A stretch of DNA of 63,654 bases, filler included, from Reticulomyxa filosa (taxonomy: Eukaryota > Protista > Foraminifera), in the NCBI GenBank assembly GCA_000512085.1. It is 12 parts of 12 records of this genome, joined end to end, with 100 filler letters (N's around TTAATTAATTAA, not from the genome) between each part and the next. Parts side by side here need not be neighbours in the genome. Positions count along the whole stretch, not along the records: positions 1 to 12,998 come from ASPP01010136.1; 11 more parts are not named here. One strand, given 5' to 3'. The translations under genes were made by a program, and so were the position numbers. Positions 1 through 63,654 of this stretch are shown here, piece after piece. The notes below the pieces were generated by a model. It saw nothing but the letters and a program-made list of their open reading frames with translations, made no database searches and had not been told where the DNA came from. Positions within the stretch are counted from its first letter, which is position 1. Every line of letters begins with the position of its first letter.

Positions 1-1342
1 AAGCGCTTCGATTGCCACATAATGAACTTGTGGACAGAGTGGTTCTTGCTGGAACGCTATATGCCCCATTGGCTGTTCTGGACTTGCGTCAAGTTCTACT
101 GCAACTTGGATTTCAATATTTACTCAAAGGGCGTCACCGACGCAATGAAGACGGCCATGACCGCTTTCTTACGCGACAATTGCGCTCCTGACGCTGCCAA
201 CATTCAGCCCCTTGATCTTGATTTCAATGATCCCAATGCCATTTCCGTTAATAGGTTTTGCACCAAAGATCTCACTCTGCCTTATCGGGCTACACGCACT
301 TTCCACGACGATATCGTTACCAACTTATGGCTCGCCTTTTTAGCTAGCAATCCACGCACTTTTTCTTTGGATCAAAATCTTAGGCATTACTGCGTTTTGT
401 CTGCTGAATTGTTTGTTCTCGAATTTTGTGGTATGTTTTAAAAAAAAAAAAAAAAAAAAAAAAATTTAATTATATCATGTTATATTATATTATGTTACAA
501 ACAAAAAAGTAATTGTGTTCCGAACAAGTTCCGGGAACGACCCATTTGAAAATACCTTCCTTTTTTCAAACTCAAATTACAGGAAAACATGAAACCATTT
601 GGCGGTTTTGGAAAAAGCATTGCAAACCGAAATCTAAAAAAGAAGATGGTGGCGACACGGAGGAGAAAAAAGGTTACATTATTACAAGTGTCCATTTTTA
701 TTTTTATTTTTTTTTAATGCGACATATGGATGCCTGGATATAACAACAACACTACAATTAGACGGCTCCAGTATCAAGACAACATTAGAAGGTGCGGATG
801 AAAAGGAGGATGCGGACATGGAGTTTTTGAGACAAAGAACACTGTTGATTGCGTCGTTTTCGGATCGAATAAACAAAGAGCTGCTGAATCGTAAACGGAC
901 ATTACGCACATTGAAACAGCAGAAAAAAGAATTTGTGGGAACCTTCTTGCCTCCAACCAAAGAGGTAGTGAACGAAAAGGCAGCCGAGCCTTTGGAAGTC
1001 AAAACCTCTGCTCAGGACACGGTGACAGACCAAAGTGAACAACAGTTGCCAAATCAAAATGAAGTAGCACCAACGAAAGAAAGCGGGAACAATGACTGGG
1101 AGTCGTTGAGATTTGAAGATATCGTCGTTCCATTGACAGTGAAAGAAAATGTCAATGTTAGCAATGAAAACATTGACGACATGAATTTGGAATGGGATTT
1201 TACTCAACCTTCCAACAACAAAGTACACGAAAAAAAAACCGCAGATAACCACAACTTCGAACTTCGCAATAGCGAAAATCTCAAAAAGTTAGATTTGAAC
1301 AACGTCGAATTGGAACTTGATCTCAGTAATTTCACCTTTTGA
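1..1342 (+). CDS. Hypothetical multi-exon protein, 3' part (5' end truncated by window edge)
   Basis: Consecutive plus-strand ORFs 22-441, 513-743 and 818-1342 are separated by AT-rich GT..AG-type segments (donor GTATGT at ~431). No family recognised. Confidence 0.5.
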
Positions 1343-1739
1343 AACTACTTGCTGTCTTCGAATTCCTTTCCTCTTTCTTCCCTTGCAAGTAAAAATAAAG
1401 GTGCAACAACAAAAAAGTTACTGCTTTTATACTAGGAAAAATAAAAATAAAGTGTAAAACTCATTACAATATGTTAGGGACCAAGTATCTTTTTTTTTTT
1501 AAGTTACAAAAATTCTTTAAGATTACAAATTTAAGTAACCATGACCAACAATTAAACATTGCAGTCATAGTTACGGTATTGGCTCTTCACAGGAATTACT
1601 TTTTTTCTCGAGACTGTTTGTAAAAAGTTTCTTGGGTATGTCTGCCTTATATATGTTTACTACGTCAATTCTAAGTCATAATGAAAATACAGATATTGAT
1701 CTTTCCTTGCCAAACATCTATTTTTCTTCATAGCCAAAA

Positions 1740-4154
1740 ATGGACATAATTTATGAATATACTCGAAAAAGAAAAGAGTTTGGCAAACATTCCAATCTGT
1801 CTGATGTTGCCACGATGGAAATTTGCAATATTGCACCGACAGAGACTTTCAAAGAGCAATGGAAAATCAAACCATCAACTACACTCAATATTGATTGCAT
1901 TCCTGCTGTTTCCGAACATGAGGTTGTGAAAGAGTCTTTTTAAGGGCGAAAACAGCTAAACAAATACGGAACAATAAGGACATAACGATATAATTCTAGG
2001 TAAATACAGAGCAATTTATTCAAGTGGATCGAGGAATGCAACATTTAGAAGGAGGATGGCCAAAAGAAGTAAATGTGGAAGACTTCAGCGACAAACAAAG
2101 GAATATCCGCAAAATTGAAATGGACGAATCTTTTCAAGAAGTACTATCTGAGCTGACAAAAAGAGCTCAAGAGTGTGTCATGCAAAACAATGCAATCAAT
2201 ATGTTTGAAGAATATTTTGCCGAAAGTAAACATGGCCACTCCAGCGAACCTCCCAAGGCAAAAACTCTGACGATATTGAGGTACGAATACGTCAATATTG
2301 TTTGACTCTATTTTTTTGTTTTGATCGTTGCTGCTGAAATATCTTACGCTTATAATGGCGATGATATGACAATATTGAAAATGAAATGACAGAGATCCCA
2401 ATCAAACCTCAAGAAGTGTTGCCAAAATGGCGTGGCATCCTGACAGTTCCAATAAAATAGCTGTTGCTCATGCATCCCTAAAGTTTCAAGGAATGAATGA
2501 ATCCACACCATTGGCATCGTACATATGGGATATCAACAATCCAAACAGACCTGAAACAGTCTTATTGCCTCAATCACACTTATGCTGTGTAGCATTCAAC
2601 AAAAAATCACCGGAGCAATTAGTTGGGGGATGCTATAATGGACTGATAGGTGTGTACATATATGCACCATTTTCAAGCATAAAAATAAGCCTTCAAAACC
2701 AACAGGGTTTTGGGATTTGAGACGAGGATCCCATCCTGTAGAAAAAACAGTTATCGAACATTCTCACAATGATCCCGTGTATGATGTATTTTGGATTCAA
2801 TCCAGAACAGGATCAGAGGTTATTTTTTTTTTTTTAAGTTTTTTTTGATCAATCACTTTTTCTTTGCTCTCTTTTTAAAAAAATGTGGGTTTTTGGGCCT
2901 TGCCAGTTTGCATCTGTGTCCACTGATGGTTACATGCATTGGTGGGACGTCCGCAAATTAGGTAGCGGACCTATGGACTCGATGCTACTAAAAGATGAAA
3001 CCGGGAAAATATATGGAGGCACTGCTTTGGAGTATCGCACAGACGCTGGGGTAAATAATCACTTTTTTACACTTTTTTTTGCCTCTATTTATTTTATCAT
3101 ATATGTGTATATATTCACTTATTCATAATGTAACTTGTTTTGCTACGTATAACTTGTAATTCAGGCAACACGATTTTTAGTAGGAACAGAACAAGGAACA
3201 ATCATAACTGTAGAACGCAAAGCAAAAAAGGATGGCGATTCACAAAAACAAATAAAAATGATTTATGGGTTGGAAGAAGGCAGTAAACATCATGCACCTA
3301 TTTACGCAATTGAACGGTCTTTTTTTCTTTCGGTGCAAGAGTTAGTACAAAGCGTCTCAAGTGTATATTTTAACTTTTTTGTTGTGTTGTTGGCATTGTT
3401 TACCCATAGAAATTATTTCGTCCCGAAAGGAATTCTAACTATCGGAGATTGGGCTTCTCGATTATGGATGGAAGACGTTCGATCACCGGTGATGACAAGT
3501 CGCTATGAGAACGATTTCCTTACTTGTGGATGTTGGAGTCCTACTCGTGCAGGAGTATTTTTCATTACAAAACAAGATGGACAATTGGATGTTTGGGATT
3601 ATTGCTACAAACAGTCTGATCCAGTTTATCAATTAAAGGTTTGATGTTTAGAATTTCAACTTTTCTTTCAAACTTTACGCTCGTCAAACAAAAAAATTCT
3701 AGATATCGGAACATCCATTAACATCAATCAGTGTTCAAGGACAAGGGAAATTAGTCGCGCTGGGCGGAAATGATGGCACAGTAACAATTTTGGAGCTGTC
3801 CAATTCGTTGTGTGAGCCGTCGGCACAAGAGAAGGCAATTGTGAATCAAATATTTGAGCGCGAAATGAGCAGAGAAAAGAATTTACAGGCCCGTCTGTTA
3901 GCACAAAAGAGACAAAAGACTATGGCAAAAAAGCCATCAGATACACACAAAGTTTGGATTTTTCTTTAAAGCTAGATTTTATAAATTTGCTGTTACTGAT
4001 AATCACACAACAAAAACAGGAAGAAAAAAAAGAAAATGAAAACACTCAAATTGATTTCGCAGCAGTTGAGGCGGAATTTTTGGACGTTGTAGAAAAAAAT
4101 AAACCGAAATTTTCTAACACTAATTTTCAAAATACAAACATAAATCAAAACTAA
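1740..4154 (+). CDS. DNAI2: Axonemal outer-arm dynein intermediate chain 2 (IC69/ODA6-type, WD40), multi-exon
   Basis: N-terminus MDIIYEYTRKRKEFGK, then HLEGGWPKEV, MQNNAINMFEEYF, AWHPD, GGCYNG, STDG..WWDVRKL and WSPTRAGVFF..DGQLDVWD are motifs diagnostic of DNAI2. Short GT-AG introns link the ORF pieces. Confidence 0.9.
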
Positions 4155-4550
4155 ATTATTTATACTTTGCTGGGTTCGATAACAAAGTACATAACAGAAT
4201 ATCTTTTTTTTAAGTTCCTTTCGTATTACACATAGTCGTTTCACTATTGCTACACTGAACAAAGTGCTTGCTGTCTTAATATTAAACAGCAAAACTTCTT
4301 GTGGACAATATAAAAATTTAATTATTTTATATGTTTAATGATGCAACTATTGATTATCGTGACAAATATTTTTGAAAAATCTTCATTTTATCATAACTAA
4401 ATTTCACCAATTGATAAAGATTTTCTCACTAACATTTTCTCCACTTCACAAATAATATTATCTATCACATTAGTCATAAAGATAATAAATTGAGACTAAT
4501 TTGAAAAATGGTCAAAAAAAATGAAATGTTATATCACAATTTTTAAACTT

Positions 4551-4588
4551 TAAAATTTTCTATGGATTTTTCTGCAAAAAAAATATTT
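4551..4588 (+). repeat. Left copy of an imperfect ~37-bp direct repeat (candidate target-site duplication)
   Basis: taaaattttctatggatttttctgcaaaaaaaatattt. The core GATTTTTCTGCAA (4565-4577) is identical to 7429-7441. Confidence 0.55.
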
Positions 4589-4889
4589 ACAGGTTTTCAG
4601 GAAAACGTAATGCAATTATTAAATTAAAGAACGAAAATGTAAACAATCACTATATCAGTCAAACGACGGATTTAACAAAAGCAAACTAACAAGCTAGACT
4701 TAAAAATGAAAGAAAAGAAAAGAAAAACAAATATAAAAATAAAGAAATAAGAATTAAAACACAACAAAACGAAAAATTGGAAATTTTGTTGTATTTTGCT
4801 TAAGTATTGAAATAAATGATTAATAATGTAAAAGTGGTTAAAAGTTGGAATTTTGAATTTCGAACAATTATTTTAAACATCTTCATGTT

Positions 4890-6190
4890 TACCGACAATG
4901 CGTTCAAATATCCAAAGATTTCCTTTTTGGATTGCAACAATAATCTTTTGGCATAAGATTCTTTTGGCGTCTGGTACTGTTCTATTTTCTTTATCTGACA
5001 GTACATTCGCGACTTTGTCAAAGAAGTCCTTGGCCTTCTTATGACAACATCATATCGTTTACGCCACAAGCGGGACGTAGGACATATTTTGATTGATGCA
5101 CTTTTTTTGAGACTTACTGTTCTTGTGAGCATAATACCGCTCGGCCGCCTGGAGGCGTTAATTCGATTGATTGACTATGTAGTTGTGTAATTCAAACGTC
5201 GAACAAGGTATTGTCATTAGGATCATCGAACCACTTCATCATAATGCCCACATGACGATATTTACTGATGTAGACAATTCATTATTCAAATCGATGCGAG
5301 AGTCAATCACATTTGATGAGGTTGGAGATACATGCTACTACGCGATCGTAGAGGGAGATTATTCCATTCACATGAACACAAGTCAGTGAGTGGTCCCCGT
5401 GGGTATCAATTTCTTTGTCGCAACTCCCACCCCCCGTAGCAGATGCAGTCAACGGAGACGTCTTGTGATAGCCGAAGACGAAGGACAGTCTAATATTCAC
5501 GATTATCGAGCGTTGTTTGTTAGAATTTGTTAGGTGGCGCGTGCAAATAGGCAGAAGATTGGTTGACGGACAATGAGGCGAGCATTGCTTTGACACGAGG
5601 GCTAGCACTGCATGTGAAAGAATGGAAGGCGTGCGAGGTGACGTGCCGCGACAAGTAGGTATTTTTCTGGATTGAGCTTATTATCCTGATCGACTTGCTT
5701 CATGTATTTGTGAATTGAATTGTGAGATGGCTTCGTTAAGTTCTTCACTTTAGTCAATTCGTTTATTTGCGTATTTGCGTGAATAGATGGCAAGATGCGA
5801 GCGGCAGCCACAACAGGATATAAAGGATGAGCTGGAGTATTTTTGGATCGTGCGAAATCAAAAACCACCTTGTTTGATGGGAAGCTGTCATTGTTGACAA
5901 TGGATCATGGATAGTACGGCCAAGAGTGTACTCCATGTATTTGCGAATACTGACATAAAATCTATTAAATATTGCCGTCATGTGTCCGCAAAATTTGCTC
6001 GTATGAAGAAATTAATATTGGATAACTAAATGGAGTTGCGAAGAAGTAGAAAGGCTGACTGGTGATGCTGAAGTTGGTATATTTTTTCAAATTGCTGCTG
6101 CCAAAGTTCTGCTTTTTGGTTCATTATGCTTTCTCTATGTGTTTCATCTACCACGGGGGTGCTAACAATTTATGTGTTGAAAGTGGTGTT
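4890..6190 (-). mobile_element. Decayed CRE-like (RLE-clade) non-LTR retrotransposon: RT C-terminus/thumb, CCHC knuckle and restriction-like endonuclease
   Basis: Minus-strand translation across stops and frameshifts gives, in order: QSAFLLLRNS (~6032-6061), QLPIKQGGF (~5862-5888), CDKEIDTHGDHSLTC..GIISLYDRVV (~5335-5422), RHVGI...LFDV (~5195-5257), AAERYYAHKNSK, YVPLVA*TI*..AKDFFDKVA (~5015-5080) and LCQKIIVAIQKGN (~4918-4956). This is the conserved C-terminal motif order of CRE/RLE retroelements. Confidence 0.85.
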
Positions 6191-6234
6191 GTGTGGAATA
6201 TATTCAAATGCAGTATGGTGATGAATATTAACTG

Positions 6235-7030
6235 AAGAGATCCACTAAATCTTGCAGAGGTTTATTTGCATACTATGATATTATTTGATTGTTGTGAGTG
6301 ACGTCAATGCTATGGACAATGTGAACTGAATTTGAAGACAAGATGCCTACTCGAAGAGGTTGGTTTTACCGCTGTCGCTGCGATGTGCGAAGCATTCCTA
6401 ATTCGACGTATTATTTCGTGTACCGAAACATTGTTGGAGATTGTAAGCTGCGAAAGGTATGCTGGATCTGTATTTGTCATTGTAATTTTATTTTCATATG
6501 AAGACGCTTCTATGTTTTTTTTCTTTGATAGGTCGAACTGCTGGATCCTGGATATGTTATTATCATATAGCTCAACAGTTGAAAGTGACAATGTGGTTGT
6601 AGCTGCATGCGTGTTATTGGACAAAAAATTTATAACGTATGCGAGTATTGCATTAGTTTGACTATCCGGTATTTTGGAGTATCCATAAATGGAAAAAGAT
6701 TTGCCAGGACCCGTTTGCCTAAAGGTAAGCATTCACATAGCGGCGTTATAATCATGTTACTAACTTGCATGTTGGATGACTATGGAAGAAATACTTGATC
6801 AGATGATTATGAGCTGCAACTGCCAAATGTGATACCAATCGACGTTGTTATCTGTTTGCAATCTGTTTTTACAAAATTTTGTTTGAAATGAAAATATTTG
6901 ATGGTTTTATGAGGCAAAATAGCTTGATGGGACATGTTGTTGAGGATATTGAGCTTCGATTTGCCGATCGGGAATATGCTCCTTAGTACAATTGAATTGA
7001 TAGTACAGTTTTTGGGTATGCGTACAAAGG
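6235..7030 (-). pseudogene. Degenerate kinesin motor-domain sequence with no evident introns
   Basis: DQVFLP*SSNMQV..IITPL (~6750-6800), P-loop-like QTGPGKSFSIYG (~6682-6717; cf. GQTGSGKS), LSTVELYDN (cf. SxLEIYNE), AATAVKPTSSSRHLVF (cf. switch I NxxSSRSH) and a frameshifted INLC-DL-GS (~6238-6265; cf. DLAGSE). Confidence 0.75.
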
Positions 7031-7415
7031 GTGAGACAAATCATTTCCGACATTGCACGATAATGCAGACGAAGACTGTAAAAATAAATAAACGATCACT
7101 GACATGTATTGAATTGGTTCTTCGGCATCAATAATATAACTATTTTCATGGTTTCGACAATGATAAAAAAAATTGTTATAAACAATTTCTTTGTTGCATC
7201 TGCAAAATGTTCTTAAAAAGTCTTATAAACTTCGCTCGCACGCAATAATGTCAAAGGTTGTTTGAACTTCTTGACGCATCACAAGACTGAACTTGTTGCA
7301 AGTTTTTCGAATGCAACATACTTGAAGTTGCTAAAAATAATATTCAAAAATGAATACTGCACTTAAACTACAACACAACTAAATGACCGTTAAACAAAAA
7401 TGTAAATGATTTTTT

Positions 7416-7451
7416 TAAATTTCATATTGATTTTTCTGCAACAAAATATTT
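7416..7451 (+). repeat. Right copy of the imperfect direct repeat (candidate TSD)
   Basis: taaatttcatattgatttttctgcaacaaaatattt matches 4551-4588. Confidence 0.55.
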
Positions 7452-8094
7452 GTCTGTTTTTTGTCAAACAGTTGACTTTTAAACCTAAGTTTTTATGCCT
7501 TACGAACATTATTTTTGCATGAAATAAAAATTAAATTTGAACTAACTCACTTGATAAAAATTTGTTCACCAGCACAATGTGCCGGTGAATATATTTTTTT
7601 CATTTTCTGTTTTTCCCAATGGACTTAGTTCAATTTAATTTTTTATATGTTATTTTAAAGTTATGCTTTTTTTTTTATTGAAAATGTTGAATCTTTTTTA
7701 ATTACTAGATTTATGAGTTTGGTAAATATTTTACATTATTTGACAAAAATGTGATTATGTATTGTGTTGTTATAAGGCGCAGTATTTTTTTTAGCTTATC
7801 ACTGCGTCGTGCAATTTTTTATTATTGAAAAGATTGTTTAAATATTTTTTTTTTGCTTGTTTTTTAAAAGTGAATAAACATCAAAGTGTCATCAATTAAA
7901 GAGGGTGATAAGCGTTTAGTTGAAAGAGTTGGCAGTCTGATAAAATCTTAAGTGCAATAAATCAAAAGGTGTTGAAGAATGACTATCTTCGAGATTTTAA
8001 CTCAAATTGCATTGGTAAGCTTCATTTCAATTTTTTCTAAACCTTGTTAATTGTTTTTATTATGTTTATTGTGTGATCTATGATCGGATCAGTC

Positions 8095-8460
8095 AGAAGA
8101 AGAGATTTAAATCATTGTTGAAAATTGGATTAGAATTTTAAAAATTAAGTTAGGATGGACCTAAAATTTTGGCAGACCTATTCGATTCAATGTTTAATTG
8201 TCATCAATATATCTGTTTTAGGTCAGATAGTAACACAGTTCGTATGTGATTTAGATACTAACAAACTCATACAATCATTCAATAAACATGCAACAGCTGT
8301 AAATTGTGTAAAACTTTCATCATATCTTTATCAAAATCATCGTCGTAATTTCATTTGCTTTTCATCTGCTGACAAAATCATGCGTTTTTGGGATATTGAA
8401 CATAATACTGTTCGTGGTATTGAGTTTTCATCATTTAATGGTGATAAATATTTGTGTTCT
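8095..8460 (+). pseudogene. WD40-repeat family pseudogene fragment
   Basis: EEEI*IIVENWIRILKIKLGW followed by degraded WD40 repeats (FNKHATAVNCVK, SSADKIMRFWDIE, FSSFNGDKYLCS) resembling the intact gene at 22570-23808. Contains stops and deletions. Confidence 0.75.
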
Positions 8461-8464
8461 TTAC

Positions 8465-8791
8465 TTTCTTTTACTTTTGTCTTTATGCGCTATTTCTATC
8501 TTAGATGTGTGGGCGTACTTGTTCTCAAGTTTAGCGTCTGTAGGGCAAGCCCTTGTCACACATGGCTGAACGCCTATGGAACTGAGGAGCTCCCTTTGGG
8601 TTAAACCTCCTCAACAAACTACCTCTTACTTGTTTTCTCTTACTTCTTTTGTCTTCTGATTTATTCTTTAATTTACTTTGTTTACTGAAAGTCGCTCTCA
8701 TTGAGAGTAACACTCTTTCGTATTACATTTAGTGAAGCTCTTCACTGTAGACTCCCCACACGTCTTTGACACATTGCGTCTATAAAAAAAA
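8465..8791. repeat. Possible inserted repeat or mobile-element fragment interrupting the WD40 pseudogene
   Basis: WD40 homology ends abruptly at ~8460. A compositionally distinct segment follows and ends in CTATAAAAAAAA. Confidence 0.3.
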
Positions 8792-9295
8792 TTAACATTT
8801 TTTCAAAATTTTTTTAAAAATAAGTATGATTCGTAAACTTTCCAAATATTTTTTCAAAAAGATTGTGTTTGCTTTCCAACGAAAAGCGAACATATATGAA
8901 GAAAATTCAAAGATAAATATACACCAAACGAACACTAGATATTTGGACTTACAAGTAATGTTATTTTGGAAATTGTATCTATGGTTCATTGAGAGATTTT
9001 TGCTTCTCCACACACATCATGCAAGCTAGCTTTAGTTAATAGCACCCTTCATTTTGGACATCATTGTTATTTCAAGATGACATCAGCGACGGTTTGTCAC
9101 TTATCGATGAAGATACAGACATGAAAGATCAAAATTGAAAAGATAAAAAAAAACTGCATTTAATACCAGTTTAAAACTATTTGTAATTTTTTACTGCATA
9201 ACGCAAGAGAGGGCAGAACATTTTTTTAGAAGACATACAAAACCGACATCTTTTAAACATTTCTCCCTTTCTCACAGTACAATAAACAAGGATGT

Positions 9296-12200
9296 TCACG
9301 AAAAAACCTTGGAAGAGTTGTTTTCAGATTCACTTGTCTCATAAAACATCATAGCACATTCTTTATACGCTGCTCCAGCATGAATCAATAGCAATTTGTC
9401 CGGTAATTTCTTGACACAGTCTTTGCACTCTTTATCTTTCAGTGCGTCTTCCAAATAGACCTTTAGTGGAGTTTCAATATCATTTTCGTACGGTAACCGA
9501 CTCAACTTGGTTTCCAAGAGCCGTCTCCATTGAATCAATAATTCCCAGAGAACTCGTTTTTTCGGATATGTTGTAATAAATTGACGTAATTCCTCTTGTG
9601 ATGTCTGCGGCAATTTTTCGCTTTAAAAGGAAGATAAATCAGAAAAAAGATTTGATACGGAACATGATTTTTTTTTTTTTTTGAGAACAGAATTGTAACT
9701 TATAGAATTTGTTCGGACTTGTTGGAACCGTGTACCATAAGTTAGAATCGGTTTTTATACACATTGCTTCTAAATGGAACCATACATCCGAAGCATGTGT
9801 AACCAATAACTTGGAAATTTTTTTGAAAGGTTCATATTCACTTTGAGACAATCTCAAGGTTTTTTCCATGAATTCGCCCATTTGAAGTTGTGACGATGCA
9901 ATTTTGTGTCTTGACAATGCAACGATGAGTTGTTCGACGGATTGTTTTGCATATTGGTAAAGAGGCAAAACTTTTTTGTGATTTGATTCTTCTGCAATGT
10001 TGTGGTGCGATTGCTGTTCAATGTTTTCATTTAATTGCTTCAACAGTATTTCATCGACAGATTGAAAGAAGCCTTGAGATGTTTTGTGTTTTCGAGAAAT
10101 TTGTGCAATGACTGGACGCATGTCGTGTTGATCCCGGAATTCAAATTTGAGGTCACGCAAGGAAAACTTAATAAAGCTTTTCCCTGCAATTAATCTTCCT
10201 TCGAGTCGATTTTCTAACATTGCCAAATTACAGGTGAATTGATATTTCTTGCCATATACCAATTGCTGAGGCACACATTCTTGAATCATCCTTTTTTTCC
10301 CGTGTAGAAAACATAAGTTTAAATGAAACAACAACAAAAATCGGTAATAAAAAAAAATATCAAACTGAAGCAATTCGTTCTCATCAAGAGATACAACATC
10401 TTCGTTTTTCAGAACTTGGGTCAGCATGATTGTATGTTTCTCTTTGTAATCTTTTGCCGCAGACCTTGTATATTTCAATCCCACCACCCCCCGTTTGGAT
10501 GATATGCCCAATAAACAAAAAAAAAAGTTGTTGGATAAATGAAATATCTTGCGAAACGAGATAATAGAAACGTAGTGTGGATTAACTGAAGACAATTTTT
10601 TAGACAAGTGTTATGAACATCAACAAAATGTCGCAACAACAGCCGAATCATTTGAATTTTGTCAAGTTCGTCGTTTTTGCATTCCAAAGCCGGCCAGAGT
10701 GGAATGTCGGCGGGAAGAATATTTTCATTCTTTCCAAGCAATGGCAGTGCAAGATCTTCACATTGATTCAAGGCATTTTTGGCGACAAAAGAATTTTTCA
10801 GTTTTTCCATTTGCGCTTCATCGCTGTCGGCTTTCACATCATCAAAAGAGTTTATCTCAGATTTTTTTTCTTCCAATTCATATTTTTGTTCCTTGTTGTC
10901 GGATTCAATACTCTGGTTTTCATTTTTCACAGAAGCACTTTGCTGGGGACAAATGCGACTGGCAACAAAGTTCCATGCTTTTACAAATCCTTTCCACGCT
11001 TTTTCCCACGTATTTTTATCTCCCCATCCATTTGTTTCACGCAAATTTAACGCATAATGAACCGTATATGTGTCCATGTTTTTTTGCATATCTTCTAACG
11101 TCCATTTTTCATTGAAGTGTGAATGAAGCAACGTCATCCAATATATAATCGAAGGAAGATATTGCAAAGCAAACAGAGAATGGCCATAGGTACCGTCATT
11201 GAGTGTGTCCAAGAGCCCACAAATAATAGGATACTTTTGTCTATTTTTGGGATCCGATCGAACAAACATTTGGAACTCGGGCAAGGTCGTCATTCGAAAT
11301 GGTAAATACATGTTGCAATAGTACTGGGCAATAAAATCGACATATTCCGGGGTATTTTCGGTTACATTGACTTCCACATATTTAGACCAAAATTTAAACG
11401 AAGGATTAGCAATTGTAATCTCACGAATGTCAGACAAAGAATTTTCGCAATCTTTTATTACTGGGTCGATGCACTCTGTTACCAAATAGTCTTCAAAGTT
11501 TAGACGTCCTTGGATTGACAAGTCTTTAAATCCCTTTGGAAATTTTCGTTCAAATGTCAAATAAAAATTGTGCACGATTTTGTGCATCAACAAGATAGCA
11601 TTTTCAACGGAGTTTGTGCAAATCTTACTGCATTTAGTTAGATACTGCTGAACGGCCTTGAACAATTTTGCTACAATTGTCAATCTTTTCGTTCCTTCCA
11701 ATTTCGTAAATCTTTTTTTATTTAGAAAAAGAATCATTAAAATAAAATGTGTATTGTCATATTTGTGAATACAAAAATAATAATAATAATAAAAAATAAA
11801 TATATATATATGTATATATTTTTGCAAAAGCAAACTCAGCAAGTTCATTGGACTGCGTTGCACAGCTATGGATTAGCAAAAGCAAATGCACGAGCAATCG
11901 GACAATACACAAGGATACATTATCTAGTTTTCTGTATTTTTCACCATCATTATCCTTCAGTTTCACATATCCTTTCGGAGTCAATCGATCGGTTGGCATT
12001 TGGACAAGGTCGCTTTCCACTCGTTCATTGAGTCCCATAATTCCAATTTTTAAAATGTGAGATTCCTTTTCTTCTGTTTTTTCGTTTTCGTTTTCGTTTT
12101 CGTCTTTATTTTCATTTTCGTCTTTATTTTCATTTTCGTCGGCACATGTTGGACATTCCGGAATGTCTTTCATGTCTTTGTCACGTTGCACAAACCAAAT

Positions 12201-12998
12201 ATGCTTATTGGAACATGTCCACACTTCCGAATTCGGCGAGGCTTTCAATAAAGACGCATATTCGGGCATTCCCACTAAATAATGGTCATCAAAGGTTTTG
12301 GGACTGTGGAACAGTATACTCATGGGTGAGGATGGCAATGACAGCACGACAGCAAGCCAATGCCAAGCAAGGCGATAGATCTGAAAATCGAGTGGGCTCG
12401 ACTTTGTGTATTGGAATTTGAACTTGTCAAGTTCACAATTGGCCAAAACGAGTTGAGATAGCAATTGAATCACGCGTTCCTGAGCGTCTGCCGAGTCAAT
12501 GCTCAAGACGTTGTTCAAATTCGCCGAGGCCTTCCTGAGTGCATCCATAATGTTCTTGTGGCTTTGGTTTTGAGGTTTCGCATAAAAATCTTCGAAAAGG
12601 ACTACATTTGGCAATCATCAAAAAAAAAAGTGTAATAAAAAATTATGTGATATAAAATAAATAATAGAAATATTACACACAAAACACACCTGCTATTAAA
12701 TACACAAAATGCTTGCGTTCGAAACCACGCAATTCCAATTTATCACTGGCACATTGTGTCCTGAACGAATTGACTATTTCTTGGAAGTCATTATTATCTA
12801 TCAATAATCGAAATGGATTTTCAATGTTTTCACCGTTTATGGGGTCATTCTTTGCCTCTTCTCGCATTTCAGTGGAGAAGCCAAAGCCAAATAAGCGTTT
12901 AAATCGAGATGAAGTCAACAAGGAAATGGTACGAGATCCTCGGCGTCTATGTCATACATATTACATCATCATTGCATTAAAAAAAAAAAAAAAAAAAG
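9296..12998 (-). CDS. RNF213 (mysterin)-like protein, C-terminal part with degenerate RZ finger, multi-exon, 5' truncated at spacer
   Basis: WTCSNKH..ECPTC (RZ-like), TPKGYV...IVRLLVHLLLL, ALQYLPSII and YGKKYQFTCNLAMLENRLEGRLIAGK occur in the order expected for the RNF213 E3 module and C-terminal domain. Confidence 0.7.
12075..12140. repeat. Coding tandem repeat (DENENK)n
   Basis: ttttcgttttcg / tctttattttcattttcg repeats encode DENENKDENENKDENENENEK on the minus strand. Confidence 0.8.
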
Positions 12999-13098
12999 NN
13001 NNNNNNNNNNNNNNNNNNNNNNNNNNNNNNNNNNNNNNNNNNTTAATTAATTAANNNNNNNNNNNNNNNNNNNNNNNNNNNNNNNNNNNNNNNNNNNN
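12999..13098. other. Artificial contig spacer
   Basis: N-run + TTAATTAATTAA (stops in all six frames) + N-run, 100 nt. Confidence 0.98.
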
Positions 13099-13697
13099 TT
13101 GCATTGATATTTGCATTGATATTTGCATTGATATTTGCATTGGAATTTGTATTTGCAGCTGAATTATAATTTTCATTGCCAACTCTATTTTCATTGGATA
13201 GCTGCACAGCAGTGTTATTGGATGGAGTCTCTATTGTGGTCGTATTTCTATCCTCTTTTCCTTTTTTGTTGTCACTTCCTGTTTCTGTGTCAATACCACC
13301 ATTGCCATTGCTATTACTATTACTATTACTATTGCCAATGCCAATGTCGTTATCATTGCTATTGTCATTAATGCCATCTTTTTTGGAGTCTTTCGAACTC
13401 GCGAGACTGAGATTCGACAGATACGATTTGCTGCTGTGGGCCGAGCTGCCATTTTGCAAAAGGCCCGTGGTGAATCCCAGAAAGCTCGAATGCTGGCTTC
13501 GAACCAGGGCGTTGTCAGACGGCTCATTCAATTGCGAATCGAGCGAATTATTTCCAGCCGTCTTTGTGAAAGCGTCGCCACCCTTTTGTAGCTGGGCTCG
13601 ATTCATCGTGCCAAGTTCATTCGCATTATGTTGCGATGAAACGTGTGCGTTTGACACATTATTGTTTGTTTCATTTTTTAGGCTGTCATTATTATTG

Positions 13698-13771
<74 letters not shown>

Positions 13772-14397
13772 GTTATTATTATCTTCATTATTTGCATTGC
13801 CTTTTAAAAGACGCGATTGGATCAACTCGCATGCCTTTGACAAACTACCTTTACCAGAAAATCCTCCAAATTTTTTGTACTCGATTTCATTGGAAGAGTT
13901 CACATATCCAATTTGCAATTGCGAGTCTGTTATTTGAACTGCCCGAATTGCACATACTTCTATTAATAACTTGGCCCATCCGCCAATTCATTCCATTACA
14001 AACAAATTTACAAACAAGCACAATTTGCATCCTTCTTTTTTTTTTTTTTACAGTGACGTTGACATTTTTTTCTCATGTACAGATTTTGTGCTTTTTCCGT
14101 TAACTTTTTCTTCTGAGCCAAATAAATTCGAATAAAATGACACGTGATTTGCAAACACCCAAAGCAATCCGCTCTTGGCAATTATTGTCGTTTTTAGAGC
14201 ACATTCAAATACTATAATTTATGTTTGTGAGACATGGAGGCTTTTTTTTTGTATGTGGCCTCGTAAAGTCCCAGCTTTTGTCACAAACGTATTTTAAGAT
14301 TAACACCTCCCAGAAATTCTTCTGCAAAGGAAATGTTGAACAGACGGCGGGCAATATTCCCTTTCTCATTGGTTTTGGCATCTTTTGTTGTTGACAT
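13099..14397 (-). CDS. GRAM-domain protein with Asn-rich low-complexity region (3' truncated)
   Basis: Spliced N-terminus MSTTKDAK..RRLFNISFAEEFLG / FECALKTTIIAKSGLLWVFANHVSFYSNLFGSEEK / LLIEVCAIRAV matches the GRAM consensus. It continues into ORF 13043-13918. Confidence 0.75.
13687..13782. repeat. (AAT)n microsatellite encoding poly-Asn
   Basis: About 30 tandem TTA/ATT units. Confidence 0.95.
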
Positions 14398-14753
14398 CGC
14401 TTATCCCCTGTTTGAAACGCTTTCCTTTTTGTTTTTGCGAATTTATTTCAATTTTTCCCTGAAACGAAAGCTGCAAAGAACATTCCTTGCAGAACTGGAA
14501 CCACAACATATTCAACAAGCACTTTTGTTGATTTTGCTCAAGGGCTGTTCTTTATGTTGGAGATACATTTCGCTGCTATTTTTTGACAAGCGTACAACAA
14601 ATTTGAAATTTACTTGTATTCACATCACTGTTTCAATACAAATATGTGAATCAACCAAGTGCAAAAGTTTTGAGCCCTTTTGTCAAGTTGTATACATTTC
14701 TCCTTTTTTTAATTGAAAGTACATATTTCGAACACTTCCTTGCACAAACGAAA

Positions 14754-17434
14754 ATGAGCAAAGAAAGATTTATGCAAGATTCCTTTGTTCGTTCTGGTAC
14801 AATTATTTTTTCTTTGAAAAAATTTTTTGGAGTGAGGTTGGACTGTGTTGAAAAAATACTTTTTCGTTTGATGTGAAACAATACTGCCAGCCCAACAAGA
14901 CAAAGTCAAGAAGTGGCACGACTCGAGTTCAACAAACGAAAAGCCATTGGACAAGTGTAATTTATATGTTAAAGGATTGGGCACCAAGTGCACACAAGTA
15001 ACACTGGACGACCTGTTCAGGACATTTGGGGTGATTGTTCAATCGCGAGTTTATGGTGACGGAATTGGATTTATCCGTTTTGAAAATCCGGAAGCCGCCG
15101 AAGAGGTTTGAATTTTGTGTAATTGAAATAAGCAATAAAAGAAGAGAGTTGTATTAACTTGTTTGTGGGGAAAAAAAAAAGGCAATCACCTCGATGAACC
15201 GAAGATGGAATCCGGACAGTAACGAGCATCTTATGGTGCAATATGCATATAAACGAACCCAGGATGACAGGCGTGAGATTGATATTAAAGGCGAAGTTGA
15301 GTATGAATGATGTGTTGTCAAATGAATGTAAAAGAATTGATATTTAAGAATTGGAGTATGAATATTGAAATGTGTGTGTGTGTTGTTGTTGTCCTCCTTT
15401 CCTTTATAGAAAATAGAAATAAAAATAAACAAGAACACGCAGAACGTATACATTCGAGGCCTGCCACAACATTTCACGAAAGAAAAGCTGATTCGACTTT
15501 GTCGTGATTTCGGAGAAGTGGACACAGACTGGGTTGAGCATTCTGCGAGCATTACCTTTGTGCGCTTTAAAACAGCAAAAGGCGCAGCTCAGGCCATTCA
15601 TTACTTGAATGGACGGCCTTGTTTGCAAGGATTTTTGTTAGCGAAATTGGCCAACTCGTAAGTGTTGTGTCACCTCTCTTTGCACACATTTGTATTATTG
15701 TATTGTAAAGTAAAGTAAGATTTCAAAAATTAATAATAATACAAAAAATAAATAAATAAATCAGAGATCCAGGCCAACCCAAAGTGAGTGTTCGCTTAGT
15801 GTCGTCACTTGATCCGCAAAGATATGAGAATCATTCAAACAACGACAACGACAACAATAATAATAATAATAATATGTCCACAATCTCGAGGAACGAGAAT
15901 GACAGACTTGAAGGAAAAGACAAAAGATCTCATCACCGCAATGACGTGGATCGCAAACATGGAATCGAACAATCAAAGAAGGGCCAAGCAGGTTCGCAAT
16001 GGCCCAATCATGTCGACAACGGCACAAACAACAATAATTATTGCACAGGTAACAGTGTCGGTCGTGTCATCGAAAGCAATCCGATTCCGATAAACAGTCG
16101 TCATAATCAGCCTCTGTACGCAAATGCTACTCCTTGTAGTTTCAATAATGCGGCTCGATCACAAGGGTATCATGGACATTCGCCGCATCTTGTTTATCAA
16201 TCGAGCGCTAGATCGTTGCCAACGTATCAACGTTAAGAAAAATGTGTTATACGTATACATATATATTTTTTGGAGGAAAAAAAATTTTAGATTGGAGTGA
16301 AGAAAAAAAAAAAAAATTCCGAACTTGTGCACATGCATGTATAACGTATACTCTACAAAAAAAAAAAAAAATACTTTTGATAACGACAGAATTCAACTCA
16401 CAGCAGTCGCAACAAGTTTTGAATGATTTTGAATATTCAAATGGAACTGGACCGGTCACGTCATCTTCCACAAACCAGAGTTCTAGTGCTGCTCTCATTC
16501 GACCCCAATTGAATGATGTCAGTCGCGTCATCGATGCTGGCAGTGTCTGTTCCTATTCCTCTGCCATCGCTAAGAGACCGTATTACGCGTTGCCCGGAAC
16601 AATGAAAAGTTCCTTTTTTTTTTTTTTGGTATTTGGTTTAAAAAAAAAGAAAGAGTTAATCGTTGTTTGTTTGTTTGTTTAGATGAGGAGCTGTTGTCAT
16701 GTTCGCATGTGGGCCTGATTACACATCCGCATTTAGATAATTCATTGCACGGAGTGACTAACACAAGAGGCGCTATTCCAGTTCGACCCTCGATGCACAG
16801 TCCTGTATCGTCTTATTTTGGTCACAATCCCAGTATGAACGCCTTTGCAAGTGCATTTCACATTCATACGGAAAGCGAAAGGGAGATGGAGAGAACGGGT
16901 GTATTGAAAAATCAAATCCATGGCACTGGAAATGGATACTCTTCGGCCATTTCTTCCGTGATTTCGACCGACTCGTATCCCCAACTGAACACTCCTTCGC
17001 TCTCACAATCAAAGGCTTCAAGCATGGTCTCATACTTAAATTCAAATTCGAACTCAAACTCGAATTCAAACTCGAATTCAAACTTAAACTCGTACTCAAC
17101 TCAAACTCAAACTCAAACTCGAACTCGAAATCGAATTGTGTCAACAATGGCGTGCAAAGACAACAACCTTTCGTTCTGTTGCAAAGTCTTCGAGACAATT
17201 CCATTGTCAGCAGCCATTGCAATCCTTGATGAACTTCACTGTCTCATCGTCGTTTCAAAAAGTAGCACCGCGGCCACGGCAGACTTCTACGTGTGTCGCG
17301 GAGACTCCAATAATTCATCATGCCCATTGTTTCTTTGTTTTGCTTTTGGATTGCAACACGGACATTTAACTTTGGAAAAAATGGGCTTATTTTATTTTTT
17401 TTCTTTAATTGAAATCATATTGTTTTTTTCCTGA
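14754..17434 (+). CDS. RRM RNA-binding protein (two RRMs plus low-complexity tail), multi-exon; 3' end uncertain
   Basis: NLYVKGLG...LFRTFGVIVQSRV.GDGIGFIRFENPEAAEEAI (RNP2/RNP1). A second RRM reads NVYIRGLP...FGEV...AFVRFK. Asn/Ser-rich downstream exons follow. Confidence 0.75.
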
Positions 17435-17968
17435 TGCCATTGGTGTGGTTTTATAAACATTGGGAGATTTAGGGTGCTTCATTTTTTGTTTTATCTTCCT
17501 TTTTATCAAATAATTTTACCCGTTGCAATTGTTTTTGCAACGTTCAGCATTATATTGTTTTGCTACTTATATGAGTTTTTTTTTTGCTGTTGCAATTTGT
17601 GATCTCGTGAATTTTGTTCCAAATACAATTACAATATACAAATCTCAAACAAAATAATGCACCTTTTGTTTAGTTTCAACTTCATAGTGTTGACATAGAA
17701 ATACTTATCACTGAAAGTCCATCTTTTACAGTTCGGTGCACTTGCTCTTTCTTGTTGTTTGGTTAGGTATTCCAGACTCCAATCAAACAGAGAAAACTTT
17801 TTCCTGTACATTTTTGCTCTTATTTGTGTTAATCCCTGGAAACAAAGAGTCTGCCCAACTAAAGTACACTCCTCAAAGTGTGCTTTTTTCAAAAGTAACA
17901 AGTAAAAAGGACACAGAATATGATAAAAAATAGATTAGAATAATATCAATTAACAAAAAACTGAATGA

Positions 17969-18854
17969 ATGGGCAATAAATTTGTAAAAACACCAGTTAA
18001 AAGTAAGAGTAAGGTCAAAAAGAATAAAAACGACCTTTTGGAACTGCAATACTGGTCAAAAGGATGGTTATTTACCGAAAGCCATGAAAACGCACTCCGA
18101 GAGGCGTTGATTTCTTTTCAAGTGCAAGACTTGGTAGATATTATCATATCGATGATTGGTCAAGGATCTGAACATTCAGTATACTACTGTTTGACACGCT
18201 CAAATATCCGCAGTGTCAAGAATAATGAAGTCATAAAAGCAGACTTTGCCATACCAGTGAACTGGCTGAAGTTTTTTAACCTTTTCAAAAAAAGTATGTT
18301 AATATACAACAATTATTAAATGCAATTATAACGAAAGGAAAGAGTTTCCAATTGTCGTATATGGAGAAGGAGGTGCTGGAAAATCTGCACTTGTCACACA
18401 AATGATACTTAACCGCTTTGCTGAAGAATGTGATCCGACAATTGAAGACAGCTATAGAAAACGAATCACACTCAACGACCAGGGCTCATGCATGCTTAAT
18501 ATTTTGGATACAGCGGGGGGAGAGGAATTTTTATCAGCTAGATATTCATGGATAGAAGAACATGGCTGTAGTTTTATTGTATACAATGTATGCGGATCAT
18601 GTTGTGTTGAAGACGCAATTTTACCGTATCTCAACCGTGTAAAATCAGGGGTGTCAGTAATTATTGTTGGAAATAAGACCGATTTGAGACTTGACACTGC
18701 CACATATCAACCTAATATTGACAAAGTGATTGCAATTTGTAAAGAACGCAATATTTCTTATATTGAAACATCGGCCAAAGAAAACATTAATGTTGAGTTT
18801 TTGTTTCATTATGCCGTTTTCAATACTTGGTATGAGATGAATACTTCTTTGTAA
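17969..18854 (+). CDS. Ras-family small GTPase with N-terminal extension and no CAAX box
   Basis: G1 GEGGAGKS, G2 DPTIEDSYRK, G3 DTAGG, G4 NKTD, G5 ETSAK. One intron at ~18295-18337. Confidence 0.88.
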
Positions 18855-19031
18855 AAAAAAAAAAAATTGTAAAAAGTATATTGAGCAATGACAATTAATC
18901 CTATTTATTTGCTAAAGGCTCTTTATAATCATCTTAATCAAACAAAAACTCATTTTTTCAAAGGTGGTTATAATAATACATAATACACTGCATATTTTTT
19001 TATATTATCTTTACTCAATTCTATGCAGATT

Positions 19032-21357
19032 TTACAATTGTTTCCACAACCGAATTGTTCCGTCTTTAGAAGACGATACAATCATATTACCATTTGATGA
19101 AATATCTAATTGTGTAACTTTATCAGAATGCCCTTTTAATATTTGTATTTCTACACCTAATTTCATGTCCCATAAACGAATTGTTTGATCATCTGAACAG
19201 GATACAATAGTTTGTTTATCTGGTAAAAATTTAACATCTCTTACTACACCAGAATGTCCTTCTAATTTTTGCATTTTTTTTCCAGATTCGATATTCCATG
19301 TGTAAATCGCTTCATCTGTTGAACAGGATACAATAAATTGACAATTACCAGGAAAAAATATTGTCTTCATTATATAATTGGATGAGTCTTTTAGTTCTTT
19401 TGTTCTTTCCCCTGATTTTACATCCCAAATTTTAATTGTTTCATCATCTGAAGATGACACAAGCTGTTGACCATTAGACGAAAATTGTATATCATTCACG
19501 ATATCTGAATGCCCTTCTAATCTTCTTATCTCTTGTCCAGATGCTGTATCCCATATTCGAACAGTTTTATCAAATGAACAAGATACAACCGTGGCTCCAT
19601 CTGGTGAAAATTGAACACTTGTTACTTTGTCTGTGTGTCCTTCTAATTTTCTTATTTCAATTGCTGCTTTTATGTCCCACAATCGAATTGTTTTATCATC
19701 AGAACATGATACAATCCTATTGCTATCTGGTGAAAATTGAGCGTCTTTAATATAACATGTATGCCCTTTAAACATATGGGTTTCTTTCTCGACCGTCATA
19801 TCCCATATTCGAATTGTTCTATCATCACATGTTATAACCATTTTTGTTCCGTCTGGTGAAAACTTTGCGCTATTTATAGCATTGGAATGCAATAGAAGAA
19901 CTTTTAATGGTTTGAAATATTTCATCTGTTTTTTTTTTTTGTAAATATATCTTTAAAAAAAAAAAATATATATATATAACAAAAATACTCAAAATACCAG
20001 AATATATCTCGAAATAATGAGATCAAAATCATGAATCCATCCGATTGGAATAGACAATGAGCGGACCCAATATTGTAGTGTTGATGTAATCTTTTTTTTC
20101 TTCTGTTTTAATTTTATTAGATAATATAAAAACTTATGTTCAGTTCTTTTAGCGCTTGAAATAATTGCAAAAAAAAAACAAACAAACGCAACTTTCAACT
20201 TTTTGATATCAAAACTCTCTTTTATTTCATTTAACTCTATTTTAATTTCTGCAATTTCCCTTTTTTCTTCTTCTTCTGCAATCCATTGTTTTTCTATTTT
20301 ACTCTCTTCGTTCATCCATATGTTTACATTAGTCTTTATGTGTGTTGTTGTTTGCACATTGTCATCATGTCCACCAAGAATGTGGATATATGTATAATCA
20401 TCACTCAATATTCCAACACAGCCGCATAATGGAATAGGCAACGCATGTTCAAATTTCATCCATTTCTTTTCTTTTATCGAATATTTGTGTATTGCATTTG
20501 AAACATGAGCACTAGATTCAGATCCTCCAAAAAATAAGATAATGTTATTGATACACAGATATGCATAATCATACAATGATCTCATTGTTGAACAAACATT
20601 TAATTTATGAAATTCAAATGTATTTATTTCTTCTTTATATTCAATTAATAGCCCTGTATTTTCGCAAAATAACATCATTTCATTTTTCTGTTTGTTATTT
20701 GTTTCCATTGTTATTAATTCATTTTCTATTCTTGATACAAAACAATGACCACCTAATAATCATAATTGGTAAAATACTGCGATTAATATATCGAAATGTA
20801 TTCAAATCATATACAGCAATATGTTTTGGAATATAAGTGATGAATAATAAATGGTTATTACTCCCTCCGATCACTATACGCATTCCTTCATAATCACTTT
20901 CATCTCTTTCAATGTAAATTGGAATATTATTATTGTCAAGAAAAGGTAGCCATTCATTATAATATTCAAAATTATTTATAACACTCTCATCTTCTTCTAT
21001 TTTATTCCAAACGCTTACATATTTCATTATCAATGTATGTTTTTTCTTATTTTCACCTTGTCTACCAATAGATAACAAGGTAATGTCATTTGAATTATTG
21101 CCTGTTGTCCATTTTACCACACAATGTCTCCATAATTCGATATCTTTTGGATAAAAACAGATGCGTTTATACTGATTTGTGGGGATATTATATGAATAAC
21201 ACTCATTATTTTTATAACCTCCACAAATGAGAATTTCGTGTTTATGCACTACGCATTGACTTTGATAAAGTGCGGTAGGCAGAAAGAGCAAGGTTTCAAA
21301 AGGAGTAGTAATGTTTGTATTTGCGCCTTCTTCTAATTTGACATCACCTGAATTCAT
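19032..21357 (-). CDS. Kelch-like plus WD40 repeat protein (frameshift at ~20750; possible pseudogene)
   Basis: Kelch-like segments (ILICGG, LFFGG, HILGG), a WVRSLSIPIGWIHDFD linker and seven GH..WD repeats. The frame changes near LGGHCFV. Confidence 0.8.
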
Positions 21358-21632
21358 TTGATAAAGGAACAAATGCCTTGGGTACAATTATCCAAAGAGT
21401 TTTTTGTTTGAAAGGCGGACAAAAAACGTGTCGTATATGTCAAAACAAACAAAAATAATCCAATATGCAATATAAATTTAATTATTAACATAATAATATT
21501 AATAATTCGTTGCTTGCAATAAATGAACTTTTACCTTTGCTTAAAAAAAAGTGTTGAAGTTGATAATAACTTAATCAATAAAAAATCTCAAAGAAAAAAA
21601 AACGTAAAAACTGAAACAAAAAGATAACCAAT

Positions 21633-23808
21633 ATGAACACTGGAAAAAGTGAAGAAACGAAAATTGGAGTGGACCCACTTTCTCTTGAACAGCAGTGCTT
21701 TGACAAAAAGTGGATTTTACAATTAAACGAGAGAGAACAAATTAATGATTTTATTTGTCTCATTTGCAAACAAATTGCAAATAATCCATTTGAAATTATT
21801 TGTCCTGAGCATGACAGCTTAGATGAATTATTAATTGTTGGAGAAGCGTGTTTGGCACAATATCTCAACAGTAATAATTCTTGTCCTGTTCAGCCGCATG
21901 ATAATTGTCGATATAATAAAATTAAGACAATGCAAAAACAAATTTTGAATTTAACCGTAATATGTCCAAGACAATTTCAACAAGATGCCAAAGTTAGTAA
22001 TAATGGAAATGAAGAAGGACAAGCATCTGAAATGGTGATGTGTAATTTCAAAGGGAAATTAAAAGAATTGAATGATCATTTGGAAAGTGTATGTCCCTTG
22101 AAATTTTCAAATTGCTGGTTTAAATCTTTTGGATGTGATCATATTTGTTTTAAACGTGATTTAGATGAGCATTTAATTGGAAATATGAAAGTACATTTTG
22201 ATTTAGTGATGAAAGCATTTAATTCGTTACAGCAAAGCATCCAGCTTTATCAAGTTTTCTTTTGTTTGTGTTTTGATTATTGTTACCTATTATCAAACAA
22301 AGTAAAATAATCTAAATATTTGTCATGTAAATGTTCAAATAGAAAGAGATAGAGCAACTGAAAAAAGAAATGCAATTGAAAGAAAAAAATGATCAAGACA
22401 ATGCAAAATTGATTAATGAAAACGCAAGTTTAAAACAACAACTATTACAATACCAACAAGATGTTCAAAGTTCAAACTTTTATCAGGTTTTTTTCGTTGT
22501 GTAAGAAATCAGCAATGTTTTTATACATAACCATGCAAAAAAAAAAAAAAATAACAGCAAACAATTCTCATGGAATTGGAAAAATTAAAGTTGGAAATTA
22601 AGACCAAAAATGACGAACTTAAGGTCAGAAATGACGAACTTAAAAAGACAAAAGAAGATTTACAGCTGAAAGAAAAAGAAATTAAAAAAATGCAAGTAAG
22701 AAATAATAATGAATCTAAAAATGAAAATGTATATTTTTCTGCGCTGAAAAAGTATTCAACAATACCTTTTGACTTATTTCATTCCTCACAATTAATCAAA
22801 ACGCTTACTGGTCATAGTGATATTGTGAGAAATATTGACTATTTATCATTTAATGACAGTCAATATATTTGTTCTGGATCAGCTGATAAAACAGTTTGTG
22901 TATGGGATATAAAAACTTGCAAACAGTTGAAACATTTCAAACAACATCCAACCCAAGTATTTTGTGTAAAATTTTCACCTTATCATTATCATAATAAGCA
23001 TTGTTCTGTAATTTGTTCATCCTCAGACGATACAATTCTTCGTTTTTGGGATTTTATAAACGATAAGGAAATACAAACACTTGATGGACATACTAAACGC
23101 ATTACAAGTATGCAATTTTCATCATTTAATGATGGTCAATATTTATGTTCTGGATCATTTGATAAAACAATTCGTTTATGGGACGTTGAGACATCTACAT
23201 CGTCACATGTTTTCAATGGACATACTAATTGGATTTGGTGTGTTGAATTTTCACCATTACAAAGTGACAATATTGATATGAGTATGACTGGTGGTAGTGG
23301 ATATACCATTTGTTCCGGATCGGAAGATACAACCATTCGTTTGTGGGACATCGAAACAAGTAAAGAATTAATTGTTTTTAAAGGGCATGAACATGCGGTA
23401 AATAGTATAAAATATTCGCCATATGAAATAAATAACAATAGTGGAAATACAATATGCTCTGGATCAGATGATGAAACAGTGCGTTTATGGGATATTCGAA
23501 GCGGAAAAGAAATTCATATATTCAAAGGACATACACATGATGTACTTTGCGTTGCATATCCACCACTAAAAAGAAGCAATAACAATGCTACATTTGATAT
23601 GATATGTTCTGGATCATCCGACAATACAATCCGTTTTTGGGACGTTCGAACCAATAAACAATTTCATGAGATTAAAGGAGAAGAAAAAGATAAAGGAATA
23701 AGATGCATTGCATTTTTGCCAATAAGCAACAACGAGAGTCGTAATGAAATAAAAAGCTATGCTTTATGTTATGGATCAATGAATGGTCCAATCCACGTGT
23801 GGGGATAG
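21633..23808 (+). CDS. RING/TRAF-like zinc finger + coiled coil + WD40 repeat protein, 3 exons
   Basis: CLICKQIA...CPEH...CPVQPH, CNFKG..HLESVCP..CWFKSFGC..HL, a coiled coil and WD40 repeats. Introns at ~22254-22341 and 22487-22557. Confidence 0.88.
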
Positions 23809-25014
23809 ATATAAAAATTCAACAAGGGTTGCTGCAAAAAAAAAAATGAAAATACCAAAAATATAAAGAGTTGATTTAATTTGTAGAATTCCACTCTTTT
23901 ATAACTAAAAAATTTATTAATTGCTTTCTCAACTGTATTTGAACTAAAGATCTCAAAAGTTCAGAATTTTTTAACTTACGCATGCCTGAAGCCCGTTTTT
24001 TTAAAAAAGACGTAGTTATGAAATGTCTGAAACATCCACCAAAGGTGATTTATATTCTCTGTTTTGTTAGTAGTAATATTCAGTTTCCCAAGGTTTTTTA
24101 AAGACAAGGCAATGACAGAATTTTTAGTTACGCAAAACTCTATTGTTGCAAAATAAAAAATATTTGAGAATTGGGTGTTGTCAATACATGTGTTATTTTA
24201 AAACAATTTTTTATTTTGTCAGAAGAAGTGTAAATTGCAATTTGATTTAATCAAAAGAAAAAAATCAGGAAATTTTGTGTTGTATTATCACCAAAATGTC
24301 ACAGTATTAATACAAAAAGTAAGTTTGAATTAAAATAAACAATCAATCATCACTTAAAAGAAAAAAAAATTATTTAAAAATATGAAAATAATAATAAAAC
24401 TTAATCAAAATCATGTGTCCATATATCATCTTCTTCTAACTGATTCACAAAGTAAAGATCAAACACATTTTAGAAAGACTGAAAAGAAGTTGATCAATGA
24501 TAGTTGCGCTGACATTTCTTTTGAGAGATAAGAAGAGAGGAAGGAAAAATGTTTGAATTTTTTGCTCAAAAATTCTTTAACAACACAAAAACTTGTTCTA
24601 GTTTTTTTGTTCTAAAAAAAGATAAATATATCTCACATCAAAGTCTTTCCAACAAAAAAGGACTTCAATTCAACTTTTTAATTTGTTGGAATAATTTATT
24701 TGAATAACTCATTGCAATGTAAAATACCTTTCTTTTTCAAAAGGGTACGTTTTTTTCTATTGGAGTAAATAAGAATAAAAATGTATTCCAGAGCATCAAA
24801 GTTTTTTTGTTGTTTTCAGGGGATTGTTTATACATTTAAAGAATGCTCAACACTGTTTTTTTTGCAAATTCAAGAAAATATAAAGACACTTTTGGGAAAT
24901 CATTAAAATTGCGAAAAACAGAAGGGAGAGGGAGAGGAATGCTTTCTTTCTTAAAAGTATTCACAATTCAAACTGAACCATGTAAAGCTTTCGGTTTATC
25001 TTCGATTTAATTTG

Positions 25015-25114
25015 NNNNNNNNNNNNNNNNNNNNNNNNNNNNNNNNNNNNNNNNNNNNTTAATTAATTAANNNNNNNNNNNNNNNNNNNNNNNNNNNNNN
25101 NNNNNNNNNNNNNN
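25015..25114. other. Artificial contig spacer
   Basis: N-TTAATTAATTAA-N, 100 nt. Confidence 0.98.
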
Positions 25115-25632
25115 GCTTGTTTTTTGCAAGATCGAAAAAAAAAAAAAAAATAGTTTACAGTCACACTTCAGCCGCAATCTCACAAAATCCAACTACTATA
25201 AAAAAATGTTATATAGTTAAAAATTTTCTAGTTTGAATTTTCTTTCTTTCTTTCTTGGTCCGGAACTTTCTTGGACTAGACGGCGTTTGAGATACTTTAC
25301 TTTCAAAATCTCCTTCAAAACTTAAGAGATGTCGAAGTATCTTCACACTTCCAACTGCAATACTACTTTTTAAGAAAAGTTAATATTAATGATGAAGTGG
25401 ATAAATATTAATTTTTTTTTTGAAACCAGATATTATGATCAAGGTTACTAACTATAAAAATTAATTTTACTAGTAAAAAAAAATTTTCAGACTTTGACTT
25501 GAAGATTCTTGTTGTGTTGAAACGACTTGATATATCGATATATCTACTTGTTCTAAGTTTACTTTAAGTGATCTCCATATAATCTTGACGATTTTTCACG
25601 GTGATAGTTAATGATGATAATATTTTTTTTTT

Positions 25633-25743
25633 AAAGGACATTCTGTCATTCCTGGAAACGAACGAGCAGATGCAGTGGCAAAGAGGGCAAGATTCCAAGC
25701 AGAGTTTAATCAACCTGGATTATTTAGGAGGCCAGACAAATAG
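25633..25743 (+). mobile_element. Retroelement RNase H C-terminal fragment
   Basis: KGHSVIPGNERADAVAKRA matches the RNase H motif GHxGIxGNExADxxAK. Confidence 0.75.
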
Positions 25744-26459
25744 TCTCCATTTTTGAAAAAATATATATATCCCCTTTCATCATCATTGACTAACTAAAAG
25801 TCAATAGGGGTAAATGCCGGCGCGAAAGGGGTGGCAGAAATGCCAAAATACTTTCACTCATCGTGGCTATGCATCTCATTAACATGCGCTGATGCTGAAC
25901 GGGCCCGCGCGCGAGGAGCAAGGCCCGAAAAAGCAACAAAAAGGCCCCCAAAGCCCGAAAAGCAACAAGAAAGAATGCTTCAACAAATTTTATGTTTGTT
26001 TTATTTTATTTTGATTGCAATAGTCTAGTTTAATTTTATTATTAGTGACTGATATTGTTGATTTTTATACATTTTAATTTGATTGATATTTTCCTTCGAC
26101 CATATAACACCATCATTTGCTGAAGTCTCGTAGAATCTGAGCGTGATCCCAAAGTGACCCTTGGGATTCCCTCTGATCTGCACAGAGGTGAGCAATGCGA
26201 ATGTGTGATGATTACAAATGTTTTGTTGGTTAAATTAACATCATTTTGAATTGTATAAAATGTTGCAATGTTTATTCACCAAAACAAATTTTAAAGTAAA
26301 ATTATTGCTTCAATGTTGAAGCATGAATGTTATTTGTTAGTTACTTTTTGCAATGTATTGTGTTCAACTTTGAGTGATATGCTTGTGTTACAATATTTTG
26401 CCTTTGTCAATTTAACAAATTATTCTTTTCATCTAAAAAAAAACTGTTCATAGATTCGT

Positions 26460-27391
26460 ATTTGATATATTGACTTCATCTCTTGATCTGTTTCCAACTC
26501 CCATTTGCATCATCGCTTTGAATGATTACACGAGTGTTGTCATTTCTTTGAATACTGCTTTCATATCTTCGATTTCAAGTTTTAATGATGAGATTTCATC
26601 ATCATCTTTTTGTTTTTCTTGTGGCCTTTGAACTGATTTCTGTCCTGCACTTTGTTGTTATTGTTATTCTTCTTGTTCTTCTTCGATTTGCCCTTTCTCT
26701 TCCTTTGGGGGTTTATGTCATTTTCTTTTGTTTTCATTCCATTGTTGACAGCATCAGCGTACGAATATTGTTTCAGTTGATGCTGAACATTGTGTTTGAT
26801 TGGAATGCTTTGAGATTCCTTTTTCTTTAGGAATTCACCTTTTTTCATTGTCAATTTAATTCCAAGCTTTTCTCTTGCCTTGCGAATCACTTCGCATTGC
26901 CCCGACTCACTTGGATGACTCTTCTTGCACAATACACATCCATGTTGACTTTGTTCGTTCTTGTGTCGACATTTCGATGCTTCGTTGTTCTTCGATCCAT
27001 AATATTTGCACGTCTTTATTTTCTGTTAACATTCTTTCGCAATGTGGTTCAATTTATAACAATTTCCACATTGCTTAAAATGGTACTGAGTATAGCAGCT
27101 CTCGATTACGTCTGCTAATTGAATATATTCAACCCCGTAACAACCTCACTGAAAAATGATTACGCTAACTATACCTTTACTCAGCTTGCAAGCCTTGCTG
27201 AACTGTTTCTTGTTGTCACAAAGCTAGCTAAAAGACTCTTTCTTTTAATCGCACGTGCCTCAAAGTTGGAGAAGTTATGCATAACCAACAACGAAAGCCC
27301 AACCCAAAATAAACTGCAACAATTACGTTGCCATATAGTAACAAAAGTTGAAAGCCAAACTCCAATACAAAAAATTCAACTACTATAAAAA
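26460..27391 (-). mobile_element. Decayed non-LTR retrotransposon ORF1 (gag-like, CCHC knuckles) with putative 5' region
   Basis: QCGNCYKLNHIAKEC* (CX2CX4HX4C), a degenerate second knuckle, CVLCKKSHPSESGQC and SYADAV. Contains in-frame stops. Confidence 0.75.
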
Positions 27392-27734
27392 TCTTTATAT
27401 CAATATAAAAAAATTAATTTTACTAGTAAAATTTTTTTTCAGATCTCTTGAAATGATTTATAATATAATATGTATTATTATATATTCTGACTAGTTGTGT
27501 AATTATTAAATCACATATTCAATTAATTTTTGACAAATAAATATTATCTGATGAAAATTAGTCATTGATCAATATTAATCTGTTTATTGTAATGCCAGAC
27601 AACATGAAAAATTGTAATTATTAAAATATCTTTAGCTAATCGAAAAAGTTATTCGTTTACAAAAAAGTGATAATCTCATTGCATCGGACCTTGGAAAAAA
27701 TGAATAAACTACATTGTTGACAATAAAAGAAAAG

Positions 27735-29493
27735 CTATCGAACGATGCCATATATATCTGGTTTATTGTAGCGTATATCCCAAATCCACGGTTGATCGTC
27801 TTTATTGAATTTTTTGGGGTGGGATATTTTCATGGGAATTGGAAATATAATAGAATTTGGATGCTTGTCCATTTGAGTTTCATAGAAAGAAAAAAACTTG
27901 ACATCTTCTGAACGCTCATCTTTTTTGTCTTGATGGACAACCTCTGGTATATTCAACTGAGAGACAGCACTGGAACAAGATTTAACGCAAGTAGGCATGT
28001 CGGTCAAACAAAAATCAGTATTTGTGCACTGTCTTTGCATAACACTCGGAAGAAAGAGGACACCCATTTCATAGCTTCGAATAAACAACTGATTTGGCTT
28101 TTTTGAAAGCATCCCCATGCAGCACCACTTAAATTAGCAGAAGATAGCAAAAACCATGGCATCTCAACACATTGTTCGTCTTTGTTTAGAAGATACTGAC
28201 AATAGGATTTGATGTGCGGCATAAGTGTGCTACGACCAGAAATCGAGGCATTCCATTCGTGAAAATATCCATTTTTTTGAAAAAATTCCTTGCAATTCTT
28301 ACGCGAGAGACACAACGAATTGCCAGCTTCGTAGCCTTCAATGCTATTTCTGACTTGATCCACAGTCGGCCACAAAAGTTGCATTGACGTTGGGGAATGG
28401 GATGATCGAATAGAAACACTTGGAATGAATTCTTCATTCAACCATTTCTCCGAAAGTGAGCCAATGCTTGACACTTGAACAATCAATGGAGACATAGACG
28501 CATCAGAGGAGTTGAATGTGGTATCTTTGCTCTCTTTATCACTTTGCTTGTTTTTGGCAAAGTGTTTTTGCAAATGATATTTCATGCGTAAATATCCAAA
28601 TGATTTGCCGTGAACGTTATGTTTTCCGGGAATATGTGGAATCAGTATTACCTTGCTTGTGCGATAGTCGTACTGTGTTAAAAAGCTAAAAAAATTTTTG
28701 TCAATTCCAGTTGCATTGATTGCATTACAGTATTCCAGTAAATCATTTTCAAATTCACAATCGTGTGTTTCTCCTGGTTTATTTTTCTTCAATGGAAAGT
28801 CTTGAAGATAGCATCCGTTTGTTTTGTACAGCCAGTCTTTTTCAATTAAATTGGCTGTTCCAATCACTACCCGAATTCCTTGCTCGGGATACACTAACAA
28901 CATCATTTTCGTGTGATGTGTTCCATAAGGATAAGGCACATTCACCTTATATATGTCCGTGTATACTTGTTTTTTTCTTTTGTTTTTATGTGGATAAAAA
29001 AATACACCAACTTTTCGAATGCAAAAGTGCGAAAAGCTTTCATGTATTTGCATATGCCCGCATATTCTTCTTGCGCTTCACCATGGAATATGTGGACTTC
29101 TTTAACCAATTCAGCGTTTGTTAAGAGGGGACACGCTTTGACTAGCCATTGTAGGTCTACTTTGAAATTGAATAAAATACACTTTTCTATCACAACTGGT
29201 TCTTGTTGAGGTAATTTTATAATTTGATCCAGAGACAAAGAGAACATGTCTTGTTTGGTGTCCATATATGGTGTTCCATTTAACCAAAATGCCACATTTT
29301 TATTGTTGTTTGCCTTGCTGCAGTGATCTTCCTTTTTTTCAAAGTCATCCTTCGTATCTATTATCAATTTTCTTCTCTTGTTCTCAAATTCTCGCTCTGT
29401 TCCTTTTGAGCATAACACATTTACATCAATACCACTCTCTCCAGAAATTTCTGATCTGGGTCTTTTTTCTTTTTTTTCACAATTTTCAGTCAT
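27735..29493 (-). CDS. TDP1: Tyrosyl-DNA phosphodiesterase 1 (one intron; 1-nt frameshift at A6 run ~28100)
   Basis: Two HKN motifs (GTHHTKMM..TANL and MPHIKSY..SANLS), plus SSIGSL, SIEGYEAG and IRSYEMGVLF. Confidence 0.93.
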
Positions 29494-29754
29494 TGCAGAA
29501 AGATTAAGGAAGTGATTCTACAGCAAGGGTCAATAAAGAATTTCTTTCACAAAACTCAACTTGTTTATTTTTTCATCTTTTATTTGTACAAGTGCTACAG
29601 ACAGTAATGCTTATTTTCACAAATAAATAAACCTTTAAATGCGTAAAGTTGCAAAAAAAATTACGCCCTTGTGACTGATGAGATAACAACAAAAATACAC
29701 ATGTTCCGTCTGTAAGCGGCAGGTGCAAAAGGGGATTGGAAAAAATTAGTTTGA

Positions 29755-32173
29755 ATGATGACAGCCAAACTTGATAATCATTGGTTTGGTGTTTGGCAAA
29801 TTCAGGGCCATACACGAGATAATGGAGAGTTGCTGACTGTGAATGAATCAACAAATGAAGTGGTAAATCTGAACAGTCAAAAGGTGTTTGGAAAACTACA
29901 GATCGACCCAAAAAACCCCAAAATAATGACTCTGGTTTTAGCAAACAATGCCACGTGTATTGGGGCGCCCCAAGGAGCTGATTTTAAGACTGTTTTGTAA
30001 CAAAGTGTTTTGAAAAATGAAAAATGAGACAATCAAACAAAAAATGTTTTTTATAAGGCAGGTGGAATGGGAAGATGTGGCACATTCTCGAAAAATGTTT
30101 AAATGGGTGAAAGCATTCGAAACAGTAGGACAATGGTACCAAGAAAAGGGCCGATCGTCACATGAAAATACTGACACGAAGGCATATTGGAAACCAAAGA
30201 CATCTGGAACGAGTAGCAATCGGCCTCAGCCCAGTGTGCGTGAATTGAATAAAACAGTGCCGACCGCGTACGACTTGAGCATGTTATGTGTTTGTATGTG
30301 ACATTTGTACTGTTGAAAGATTGTAGCGAAACACTAACACTACGAACAGGCCTCGACGAATAACGAAGGAAGATAATAAAAAGCCTTTGACAAAGGGCCC
30401 AGTCAAGGTGTGGAATGCGAGGAATGATAATGAAGAACAAAGCGAGTCCACGTCCTTGTCGAACATGTCACTTGTGGACAATCGACAAAACTTTGAAGGA
30501 AAGACCTATTTTGCTCCATATTTGACGGAGGAGCAATGTCAACATGCGCTTCATATGAAATACGCTTACATTGGAGAAGTCCATATCGCGAGGTTTAATC
30601 CTGTGAATGCATTTGTGCAAGGCAACTTTGAAAATAATATCCGAGTGATCGGAGCCTTTGATCAAAGTTAGGTCTTTGTGTGTGTTTGTGTGTGAATCAC
30701 GTGTTTGTTATTTGTGGAATGGAACATTCGAAAGTTGTTCGATTTTGACCTTGCTGTTTGTCGATACGACAAAATAGATCGCTGTTTTGAAGGAGACACA
30801 GTGTTGGTCTCCTTATTCCCTTTGTTGGAATGGTTCTCGAATGAGTCGGAAGAGTTGCGTCAACTGCAAGAAAAGCTAAATGTCAGAGACGACATGGGAG
30901 AGATGGAAGACACACAAGACGAGCATGACGCTGAGATCGACGTTGACGATACGAGTCGCGCAAATGCCAAAGACAATAAGAAAGAGACCACAGTCAAAAG
31001 TGCAGAGTCCAAGGAAAAACAGGAAGAAGAGGAAAAGAAGCATGTGACCACACAAGAGATCCAAACTTCCTCTGAAAAGAGCAAAGTAAAGGACGATGAC
31101 GACATATCGGAACATTTGTCGGATATCGACAACGAGGAGGACGACGAGGTCATATCAGTACCGCAAGTGATGTTCAATGAGTCAGATCGCAGTTTAAGTG
31201 TGATTACAAACACGAGTTATGATACAAACCACGGTGGAGATACCTTGTCCGACGAAGAAGAAAAGACCAATCGACCACTGCCCACTTTGGCCTCGGAAAA
31301 TCTGAAAGACAAAAATAGTCTGTGTTTGTGGGACTTTACACAAAAATATTCAAGCGCAGATCCCAATGGTACGCTCGAACTTTGTGTGTTCCTTGTCCGT
31401 CTGCCCTTGTGCATTGTGTTGTGTTGTCTTTTGTGTCATAGAAACCAAAGAGAAATACCCGGAGCCAAATGATAAACCAAACTTTACTGCCCGCGGAAGA
31501 ATCGTGGCGGTGGTTCTGAATAAGAGAGTCAAATTGCTGCGCCAAATATGTGGCTATGTGAAGGTGTTTCCTCCGCATTTGTTTCATCAAGGAAACAGTG
31601 CTGTCATGTTTATTCCATTGGACAAACGAATACCCCGTTCTCATTTCCTTACATTCAAAGGTAATTGTTTATTTTATCTCTTTGTTTATTTGTTGACAAC
31701 ATTTCAGTGACAATGTTGTACGAACAGTAGAACCAAATCAGATACAAGAATTGCTGAAAGAGAGACAATCATTGGAAGACCAAATTCCACAACAAGAGAG
31801 ACGGGGCAATAAAAAATTTACATCCTCGTCGAATCAGGCCCAATCCAATATCAAAGGGCAAATACGTGATATTGATGAAAAATTGCAAACTTTTATTCTC
31901 GAGGTCGCTTATGAACCAGAATGGCCAATCACTGAAAGATTCCCAACTTGTCGTTTCAGCAAAGCCCTTGGCTATCGAGGTGATATCAATATGGAAGCTT
32001 CCATTGTTTTAAAGATGAATGACATTTATTTTGATGTTTTGTTTCATTTATTTATTTGCTTGTTTTCAAATGAGTTTCGCAATCCAATGATATTCAAATC
32101 ATGTTTGCATAAATGACGAGGGGAGGGGGAAAAAATAATAATAAGCAATTTTCCAAAGAAGTGGAAGAGTCCG
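29755..32173 (+). CDS. DIS3L2/RNase II-family 3'-5' exoribonuclease, N-terminal part (truncated at spacer)
   Basis: CSD motifs YFAPYL...NPVNAFV...RCFEGDTVLVSLFP..W, ARGRIVAVV, FIPLDKRIP and WPITERFP...LGYRGDINME. Confidence 0.78.
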
Positions 32174-32273
32174 NNNNNNNNNNNNNNNNNNNNNNNNNNN
32201 NNNNNNNNNNNNNNNNNTTAATTAATTAANNNNNNNNNNNNNNNNNNNNNNNNNNNNNNNNNNNNNNNNNNNN
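32174..32273. other. Artificial contig spacer
   Basis: N-TTAATTAATTAA-N. Confidence 0.98.
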
Positions 32274-32419
32274 CGTAGAATAATCAAAGTCTTATTGCTC
32301 CTTCTATGTTTTTTTGAAATTGGAATTTTTCAAAAATTTACAACTGCACCCACTCCAATTTTTTTTCATTTTTTTATGTCTATATGAAACAAATGGGAAC
32401 AAAAAAAAAAAAAAAAAAG

Positions 32420-32760
32420 GCAAGCTTCAGTCGATTGATTGGCTCCAAAACGCGGAACAAGGTATTGTCCCCACGCTGCCAACTCTCGATGTTGAAACGG
32501 TTGAGTTCAAAGATGAAAGTGGACCTCCTGTAGTGCCAAATGGAAGTGGAGGTGGAGATGCTGGAGCACCAGCAGCGCCAGCAGCCCCAGCTCCACCTCA
32601 GCCTGCACAGGATCCTATCAAATCAGATCCTAATCTGCAATCTTGGTTTAAAATGTTAAAAGTTGGAGTGCCTGCACAAGCAGTAAGCAATAAAATGGCC
32701 CAAGCAGGAGTGGACGATGATGTTATTGAAAAAGTTCTTCAAATTCATTCGATGGCCTAA
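32420..32760 (+). CDS. WASHC3: WASH complex subunit 3 (CCDC53)-like, last exon
   Basis: KLQSI, a Pro/Ala linker and the C-terminal DP...WFKMLKVGVPAQAVSNKMAQAGVD motif. Confidence 0.7.
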
Positions 32761-33337
32761 GGGGATTGTCGGTTGCAACATGTGTCCTCACATGTTTGAG
32801 CTCCTCTTTTGTAAAAAAAAAAAACATAAACAAAACACTTTAAGTAATTATAAGATGCAGCGACACAAAAAAAAAAAAGCAAAAAGAAAAAAAAACACTG
32901 TTTAGAAAAAAATTAATAATTAATTAATTAATAAAAACTGGGATGAACTTTCTCAATACTTAATGTTTCTTTTTGCAGCGTCTAAAAAACCTTGGGCTCT
33001 ATTTTTCTTTTTCATTCAACGTGTGATTGTTGTAATGTTTATTCCATAAAATTTTAATCATTTCACTCGTACAAGTTTTTTTACATTGATGGATCGCATT
33101 ATAGGCAAAGTAGCTTAAAAAATAAAAAAGAGTTGATGAGGAAGAGGAGAGAGGAAAAAAAAGTATACGAATGTGACAAATTTAAGTTTTCTTGATATTA
33201 GCTTCCTTGAATTGAGTTATCAACCAAAAGTTAAAAAAACAAGAGAATAAAACAGGATTTTTATGTGCGAAAACCATTCATTTCAAGAAACAAACAAGTA
33301 TCACAAAGAATGAAGAAGAGAGTGAGGTTGGGAAGTT

Positions 33338-34752
33338 TTACACTCCATACATCTTCTTAGTGTTTTCTCTGCATTGTTTCACGACAACGTCAACATCAAT
33401 TTGCTTGATTTCAGCAATTTTCTCAGCAACCAAGCCAATGTAACCTGAGTGAGAGATAGCTCCTCGAAAAGGGTTCGGTGCCATGAACGGTCCATCAGTT
33501 TCAAGCAAAATTCGGTCCAATGGAATGTTATGAATAAGCTCTTGGAAATGAGAAGAAGAGGAAGCAAAAGTGATGACTCCGGTGAATCCAAAAAAAGAGA
33601 GGGGAAAAGTTTTTAAAACATTCAAAGCAAATGCTAAAGAATCTGTAAAACAATGAACATGAATTCTTTGTTGCATTTTTTTTTTGGCGTATCAAAAACC
33701 CGACACAAAATCTGAAAAGTGTCATCTTCTGCTTGTCGCGTGTGAATGATGAGAGGTAGCGCCAGCTGCAAGGCCATTCGTAATTGCGCCTCAAAGGCAG
33801 GCTGTTGCAAGTGTTTGGGAGACAGGAGTTCTGACAGTCCTGGCTTCACAAAATAATCCAATCCGCACTCTCCTAGCGCCACACATTGTTTTTTCTCTTT
33901 GTACTTTTTCAGATTTTCCTCCAGTCGTTTCGATACTTGTTCATTCCAGTCTTTCGCATTATGAGGATGAATTCCGAATGCCCCATATATTTTCCCTTTT
34001 CTTGTTCCTTTATCTTTTTTCTTTTCCTCTTTTGTTTCATTTTCTTTGTTTTTATCTTTATTATTATCATTATCTTATTTTATTTTATCATTATCTTTAT
34101 TTTTATCATTATCATTATTTTTATCTTTATTATTATCTTTATCTTTATCCTTATCCTTATCTTTGTCTTTTTGTTGAGGTTCCTCATCTTTCTCTTCCTC
34201 TGCACCAAATTTGTCCAATATATAACATATATATTCACTTTGTCCCATATCACAAGATATTGTTATGCATCCGCCAAAGTTGCCTTTATTTTATTTTTGT
34301 TTTTGTTTGAGTTTAGTGAAAATCAATCCCTCTCCCCTTCTGCTCTTATGGGAGACAATCACATACCTTTGAAGTTGTCTTGCATGAATTGCGGCAATCT
34401 GTCCATTGGATTCTGCAACATAAACTCATCTTTTCGGTACAACCGCTGCAGTATCATATCCAAGTGCACGTGTGTGTCAAAGTACTCGGATTTGAAATTT
34501 GGAAAATACACTTTGACTTCATTTTTCTCCTCAAATTTTTGTCTTTTGCCGCCTTTTGTCATATCCTCGTCCTCGTCCTCGTCCACGGCCTCGGCCCCAG
34601 CCTTGTCTTCCGCCTTCGTCGCCATCGTATTGATCTTGACCACGACCTCTACCTCCTCGACCCCATCCTCTTCTTCCTCTTCCTCCTCCTCTTTCTCCTC
34701 GCCCTCGATCACCAAGAGGGTAATAAGTCGTATTATTATAATCACTTGTCAT
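33338..34752 (-). CDS. tatD: TatD-family nuclease, copy A (RGG-rich N-terminus, charged low-complexity insert, two apparent 1-nt frameshifts)
   Basis: DTHVHLD, GIHPH, ALGECGLDY, IHTR, HCFT and LLETDGPF. ATG 34752 opens an RGG-rich frame. Frame breaks fall at A-runs ~34540 and ~33680. Intron at ~34285-34365. Confidence 0.85.
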
Positions 34753-35517
34753 TATGTACCGAAATGAATTTTTGAATATAAATTTTCTATTTGTATGGAA
34801 ACGTTCAAGGACCCCAAACTATCTCGACAAACAAATTAATAGTTTTAAAAACTTTTTGAATTTATTGACAATTAATCTGCTAGATATTTTAAAACAATTT
34901 GTTTAAATATATTAGAAAATTCTTCTTTCGTCGAGGGATATATCGATCCCAAGAGAGATGTAGGAGCTATATGAAATGATAAATGAGCCTTTTTCTTTCT
35001 TGTTCTTTTTCATGCAAAATCTACTAATGGTCACAGCCATATTTTGCAGGTTGCAGACATGTATATTTTTCAAAGTTATCAAAATGAACCAATTTTTATC
35101 TAACAAGTAATTTGGGACGGAATCAAAAGTATCCATCAGCAAAAGAGCCAAAAAATGTTGAAGTATAATCTAATAAGTAGAGGTATAAGCAAAGACTATC
35201 CTTATTTTTTTATACATGCGAATCCAATTGAGATCGCACATTGTCTCAAAAGTCAGTACCGATCTGAAATGATCGAAATCACGAAAAGATTGGTTCCTTG
35301 AAAAAAGAAGCCAGTTTTGTAATAAGTGGACAAGTACTTTAAAATGAAACAAGTGAAGCAAAGATTTAAACAATTTTTTTTGTTTTATTGTTATTGTTAT
35401 CATTATAGTGAGGAAACTATTGTTGTTCGTTGGGCGACAGTTCAATGTCATTATCGGGAACAGGAACAGATCGAATATGTGCACGGTCGTGATTGTCACC
35501 CAAAGTCGCCTGAGATT

Positions 35518-36366
35518 TCAAAATTTGCCGTACTTTCCAACTAGCACACCATAGCTAATTATAGTAACAAAGCATACGACAAGAAATAGAGCCAGTTGTT
35601 TGCCGTTGCCGATGCCTTGACGAGAAATGGTGGCCAATGATCGAATTTGGGAGCCAAACACGCTAAACAAGATGGAGCCAGGGACAAAACCGATTGCATT
35701 TCCAATGGCGCAATCTTTTAAATGGACGGAAGACAAGGAAAACATATAATTAAATACTCCATTACTCAAATAAGGAAATCTAGCCAACGTAACGATTTTA
35801 ATGGGTTGAACCAGTAAAACACGTTCCAAATAAGATATTTTCCCCATCTTTTCGCCCATTAAAAACTTGAATACAGTCTGGCAACATGGACATTGCAGCA
35901 CAACTTTACGTATAAAAATCATATTGAGCAACGATCCCACGTTCACGGACACATAGGCTACCAACGGTGCAATGTACCATTGAAACGTAATGCCTGCGAT
36001 AACAGTTGGCAGATAACCCATTGGAGAAAAAGTGCACCAAATACAAGCGGCCAGACAAAATAATATTGGACCAAGTGCAGGTCCCAATGTTTCTACTTGA
36101 GATATGTATACCTCAATCAAACCACGAATGTCAAGCTTTGACAGTCCTATCGCTAATGCAATCGCCACAATCACTACTATTCGTAATACTATACGGACCA
36201 CCACCAGCGTTGACAATTTCATTTTGCTCAAACAAGGGATACGTGCGGGGCTCGAAATACTCTCTTCCACATTCGGCTCGCTTGCCAGTACTGAACTGAC
36301 CTCCACTTCTCGGGAGTTTTCAGGGTCGGTATGATGATCATTCTTTGTTTCGATAAGTAATGACAT
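35518..36366 (-). CDS. DedA/VTT (SNARE-associated Golgi, TVP38/TMEM64-like) membrane protein; 3' end possibly in a further exon
   Basis: Multiple hydrophobic helices, PTVIAGITF, LARFPYLSNGVFNYMFSLS and GFVPGSILFSVFG. Confidence 0.8.
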   Translation of the reverse strand: MSLLIETKNDHHTDPENSREVEVSSVLASEPNVEESISSPARIPCLSKMKLSTLVVVRIVLRIVVIVAIALAIGLSKLDIRGLIEVYISQVETLGPALGPILFCLAACIWCTFSPMGYLPTVIAGITFQWYIAPLVAYVSVNVGSLLNMIFIRKVVLQCPCCQTVFKFLMGEKMGKISYLERVLLVQPIKIVTLARFPYLSNGVFNYMFSLSSVHLKDCAIGNAIGFVPGSILFSVFGSQIRSLATISRQGIGNGKQLALFLVVCFVTIISYGVLVGKYGKF

Positions 36367-37779
36367 TCCTAATCAGGTATTTTTTGTTGTTGTAAAAAAA
36401 AATTATCGAAACCCGAATTAACTCGTTTATAAAAAACTCTCCACTAGGAAAAAAGCAAGCGAACACTTTTTTCCCATTCCTCCTCTGTATAACGACAAAA
36501 TGTAATGCGTAATGTGCTAATGGACACGTTCGGTCCAAAAGAATACATTTTAAAAATGACAACGAAACACTCCTTACCAAAGACAAAAGCTTCTGCTTCT
36601 AAAGCAAAAGACTGCAATGGGCAATATCAAAAAACAAAGGATTGCAGATTTGTGAAGAATGAACAAAATTTTTTTTATAATCAAGCTTCTTTGTCTTTGA
36701 AATGCCATAACCACAAAGTAATATTTAAAAAATTTAGTACAATAACAAATTAAATGTACAGTAGATTGCAAAAAAAAACTGCAATGCCTAAGTCAATTAT
36801 AAAATTCATTAAAAAAAATTAAAAAATGAATACTGAACAGAATCTAACTATTTAAATTATAAAAATAACAGTTGGATTGATATATTAATTTGTCAAAAAC
36901 TCAAAACAAAAAAAAATTTAAAAACTTACATCTAATAAAATTGCAGAGCTAAAATTTTACAATAAAAAAAAGTTAAATTTTACTTGTCGAATTTTTTTAA
37001 AAACTACGAAAGATACAATGCTAATTCTTTTTTAAAAGTTTGAAGATTCCTAAAAAGAAACAAAAAGATTTAAAAATTGCTTCTTGACAATACATGTTCG
37101 ATTTATATGCATTCATGTGAAATTTTGAAAAAACATTTAAAAAACAGTGTTTTGATCGGCATAGAAAAAGTTATTATAAAACTAATTTCATATTTAAAAA
37201 CTACAATATTTTTAAAAAATTATGGTTAAACGTTTATTTTTTATGGAGAAAATCGATTCTCTTCTAGAGGTACCACTTAGGTATTGCAGTTTTTTTGCAA
37301 AGTTATTCTAAAGCAGGCCTATGTTTTTTATATACGAAAAAGGAGGAAAATTGACATAGTCCAAAAAAACAAAAAAGACGCAATGGTCTAAAGTAAACAA
37401 ATTGAAATGAAAAACTAACAAAAAAAAAAGAACAAAACGAACAATATGAAAGTATGTTGAACAAGACTTTAATGAAAAATAGACAGCCAATAAAGCAACA
37501 TAAACGGTGATCGTGGAAAGCAGTAGAATTCCGACATGTGCCCACAAATTGTGAATGTAAATATAAATGCTATTAACACAATAGATAGTAAAAAAAAAAC
37601 TATCAAGTTTTAGAATAATAAGAAAGCAGCTGTAGGTCAAGCGATACGGTAACTCTTTTTTCTGCCTAATTAAGCATTATGCACTGCATACATGGAGTAA
37701 AATAGTCAACCATCAAAAAAACTGTTAAGTGGCAATTACCCGAAACGAATTTTTTTTTTAAATAATCAATAAAACAAAG

Positions 37780-38889
37780 TACTTCCAAATTTGTCGCAAT
37801 TGCCCAAGTGGTCTCGATACTTTTTGTATCGAAATAGTACAAATATCACTCTCTCCAAAAGGTTACATGTCACTACCACTCAAACGTCCAACAGAAGTAG
37901 TGATCTCAAAGTATACACTCCAAGCTACAAGACGGAATACTTTGACACCCATGTGCACCTGGACATGATATTGCATCGATTGTACTCGAGGAATGATTTA
38001 TCAGCGCAAGACCAACTAGAGAAGTTGCCTCAATTTATTCAAGACAACTTCAAAGGTGTGCATGTTTGTATCGAATTGCAAAACGAAACGAATAGATAAC
38101 AAGTCAGCAATCAAACAAAAAAAAAAAGGTAATTTTGGTGGATGCATAACAATATCATGTGACACAAAACAGAGTGAATATGTGTCATGTCTATTGGACA
38201 AATACGGAGGAGAGGAAGCCCAGACAAAAGGAAACATATATGGAGCATTTGGAATTCATCCTCATAATGCGAAGGAATGGAATGAAAAAGTGGCCAAAAA
38301 TTTGGAGGAGAAATTGAAAAGGTACAAAGAAAGGAAACAATGTGTGGCATTGGGAGAGTGCGGATTGGATTATTTTGTGAAGCCAGGACTGTCACAACTG
38401 TTGTCTCCCAAACATCTGCAATTGCAAGCATTCGATGCGCAATTGCGCATGTCGCTGCACCTTGATCTACCTGTGGTTGTTCACACTCGACAGGCTGAGG
38501 AAGATACTTTTCAGATTTTGTGTCGGGTTTTTGATACGCCAAAAAAAAAATCGCAACAAAAAATTCATGTTCATTGTTTTACAGATTCTTTAGCATTTGC
38601 TTTGAAAGTTCTGCAAACTTTCCCCCTTTCTTTTTTTGGATTCACCGGAGTAATCACTTTTGCTTCCTCTTCTTCTCATTTCCGGCAACTCATTCACAAC
38701 ATACCGTTAGACAGAATTTTGCTTGAAACTGATGGACCGTTCATGGCACCAGTTCCTTTTCGAGGCAATATATCACACTCAGGCTACATTTGCTTAATTG
38801 CTGAGAAAATTGCAGTGATCAAACATGTTGACACTGAAACTGTTCTGAAACAATGCAGAGATAATGCTAAGAATATGTACGGGGTGTAG
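37780..38889 (+). CDS. tatD: TatD-family nuclease, copy B (start codon not identified)
   Basis: Same TatD motifs as copy A with an intact frame. Intron 38056-38128. Highly similar to copy A in inverted orientation. Confidence 0.88.
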
Positions 38890-39355
38890 TATTGTTTTTT
38901 TTTTTACTTGTTTGATCTTTCTTTTGTTATACCAAATCCAACTTTGAATTTTCAAGCAAGAGCTACGAAGAACTTAACTGTTCACGCTCTTGGTTAAAAA
39001 AAAGAAGACCCTGCTTTTTTAAAGCGCTTTTTTTCTTTAAATAAACTTTCGTACGAAATAACGTCATATCGCTAAAGAAATGGAATCAGGTAATTTTTTT
39101 TCTTTTTTACGGGCTTTATTTTGACAAAATGAAAACGTCATATGCGTTGAATCAGCGGCCTTTGCGTTTCGTTCAAGCAAAAATGATACTAAAAACAAAC
39201 TGGATATGCACGAGTTCTAATTTTGTTTCTTTTGAAGTTTTTTAAGAAAAAATATGCAAATTTTGGTTTTTTTGTTTGACCATATGATAGTTTTTCATTT
39301 TCAAGGTGTATTCTTAATGCCACGTCAAAGCATAAATTACCAAATCAAATCAAAA

Positions 39356-39885
39356 ATGAGCAATCCAGCGATATTACTGCCACCAAAGTTTCAGAAGTAT
39401 GAAAATAATAGTATTTTTTATTTTCAAAAAGTGAGCAATTAATTTAGTAACTACAAAAAAAAAAAAAAAAAAACAAGCACAGCGAAACCACGACATTAAT
39501 TACCAGTATGTTATTGACATGGATCAAACTCAAACTCCAATGTGTTTCAATGGTAATGAAGACATTTTAAAATTTGCTGTTGGCATAGTGGACAATGTTG
39601 ATTGCTTCCATTTTGAAAAGGCTGCACTTTGTGGAGGAATGAACACCGTGCAAATAATTCAACAACAGAATTCGTCAAAACTTGTAAGTTGATATCACCT
39701 TTTAAAAATTTTTTAAAATTTTTTTTTTTAAGTTTTTTTTTTTATATTTTTAATTAGTGGAGGGTATAAAAAAAAAAACAGACTGAAAAGAAAATTGAAA
39801 CAGTTTTAACAAATTGGCTCAGTGAATTGCCAGTCAAATTGGGATGGATTCAAGAATTTACGAAAATAATTTTGCAATATGTATA

Positions 39886-39924
<39 letters not shown>

Positions 39925-39933
39925 ATATGTATA
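39356..39933 (+). CDS. Hypothetical protein of the expanded 'W..LGWIxxF' linker family, 5' exons only
   Basis: Exons MSNPAILLPPKF.. / RNHDINYQYVIDMD.. / TEKKIETVLTNWLSELPVKLGWIQEFTKIILQY are joined by GT-AG introns. Confidence 0.55.
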
Positions 39934-40033
39934 NNNNNNNNNNNNNNNNNNNNNNNNNNNNNNNNNNNNNNNNNNNNTTAATTAATTAANNNNNNNNNNN
40001 NNNNNNNNNNNNNNNNNNNNNNNNNNNNNNNNN
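39934..40033. other. Artificial contig spacer
   Basis: N-TTAATTAATTAA-N. Confidence 0.98.
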
Positions 40034-40995
40034 ATCAAATCGGTAACATGCTTTGTCGAATCGCTGTCCCTTGAAAACAAAAAGTTTGAGGCCATCGGCC
40101 AATCCCAAACTTTACTGACGATGCAAAGATTAGTGATGTATTTGTACGAAGCAACAATGAAAGGGTACGTAGATCTGTCAATTGTCAGTCCGGTCAAAGT
40201 AGTCGAGTGTTTAGATATGAATTCATCCATAATTTGTTCAACTCCTTTTTTTTTGCCAGAAGAGTGGTGATAAGGAATAGAGCCCAAACTACGTGACTTA
40301 GCTGCAAAGGAAAAACAGCTCAAGTCAATATATTCAATTTGTGCAAGTTTGTACTGGGTTAGCATTTCCAAAAATCTCGGACTCAATTCTTGTCCAAATG
40401 TAAGTTTGCGGATGTTTGTAAAATTATCCAGTATGTAACGAGTGATCGAATTGTCAACCAAAGTCTCAAAGTGAACCCATGATGCATTACAATAAGGCCA
40501 TAATTGTACACAGTCCATAATACTTGCTTCATCTGGATTAATCGACCATCGTACAGTGCAAGCACGTATGTTATCTTTTAGGTTCGTTTGGAACATTTGT
40601 CTTAGTGATTGTCTTGACAACTCCATCATTTGCTGGCATACTGTTTGCATTTGCAATAACTCCTTTTTATTCAGATAACTCAATGTGTGCAACATTACGT
40701 CCTTGCACATTCCTGTTAACCCGCTTGTCTCTTTTATTATGTTTTGGAGCCCTCTTTTTTTTTTAACGTGTCGTATGCAATCAGTCAAGTCTTCACTTGA
40801 AAAATGTGTCAGTTCTTGTCTTAACAAAGGAAATAGCATTCTCTGCTTCTCTTTGTTTGAGCGATTTCGAAACAAACAAGTCAGAATTTGTATCAACAAG
40901 TCACAAAAATCGTGCTCGGTTTGGATTTCGCTAGCTAAGTGCAGTATTTTATCCAAATGACAAAGTTGAGCGAATTTATCCACAGTTGATACCAT
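40034..40995 (-). CDS. F-box-like protein with LRR-like region (3' truncated)
   Basis: LTGMCKDVMLHTLSYLNKKELLQMQTVCQQM (F-box pattern), NIRKLTF, IEYIDLS and LTGLTI. Confidence 0.65.
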
Positions 40996-42007
40996 TATTT
41001 AAAAAATGCAAAATTATATGTTTCCCCTTTTTTGAAAAGTAGATATAGAAAATGATTATGCAATAAATTTGCTCTACTTAGCAATAAGTATTGCATAAAC
41101 TAGTGATCTTGCTTATTTTAAAATAAATTTTACTCAGTTTGTGATTTTTGCACTTTCATTAACAGGAATACCGAAATGTCTTCTAATAAAAAAAATTCTG
41201 ATATTCATTATAATTTTCAACTTGATGTAAAAGCTATTTTTGAAGGATATTTAGGTATATCGAGATTTTTGTCCAAAGAAATTTCTGAAGGAAATTTTTA
41301 TTTGAAATGTTTGTATAATTAGGACATTTGGATATTCACACAGAATACAGTACTAAAATTACAATGAATTGAATTGTGTGTTTCCTTCATGCAACAAATA
41401 AATGCTGTTTACCACATGTTAATGCTTTTATAATTGCAATTTCATTCGCAATTGCTTGTCGCTCCGCCATGGTTTGTTGTCATTCAATATAATCGTGATA
41501 ACAGCTGTTGATTCTCCAGCCAAGACAAAGTCCAACAAAGAAATTTTCAAAATAATTTTTTATTTATTTTCTTTAGTATAAAAGGATGGTTACCACTTGA
41601 TATTGAACTAGCATTTTTTATTGTTTGTAGTCTGTTGCTTTCTTTAAGTAAGCAACAGGTGGAGAAGGATTCTTGTAATAAGTCAAACGATCTGTTGAGA
41701 GGACGAGCTCCGAGCTTCTAACTTGTCAACAAAGCTTTCAAGCAAGCAAATCTTTCTATAATCTCGTGCATTGTGGAATTAATATTGATACGACTGATTC
41801 CAGAAATCGAAATTACAATCAAAATTAATATCATTTCATCAAGGACTGATAGATATTTGAATGGAATGGATGTTGATGAAAAAAGTATTGGAGGAAACAG
41901 AAAATGGATTGACGATCCAAAGCAATCAACAACAATGCAATCTAATGTTCAAGTTACAACCTTAAACATGAACAATCAACAAGAGGAAAAGGAAAAGGAA
42001 GAGGTCA

Positions 42008-42107
42008 NNNNNNNNNNNNNNNNNNNNNNNNNNNNNNNNNNNNNNNNNNNNTTAATTAATTAANNNNNNNNNNNNNNNNNNNNNNNNNNNNNNNNNNNNN
42101 NNNNNNN
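42008..42107. other. Artificial contig spacer
   Basis: N-TTAATTAATTAA-N. Confidence 0.98.
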
Positions 42108-42225
42108 TATATATATATATATATATATATATGTTTGTATGTTATAATAATGGACATAGCGGTTCATTCATGAATATGCCAAACTCAATTGTCCCGAATA
42201 CTACAACAAAGGGATAATCGATGAG

Positions 42226-42834
42226 ATAACATCGTATACTCTGCCGTTTGCGGTATGCGAGACGTATACGTTGCCCGACGAAGAGGAGCTGGAGATCTGC
42301 TCTTACACGCATCCGCGGATGCAAAGACAATGGAAGGAGCAGGAGGAGGAGAAGGAAGAGAAGACGCACTCAAACAAAGCGAAAAGACATAAAAACAAGA
42401 CAAAGAGCAACGGAAGCAAAGGTGGCACTGATTCGATAATGTTAAGCTACGAACGGTTTGAGCCTTGCGAGATATTGTTCCAACCCTGGAGATATTATCA
42501 AGCACAGTCCTTGCACGAGTCCGGGTTCAGCTCGTATTTGCAAAAAAATTTGATTGGGTTGGACAGTTTGATTATGCAAACCTACTTCAAGTCCAATCAG
42601 GTGTCTCACAAATATAACGTCGTTTTGTCCGGCGGAAACATGCTTTTGCCCGGAGTCGCTCAACGATTGCACCACGAACTCACCATCAAACACAAACACT
42701 CCCACAGCAATCTGCACGGTGGTGCACCCAGCGTCATTCACTCACACGAACCCCATTTCCTTCCCTACGTCGGCGCAGAGCTGCTTATGAACTTGGATTT
42801 GTTCAATCTGTCTTCCAGTCGTGAGTGGATTTGA
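42226..42834 (+). CDS. Divergent actin-related protein, C-terminal exon
   Basis: TYTLPD, ERFEPCEILFQP and NVVLSGGNMLLPGVAQRL..EL are actin-fold motifs. A charged insert follows LPD. Confidence 0.8.
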   Translation: MTSYTLPFAVCETYTLPDEEELEICSYTHPRMQRQWKEQEEEKEEKTHSNKAKRHKNKTKSNGSKGGTDSIMLSYERFEPCEILFQPWRYYQAQSLHESGFSSYLQKNLIGLDSLIMQTYFKSNQVSHKYNVVLSGGNMLLPGVAQRLHHELTIKHKHSHSNLHGGAPSVIHSHEPHFLPYVGAELLMNLDLFNLSSSREWI

Positions 42835-43394
42835 CATTAACGTACTTTTTTGAAAATGGTTCTCATCGTTGTCGTTTGCAAACGTTACTTTTCTAATTAA
42901 TATTTTTTACTTTTTTATTTCTTTCTGTCTGTCTCTCTTACAAAGTGTTTCATTTTTTTTCTCTTGCAACTTTTCAAAAATTTTTAACAAAAGAATATCA
43001 AATGCAAAAAATTTCCCAAGAATTTGTGCTCACACTTCTTTTGTTTGTTGCTGTTGTTTTTTTTCTTCACAAGCCTTTTTTTTTAACTCAATTTTACTTT
43101 TGACATATTTCCAATAAGCAACTACTAGCATCCTATTGTCACATGCATATACCCTTTTTAAGTTCTCTCCAATTCTTCTGGATGCCGATTTCACATTGGT
43201 CATTCGTGTCAAATACAGACGTTGCTGACTTAGACTGTCTTCGGATGAAACGGATATTTGAAATAAGGACTGCCTTATTTACCGACGAAACGACAACGCT
43301 TCATCAAGGGTGTAAGCAAGAGAGAAAAAGGGGGAAGGTGAAATATTTTTTTAAAATCTGCACAAGTGGGAGAGATATTTTACACATAATTGAG

Positions 43395-44134
43395 ATGGCT
43401 TTGTCTTGTATCAGAAGATTTACCCGTTTAATTTTGCATTTGTTTAACACTCTCCATGCCTTAGTTGGTTTGGGTTTGCTTGGCTACGGAGGTTACCTAA
43501 CAGCTTCCCACAGCTCAATGTTATCAGATTTGGCAATGGCTGTTGGCGGATTTGTCTTTCTTAGTTAGTAAATTTTTCGTTTATGGAGTTTGTTGCATGT
43601 GTATGTATATGTGAGGATAAGTGGATTGTGACAATTAAGGCAAATTATTTTTTTTTTTTGGATGGCAGTGAAAAATCTATGAACAGAAAAATACATTGAT
43701 GAATACATTATATGGATACACACATATTTATATATTAATACAAATCTGCACTGTTGTAATTGTCTAAAACAGCGGCGTCAATCGGAATAATTGCCGTGCA
43801 AAAGCAAGTCAATTGTTTGTTGTCAGTGTATGGCCTGAGTATGGCGTTATTATTTTTGGGGAACTTGGCACTTTTAATTCTGACTTACACAAACTATGAT
43901 GATTTGTTGGGAAACGTCAGCGACAGCGTATGTCTATTTATTCATTTGTTTGTCTATTTCTTTCTTTATTTACTTTTTTTTTTTTTTTAAGTATGAAATA
44001 TTTAAAGAATTGTGTTATTCTTGTGGGATCTTTCTTTTCAAACTTATTACAGAAAAAGAACTGGCTGGAAGATCATAAGCAAGGAGTGCAATACTTATGG
44101 ATGGGCCTGGTTGTCATTGAAGTTACATGAATCT
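43395..44134 (+). CDS. Tetraspanin-like four-TM protein (3' truncated)
   Basis: LHLFNTLHALVGLGLLGYGGYL, AVGGFVFL / ASIGII..NCLLSVY and a fourth TM in exon 3. Confidence 0.65.
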
Positions 44135-44234
44135 NNNNNNNNNNNNNNNNNNNNNNNNNNNNNNNNNNNNNNNNNNNNTTAATTAATTAANNNNNNNNNN
44201 NNNNNNNNNNNNNNNNNNNNNNNNNNNNNNNNNN
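44135..44234. other. Artificial contig spacer
   Basis: N-TTAATTAATTAA-N. Confidence 0.98.
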
Positions 44235-44278
44235 ATTTATTTGAGTTTATGTACAAAATTTGATTTTATTTTAGTGGA

Positions 44279-44632
44279 GTGGATAATCGATGGATGGATA
44301 CAGTTCCATTGAATACACCTCATCCAAAGAATGGTACATTAATTCAACCTTATTTAGTTGCTTATTTCAAATCAAATGGTTTAGATATTGATAAAAACAA
44401 AGAATGGTTGAAAGAATACATTAAGAATGCAACAATATTGAAAGATAGTACTATTAATGAGAGCATAACGCATTTATATTGTAGTGGTAATAATCCTCCT
44501 CGAATAATAAAAGATTGGCATATCGTCCAATTCAAAAAGATGCAGAAAATTGTTACATATTTAATAAAACTAATTACAATGCTATCATTAATGAAGAAAG
44601 ATCCAAATACAACGGAAGTGAGAACAGAGTAA
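44279..44632 (+). CDS. Hypothetical protein fragment or pseudogene
   Basis: 117-aa protein-like ORF after an acceptor-like TTTAG. No family recognised. Confidence 0.3.
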   Translation: MDNRWMDTVPLNTPHPKNGTLIQPYLVAYFKSNGLDIDKNKEWLKEYIKNATILKDSTINESITHLYCSGNNPPRIIKDWHIVQFKKMQKIVTYLIKLITMLSLMKKDPNTTEVRTE

Positions 44633-45759
44633 AAGGTGGAAAGACCTTACATATATCGAATATGAAGAAATATATAATGGAATGGCAATGACACAAACTC
44701 TTGTGTTTGATTTTCAGTTGATTCCATTTTTTTCCTCTCTTTTTTTAATTAATGCCTTTTTTCGACAAAAATTAAAATGCTAAGCTGATGAGGCAATCTA
44801 TTAGCAATAATGTTCAATCCAGAAATTAATTCAATTTTGTTTGTGATTTTTTTCTTTTAGCTTTTGAAAAAGCACGGATGATTATTCTAAGCTTTGCAAC
44901 TTCATATTTATTTTGATTTTGCACAAACATATTCACAACAAACTAAGCTTTTCAAAAAAAAAAGAAAATTGATTAATATTTTTAATTTGAAAGCATTTTC
45001 TAAACATTTTTTTATTTCTAGCATTTGACGTCTTTCAATTTCAGAGTGTCACATAAGAGAGGGTGCAAACGGAGGAGAAAGATCGAGTGAAGAACTTTGA
45101 TTATTTTGACGGCGCCATGCAATTCTCTTTGATATTGATGTCAATGCATGTATTAAATGCACTCCTTGTTATGTCGAGTGCGAATACATCCAACACAAGC
45201 AAGAGCGTGACGGAAGAACAAACGTACTCAAATTACCACAACAATATAGTCATGCTGGTAGCATCATTGAACAAATTGATCAGTACTACATCAACTGCAC
45301 GTGGATGTCAAAAACATGGTAAATGTGCAAAATACCTACAAATTTACAAATTGGCAATCATATCATTTGTGGGAATTTTCAATAAGGGGTTGATGGTATT
45401 CGAAAACGAAATTATACGTTTTCCCCCTGTCACGCTGTTGATCAATTATGAGAAGATTGTATATATCAAGATGGAGGCAATGGATCGGTTACAATTAATT
45501 TCGGGTACCTCTTCGCCTTTTTTAAAATTCATATTTAATGCAGCGTCATACAGGTAAGCACAGTAATAGAAAGATCAAACAAAAAAAATATGTGCATACA
45601 AAAAAAAATTGTGTCTACACAAAAAAATGTATTCATAAAAAAAAATTTGTCAATAAAAAAAAGATTGTTGAGAATTCATTGCATATATGATTGATTTGAT
45701 TAAAAAAACAAAAACAAAACAGCATTGTATTGGCGGATGGCGAAGTCGAAGTGGAGGAT

Positions 45760-45958
45760 GTGATCATTGGCAATTGTTGAAGATGATGGCAATTGTCGAG
45801 ATATGGAGTTTGCAATACGAGCCTGTTTTGTCCACACGTGCATAGATGCGTGGTCTTGCATGGTCAACGCAATCTATGCACGCGTGGACAAAATAGGACC
45901 GTATTGCAAACTCCATATCTCAACAATTGCAATCATCTTCAACAATTGCCACTATCAC
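45760..45958. repeat. Long inverted repeat / foldback hairpin (~90-bp arms)
   Basis: The left arm ggcaattgttgaagatgatggcaattgtcgagatatggagtttgcaatacg... is nearly the reverse complement of ...cgtattgcaaactccatatctcaacaattgcaatcatcttcaacaattgcc. Confidence 0.92.
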
Positions 45959-46829
45959 TCATTCAAACATTTTCCAACTATTGATATTAACATTGTGCAA
46001 GCAACATACATTACAAATTACTGTTCAAATGTCGGCGATATCATGTAACACTGCAAAGTTAACTTTGTTTTTTTTATTGTTATCACAATAATATCCTTTT
46101 TTTTTTTGATTGTATATAGGAATACGTATAACCAATTACTGTTGAATTGGAAGGCCTTGGAGAACAAATGACATTCGCTGTGGGGATTTGCAATATTGAA
46201 GGTAAATCTTTTTTTTTCATGTCTAACTTAAGCTAAATATTGTGTGTATTTGAATAGAGCAACATAATGTGGAAAAAAAAAAAGAATTTGGGGTAGAAAC
46301 CACCCCTGTCTCCGAAAGGAGAGCAACAGGTTTGTTTCATTATCTTTTTTTAAAATATATATTTAAATGTTGTATGTTTTGTACCAGGTTTCCCCGCTTG
46401 GCAAAGATTATTCCAGTGCAGTTCATCAGTATCCACACAAAAAAGAAAAGAAAAAGAAAATCGGGGTTGAAATCCTCCCCGTCTCCGTAAGGAGTAAAAA
46501 AAGTATGTCTATGTTTGTATTTATTTTTTTTGTATATTTATCAAATAATGTTGTTGTGTTTGTGAAGAAATACAAATAGGAATTCCCCCAAGAAAAAAAA
46601 TATTTGTACATACCTTTATTTTTGCCTATCCCTTAAAAAATAAATTGTGAAGTGTGTTAAAAGGAATCGAATTGGAAAGCGTTGCCCATAAGTCAAGTTA
46701 TAGGTATTTTTGTACTAAAAAAATTATAAAATATACATTTGTTTGTTTGTGTGCACAGATATCAAATCGCAAAAAAAAGTCATATTGTGTATTTGTTTAA
46801 GTGATTTGAAAAATTAATAATTGTGTATA

Positions 46830-47470
46830 GAAAAAAAAATGTATTAATAAAAAAGAATAATAAATAATGATGGAAAGAAGAAAAAAAATGGATATGAAAA
46901 AGAAATAGAAAAAGAAAAGAAAAAAAAAGAAGAAAAAAAGAAATAAAAAAAAAAAGAATAGGAAATATAAAAAAGAAAATTAAAAAAAAAAAAAGAATAA
47001 GCTATAAAAAAGTAATAAATGAAAAAATAATAATGAAGAAAATAAAATGAAAAAAATAATAAAAAGTCAAGATCCAGTTCAAGTAATAGAATAAATAGTT
47101 ACGTTATTTTTCTCCAATTATCTCCAATTGATGTGTTATTTTATGTACATGCATAGGTTTGAAATGAAAGAAAAAAGAAAAGAACGAATAAAAATTTGAA
47201 GAAGGACATGAAGAAGAAGAACAAGGAGAAGAAGAAGCAGAATAAGGGCAATAAGAATAAGAACAATAAGAATAATAACAAGGAGAAAAGAAGCAGAAGA
47301 AGCAGAAGAAGAGAAGAAGAAAAGAAGAAGGATATGAAGAAGAACAAGAGTAAGAAGAGAAAAAAGAACGTGAAGAACAAGAGCAAGAAGAAAAAGAAAA
47401 AGAAAAAAAAAAGAAGACGGAAATGAAGAAGAAAGAGAAAAAGAGATGATAAGAAAAAAGGGAAAAAAGA
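46830..47470. repeat. Purine-rich (A/GAA) low-complexity tract
   Basis: Degenerate GAA/AAG/AAT repeats, probably a decayed Glu/Lys-rich coding region. Confidence 0.8.
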
Positions 47471-50400
47471 CATCGAATTGGACGCTGCCTCCAAGATTTC
47501 ATATTGAAATAATTCAAATCGAATTATGCATACAGTCTCTCCATCAAAAGAAAAAAAAGATCAATTAGTTGAGGTGATTTAAGCAATAGCTATCTTTCTT
47601 TTTTTCAAATAATCTTCAATTAATATGTTATTTATACAGATTTGAAACAAGAAATATCGCATTGAAAGCGCTAGAGATTAAACTTGTTTAAAGCAAAGTC
47701 AGCATCTAATACCTTGGCTGAATTGGAAGATTAAGCGTCTTATCCTCGGTAGCAGATGATATTGGCACTGTTTGTGAGCCATATGAGCTCCTCCGAAAAA
47801 TCGTGCTGTCATGAACAATCAAATATCGAACACGACTAATCGATTTATCGACACGGTTTCCAATTTACTAATGTTCCATTATGTGAATGTATCACTCTCT
47901 GGAAAAAGATGTTAGCACGATTGCATCTAGTAACAGCCGAAAACAAATCAAAATTACATTCAGCAATCTTGTGATTAACTTCACAAATTGACCGACCGCA
48001 TCTAGGAAACAACTCAAGAGTATATTGCCGATCTTAAAAATGCAACCCATATCATGATTACCATCAATGACGACAGAAACAGTGTGAATCAAATCTATCG
48101 ACAAAATGAAGCGCAATTATGTCGTTATCCAACTGTCTTCTCTTGAATATTACAATTATAATTCAAAACGTACAAAATTGCAAGGACTTCTATTTGAAGG
48201 TATATATTATTTATCATATTTTCAGCTGTTGTAATAATATATTAATCAAAACAATGTAAACATTGATTTTTTATTGTAGGGTGGTTTACTTAGGTTTGGA
48301 GTGAAAGAAAGAAGAGAAGAAAAAAGAAAAAAAAAAGTCTAAACATAACGATCAATAGTATTAGTGACATACGGACTATAACAAGTAATAATGAATCGTG
48401 CAAGAAGCATGAGCTTATGGGAAAAGCAAAGAGGCAACACGAATATAATCAGCATAATGCATCGTCTCATCAAGACTATGAGTGCTTATGGATGATATTT
48501 ATGAAAGAATACTAGTGGCAATGCATTATTATGTGTTTGCAATACTCAGATAGCATACACTACTTTTACTCACCCAATCCGACTTGCCAATTTGCCTAAT
48601 TGATCGAATATCAGTCGCTGCTTTTTTTTTTTACATGAATTTAATTATGGGGTATATGACTTTTATATTTGATTTGGTGGAAAATATTTTGTAATTTGAT
48701 TGATGATTGGGACTGTTTTTTTCAATGTAAAAAACTGTTGTTATCATCGTTAAGTAAAATTGGTGGTAAATGACCGATCCATTGATTTGAATGCAGTTGA
48801 GAGAAGATTGAAGTTAAAATAGCATTGCTTATTTTTGTGTTTCTTTCTAAACAGTTTGAATTAATGTGTTACTTTTACAAGGACTAGAACATGCTAAGTT
48901 CACAATCAGTGCAAATGGTGGAACCTTAAATCAAGAAAATGACTTGCAAGAACAGCTTCATTGGACAATGTGGAATGGATTAATAATTAAAAAGAAGAAC
49001 CAAACCACTCATTGAATGTCAGAAGACTTTGAAAATATGCATATTGAATCATGGCTCGAATATTGAAGCTTCTACAAATGCCAAACAGAAACTAGATTAA
49101 TATTTTTTGAAGAAACATTATCAATGAAACAGAAATATTTGGCAATATTCGTATTGCAACTGCATAAAATTTGTAAGATTTAATACGATCAAAGAACATC
49201 ACAAATCATTACAAGAAAGATGGTATTTCCGGCATCAAGTGAAAAAAGCAATGTCCAATTATTTATATCAACTGTAAATAGTGGACAATGCTTCACATCA
49301 ATTGCTGGTTAATGCTAGTATTCATTTTTTTTCAAAGTGTTGGGATTTGATGTTAAGTAATATGAGTTATATATATACTTTATTTCTTTTTTCCTTTATT
49401 CTGTGCCAATATTACATTGATTAGTACAAAATAAAATAGCCAAAGAAATGCACCAGCACAGGATTATTGGTTGACATAAAGGACAATATGCAAATATGGC
49501 ACAGATGATGTTCATTGCTATGACTAGTATATATTTCATCTTCAAATCGACTCTGAAACGAAATAGCCAAATTAAAATAAAGAGCATGAAAAATTGATTA
49601 AACTTTAGGAATGGGGATTAAACTACATGAAATGAGGACGAGAACATACCTCCAAAAAAATGATTCGCTATTTTAGTATGGCAGAATAATTTGCTGCTGG
49701 TTTCAATATGTGAGTTGCAATTGCAAGAATATGAAGATTAATGAAGTGATTAATTTTCTAATCAAGTATTTTCTTATGGATTAAAACAGGAAGAGGCAAG
49801 TCAGATGCGATTAACAAGAGTGCAACATGCGAGCAAGTATATTGATTCAAAAATTTCTTGAGAAAAATGTGGACATTGCTTTGTCTCTTTTCTTATTATT
49901 ATCTTCTCTTTGTCACATAAAGTAATATTTACTGGTCCTTAGTTGTTTGATCAATGATTTTGACTTCTAGTTTTTTCTTCTTTCTATTCAATTGTAGGAG
50001 CTCAAACATGACAGTTGTAACGTATGAATTGTGTATGCAAATTGTGGTTGTGCGATTTTTCATACATTGTTAGTCAACACTCAAATCTCATCGAAAATAC
50101 ACAAAAATCGCTTTTCAAGATGTTGCTATCTTTACTTTCAGTGATGAAACTGTTTTGATTAGTTAGTTCGGTTCTAATATGGCTCACTACTGAGATTGTA
50201 TAGATTATTCTATTGTGATTTTTCATGTTTTAATTTTAAATTAGTATATAGCAGTTTTAACTTTTCAGATATATAATTGAATTATATCCAAAAACATTGA
50301 TTTATTAAAATTAAGTTTTGGCTTTGTTTGATTAAATTGCCTATTTTGTTATTATTTTTTTTTTTGTCTTTTCTTATTCACTAAGCGCGTAAAATAAAAG

Positions 50401-51054
50401 CTCTTCAGGGCGATTGTTTATTTTTTTTAACAAAAATTGACAAATTTTTTTGAAAATTAATATTCTCTATACTATTGAAATTATTTGTCTACAAAAAGAG
50501 AAAGAAATAAATAATTTATTTGTAAATGAACTTATGTTGCTTTTTTTTTGAACTAAGACAATATTGTTTACTTTTTAAAGATTTAGTGCAAAGTCTTAAT
50601 ATTTTTTAAAATGAAGGAATGAAAAAATGCATGAAATATATCCGAATTCTATTAAAAAATATTTTAATAACAAACAAACCTATCAAAATGTGTCACGCAT
50701 AAAACACAACGAACAAACAAGTGAAAAATCACAGTGGCATCAAAAACGAGAAAAAAAAAAGAATGATTGTGAAGCCAAAAAATATCATTCATTTATAACA
50801 CAAACAGTCCACTGTGGTATGTTTGCTAACATTGCTTTTGGTGTGACTGTTGTGCTTGTGACAATGTTTGGATTTGGATTTCAATCTTTGTGCATCGATC
50901 AGCTTCCTCAAAGCACGAGCCCAATGGATGGACCCTTCTCGATATTTGAGTGACAACAAACACAGTTAGGAGTCATCAGCATGTCGATACATAACTCACG
51001 TCATTGATACCAAATTTTCCAACGATCAGTAATTTGTCAGTATGTTTGGTTGTT

Positions 51055-51154
51055 NNNNNNNNNNNNNNNNNNNNNNNNNNNNNNNNNNNNNNNNNNNNTT
51101 AATTAATTAANNNNNNNNNNNNNNNNNNNNNNNNNNNNNNNNNNNNNNNNNNNN
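51055..51154. other. Artificial contig spacer
   Basis: N-TTAATTAATTAA-N. Confidence 0.98.
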
Positions 51155-53412
51155 TAAAAACTACAAGACTTGTAGATATTTTAAAAAAAAAAAATTAGCT
51201 TTAAATGTTTGTTTTTCATTAAGAAAATCTATCATCTTCATAAGGTGGTATTTTAGGTGTTCAGTTTTTTTTGCAACCTACTGTATGTTATATAAAATAC
51301 ATCAATCGAACAATTACATTTACACATAATATTTAAATTATTAAATTGAATAAGTCAAAATGACTACAATATTAAATTGATATAACATTGCTATTTTGAA
51401 TATAGTACAAAATGTTAATATAAAACTCAACATAAAGAAACATTGCAAGTTCAGAAAGTTACAAACAAATTAACAACATTAGTATGTATATTAATAATAT
51501 GAAATATATATATAATATCGATTTATTCTTTAACAACGCAAATGAGTTGTTGTAAGATAAATCACGATACATTGACTATCATTTCGCGATTACAAATTAA
51601 GTGTGATTTAATTATAAGAATGTGTCCACAACATCAGTTTCAAAAGTCTAAAGATGCTATATATTCATTTATTAGTTTAGTAAGTTATAATCAACAACAA
51701 TAAAAATTTTGATTATCGAAAATTGCTATTAATATTTGTCAAGACATAATTAACCAAGTTTTATTCATTTATATTTGTAAAGCTATTTAGACTATATTTG
51801 ATATGAAAATATATCTAGTAGTGATAATGTTTGCAAAAAGATTCAATTCTGAATTTATAAAGTTATAGTGAATGCATAATGGTTTTTGATTAATATTTGC
51901 TTTGTCTTTGTTTATCATTCTTTTTGCTTTTTTTGTCTAATAACAAACAAGTCAAGTTAATTCAAAGTATAAGAACTAAATTTTTTTTGTGGTAAGATTG
52001 TTTTTAATGAAAATTACTATTTGATTAAATCACTTTTTGCATTGTATACTGATTGTATTCTATCAGACATTGATTTTGTTAATTTTAATGTCTCTTTGTC
52101 AATTTTTTTACATTTTAATTCAAATTGTTTACAAAGTTTTTCTTTTGAATATTTTTGCTTTCACTATCCACCAAAGATTTTCGGCTTGTTTCAATTCTGG
52201 GGAATTGATAAAATATACAATCTTCAATATCTTCAAAACCCCAATTAATGCTTTTTGATCATTTCATCAACTAGAACTTCTTTGAAAATATCTGCATTGA
52301 CACATTAATTAATATTACATGAATAACCAGATCATAACACCACAAAGCAAGATCATACAGTTATGTTTCCACAATCAATTTTTGATGTTTTTATAATTGA
52401 ACGTCAGCTTCCATTTAAGCACACATTCATAACTTACACGAAATTTTTTTGAAACTTTGGGCAAACCATTAAGTCAATAGTGTGTAATGTGTGTGTATTT
52501 CCAATTCACAAGATGACATCATTTGCGTTTGTACAATTTGTGCTATCATAATTTGGAGGACTTAACGATTCATATGTCGAATGATTCAAGCTTACACTCA
52601 TTGCTGTTGCTGTTGCATTTGATTGATCTTTGTTGATAGCACCAGTCGAATACAATTAAAAATATCCATTTGTACATCGCTTGCAGTGAATTATTACAAT
52701 ATTTTTTTTTGTACTTCTATCTAACGTACAATTCGTCATCACGATTTGATTCGTTGGTGATATATCCTTTGTGTCTTCTTTCAACACTTGAAGGACAAAA
52801 TCAAGGTCACCTCCACGACATGCATCAAGGACATGTTTTTGTTGTGCTTTTAATCGCTTTAAGGTCCGACCTACTCTCTGTGCAATATGTTATGTTCATA
52901 ACAGCGACAATTATTATTATTATTAACAAAAGGTTTGACACAATCTGACAATCACACCATTAAACTTGTACATTGCTCCATTGAATCAAATCATCAACAA
53001 CAAACATAAGCGACGACAACTGCTTTGTTCTGGTCAGATCCACCTAAACAAACTGTCTGAATTTCCTTCAAATATTCAAGCTCATTGGTTGATTGTAATA
53101 ACCATTTTTCATTACTTGATATCTTATCTGAACAAGACTAACAGAAGAAATAATAAGGTTTAAAAAAAAGGGTCCACCCAAACGTCGAGTTTTAGTTACT
53201 GTAAAAAAAAATTAGGATAGCGTAAAACCGACAAGAGATAAACAGCAGCGAGTGAATAAATCAATCTTTTAAGTGTTATCAGCTGAAACAAAAAAAGGAG
53301 AATGATCGAATAATAACAATAATAAAACGAAGTAAAGCAATTAGCAGAAGATGAAGTGTGAATAAAAATTTTGTGATTTATTAATTTTTTTAAATGAGTT
53401 ATTTTTTTTTTT

Positions 53413-54165
53413 TTACACCATGAAAGAGTAAATATCAGGAACGACATTAAGTTTCATTTGAAAGTATCGTGCTCTCAATTTTTTAACTTTATCTTTTTTT
53501 TTACCTTTTAATCTTTTTCTGGAGGGTTTTTTGGAAGACCCTCTTTTTTGTGGAGGAGGCAAGTCAAACTTGCCACGAATGCATCGTGAGTGACAATAAG
53601 GGACATCACTGCTTCTCCACCCTTCCAACAACACACGGTTCCATTTGGAAAGGGGGTACTTTTCGAAAGGAATGTACGCAAACACCAATTTGTCATTCTT
53701 TCGAATTCTCGCGCGCACACACTGTCTTTTGGCACTGCTTGGCTTACGAGGCTGTCGAATGACCACGCTCTCGACAATTGCCTTTCTTTGCGGCGCGCCT
53801 TCAAATGCCTTTACAGCGGGTGACTTCTTTTTCACATATTTGCGCCATTTTTTTGCACCGATCAAATTCGAATGTCCAAACCTGTGACGTGTTTGTCTCT
53901 TGGCTATGCTTAATAGACCATTCGTGCTGGGTAAGGTCAGATTTGATCTCACATTCCAAATGCCTGGCTGCTGTCTGTATCCACTTCTTCCCATCATACC
54001 GCTGTGCAAGTTCCATCTTGACAGTGAGTACAAGTTGCTTGTGCACAACCCATTTGGATTGGACAGCAATGAACAACCCAATGTATTCGATGGATTCCAC
54101 AATGGCTTCAAAGTTGAAAAGAATTGTGAATGTCTTTGGAGTGCAAAAACATTCTTCATCATCAT
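53413..54165 (-). CDS. rps12: Nucleus-encoded mitochondrial ribosomal protein S12 (uS12m), divergent
   Basis: GAPQRK, PRKPSSAKRQC, VFAYIP, VLLEG..SDVP and IRGKFDL. The long Ser/Arg/Leu-rich N-terminus lacks acidic residues and resembles a presequence. Confidence 0.85.
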   Translation of the reverse strand: MMMKNVFALQRHSQFFSTLKPLWNPSNTLGCSLLSNPNGLCTSNLYSLSRWNLHSGMMGRSGYRQQPGIWNVRSNLTLPSTNGLLSIAKRQTRHRFGHSNLIGAKKWRKYVKKKSPAVKAFEGAPQRKAIVESVVIRQPRKPSSAKRQCVRARIRKNDKLVFAYIPFEKYPLSKWNRVLLEGWRSSDVPYCHSRCIRGKFDLPPPQKRGSSKKPSRKRLKGKKKDKVKKLRARYFQMKLNVVPDIYSFMV

Positions 54166-54532
54166 TTATATTATTTTTGATAGAGTTATTTCTCACGTTC
54201 AATTCCCACTCTTGTTGGCCCCTTTCCCTCTCCACCCCGAAGTTCATTTCATTTCATTACTTTTATTGCCCATTTAAGTAAAAAATATAAATTTTCTTTG
54301 AGACCGGGTAATATTGAGTGCCTTCTAAGTTGATAATTGATTTGAATTGTTTCCATAAATGTGCATTCTGTACGCGAAAATTCGGAAAGTTTTACAAGAA
54401 GACAGGGAGAACAAAAAACAATGACAATTAAATTGTAATGATATTGCAAATGCAGCAGAGGATCACAATCTAAAGAAATAAAAAAAAATCAAAAGTAAAA
54501 AAAACAAACAAACACAACTCTATCCTAATCAA

Positions 54533-55000
54533 TCACCTTCGCACTAAGCTTTTAAGGAACTGATTTTTATTATCTTTTTTCTTGTCCCTTTCATCAACCT
54601 TTTGTTCTGTGTTAACAGTATTATCTTTTTCGACAGCAGCATCCAAAGGGTTTGACTCATCCGTCTTAGTAGCATTGGAAGACGAGCCAATGAGGGTGAA
54701 ATCAGTGGATATACTTTGGACCAATTCGGGTTTCAAATAGGAGCCCTGATATGTTTTCAAGGCATCTGTGGCGTTGGCAAACAGCAGGCGAACCATGGAA
54801 GCCGGGATCATTTGGTAATCACGAAACGTTTGTGGTTTGGAGTCGATATTGTTTTTTTTATTTTTTGGATAAACAGTTATCTCGACTTTCGGCGGCAAAT
54901 ACAGGCCATATTCGACCCCATGTGAGGCAAGTTCAGGATCCAAGCAATCCGAAACCAGTTCAAACAATTTGTCAATTCCTTCTCTAGGATGGAATTTAGC
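54533..55000 (-). CDS. UBX-domain protein C-terminal exon (TUG/PUX1/UBXN6-like)
   Basis: AKFHPREGIDKLFELV..CL...LYLPP....TFRDYQMIPASMVRL matches the UBX fold pattern. Confidence 0.65.
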   Translation of the reverse strand, partial: AKFHPREGIDKLFELVSDCLDPELASHGVEYGLYLPPKVEITVYPKNKKNNIDSKPQTFRDYQMIPASMVRLLFANATDALKTYQGSYLKPELVQSISTDFTLIGSSSNATKTDESNPLDAAVEKDNTVNTEQKVDERDKKKDNKNQFLKSLVRR

Positions 55001-55106
55001 TTTTTTTTTTTTAAAAAAAAAAGTCCCCCCCCCCAAAATGTTGCACTTGTATCACACTTTATATATATATATATAATGGATATGTATTTAAAAAAAAAAA
55101 AAAAAA

Positions 55107-55206
55107 NNNNNNNNNNNNNNNNNNNNNNNNNNNNNNNNNNNNNNNNNNNNTTAATTAATTAANNNNNNNNNNNNNNNNNNNNNNNNNNNNNNNNNNNNNN
55201 NNNNNN
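55107..55206. other. Artificial contig spacer
   Basis: N-TTAATTAATTAA-N. Confidence 0.98.
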
Positions 55207-56371
55207 TCATAAATGCAATGTGTGTTCAAATAACAATTATATTCACTCTTCGTAAGCATGTTGTGATAGATGTTGTAAATACTTTGTAATACCAGTTACA
55301 ACGGCCTGTCATCATGAAATAGGTATTCTTATGTGACAGTGTTTGGATAGCCCCCATTATCACCTTGACATATTTGGACGGGACTTTAGCAATACCTGTT
55401 GCAATTGCGTCTGATTTTTGCGCAAGTTTTGCTTTATGTCGGCCAGTTTGATTGTTTTGAAATTTTTCTCTTCGCTCGTGGAGCTGCTACTTCTGATTAA
55501 TGTAGCAATAAGAATTTCCTTACCCGTTTGCTGAACAATCCCTTCTTCAGGTTGGAAGGGACCTTCAAAATCTTGCTAATGTCTTTTAGTTACAAAACCG
55601 GACAAGTACTATTTGTCAAACCCAAAGTACCGCTTTCCATTTTTCGATTCATCGCCTGTATTTTCGTCCCATTCGCTAGTTCCACATCAATACATTTTTC
55701 ACCTTTACCAAAATCAGGAAATTACCAGAGTATGTGACAAGATCTCAACCCCTTCAAGTCCACTCTTCAACGCGATAATACTGCTCACATCAACAACTAG
55801 TTCTGATTCAATTTTTTGATAATGGTGCACTGACGATTCAATTTACACTCGTTATCTTGCGCATTCTTATCTTCGGTAATCACCACGTCCAATCTATCCG
55901 TCGACTGATAATTCGAAGGAGGTTCCATTTCTAGGTCTTCTGGAATTATTTCGAGTTGTTTCTCGCTTAGCACTTCTGTGTGTGCGCATTGCACTATTGA
56001 CCGACACGTGCAAATAACCGTGTCCCGTTAGCATTCAAAGTATCTTTTTTTTATTCAGTCATCAAATAAGATTATCTTGTTAATACATCCTATACATCCT
56101 ACATTAACATTTCTATCTCTTCTTTCAAAATTAAACAAAAACTTTTCAGTGTTTGTACCTTTGTCCTCTGAATATTCCATCGTCACCATTCGCAATATGC
56201 TCAAGTTGCTTCAATCCTATAATTGGCATGTCCAATGTGGATATTTTTTTTTTTTGATTGGCCACAACGAAGTGATAAAAATACGTAACATGACCTGCTA
56301 AATAGATTGAATGAAACAAAAAAATTGATATCCTCTCTTGACTGTGAAGATAAATGTACAACGTCAACCTG

Positions 56372-56471
56372 NNNNNNNNNNNNNNNNNNNNNNNNNNNNN
56401 NNNNNNNNNNNNNNNTTAATTAATTAANNNNNNNNNNNNNNNNNNNNNNNNNNNNNNNNNNNNNNNNNNNN
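56372..56471. other. Artificial contig spacer
   Basis: N-TTAATTAATTAA-N. Confidence 0.98.
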
Positions 56472-56633
56472 GAAATACGCATTCAAAGTTTATGTTTTGA
56501 ATTAGGGAAAAATGCGTAACGAGTGTAATAATATGAAAACATACAAAAAAAAAAAAAAAAAGAAGGCAAAGGGGGGGTCAAGGCTCAACAACAAACAGCT
56601 TTTTTACTTGTTGTCGTCACAAATGCAAAACAC

Positions 56634-56713
56634 CTGTTCTCAAGGCCAACTAAGCAAACTTCCAAATTCTTGGTGAAAAATTTTTTGAATAAATTGCTTA
56701 AGAAACCTCCCAT
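56634..56713 (-). CDS. ARF-like small GTPase, first exon only
   Basis: MGGFLSNLFKKFFTKNLEVCLVGLEN followed by a GT donor: an amphipathic N-helix plus the start of the P-loop. Confidence 0.65.
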
Positions 56714-57209
56714 TATTGATTCAATGACTTTGTATTCTCGTGGTTGTGCAATACGATTAAAAAGGGTCACTTATATGTACGCGTTTTTTTTTAATGAAGA
56801 ACTCGAAACGACCCTTTTTGTTGAAACGCGCAAACTGCAAAGAGTACAAACTCATGCACACGCGAGTCATAGCCATAACCACAGCCTTTCTAATTCTTTA
56901 AATAGATTAGTAATGTTGCCCTTTTTCTAATTTTGAAACAGTTTTATTTGTTCTGAGAGCGCCAACTTTACTACGCAGAGATATTTATTGCAAAGACGGA
57001 AGCTACCTTACAATTGTTGACAAAAGGAAACAATTTCAGCATAAAAAAATGATTAGGTAGTTTTCACCACGTCGTCTCAGCTCTTTTGAAAGGGCCTTAT
57101 TTTCTCGTCCAAAAGTTTGAAAAGAGCCAATTTGATAAATAAATATCCCAACTCTCCTTCTGTTTTTGAATTAAAAAAATTTGGTTTCAATTTTTTTTTT
57201 TAAAAAAAA

Positions 57210-59489
57210 ATGAGTGACGAGAAATCGGAGGTGGATCCTCAAAACAGAGGCAAGAACTGGACAGAAGAATGTTTCGACAAAGCTTGGGTGTTACATCTAG
57301 ACAGCAATCAAAAAATAAGGGATTGTATTTGCTTAGTTTGCCGTCAAATAGCAAATAATGCAATGGAGCTAAGTTGTGAACAGCACGAAGACCTTGACGA
57401 AGTATTAATAGTTGGGAAGAATTGTTTGAAAGCCTATCTAAAAAAGAATGGAGATATGTGTCCAATAGAGCCACATGAAGATTGCAAATATTCAAAAACA
57501 AAACTAGTGCAGCGTCAAGTAGGTGAGCTTATGGTAATGTGTCCGCTGCAATTTAAACAGGACCAATTATATCCAGCAAAACAATTGGAAGGAGAGACTT
57601 TGGAAGAAGGAAATGAGCAAAGCTCCGAAAGTAGAGCCACTTGTAACTTTTACGGACAACTTAAAGACATAAAAGAGCACTTGGATAACGACTGTCCATT
57701 GACAACTTTTGACTGTTGGTACAAGCTTTTCGGTTGTCAAGTCACTTTTTTGAGATGTAATCAAACACAGCACAAACTTTCACATCACAATCAACATCAG
57801 AACTTGGTCATGAGCGCGATTCAACAACGAGACGTTTTGACTCCATTTCTATAACTCTATCTTTTTCTTTTACTTCACGCCTGAACTTTTGCTTGATGTC
57901 GAATGGAGAAAGGAAGAGATCAAAAGATTGCGAAAAGAAAATGAAACTCAAAAATTGCAAGAAGAGTCACTCAAAAAAAGAAATACAGAATGCAACCAAC
58001 AGCTCCTGCAATGTCAACAAGAGCTTTCCAAAAGCACTGTCTCTCAAGTTTTTTTTGTTTTTTTTGTTTTTGTAATTCATTGTCATACACATACACATAT
58101 ATATGGTATACATACATATATATGTTATATACGTACATATACAAAAACGATCTCCATTCCTCTTATCCCTTATCTTTATGTCGGATCGTGTTAAAAAACA
58201 AATTTTCGTTTCTTTGAAAAAAAAAAAAAAAGAGGATAAATTGATTGAATGGTCAAATTAAAAATAGAGAGAATTGCAAAAACTATTGGAAACGAAAACA
58301 AAAGAAACAGTGGAACTGACTCAAAGCAACCAAACTTTAATTTGCAAATGCAACTCACTCTTAGTTCGTTAGTCAAACATATATATATATATATATATAT
58401 TTATACAAAAATATGTATACGTATTTATATCATTTTAGCGTTTGGATATATATATATATACATTTGAAAAAAAAGGAGGAAATGGAGAAATTGAAAGCAA
58501 AGTTAGAAGAAAAAGAGAGTGCAAAGGAAAAGATGGAGTTGTTTAATCGAGTGGAGCCACATCAATACGATTGGGATCGGACAAGAATGGGATATTCAGA
58601 ACAAGAGCCAGAGCAAGGACGGGTGCGACTACGATCAGAGATGCAAGAGCTGATGCACAAAAGCTGTGAAGACATAGTGAGACAAATGCAAATAGGTCTG
58701 AGATGTTCATTCGTTCCTTCTTTGCAAAACGGAGTGGATTTTTTATTGCGCGAAGAGAACAAGCAAAAGATATATTTGGAGAATGGGAAGTGGCACCATT
58801 TCCAACTTGGAGTGTATTTGCTTGGGGAGGGCATGACACTGACGGTGGATTGCAATAACAAAGTCAACAAAAACGAGATGGGGTATTTGAAAATCAAGAC
58901 AAGTCATTTGTGGATTAAACATCACGACTCCGTAATTGATTGTTCGGGGTTAGGATATTCGTCCAACAAGGGACCTGGCAAGGGCTCCTCGGCCACCTAT
59001 AGTGGTTGTGGAGGGGGTGGTGCTGGACATGCCACAAATGGAGGAGGGGATGATATTGCCAGTGGCCATGGCAAAGCTGGAGGCATATATGGAGAGAAAA
59101 CCTTATTGAAAGAATTGCATTGCGGTAGCGGTGGTGGCTCCAGCTTTTTTTATCAAAAAAAATATAAAGGAGGCCGTGGCGGTGGCATCATTCACTTAGT
59201 TATTGAACAGCAATTGCTCAATCAAGGAGTCTTGCGATGCGATGGCGCAAGTGAGGAAAAGGGATTCGGAGGTGGAGGCAGTGGTGGGTCCATACTTCTT
59301 CTGTTTGCTTCTTCTCCTTCTTCTTCCACTTTTCAACACACTTTTGGCACCATCACATGCATCGGAGGCAATACTCAATGCCCCAACGCCGGTGCAAACG
59401 GGAGAATTGCCATTCATGGTGTTACTCCCTCCTATCAAGATATTGAGAAAATCAATCCGAAACCTTTTTATAATAACATTGTCAAATGA
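57210..59489 (+). CDS. RING/TRAF-like zinc finger + coiled coil + glycine-rich C-terminal domain protein, multi-exon
   Basis: Same N-terminal Cys/His module as 21633 (CLVCRQIA..CPIEPH..HLDNDCP..CWYKLFGC). The C-terminus has GGGGAGH, GSGGG, GGRGGGII and GGGGSGGSI. Confidence 0.8.
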
Positions 59490-59762
59490 ACCATAGCCTT
59501 TTTTTTTAATAACAGTAAAAAAAAAAAAAAGTGTATTTCATAGGTATTCTTAAAATTGTTAAAGTTGCGACTTATTGAAAAATAAATAAATAAATGAACA
59601 AGTGGCAAGGAGATCTGCCAGAGTTTTTAGTCTAAAGTTTTTAAAAAAGGATCTTTTGATCAAAAAGTAGAAGTTCTATATTCTCGGTGCGATTTTGCGA
59701 AAAACGAAGCAAATCCGTAGTTTTTTTTTGTGGTGGCATGTGACCCGATTTGAAACTGAGTC

Positions 59763-60008
59763 TTACAGCAATTGAATTGAACATAAGTCAAAAGAAAGGA
59801 ATGAAAAAGGCCAAAGGATAAAAGGGGGGATGTATTTTTTAGGTATGGGACGGTTTGTGAAGTTGATGGAAGGGAGTGGGAGTGATATGTTGAATGTCTT
59901 GAGAGGTGAGAGAGAGACCGTAGATGGCGATTCTGCCATGTCCACCAAAGTTGTTGCATCGTGGTCTTCCTCCTCTGCAGGTGATGGATCCAAGAGTTTG
60001 AGGAAGAG
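59763..60008 (-). CDS. Hypothetical protein C-terminal fragment
   Basis: Open frame from the contig edge (LDPSPAEEEDHD...). Confidence 0.3.
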   Translation of the reverse strand, partial: LFLKLLDPSPAEEEDHDATTLVDMAESPSTVSLSPLKTFNISLPLPSINFTNRPIPKKYIPPFILWPFSFLSFDLCSIQLL

Positions 60009-60108
60009 NNNNNNNNNNNNNNNNNNNNNNNNNNNNNNNNNNNNNNNNNNNNTTAATTAATTAANNNNNNNNNNNNNNNNNNNNNNNNNNNNNNNNNNNN
60101 NNNNNNNN
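60009..60108. other. Artificial contig spacer
   Basis: N-TTAATTAATTAA-N. Confidence 0.98.
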
Positions 60109-62218
60109 GAATGTCGTTCAGCAGGCCCAGCAGTGAACGAGCGGCTGCTTCGGTTTTGTCGGCATAGTCTTGCTGTTCTGGTGCCAGGCCGGTGTGCTGC
60201 AGTAACTGCAGCAGGCCGAGAATGGCGTTCATCGGCGTGCGGATTTCATGGCTCATATTGGCCAGAAAGCGGCTTTTGGCCTGGTTGGCCTGTTCCGCCT
60301 GCCGCTTGGCTTCCTGCAGCGTGGCTTCGTGCTTCTTGCTGGCCGTAATGTCGCGTCGTATCGAGACGTAGCGCTCTATCTCGCCATGCGTGTTCATGAA
60401 CGGCACGATGATGCTGTCCACCCAGTACAGGCTGCCATCCTTGCGCCGGTTGCAGACTTCGCCGCGCCACGCTTGGCCGCTGCCCAGCGTGTGCCACATC
60501 TGGCGCCAGAATTCGGTATCGTGTACGCCGGCATTCAGCTGGCGGTGGTTTTTTCCCAGCAGTTCTTGCTGGCTATAGCCGCTCACGTCGGCGAAGGCCT
60601 GATTGATGCTGGTGATGCGGCCTTCCGGGTCGGCAATCGAGACAATGAAATGCTGCTGGATGATGTCGCGGATGGTGCGCGCCTCCAGCAGGGCGCTGTG
60701 CAAATCGGCTTCGATGGCAACCTGCAGGCTGATGTCGTTCTCGATCGCCATATAGCCTTCCAGTTGCTGCTGTTCGTCCAGCAACGGCTGGATTTCCATG
60801 GCTACCCAGTACTCGCGCCCGCTCTTGCTGCGGTTGAGGATATTGCCGCGAAAGGGCTGCAAGGCGGCCAGCGCGGTGCGGATGCGGCGCACGGTTTGCG
60901 GGTCGGTGCTGCCGGTCTGCAGTATCTGGCCGGGCGAGGCGCCGCGAACTTCGTCCAGCGTATAGCCGGTGAGGCGGGTAAAGCCTTCGTTTACCCAGCT
61001 GATGCGGCGGTCTTTGTCGGTGATGATGATGGCGTTGGTGGTGTGACGTGCCACCTTGGCCAGCAAGGCCAGATCCCGCGTCATGCTGGCGGCCAGTTGC
61101 TCGGCCCGTTGCTGGTTGCGCAGTAACAGCCAACTCGACAGTGCAGCCAGCAGGCTCATCATCAGCCCCATGGTCCCGACCACCCAGACTGACGTGCGCT
61201 GCACGCTGGCCTCGAACAATGCACTGCTGCTGCTGCGCAAGGTAAGGGTACGGCCGCCGATGGTCAGGCGCTGCTCTCGGGTAAAGCTGCGTTGCTGCTG
61301 CCGGGCTGACGCGATATGGCCGTCTTCATCGAATACCAGGCTGCCTGGGGTGGGGATGGGGCTGTCGTACAGCTCGAAGTCGAGTTGCTGCTCGGTAGCT
61401 TCGGCAATGCCTTGCATCAGCTCATCAAGCGTGACCGGGCAGTACATATAGCCCAGTAGTGCTGCGGGCCGCTGCGCCGGCAGCACTGGGCTGCCGTGGC
61501 GAAATACGGGCAAGACCATCAGGTAGCCGGCATGCTCGCGGCCCTGGCGCTGGAAAGTCAGCACGCCGCTCATGGTGGAGCTGCCACGGTGCAGCGCTTG
61601 TTGCAACGTGGCGCTGGCAATCGGGTTGGCCGCCAGGTCCAGGCCCCAGGCTTCACGGTTCTCGATGTGCGGCTCGATGTACCGGATGATGTAGTGCATG
61701 GGGCCCGGCCCAAGGTCGCGGAGCACGAAGCGCGGTGACTGTTGCTGTTGCTGGTTGGCATAAGCGGCCAGTGCCGTTTCCGGTACGACATCGATAAAGC
61801 CAAAACCGCGTACCCCGGGAAACGCGATTTTCAGGTCCATCTCCTGGAAGTAACGGCGGAAGCGCGTGGCTTGCAGCAGGGTGCCATCGCTGGCGGCAAT
61901 GGCGTCTGCCGCACCGCGAAGCCCGTATTCGGGCAAGGTGAAGCGACGCAAGACTTCGGCGATCAGCCGTTCATGCAGTTTATCGTAGCGGGCGGCCGCT
62001 TCCCGGGTGATGCGTTTGTCCAGCTCGCGGGTACCGGCGGCGGTCAGCAGCAGCCCGATCAGTAATACGCCCAAACTGATAGCGCGCAGCTGAGGTGTTT
62101 GCAGCAGCGTATTGCGGTCTGTTTCGCGCCGCAGCCGGCCGGCTACCCGCCATAGCAAGGCAGGGCAAGCCAGCAGGCAGGCGATGCCGGCGGCCAACAA
62201 CAATGTATTGCCCGCCAT
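60109..62218 (-). CDS. Bacterial sensor histidine kinase (TM-CHASE-TM-PAS-PAS-HisKA), truncated
   Basis: CHASE (FPGVRGFGFI, YIEP..NREAWGLDL), two PAS/PAC domains and the H-box FLANMSHEIRTPMNAILG. High GC, no introns. Confidence 0.93.
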
Positions 62219-62232
62219 CGCGGTTTGCAGCA

Positions 62233-62332
62233 NNNNNNNNNNNNNNNNNNNNNNNNNNNNNNNNNNNNNNNNNNNNTTAATTAATTAANNNNNNNNNNNN
62301 NNNNNNNNNNNNNNNNNNNNNNNNNNNNNNNN
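62233..62332. other. Artificial contig spacer
   Basis: N-TTAATTAATTAA-N. Confidence 0.98.
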
Positions 62333-63654
62333 TCCAAAATTGGAAAGACGCGCTGCCCTACTCTCGCATCGATTTCACCAACTTTCTTTAAGCAAGTGAG
62401 GTGAAAGGACTTGAGCAAATAGGCCAAATTAGGCTGGCTTTGCGAACTGCTGTTCAACACCTCCTTTACCATTACGTTATGCCACAGGTCGGCGATTGTT
62501 TCCTTGTCTTAAATCATACTGAATAACAATATTTGATAGTTTTGAATCAAATCCCACATTGCAAATTCGCGATGGAAGAACGCCTTATCGGACTCGTCCT
62601 TTCTCTTTTCTCGTCCACATTTGAGGATATGTCGAACCACTGCCTCCAACACAGCAACAATGACATCGCGTTCCGATTTGGTACCGTTTTTGTTTTGCAG
62701 TCAAGTTCATGGCGGCGACCAATTGAAAGATTCCTTTTCTATTGCCAAAAATTGTTCAAAGAGTTTGATCACTTTGTTCACGCATTTCTCCACGCCTGCT
62801 GTTTCATTTGCGTCATACAATGACACAAATGCTTTTGGTACGAGTATTTGCAAAACAACTTCCATGTCAGATTTATCCAGGTCTTTTGGCCCGTTTCGAC
62901 GACCTCTGCCAAGATTAGATAAGGGAATTGTCCCTGTTGTGGTGACAATAAGACTTTCTTTTTTGAGTTTGCTTGCCGATCTGGCTTTACAAACTCGACA
63001 AATTTGCTACTCTTTCAATAAAACTCCAAATCACGGCGACATTAAAACTGATCACAGTTGTGCTGCTTGAAAATGTGTTTATGTTCGATTTGTCGCAACA
63101 TTCGCACAAACACTTTAAACCATTTGTGCAAGTCGTATGTGAATACGAGAGTCGGAACGCGTGAGGCAGATTGTTCCACAGTTGTAAGACGATCGAATAC
63201 AAGTTCAATGTGGCATAAGCAAGCGCTCTCATTGCTTGTCAGATCTTGCACGCTTGTCAATAACTTCTTCAACAAATTCGAAACAAATGTGAGTTCGACT
63301 GACTTTCTTCATCCACCATTGTTGTGAACCAGGTGGAAACAAACAAGTTCCAATTGTTTCCAAATATCTTTGGATGTTGCGATATCATAACGTTTCTCAA
63401 CAAATATTCCATTAACGTTCGAATGGAATTGAGCATGTGGGATTCTTGATACACACTAAACTCTTGACATGAACATTGCGCAAAATACAACATCGTATCG
63501 ATAATAGCTTGTCCTTTGCCGCTGAGTATTTGATTCAAATACGTTTTTTGCCAATTCATGGATTGAATTGCCGCTACAAAGAATTGGTGGAACCGGGTAA
63601 TTAACATTGTATTGTCCTTGGCGCTTTGCGATTCCTCCGATTTTTCATCGGCGC
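62333..63654 (-). pseudogene. Fragmented hypothetical (helical) protein or pseudogene
   Basis: Overlapping minus-strand ORFs 63269-63607 and 63042-63275 lie in different frames, with stops further downstream. Confidence 0.35.

Follow-up and report, generated by a model that had tools for sequence, protein, structure and literature searches.

A locus on the minus strand of a DNA stretch from the foraminiferan Reticulomyxa filosa (the window: 63,654 nucleotides, filler included) raises the question of whether a kinesin motor domain and a non-LTR retrotransposon lie together there by accident or are parts of one mobile element carrying its own motor. The segment 4549-7528 belongs to an R. filosa family of R2/CRE-like non-LTR retrotransposons with a restriction-like endonuclease (RLE); it is an old minus-strand copy, dead and internally deleted. 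The best explanation overall, to which a probability of about 90% is given, is that it derives from a kinesin-bearing RLE element family, the motor of which would tether or move the protein-RNA particle (RNP) of the element.

All features of this copy lie on the minus strand and are described here in the 5' to 3' direction of the element. Segment A, a flanking repeat of ~55 nt (unit positions 125-177), was located immediately before the element at 7477-7528 by blastn against the unit of the relative L005 (contig C27115; 77% identity); it is either the target sequence or a duplication of the target site. Next comes, at 7392-7461, the ~120-nt terminal direct repeat B in its 5' copy (unit positions 14-86, 82% identity to the L005 unit), which contains the motif TGCAGAAAAATC.ATA..AAATTT, and then, at 7023-7391, a decayed 5' leader and N-terminal coding region preceding the motor, recognized by aligning its DNA with the corresponding parts of L005 and L011. 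The kinesin remnant occupies 6334-7022 and comprises the N-terminal ~60% of the motor domain. Amino acids 200-426 of the intact L005 kinesin ORF align by tblastn to 7022-6334 (the match of residues 200-300 starts at 7022), spanning FNRVF (first read as 'DQVF'), the P-loop RQTGPGKS, VELYDN and switch I SSSRH. The kinesin homology put forward in the original prediction is borne out by Pfam (PF00225 in the window ORF 6310-6732, minus strand, profile positions 79-208, E 3.7e-8, 33.2 bits with a cut-off of 29.3 bits) and by a kinesin-seed HMM, positions 86-214 of which match the remnant with an E-value of 5e-24.

The kinesin remnant runs directly into the end of the reverse transcriptase (RT). The internal deletion junction at 6322-6334 is delimited by adjacent tblastn pieces (end of the kinesin at aa 426, start of the RT ORF at aa 629) and not at ~6190-6240, where it had initially been placed; the 'DL-GS' string at ~6235-6300, at first taken for kinesin switch II, falls within RT-homologous sequence and is not a kinesin motif. 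Switch II of this copy is gone with the deletion, which in comparison with L005 removed ~2.4 kb: the C-terminal half of the kinesin domain, linker and zinc finger, and the RT as far as aa ~628 of the L005 RT ORF, leaving only the last ~70 RT residues. Downstream of the junction, residues 629-1099 of the L005 RT-RLE ORF align to 6322-4918 (tblastn, E 1e-78), and the retroelement motifs noticed earlier at this side of the locus are genuine. Positions 5574-6322 comprise the last part of the RT palm together with thumb and linker (AFLLLRN, LPIKQGG; L005 aa 629-~880, 36% identity, many stops), and positions 4873-5573 the CCHC knuckle CDKEIDTHGDHSLTC, the RLE and a conserved C-terminal helix (QKGN) (L005 aa ~880-1099, 45-60% identity), with the ORF ending at ~4873. 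The decayed CCHC-RLE version, at 5573-4912, and its surroundings include a degenerate RPGD...FDV, VPLVA*T and QKIIVAIQKGN. The 3' untranslated region (4628-4872), which separates the ORF end from the 3' repeat, contains a CGTTTT...AAAAC block common to the 3' UTRs of L005 and L013, and the copy closes with the 3' terminal repeat B at 4549-4627 (unit positions -16 to 65, exact motif at 4553-4576). No segment A was detected downstream of this 3' repeat. Decay is similar in both halves, as had been supposed: no fewer than 20 in-frame stops interrupt the copy, together with several frameshifts, and the aligned pieces are found in at least three reading frames. Pfam gives a weak WD40 match only for the ORFs flanking the element in the window.

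The long direct repeats pointed out originally were recovered as well (4549-4597 and 7413-7461, 49 nt, 76% identity), and they belong to a genome-wide unit. Each end of the elements of the G2 lineage, to which the window copy and L005 are assigned, bears a direct repeat of ~120 nt; in L005 the two copies are 95% identical. According to alignment coordinates, the repeats of C20365 lie 6.3 kb apart, and segment A also precedes the 5' B repeat in C20365, C211, C2622, C13572 and C14715. G2 copies are flanked on either side by the 55-nt segment A, beyond which the sequence is unique, and coordinates also reveal matches to A alone, as at C18754, C12891 and C14533; the target of G2 elements may be a small satellite. 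Isolated 3' tails of elements are numerous in the genome. Comparison of the flanking unit with Rfam gave nothing near threshold, and its predicted RNA fold is no better than that of shuffled sequences (z = 0.81).

Kinesin, zinc finger, RT and RLE were found in that order and on one strand in at least 15 other R. filosa loci among those examined, with the assembly being highly fragmented (50,809 contigs). Kinesin and RT-RLE queries matched contigs in common, both on one strand and with the kinesin upstream, and the idea that the window holds an internally deleted member of a motor-encoding family is thereby sustained at many loci. The single ORF of the family comprises an N-terminal extension, the kinesin motor, a low-complexity linker, a putative C2H2-like zinc finger, the RT, a CCHC knuckle and the RLE. 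The four domains are collinear in L001, L005-L008, L010, L014-L017, L026, L029 and L031, L018 and the window copy are deleted forms of the kinesin-RT-RLE element, and L018 and L031 have internal deletions with breakpoints unlike that of the window. The continuous ORF that such a family should contain exists: both Pfam domains are present in a single open frame of 1831 aa in L001 (C25516; Kinesin E 7e-11, 42 bits; RVT_1 E 9e-19) and in a frame of 1379 aa that reaches the contig end in C29371, while the kinesin domain of L005 scores 90 bits (E 2e-25). The public protein RFI_29435, named 'hypothetical' and in UniRef 'C2H2-type domain-containing protein', also carries PF00225 and PF00078. The RT family has at least 50 matches (42 candidates scored of 387 from a first-look genome search), and its copies are often decayed, 5'-truncated or internally deleted.

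RVT_1 was detected in L001-L003 and L005 with E-values of 1e-18 to 3e-20, YHDD is conserved in the element RTs, and the best solved relatives are R2Bm (8gh6) and R2Tg (9nl3), R2 being the only RLE clade present in the PDB. Over 11 C-terminal sequences, C..C..D..GDH...C, RH, E, RPGD, D.GIT and K..K are conserved. The RLE identity suggested earlier from motifs was confirmed by the fold of the L005 C-terminal domain (AlphaFold, pLDDT 80.7): the top seven PDB matches are all R2 proteins (9dou, TM 0.61, E 7e-5), followed by PD-(D/E)XK nucleases. Ahead of the RT, the elements have a conserved pattern C-x4-C-x12-H-x3-H (Pfam zf-C2H2 weak, E 0.35), and a Pfam search of the N-terminal Cys-rich region and zinc finger gave no significant match. 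The clade L002-L004 and L009 has intact ORFs of 1830 aa with no detectable kinesin, and profile-profile comparison of the subfamily B N-terminus found no kinesin homology (probability 0.1). Taken as a whole, the RT family can do without the motor: one intact-ORF clade has no kinesin, and one lineage has no nucleotide-binding motif at all.

The kinesin domains of the elements form four groups which match the RT clades. Group G1, represented by C33883 and C35467, has canonical motifs (GQTGSGKT, SSRVH, DCAGSE), and every sampled copy has at least one stop or is cut by a contig end; G2 has (G/R)QTG.GKS, SSRGH and DLASSE or DLASFSGE; G3 keeps the P-loop and has lost switch II; and G4, represented by C25516, has lost the P-loop and both switches. 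The G4 fold model matches kinesin motors (E 1e-16), a value to be read with the bias toward the kinesin fold that comes from the canonical kinesins in the alignment used as input. Sequence matches of the element motor domains in the PDB are kinesins without exception, and the element proteins showed no coiled-coil stalk behind the motor. The dN/dS of the kinesin domain is 0.17 for L001-L007 vs 0.09 for the RT of this pair, and 0.16 (L027-L019), 0.085 (L001-L030) and 0.28 (L014-L031) for other pairs; the youngest pairs are near-neutral (0.7-0.8), and synonymous sites are saturated between the four lineages. Because dN/dS lies at 0.09-0.28, the comparison indicates that the kinesin domain has been under purifying selection.

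With respect to the origin of the motor, a word-based protein search with the L005 domain returned weak ordinary kinesins only, and an exhaustive profile search was needed. In a tree with the host kinesins, all 20 element domains fall on one side of a branch with an SH-aLRT of 100. In a further tree including the best 34 profile matches, the element domains and a divergent kinesin family are split from all other kinesins, also with an SH-aLRT of 100. Both groups have GKNP.SSRGH, DCAGSEGES and LEAG.IN.GLSQLQ in common. The divergent family takes in Bolivina argentea (P0018) and, from R. filosa itself, genes split by introns, for example C16037 (three exons, from alignment coordinates). The phylogeny against host kinesins that the original prediction proposed thus joins the element motors to one divergent family; the element kinesins are uninterrupted, with 19 host kinesins split into 2-4 exons. 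The motor was taken, probably on a single occasion, from a processed, intron-less transcript of this family. Monophyly of the element kinesins relative to the donor family has a support of 21, and therefore a second capture may have occurred. Judged from sequence comparison, the motor and the RT have diversified in parallel in no fewer than four lineages of the element, with purifying selection acting on the motor. The alternative offered originally, a one-off template-switch chimera with a kinesin mRNA, is rejected because the kinesin groups correspond to the RT clades and the fusion recurs at no fewer than 15 loci in four diverged lineages.

Other readings of these data have to be weighed against a maintained, element-borne motor. 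That the window junction is a singular event, a kinesin pseudogene adjoining an unrelated retroelement fragment or a misassembly, might be suspected from the abrupt meeting point of kinesin and RT in a fragmented short-read assembly, but is extremely improbable: both pieces have their nearest counterparts in one lineage (L005, G2), follow each other in the order seen in full-length copies, have decayed equally and lie between the 5' and 3' terminal repeats of the element itself, and other internally deleted copies have different breakpoints. The fused genes could instead be a domesticated, immobile host family, a kinesin with an RT-RLE tail, of which the window copy would be a pseudogene. The NCBI label of one copy ('kinesin family member 4, partial') and the long intact ORFs under purifying selection would agree with this, whereas dozens of dispersed copies that are decayed, 5'-truncated or internally deleted, retroelement-like 3' tails and flanking repeats common to the copies, conserved RT (YHDD) and RLE motifs, and the intron-less state of the fused genes vs the intron-rich host kinesins make domestication very unlikely.

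More weight is due to the view that the kinesin domain is a passenger without present function, captured once by template switching, tolerated and slowly decaying. The stepwise loss of the P-loop and both switches from lineage to lineage, the sister clade of intact elements without any kinesin and the broken state of all sampled G1 copies speak in its favor. It is nevertheless considered unlikely, given that the low dN/dS of the kinesin domain (0.09-0.28) extends to the lineage devoid of a P-loop, that open frames of 1379-1831 aa are maintained across the domain, that the predicted kinesin fold is kept and that the domain persists in four lineages with saturated synonymous sites.

If, as we prefer, the motor is retained for its activity, it would tether the protein-RNA particle of the element to the dense microtubule arrays of the giant multinucleate cell. 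In lineages with intact ATPase motifs the motor perhaps moves the particle along microtubules, and in the lineage without P-loop and switches the domain would serve to bind microtubules independently of ATP; either way the particle would be helped to reach nuclei, where the RLE would nick DNA and the RT would copy the RNA by target-primed reverse transcription. Attachment of the RNP to microtubules, or movement on them, by the element motor is the function that we infer. Viruses and retroelements borrow host motors via adaptors. A motor encoded in the element's own ORF would be a new intracellular trafficking strategy for a mobile element, and it is tentatively proposed, at somewhat below even odds, that the particle docks or travels on microtubules itself and not via host motors, as an adaptation to a microtubule-packed multinucleate cell. 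The same proposal implies that part of the kinesin expansion reported in R. filosa (cited in PMC4758236, PMC13746701) would be transposon-borne. Some annotated 'kinesin genes' of this organism, namely ETO34218.1 ('kinesin family member 4') and RFI_29435, are transposon ORFs, and thus the expansion needs to be re-counted without them.

A kinesin fused ahead of an RT and an endonuclease is a combination of which we found no description in the literature; full-text searches found no precedent for a retroelement-borne kinesin, and the word kinesin is absent from a 2019 review on accessory domains (PMC6338049). A full-length element query outside R. filosa retrieved RT relatives only, without kinesin (one with ankyrin repeats), no RT was present in long proteins among the kinesin profile matches, and a metagenome scan for the fusion gave one RT-only locus of 2.4 kb; the fusion may nevertheless occur outside R. 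filosa. The closest relatives of the element motors are the orphan kinesins of foraminifera and environmental protists (P0016-P0050 and C16037-type), which have the signature motifs in common and profile E-values of 1e-74 to 1e-45 vs about 1e-24 for ordinary kinesins. Unlike the element motors, these are encoded by cellular genes; the motor is N-terminal in a protein of 400-1000 aa that continues into a coiled-coil or EF-hand tail and lacks an RT, and in R. filosa the genes are intron-split.

In its general plan the R. filosa element resembles R2, R4, NeSL, CRE/SLACS/CZAR and Hero, in which one ORF encodes a zinc-finger region at its N-terminus, RT, CCHC and a C-terminal PD-(D/E)XK RLE, the zinc finger of the R. 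filosa element being a candidate; however, these RLE elements are not known to have a 300-aa kinesin upstream of the zinc finger or ~120-nt terminal direct repeats. SLACS, a CRE-clade element, inserts site-specifically with a long target duplication, and the flanking repeats in R. filosa are compatible with insertion of this kind. Retrotransposon accessory domains such as esterase, PHD, RNase H, chromodomain and proteases are likewise host-derived, fused in the ORF and kept under selection, but none of those known is a cytoskeletal motor, and with kinesin the non-LTR retrotransposons would gain an accessory domain of a new class. Vik1/Cik1 and KIF26 are motor-dead kinesin homology domains, and such domains bind microtubules without hydrolysing ATP. 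G4 is similar to them in its predicted kinesin fold, apparently kept under purifying selection without P-loop or switches, but differs in being located in a retrotransposon protein, where microtubule binding is putative. The series from a canonical motor to a domain without ATPase motifs that is still selected could show whether binding or stepping matters to the element.

The retroelement copy at 4549-7528 (-) of the window, on contig C10136 of Reticulomyxa filosa, joins a kinesin remnant to remnants of a reverse transcriptase (RT) and a restriction-like endonuclease (RLE). An ORF at 6310-6732 (-) lies above the Pfam threshold for Kinesin (E 3.7e-8, 33.2 bits, profile positions 79-208). Using the intact ORFs of a related locus (L005, contig C27115) as queries, the kinesin remnant was aligned at 7022-6334 (-) by aa 200-426 of the kinesin ORF, and the RT-RLE remnant at 6322-4918 (-) by aa 629-1099 of the RT-RLE ORF (E 1e-78). 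These alignments confirm what the original prediction had described in the window, with corrected coordinates: the kinesin-RT junction is present and was relocated to about 6334/6322, and all of the kinesin and retroelement motifs were found again except 'DL-GS', which had been taken for a kinesin motif and sits within RT-homologous sequence instead. Compared with L005, about 2.4 kb are absent; the deletion took out the linker and the putative zinc finger, together with the C-terminal half of the motor domain and the greater part of the RT. Since 20 in-frame stops, spread over at least three frames, interrupt the aligned sequence, this copy is a relic that has long been dead. It is located between or inside host genes and not in a repeat desert; a weak WD40-repeat exon (8155-8604 (+), Pfam E 0.004) occurs about 630 bp from its 5' flank.

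The kinesin and retroelement pieces of the window were each used to search the 101.9-Mb assembly (50,809 contigs). Both matched the same contigs, in the same orientation and with the kinesin match upstream, and the L005 kinesin and RT-RLE ORFs gave the same arrangement. Domain order, read by tblastn with four domain probes on the fetched loci, was collinear (kinesin, zinc finger, RT, RLE) in L001, L005, L006, L007, L008, L010, L014, L015, L016, L017, L026, L029 and L031. A single uninterrupted frame of 1831 aa on C25516 (L001) encodes both Kinesin (aa 307-614, E 7e-11) and RVT_1 (aa 1178-1394, E 9e-19) Pfam domains; on C29371 (L014) the frame runs without a stop for 1379 aa, as far as the contig end, and in L005 a 702-aa kinesin ORF (E 2e-25) overlaps a 1108-aa RT-RLE ORF with a single frameshift between them. 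The view that the window copy is a deleted member of an element family encoding its own motor was thus borne out. Element-type kinesins were detected on about 45 contigs using group-specific queries, excluding related host genes, and the RT query gave at least 50 genome matches, from 42 scored of 387 first-look candidates. Internal deletions were found by tblastn among the fetched loci in L018, L031 and the window copy, and such derivatives recur. L018 (C732, 1843-2783) and L031 (C6809, 1829-4898) keep the kinesin N-terminus and the RLE, with breakpoints that differ from those of the window copy. C27115 also carries, on the opposite strand and 1.4 kb downstream of its full element, a second kinesin fragment of the window copy's group (1854-2301 (+)), which represents a separate, broken copy. 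On C7929 (L011), a 388-aa open frame at 5436-6599 (+), tubulin-like by eye (VDLEPNVIDE...), occurs about 0.8 kb from a decayed copy of that group.

The solved relatives of the element RT in the PDB are R2 proteins only. The C-terminal 250 aa keep C..C..D..GDH...C, RH, E, RPGD, D.GIT, K..K and a terminal helix ending in LQKGNA, motifs that are also kept in three distant RT proteins of other organisms. When this region was modeled with AlphaFold (pLDDT 80.7, pTM 0.81), the best seven PDB matches were R2 retrotransposon proteins, followed by PD-(D/E)XK cap-snatching nucleases and Prp8. These RT relatives, motifs and fold place the family among the RLE-type (R2 supergroup) non-LTR elements. A C-x4-C-x12-H-x3-H pattern, weak in Pfam, is located upstream of the RT.

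The motors fall into four groups (G1-G4) that are also clades in the RT tree, the backbone of which lacks resolution, showing that the motor co-diverged with the RT. G1 motors are canonical (GQTGSGKT, SSRVH, DCAGSE), while those of G2, including the window copy, carry (G/R)QTG.GKS, SSRGH and either DLASSE or DLASFSGE, and their L11/alpha-4 is divergent. The P-loop is retained and switch II is gone in G3; G4 lacks both switches as well as the P-loop, with the ORF still intact. The G4 domain was modeled with a predicted kinesin motor fold (pLDDT 80.6; top PDB matches kinesin-1, -3 and -5 motors, E 1e-16) from an input alignment that contained canonical kinesins, and confidence is low precisely at the expected P-loop and switch I positions. 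The dN/dS values of the kinesin domain were 0.17 for L001-L007 (0.09 for the RT of this pair), 0.16 for L027-L019, 0.085 for L001-L030 and 0.28 for L014-L031, which indicates purifying selection in active lineages, ATPase-dead G4 included; the youngest pairs are near-neutral (about 0.7-0.8), as post-insertion decay predicts. A fifth RT clade (L002-L004, L009) has intact ORFs of about 1830 aa, and kinesin homology was not found in its low-complexity N-terminus, reflecting either loss or primitive absence. In L002 (C26421, 3251-5650) and L003 (C2783, 3-2402) this 800-aa region contains repeats like NIQQM/NIQQS and ETNEPNE and gave no Pfam match.

With a kinesin HMM on six-frame translations, element motors are single continuous matches whereas the matches of 19 ordinary host kinesins are divided among 2-4 exons. 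In the phylogeny called for by the original prediction (20 element, 19 host and 5 external motors), every element domain falls on the same side of a branch supported by SH-aLRT 100. An exhaustive profile search with element motors, covering 1.84 billion representatives, revealed a shoulder of about 35 proteins (E 1e-74 to 1e-45) versus a general kinesin plateau near 1e-24. These are cellular kinesins of 400-1000 aa with an N-terminal motor and without RT, one of them from the foraminiferan Bolivina argentea. The Bolivina protein matches intron-split host genes of R. filosa at 44-54% identity (C16037:1683-3006, with three consecutive exons matched; C7360:718-1467; C2657:2273-2713; C8097:3832-4275). 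This family, common to R. filosa, B. argentea and many environmental sequences, shows only weak similarity to the classical kinesin-5, -4 and -1 families and shares unusual motifs with G1 motors (GKNP.SSRGH, DCAGSEGES, LEAG.IN.GLSQLQ). When it was added to the tree, the family and the element motors together formed one clade (SH-aLRT 100) apart from all other kinesins, within which the expanded tree did not resolve monophyly of the element motors. The divergent family shared with Bolivina is the likely donor, and the simplest reading of the sequences is that the motor was captured from a processed transcript of one of its members. Altogether, the evidence supports the interpretation that an RLE-type non-LTR retrotransposon family captured a kinesin domain, which was then kept under selection.

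In public databases, RFI_29435 contains both Pfam Kinesin and RVT_1 under the name 'hypothetical', and the transposon ORF at 1-3627 of C2760 (L006) has the database name 'kinesin family member 4, partial' (ETO34218.1). The kinesin expansion reported for R. filosa is therefore partly made up of transposon-borne copies. A full-text literature search that did not take in the R. filosa genome paper itself yielded no description of a retroelement with a kinesin, and kinesin is unmentioned in a review of retrotransposon accessory domains (PMC6338049). Shallow protein and metagenome searches turned up no kinesin-RT fusion in any other organism. The RT-RLE relative from outside this species that comes nearest, at 25% identity, is P0005 (1722 aa, ENA, 669-kb contig), which carries ankyrin repeats and RVT_1 and thus also represents an RLE-type element, or gene, with an unusual extra domain.

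The 'long direct repeats' noted originally are real and belong to the element architecture. Copies of G2 have a repeat unit of ~170 nt on each side, in the order A (55 nt), B (~120 nt), ORF, 3' UTR, B, A, all segments in direct orientation. B contains the motif TGCAGAAAAATCCATAGGAAATTT, with 19 genome occurrences versus 0 for the reversed control. In the window, A lies at 7528-7477 (-), 5' B at 7461-7392 (-) and 3' B at 4627-4549 (-); in L005 the unit flanks the element at 3650-3830 and 9119-9176, with 95% identity between 5' and 3' B, and it also occurs on C20365, C14715, C211, C2622 and C13572. No Rfam family matched the unit. Both B-A-B junctions and A-only matches are present in the genome, and the arrangement is consistent with B being the terminal direct repeat of the element and A a specific 55-bp target sequence that is duplicated upon insertion; a short satellite may alternatively be the target. 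Integration of the element would proceed by target-primed reverse transcription, and the motor domain would tie the protein-RNA particle to microtubules, possibly as an active plus-end-type motor in G1 and G2, because a neck-linker-like sequence follows alpha-6, and as a passive microtubule binder in G4. Among solved structures, the element RT and the fold of its RLE region are nearest to R2 proteins. SLACS elements produce 49-bp duplications, which the putative target duplication of about 55 bp in G2 resembles.
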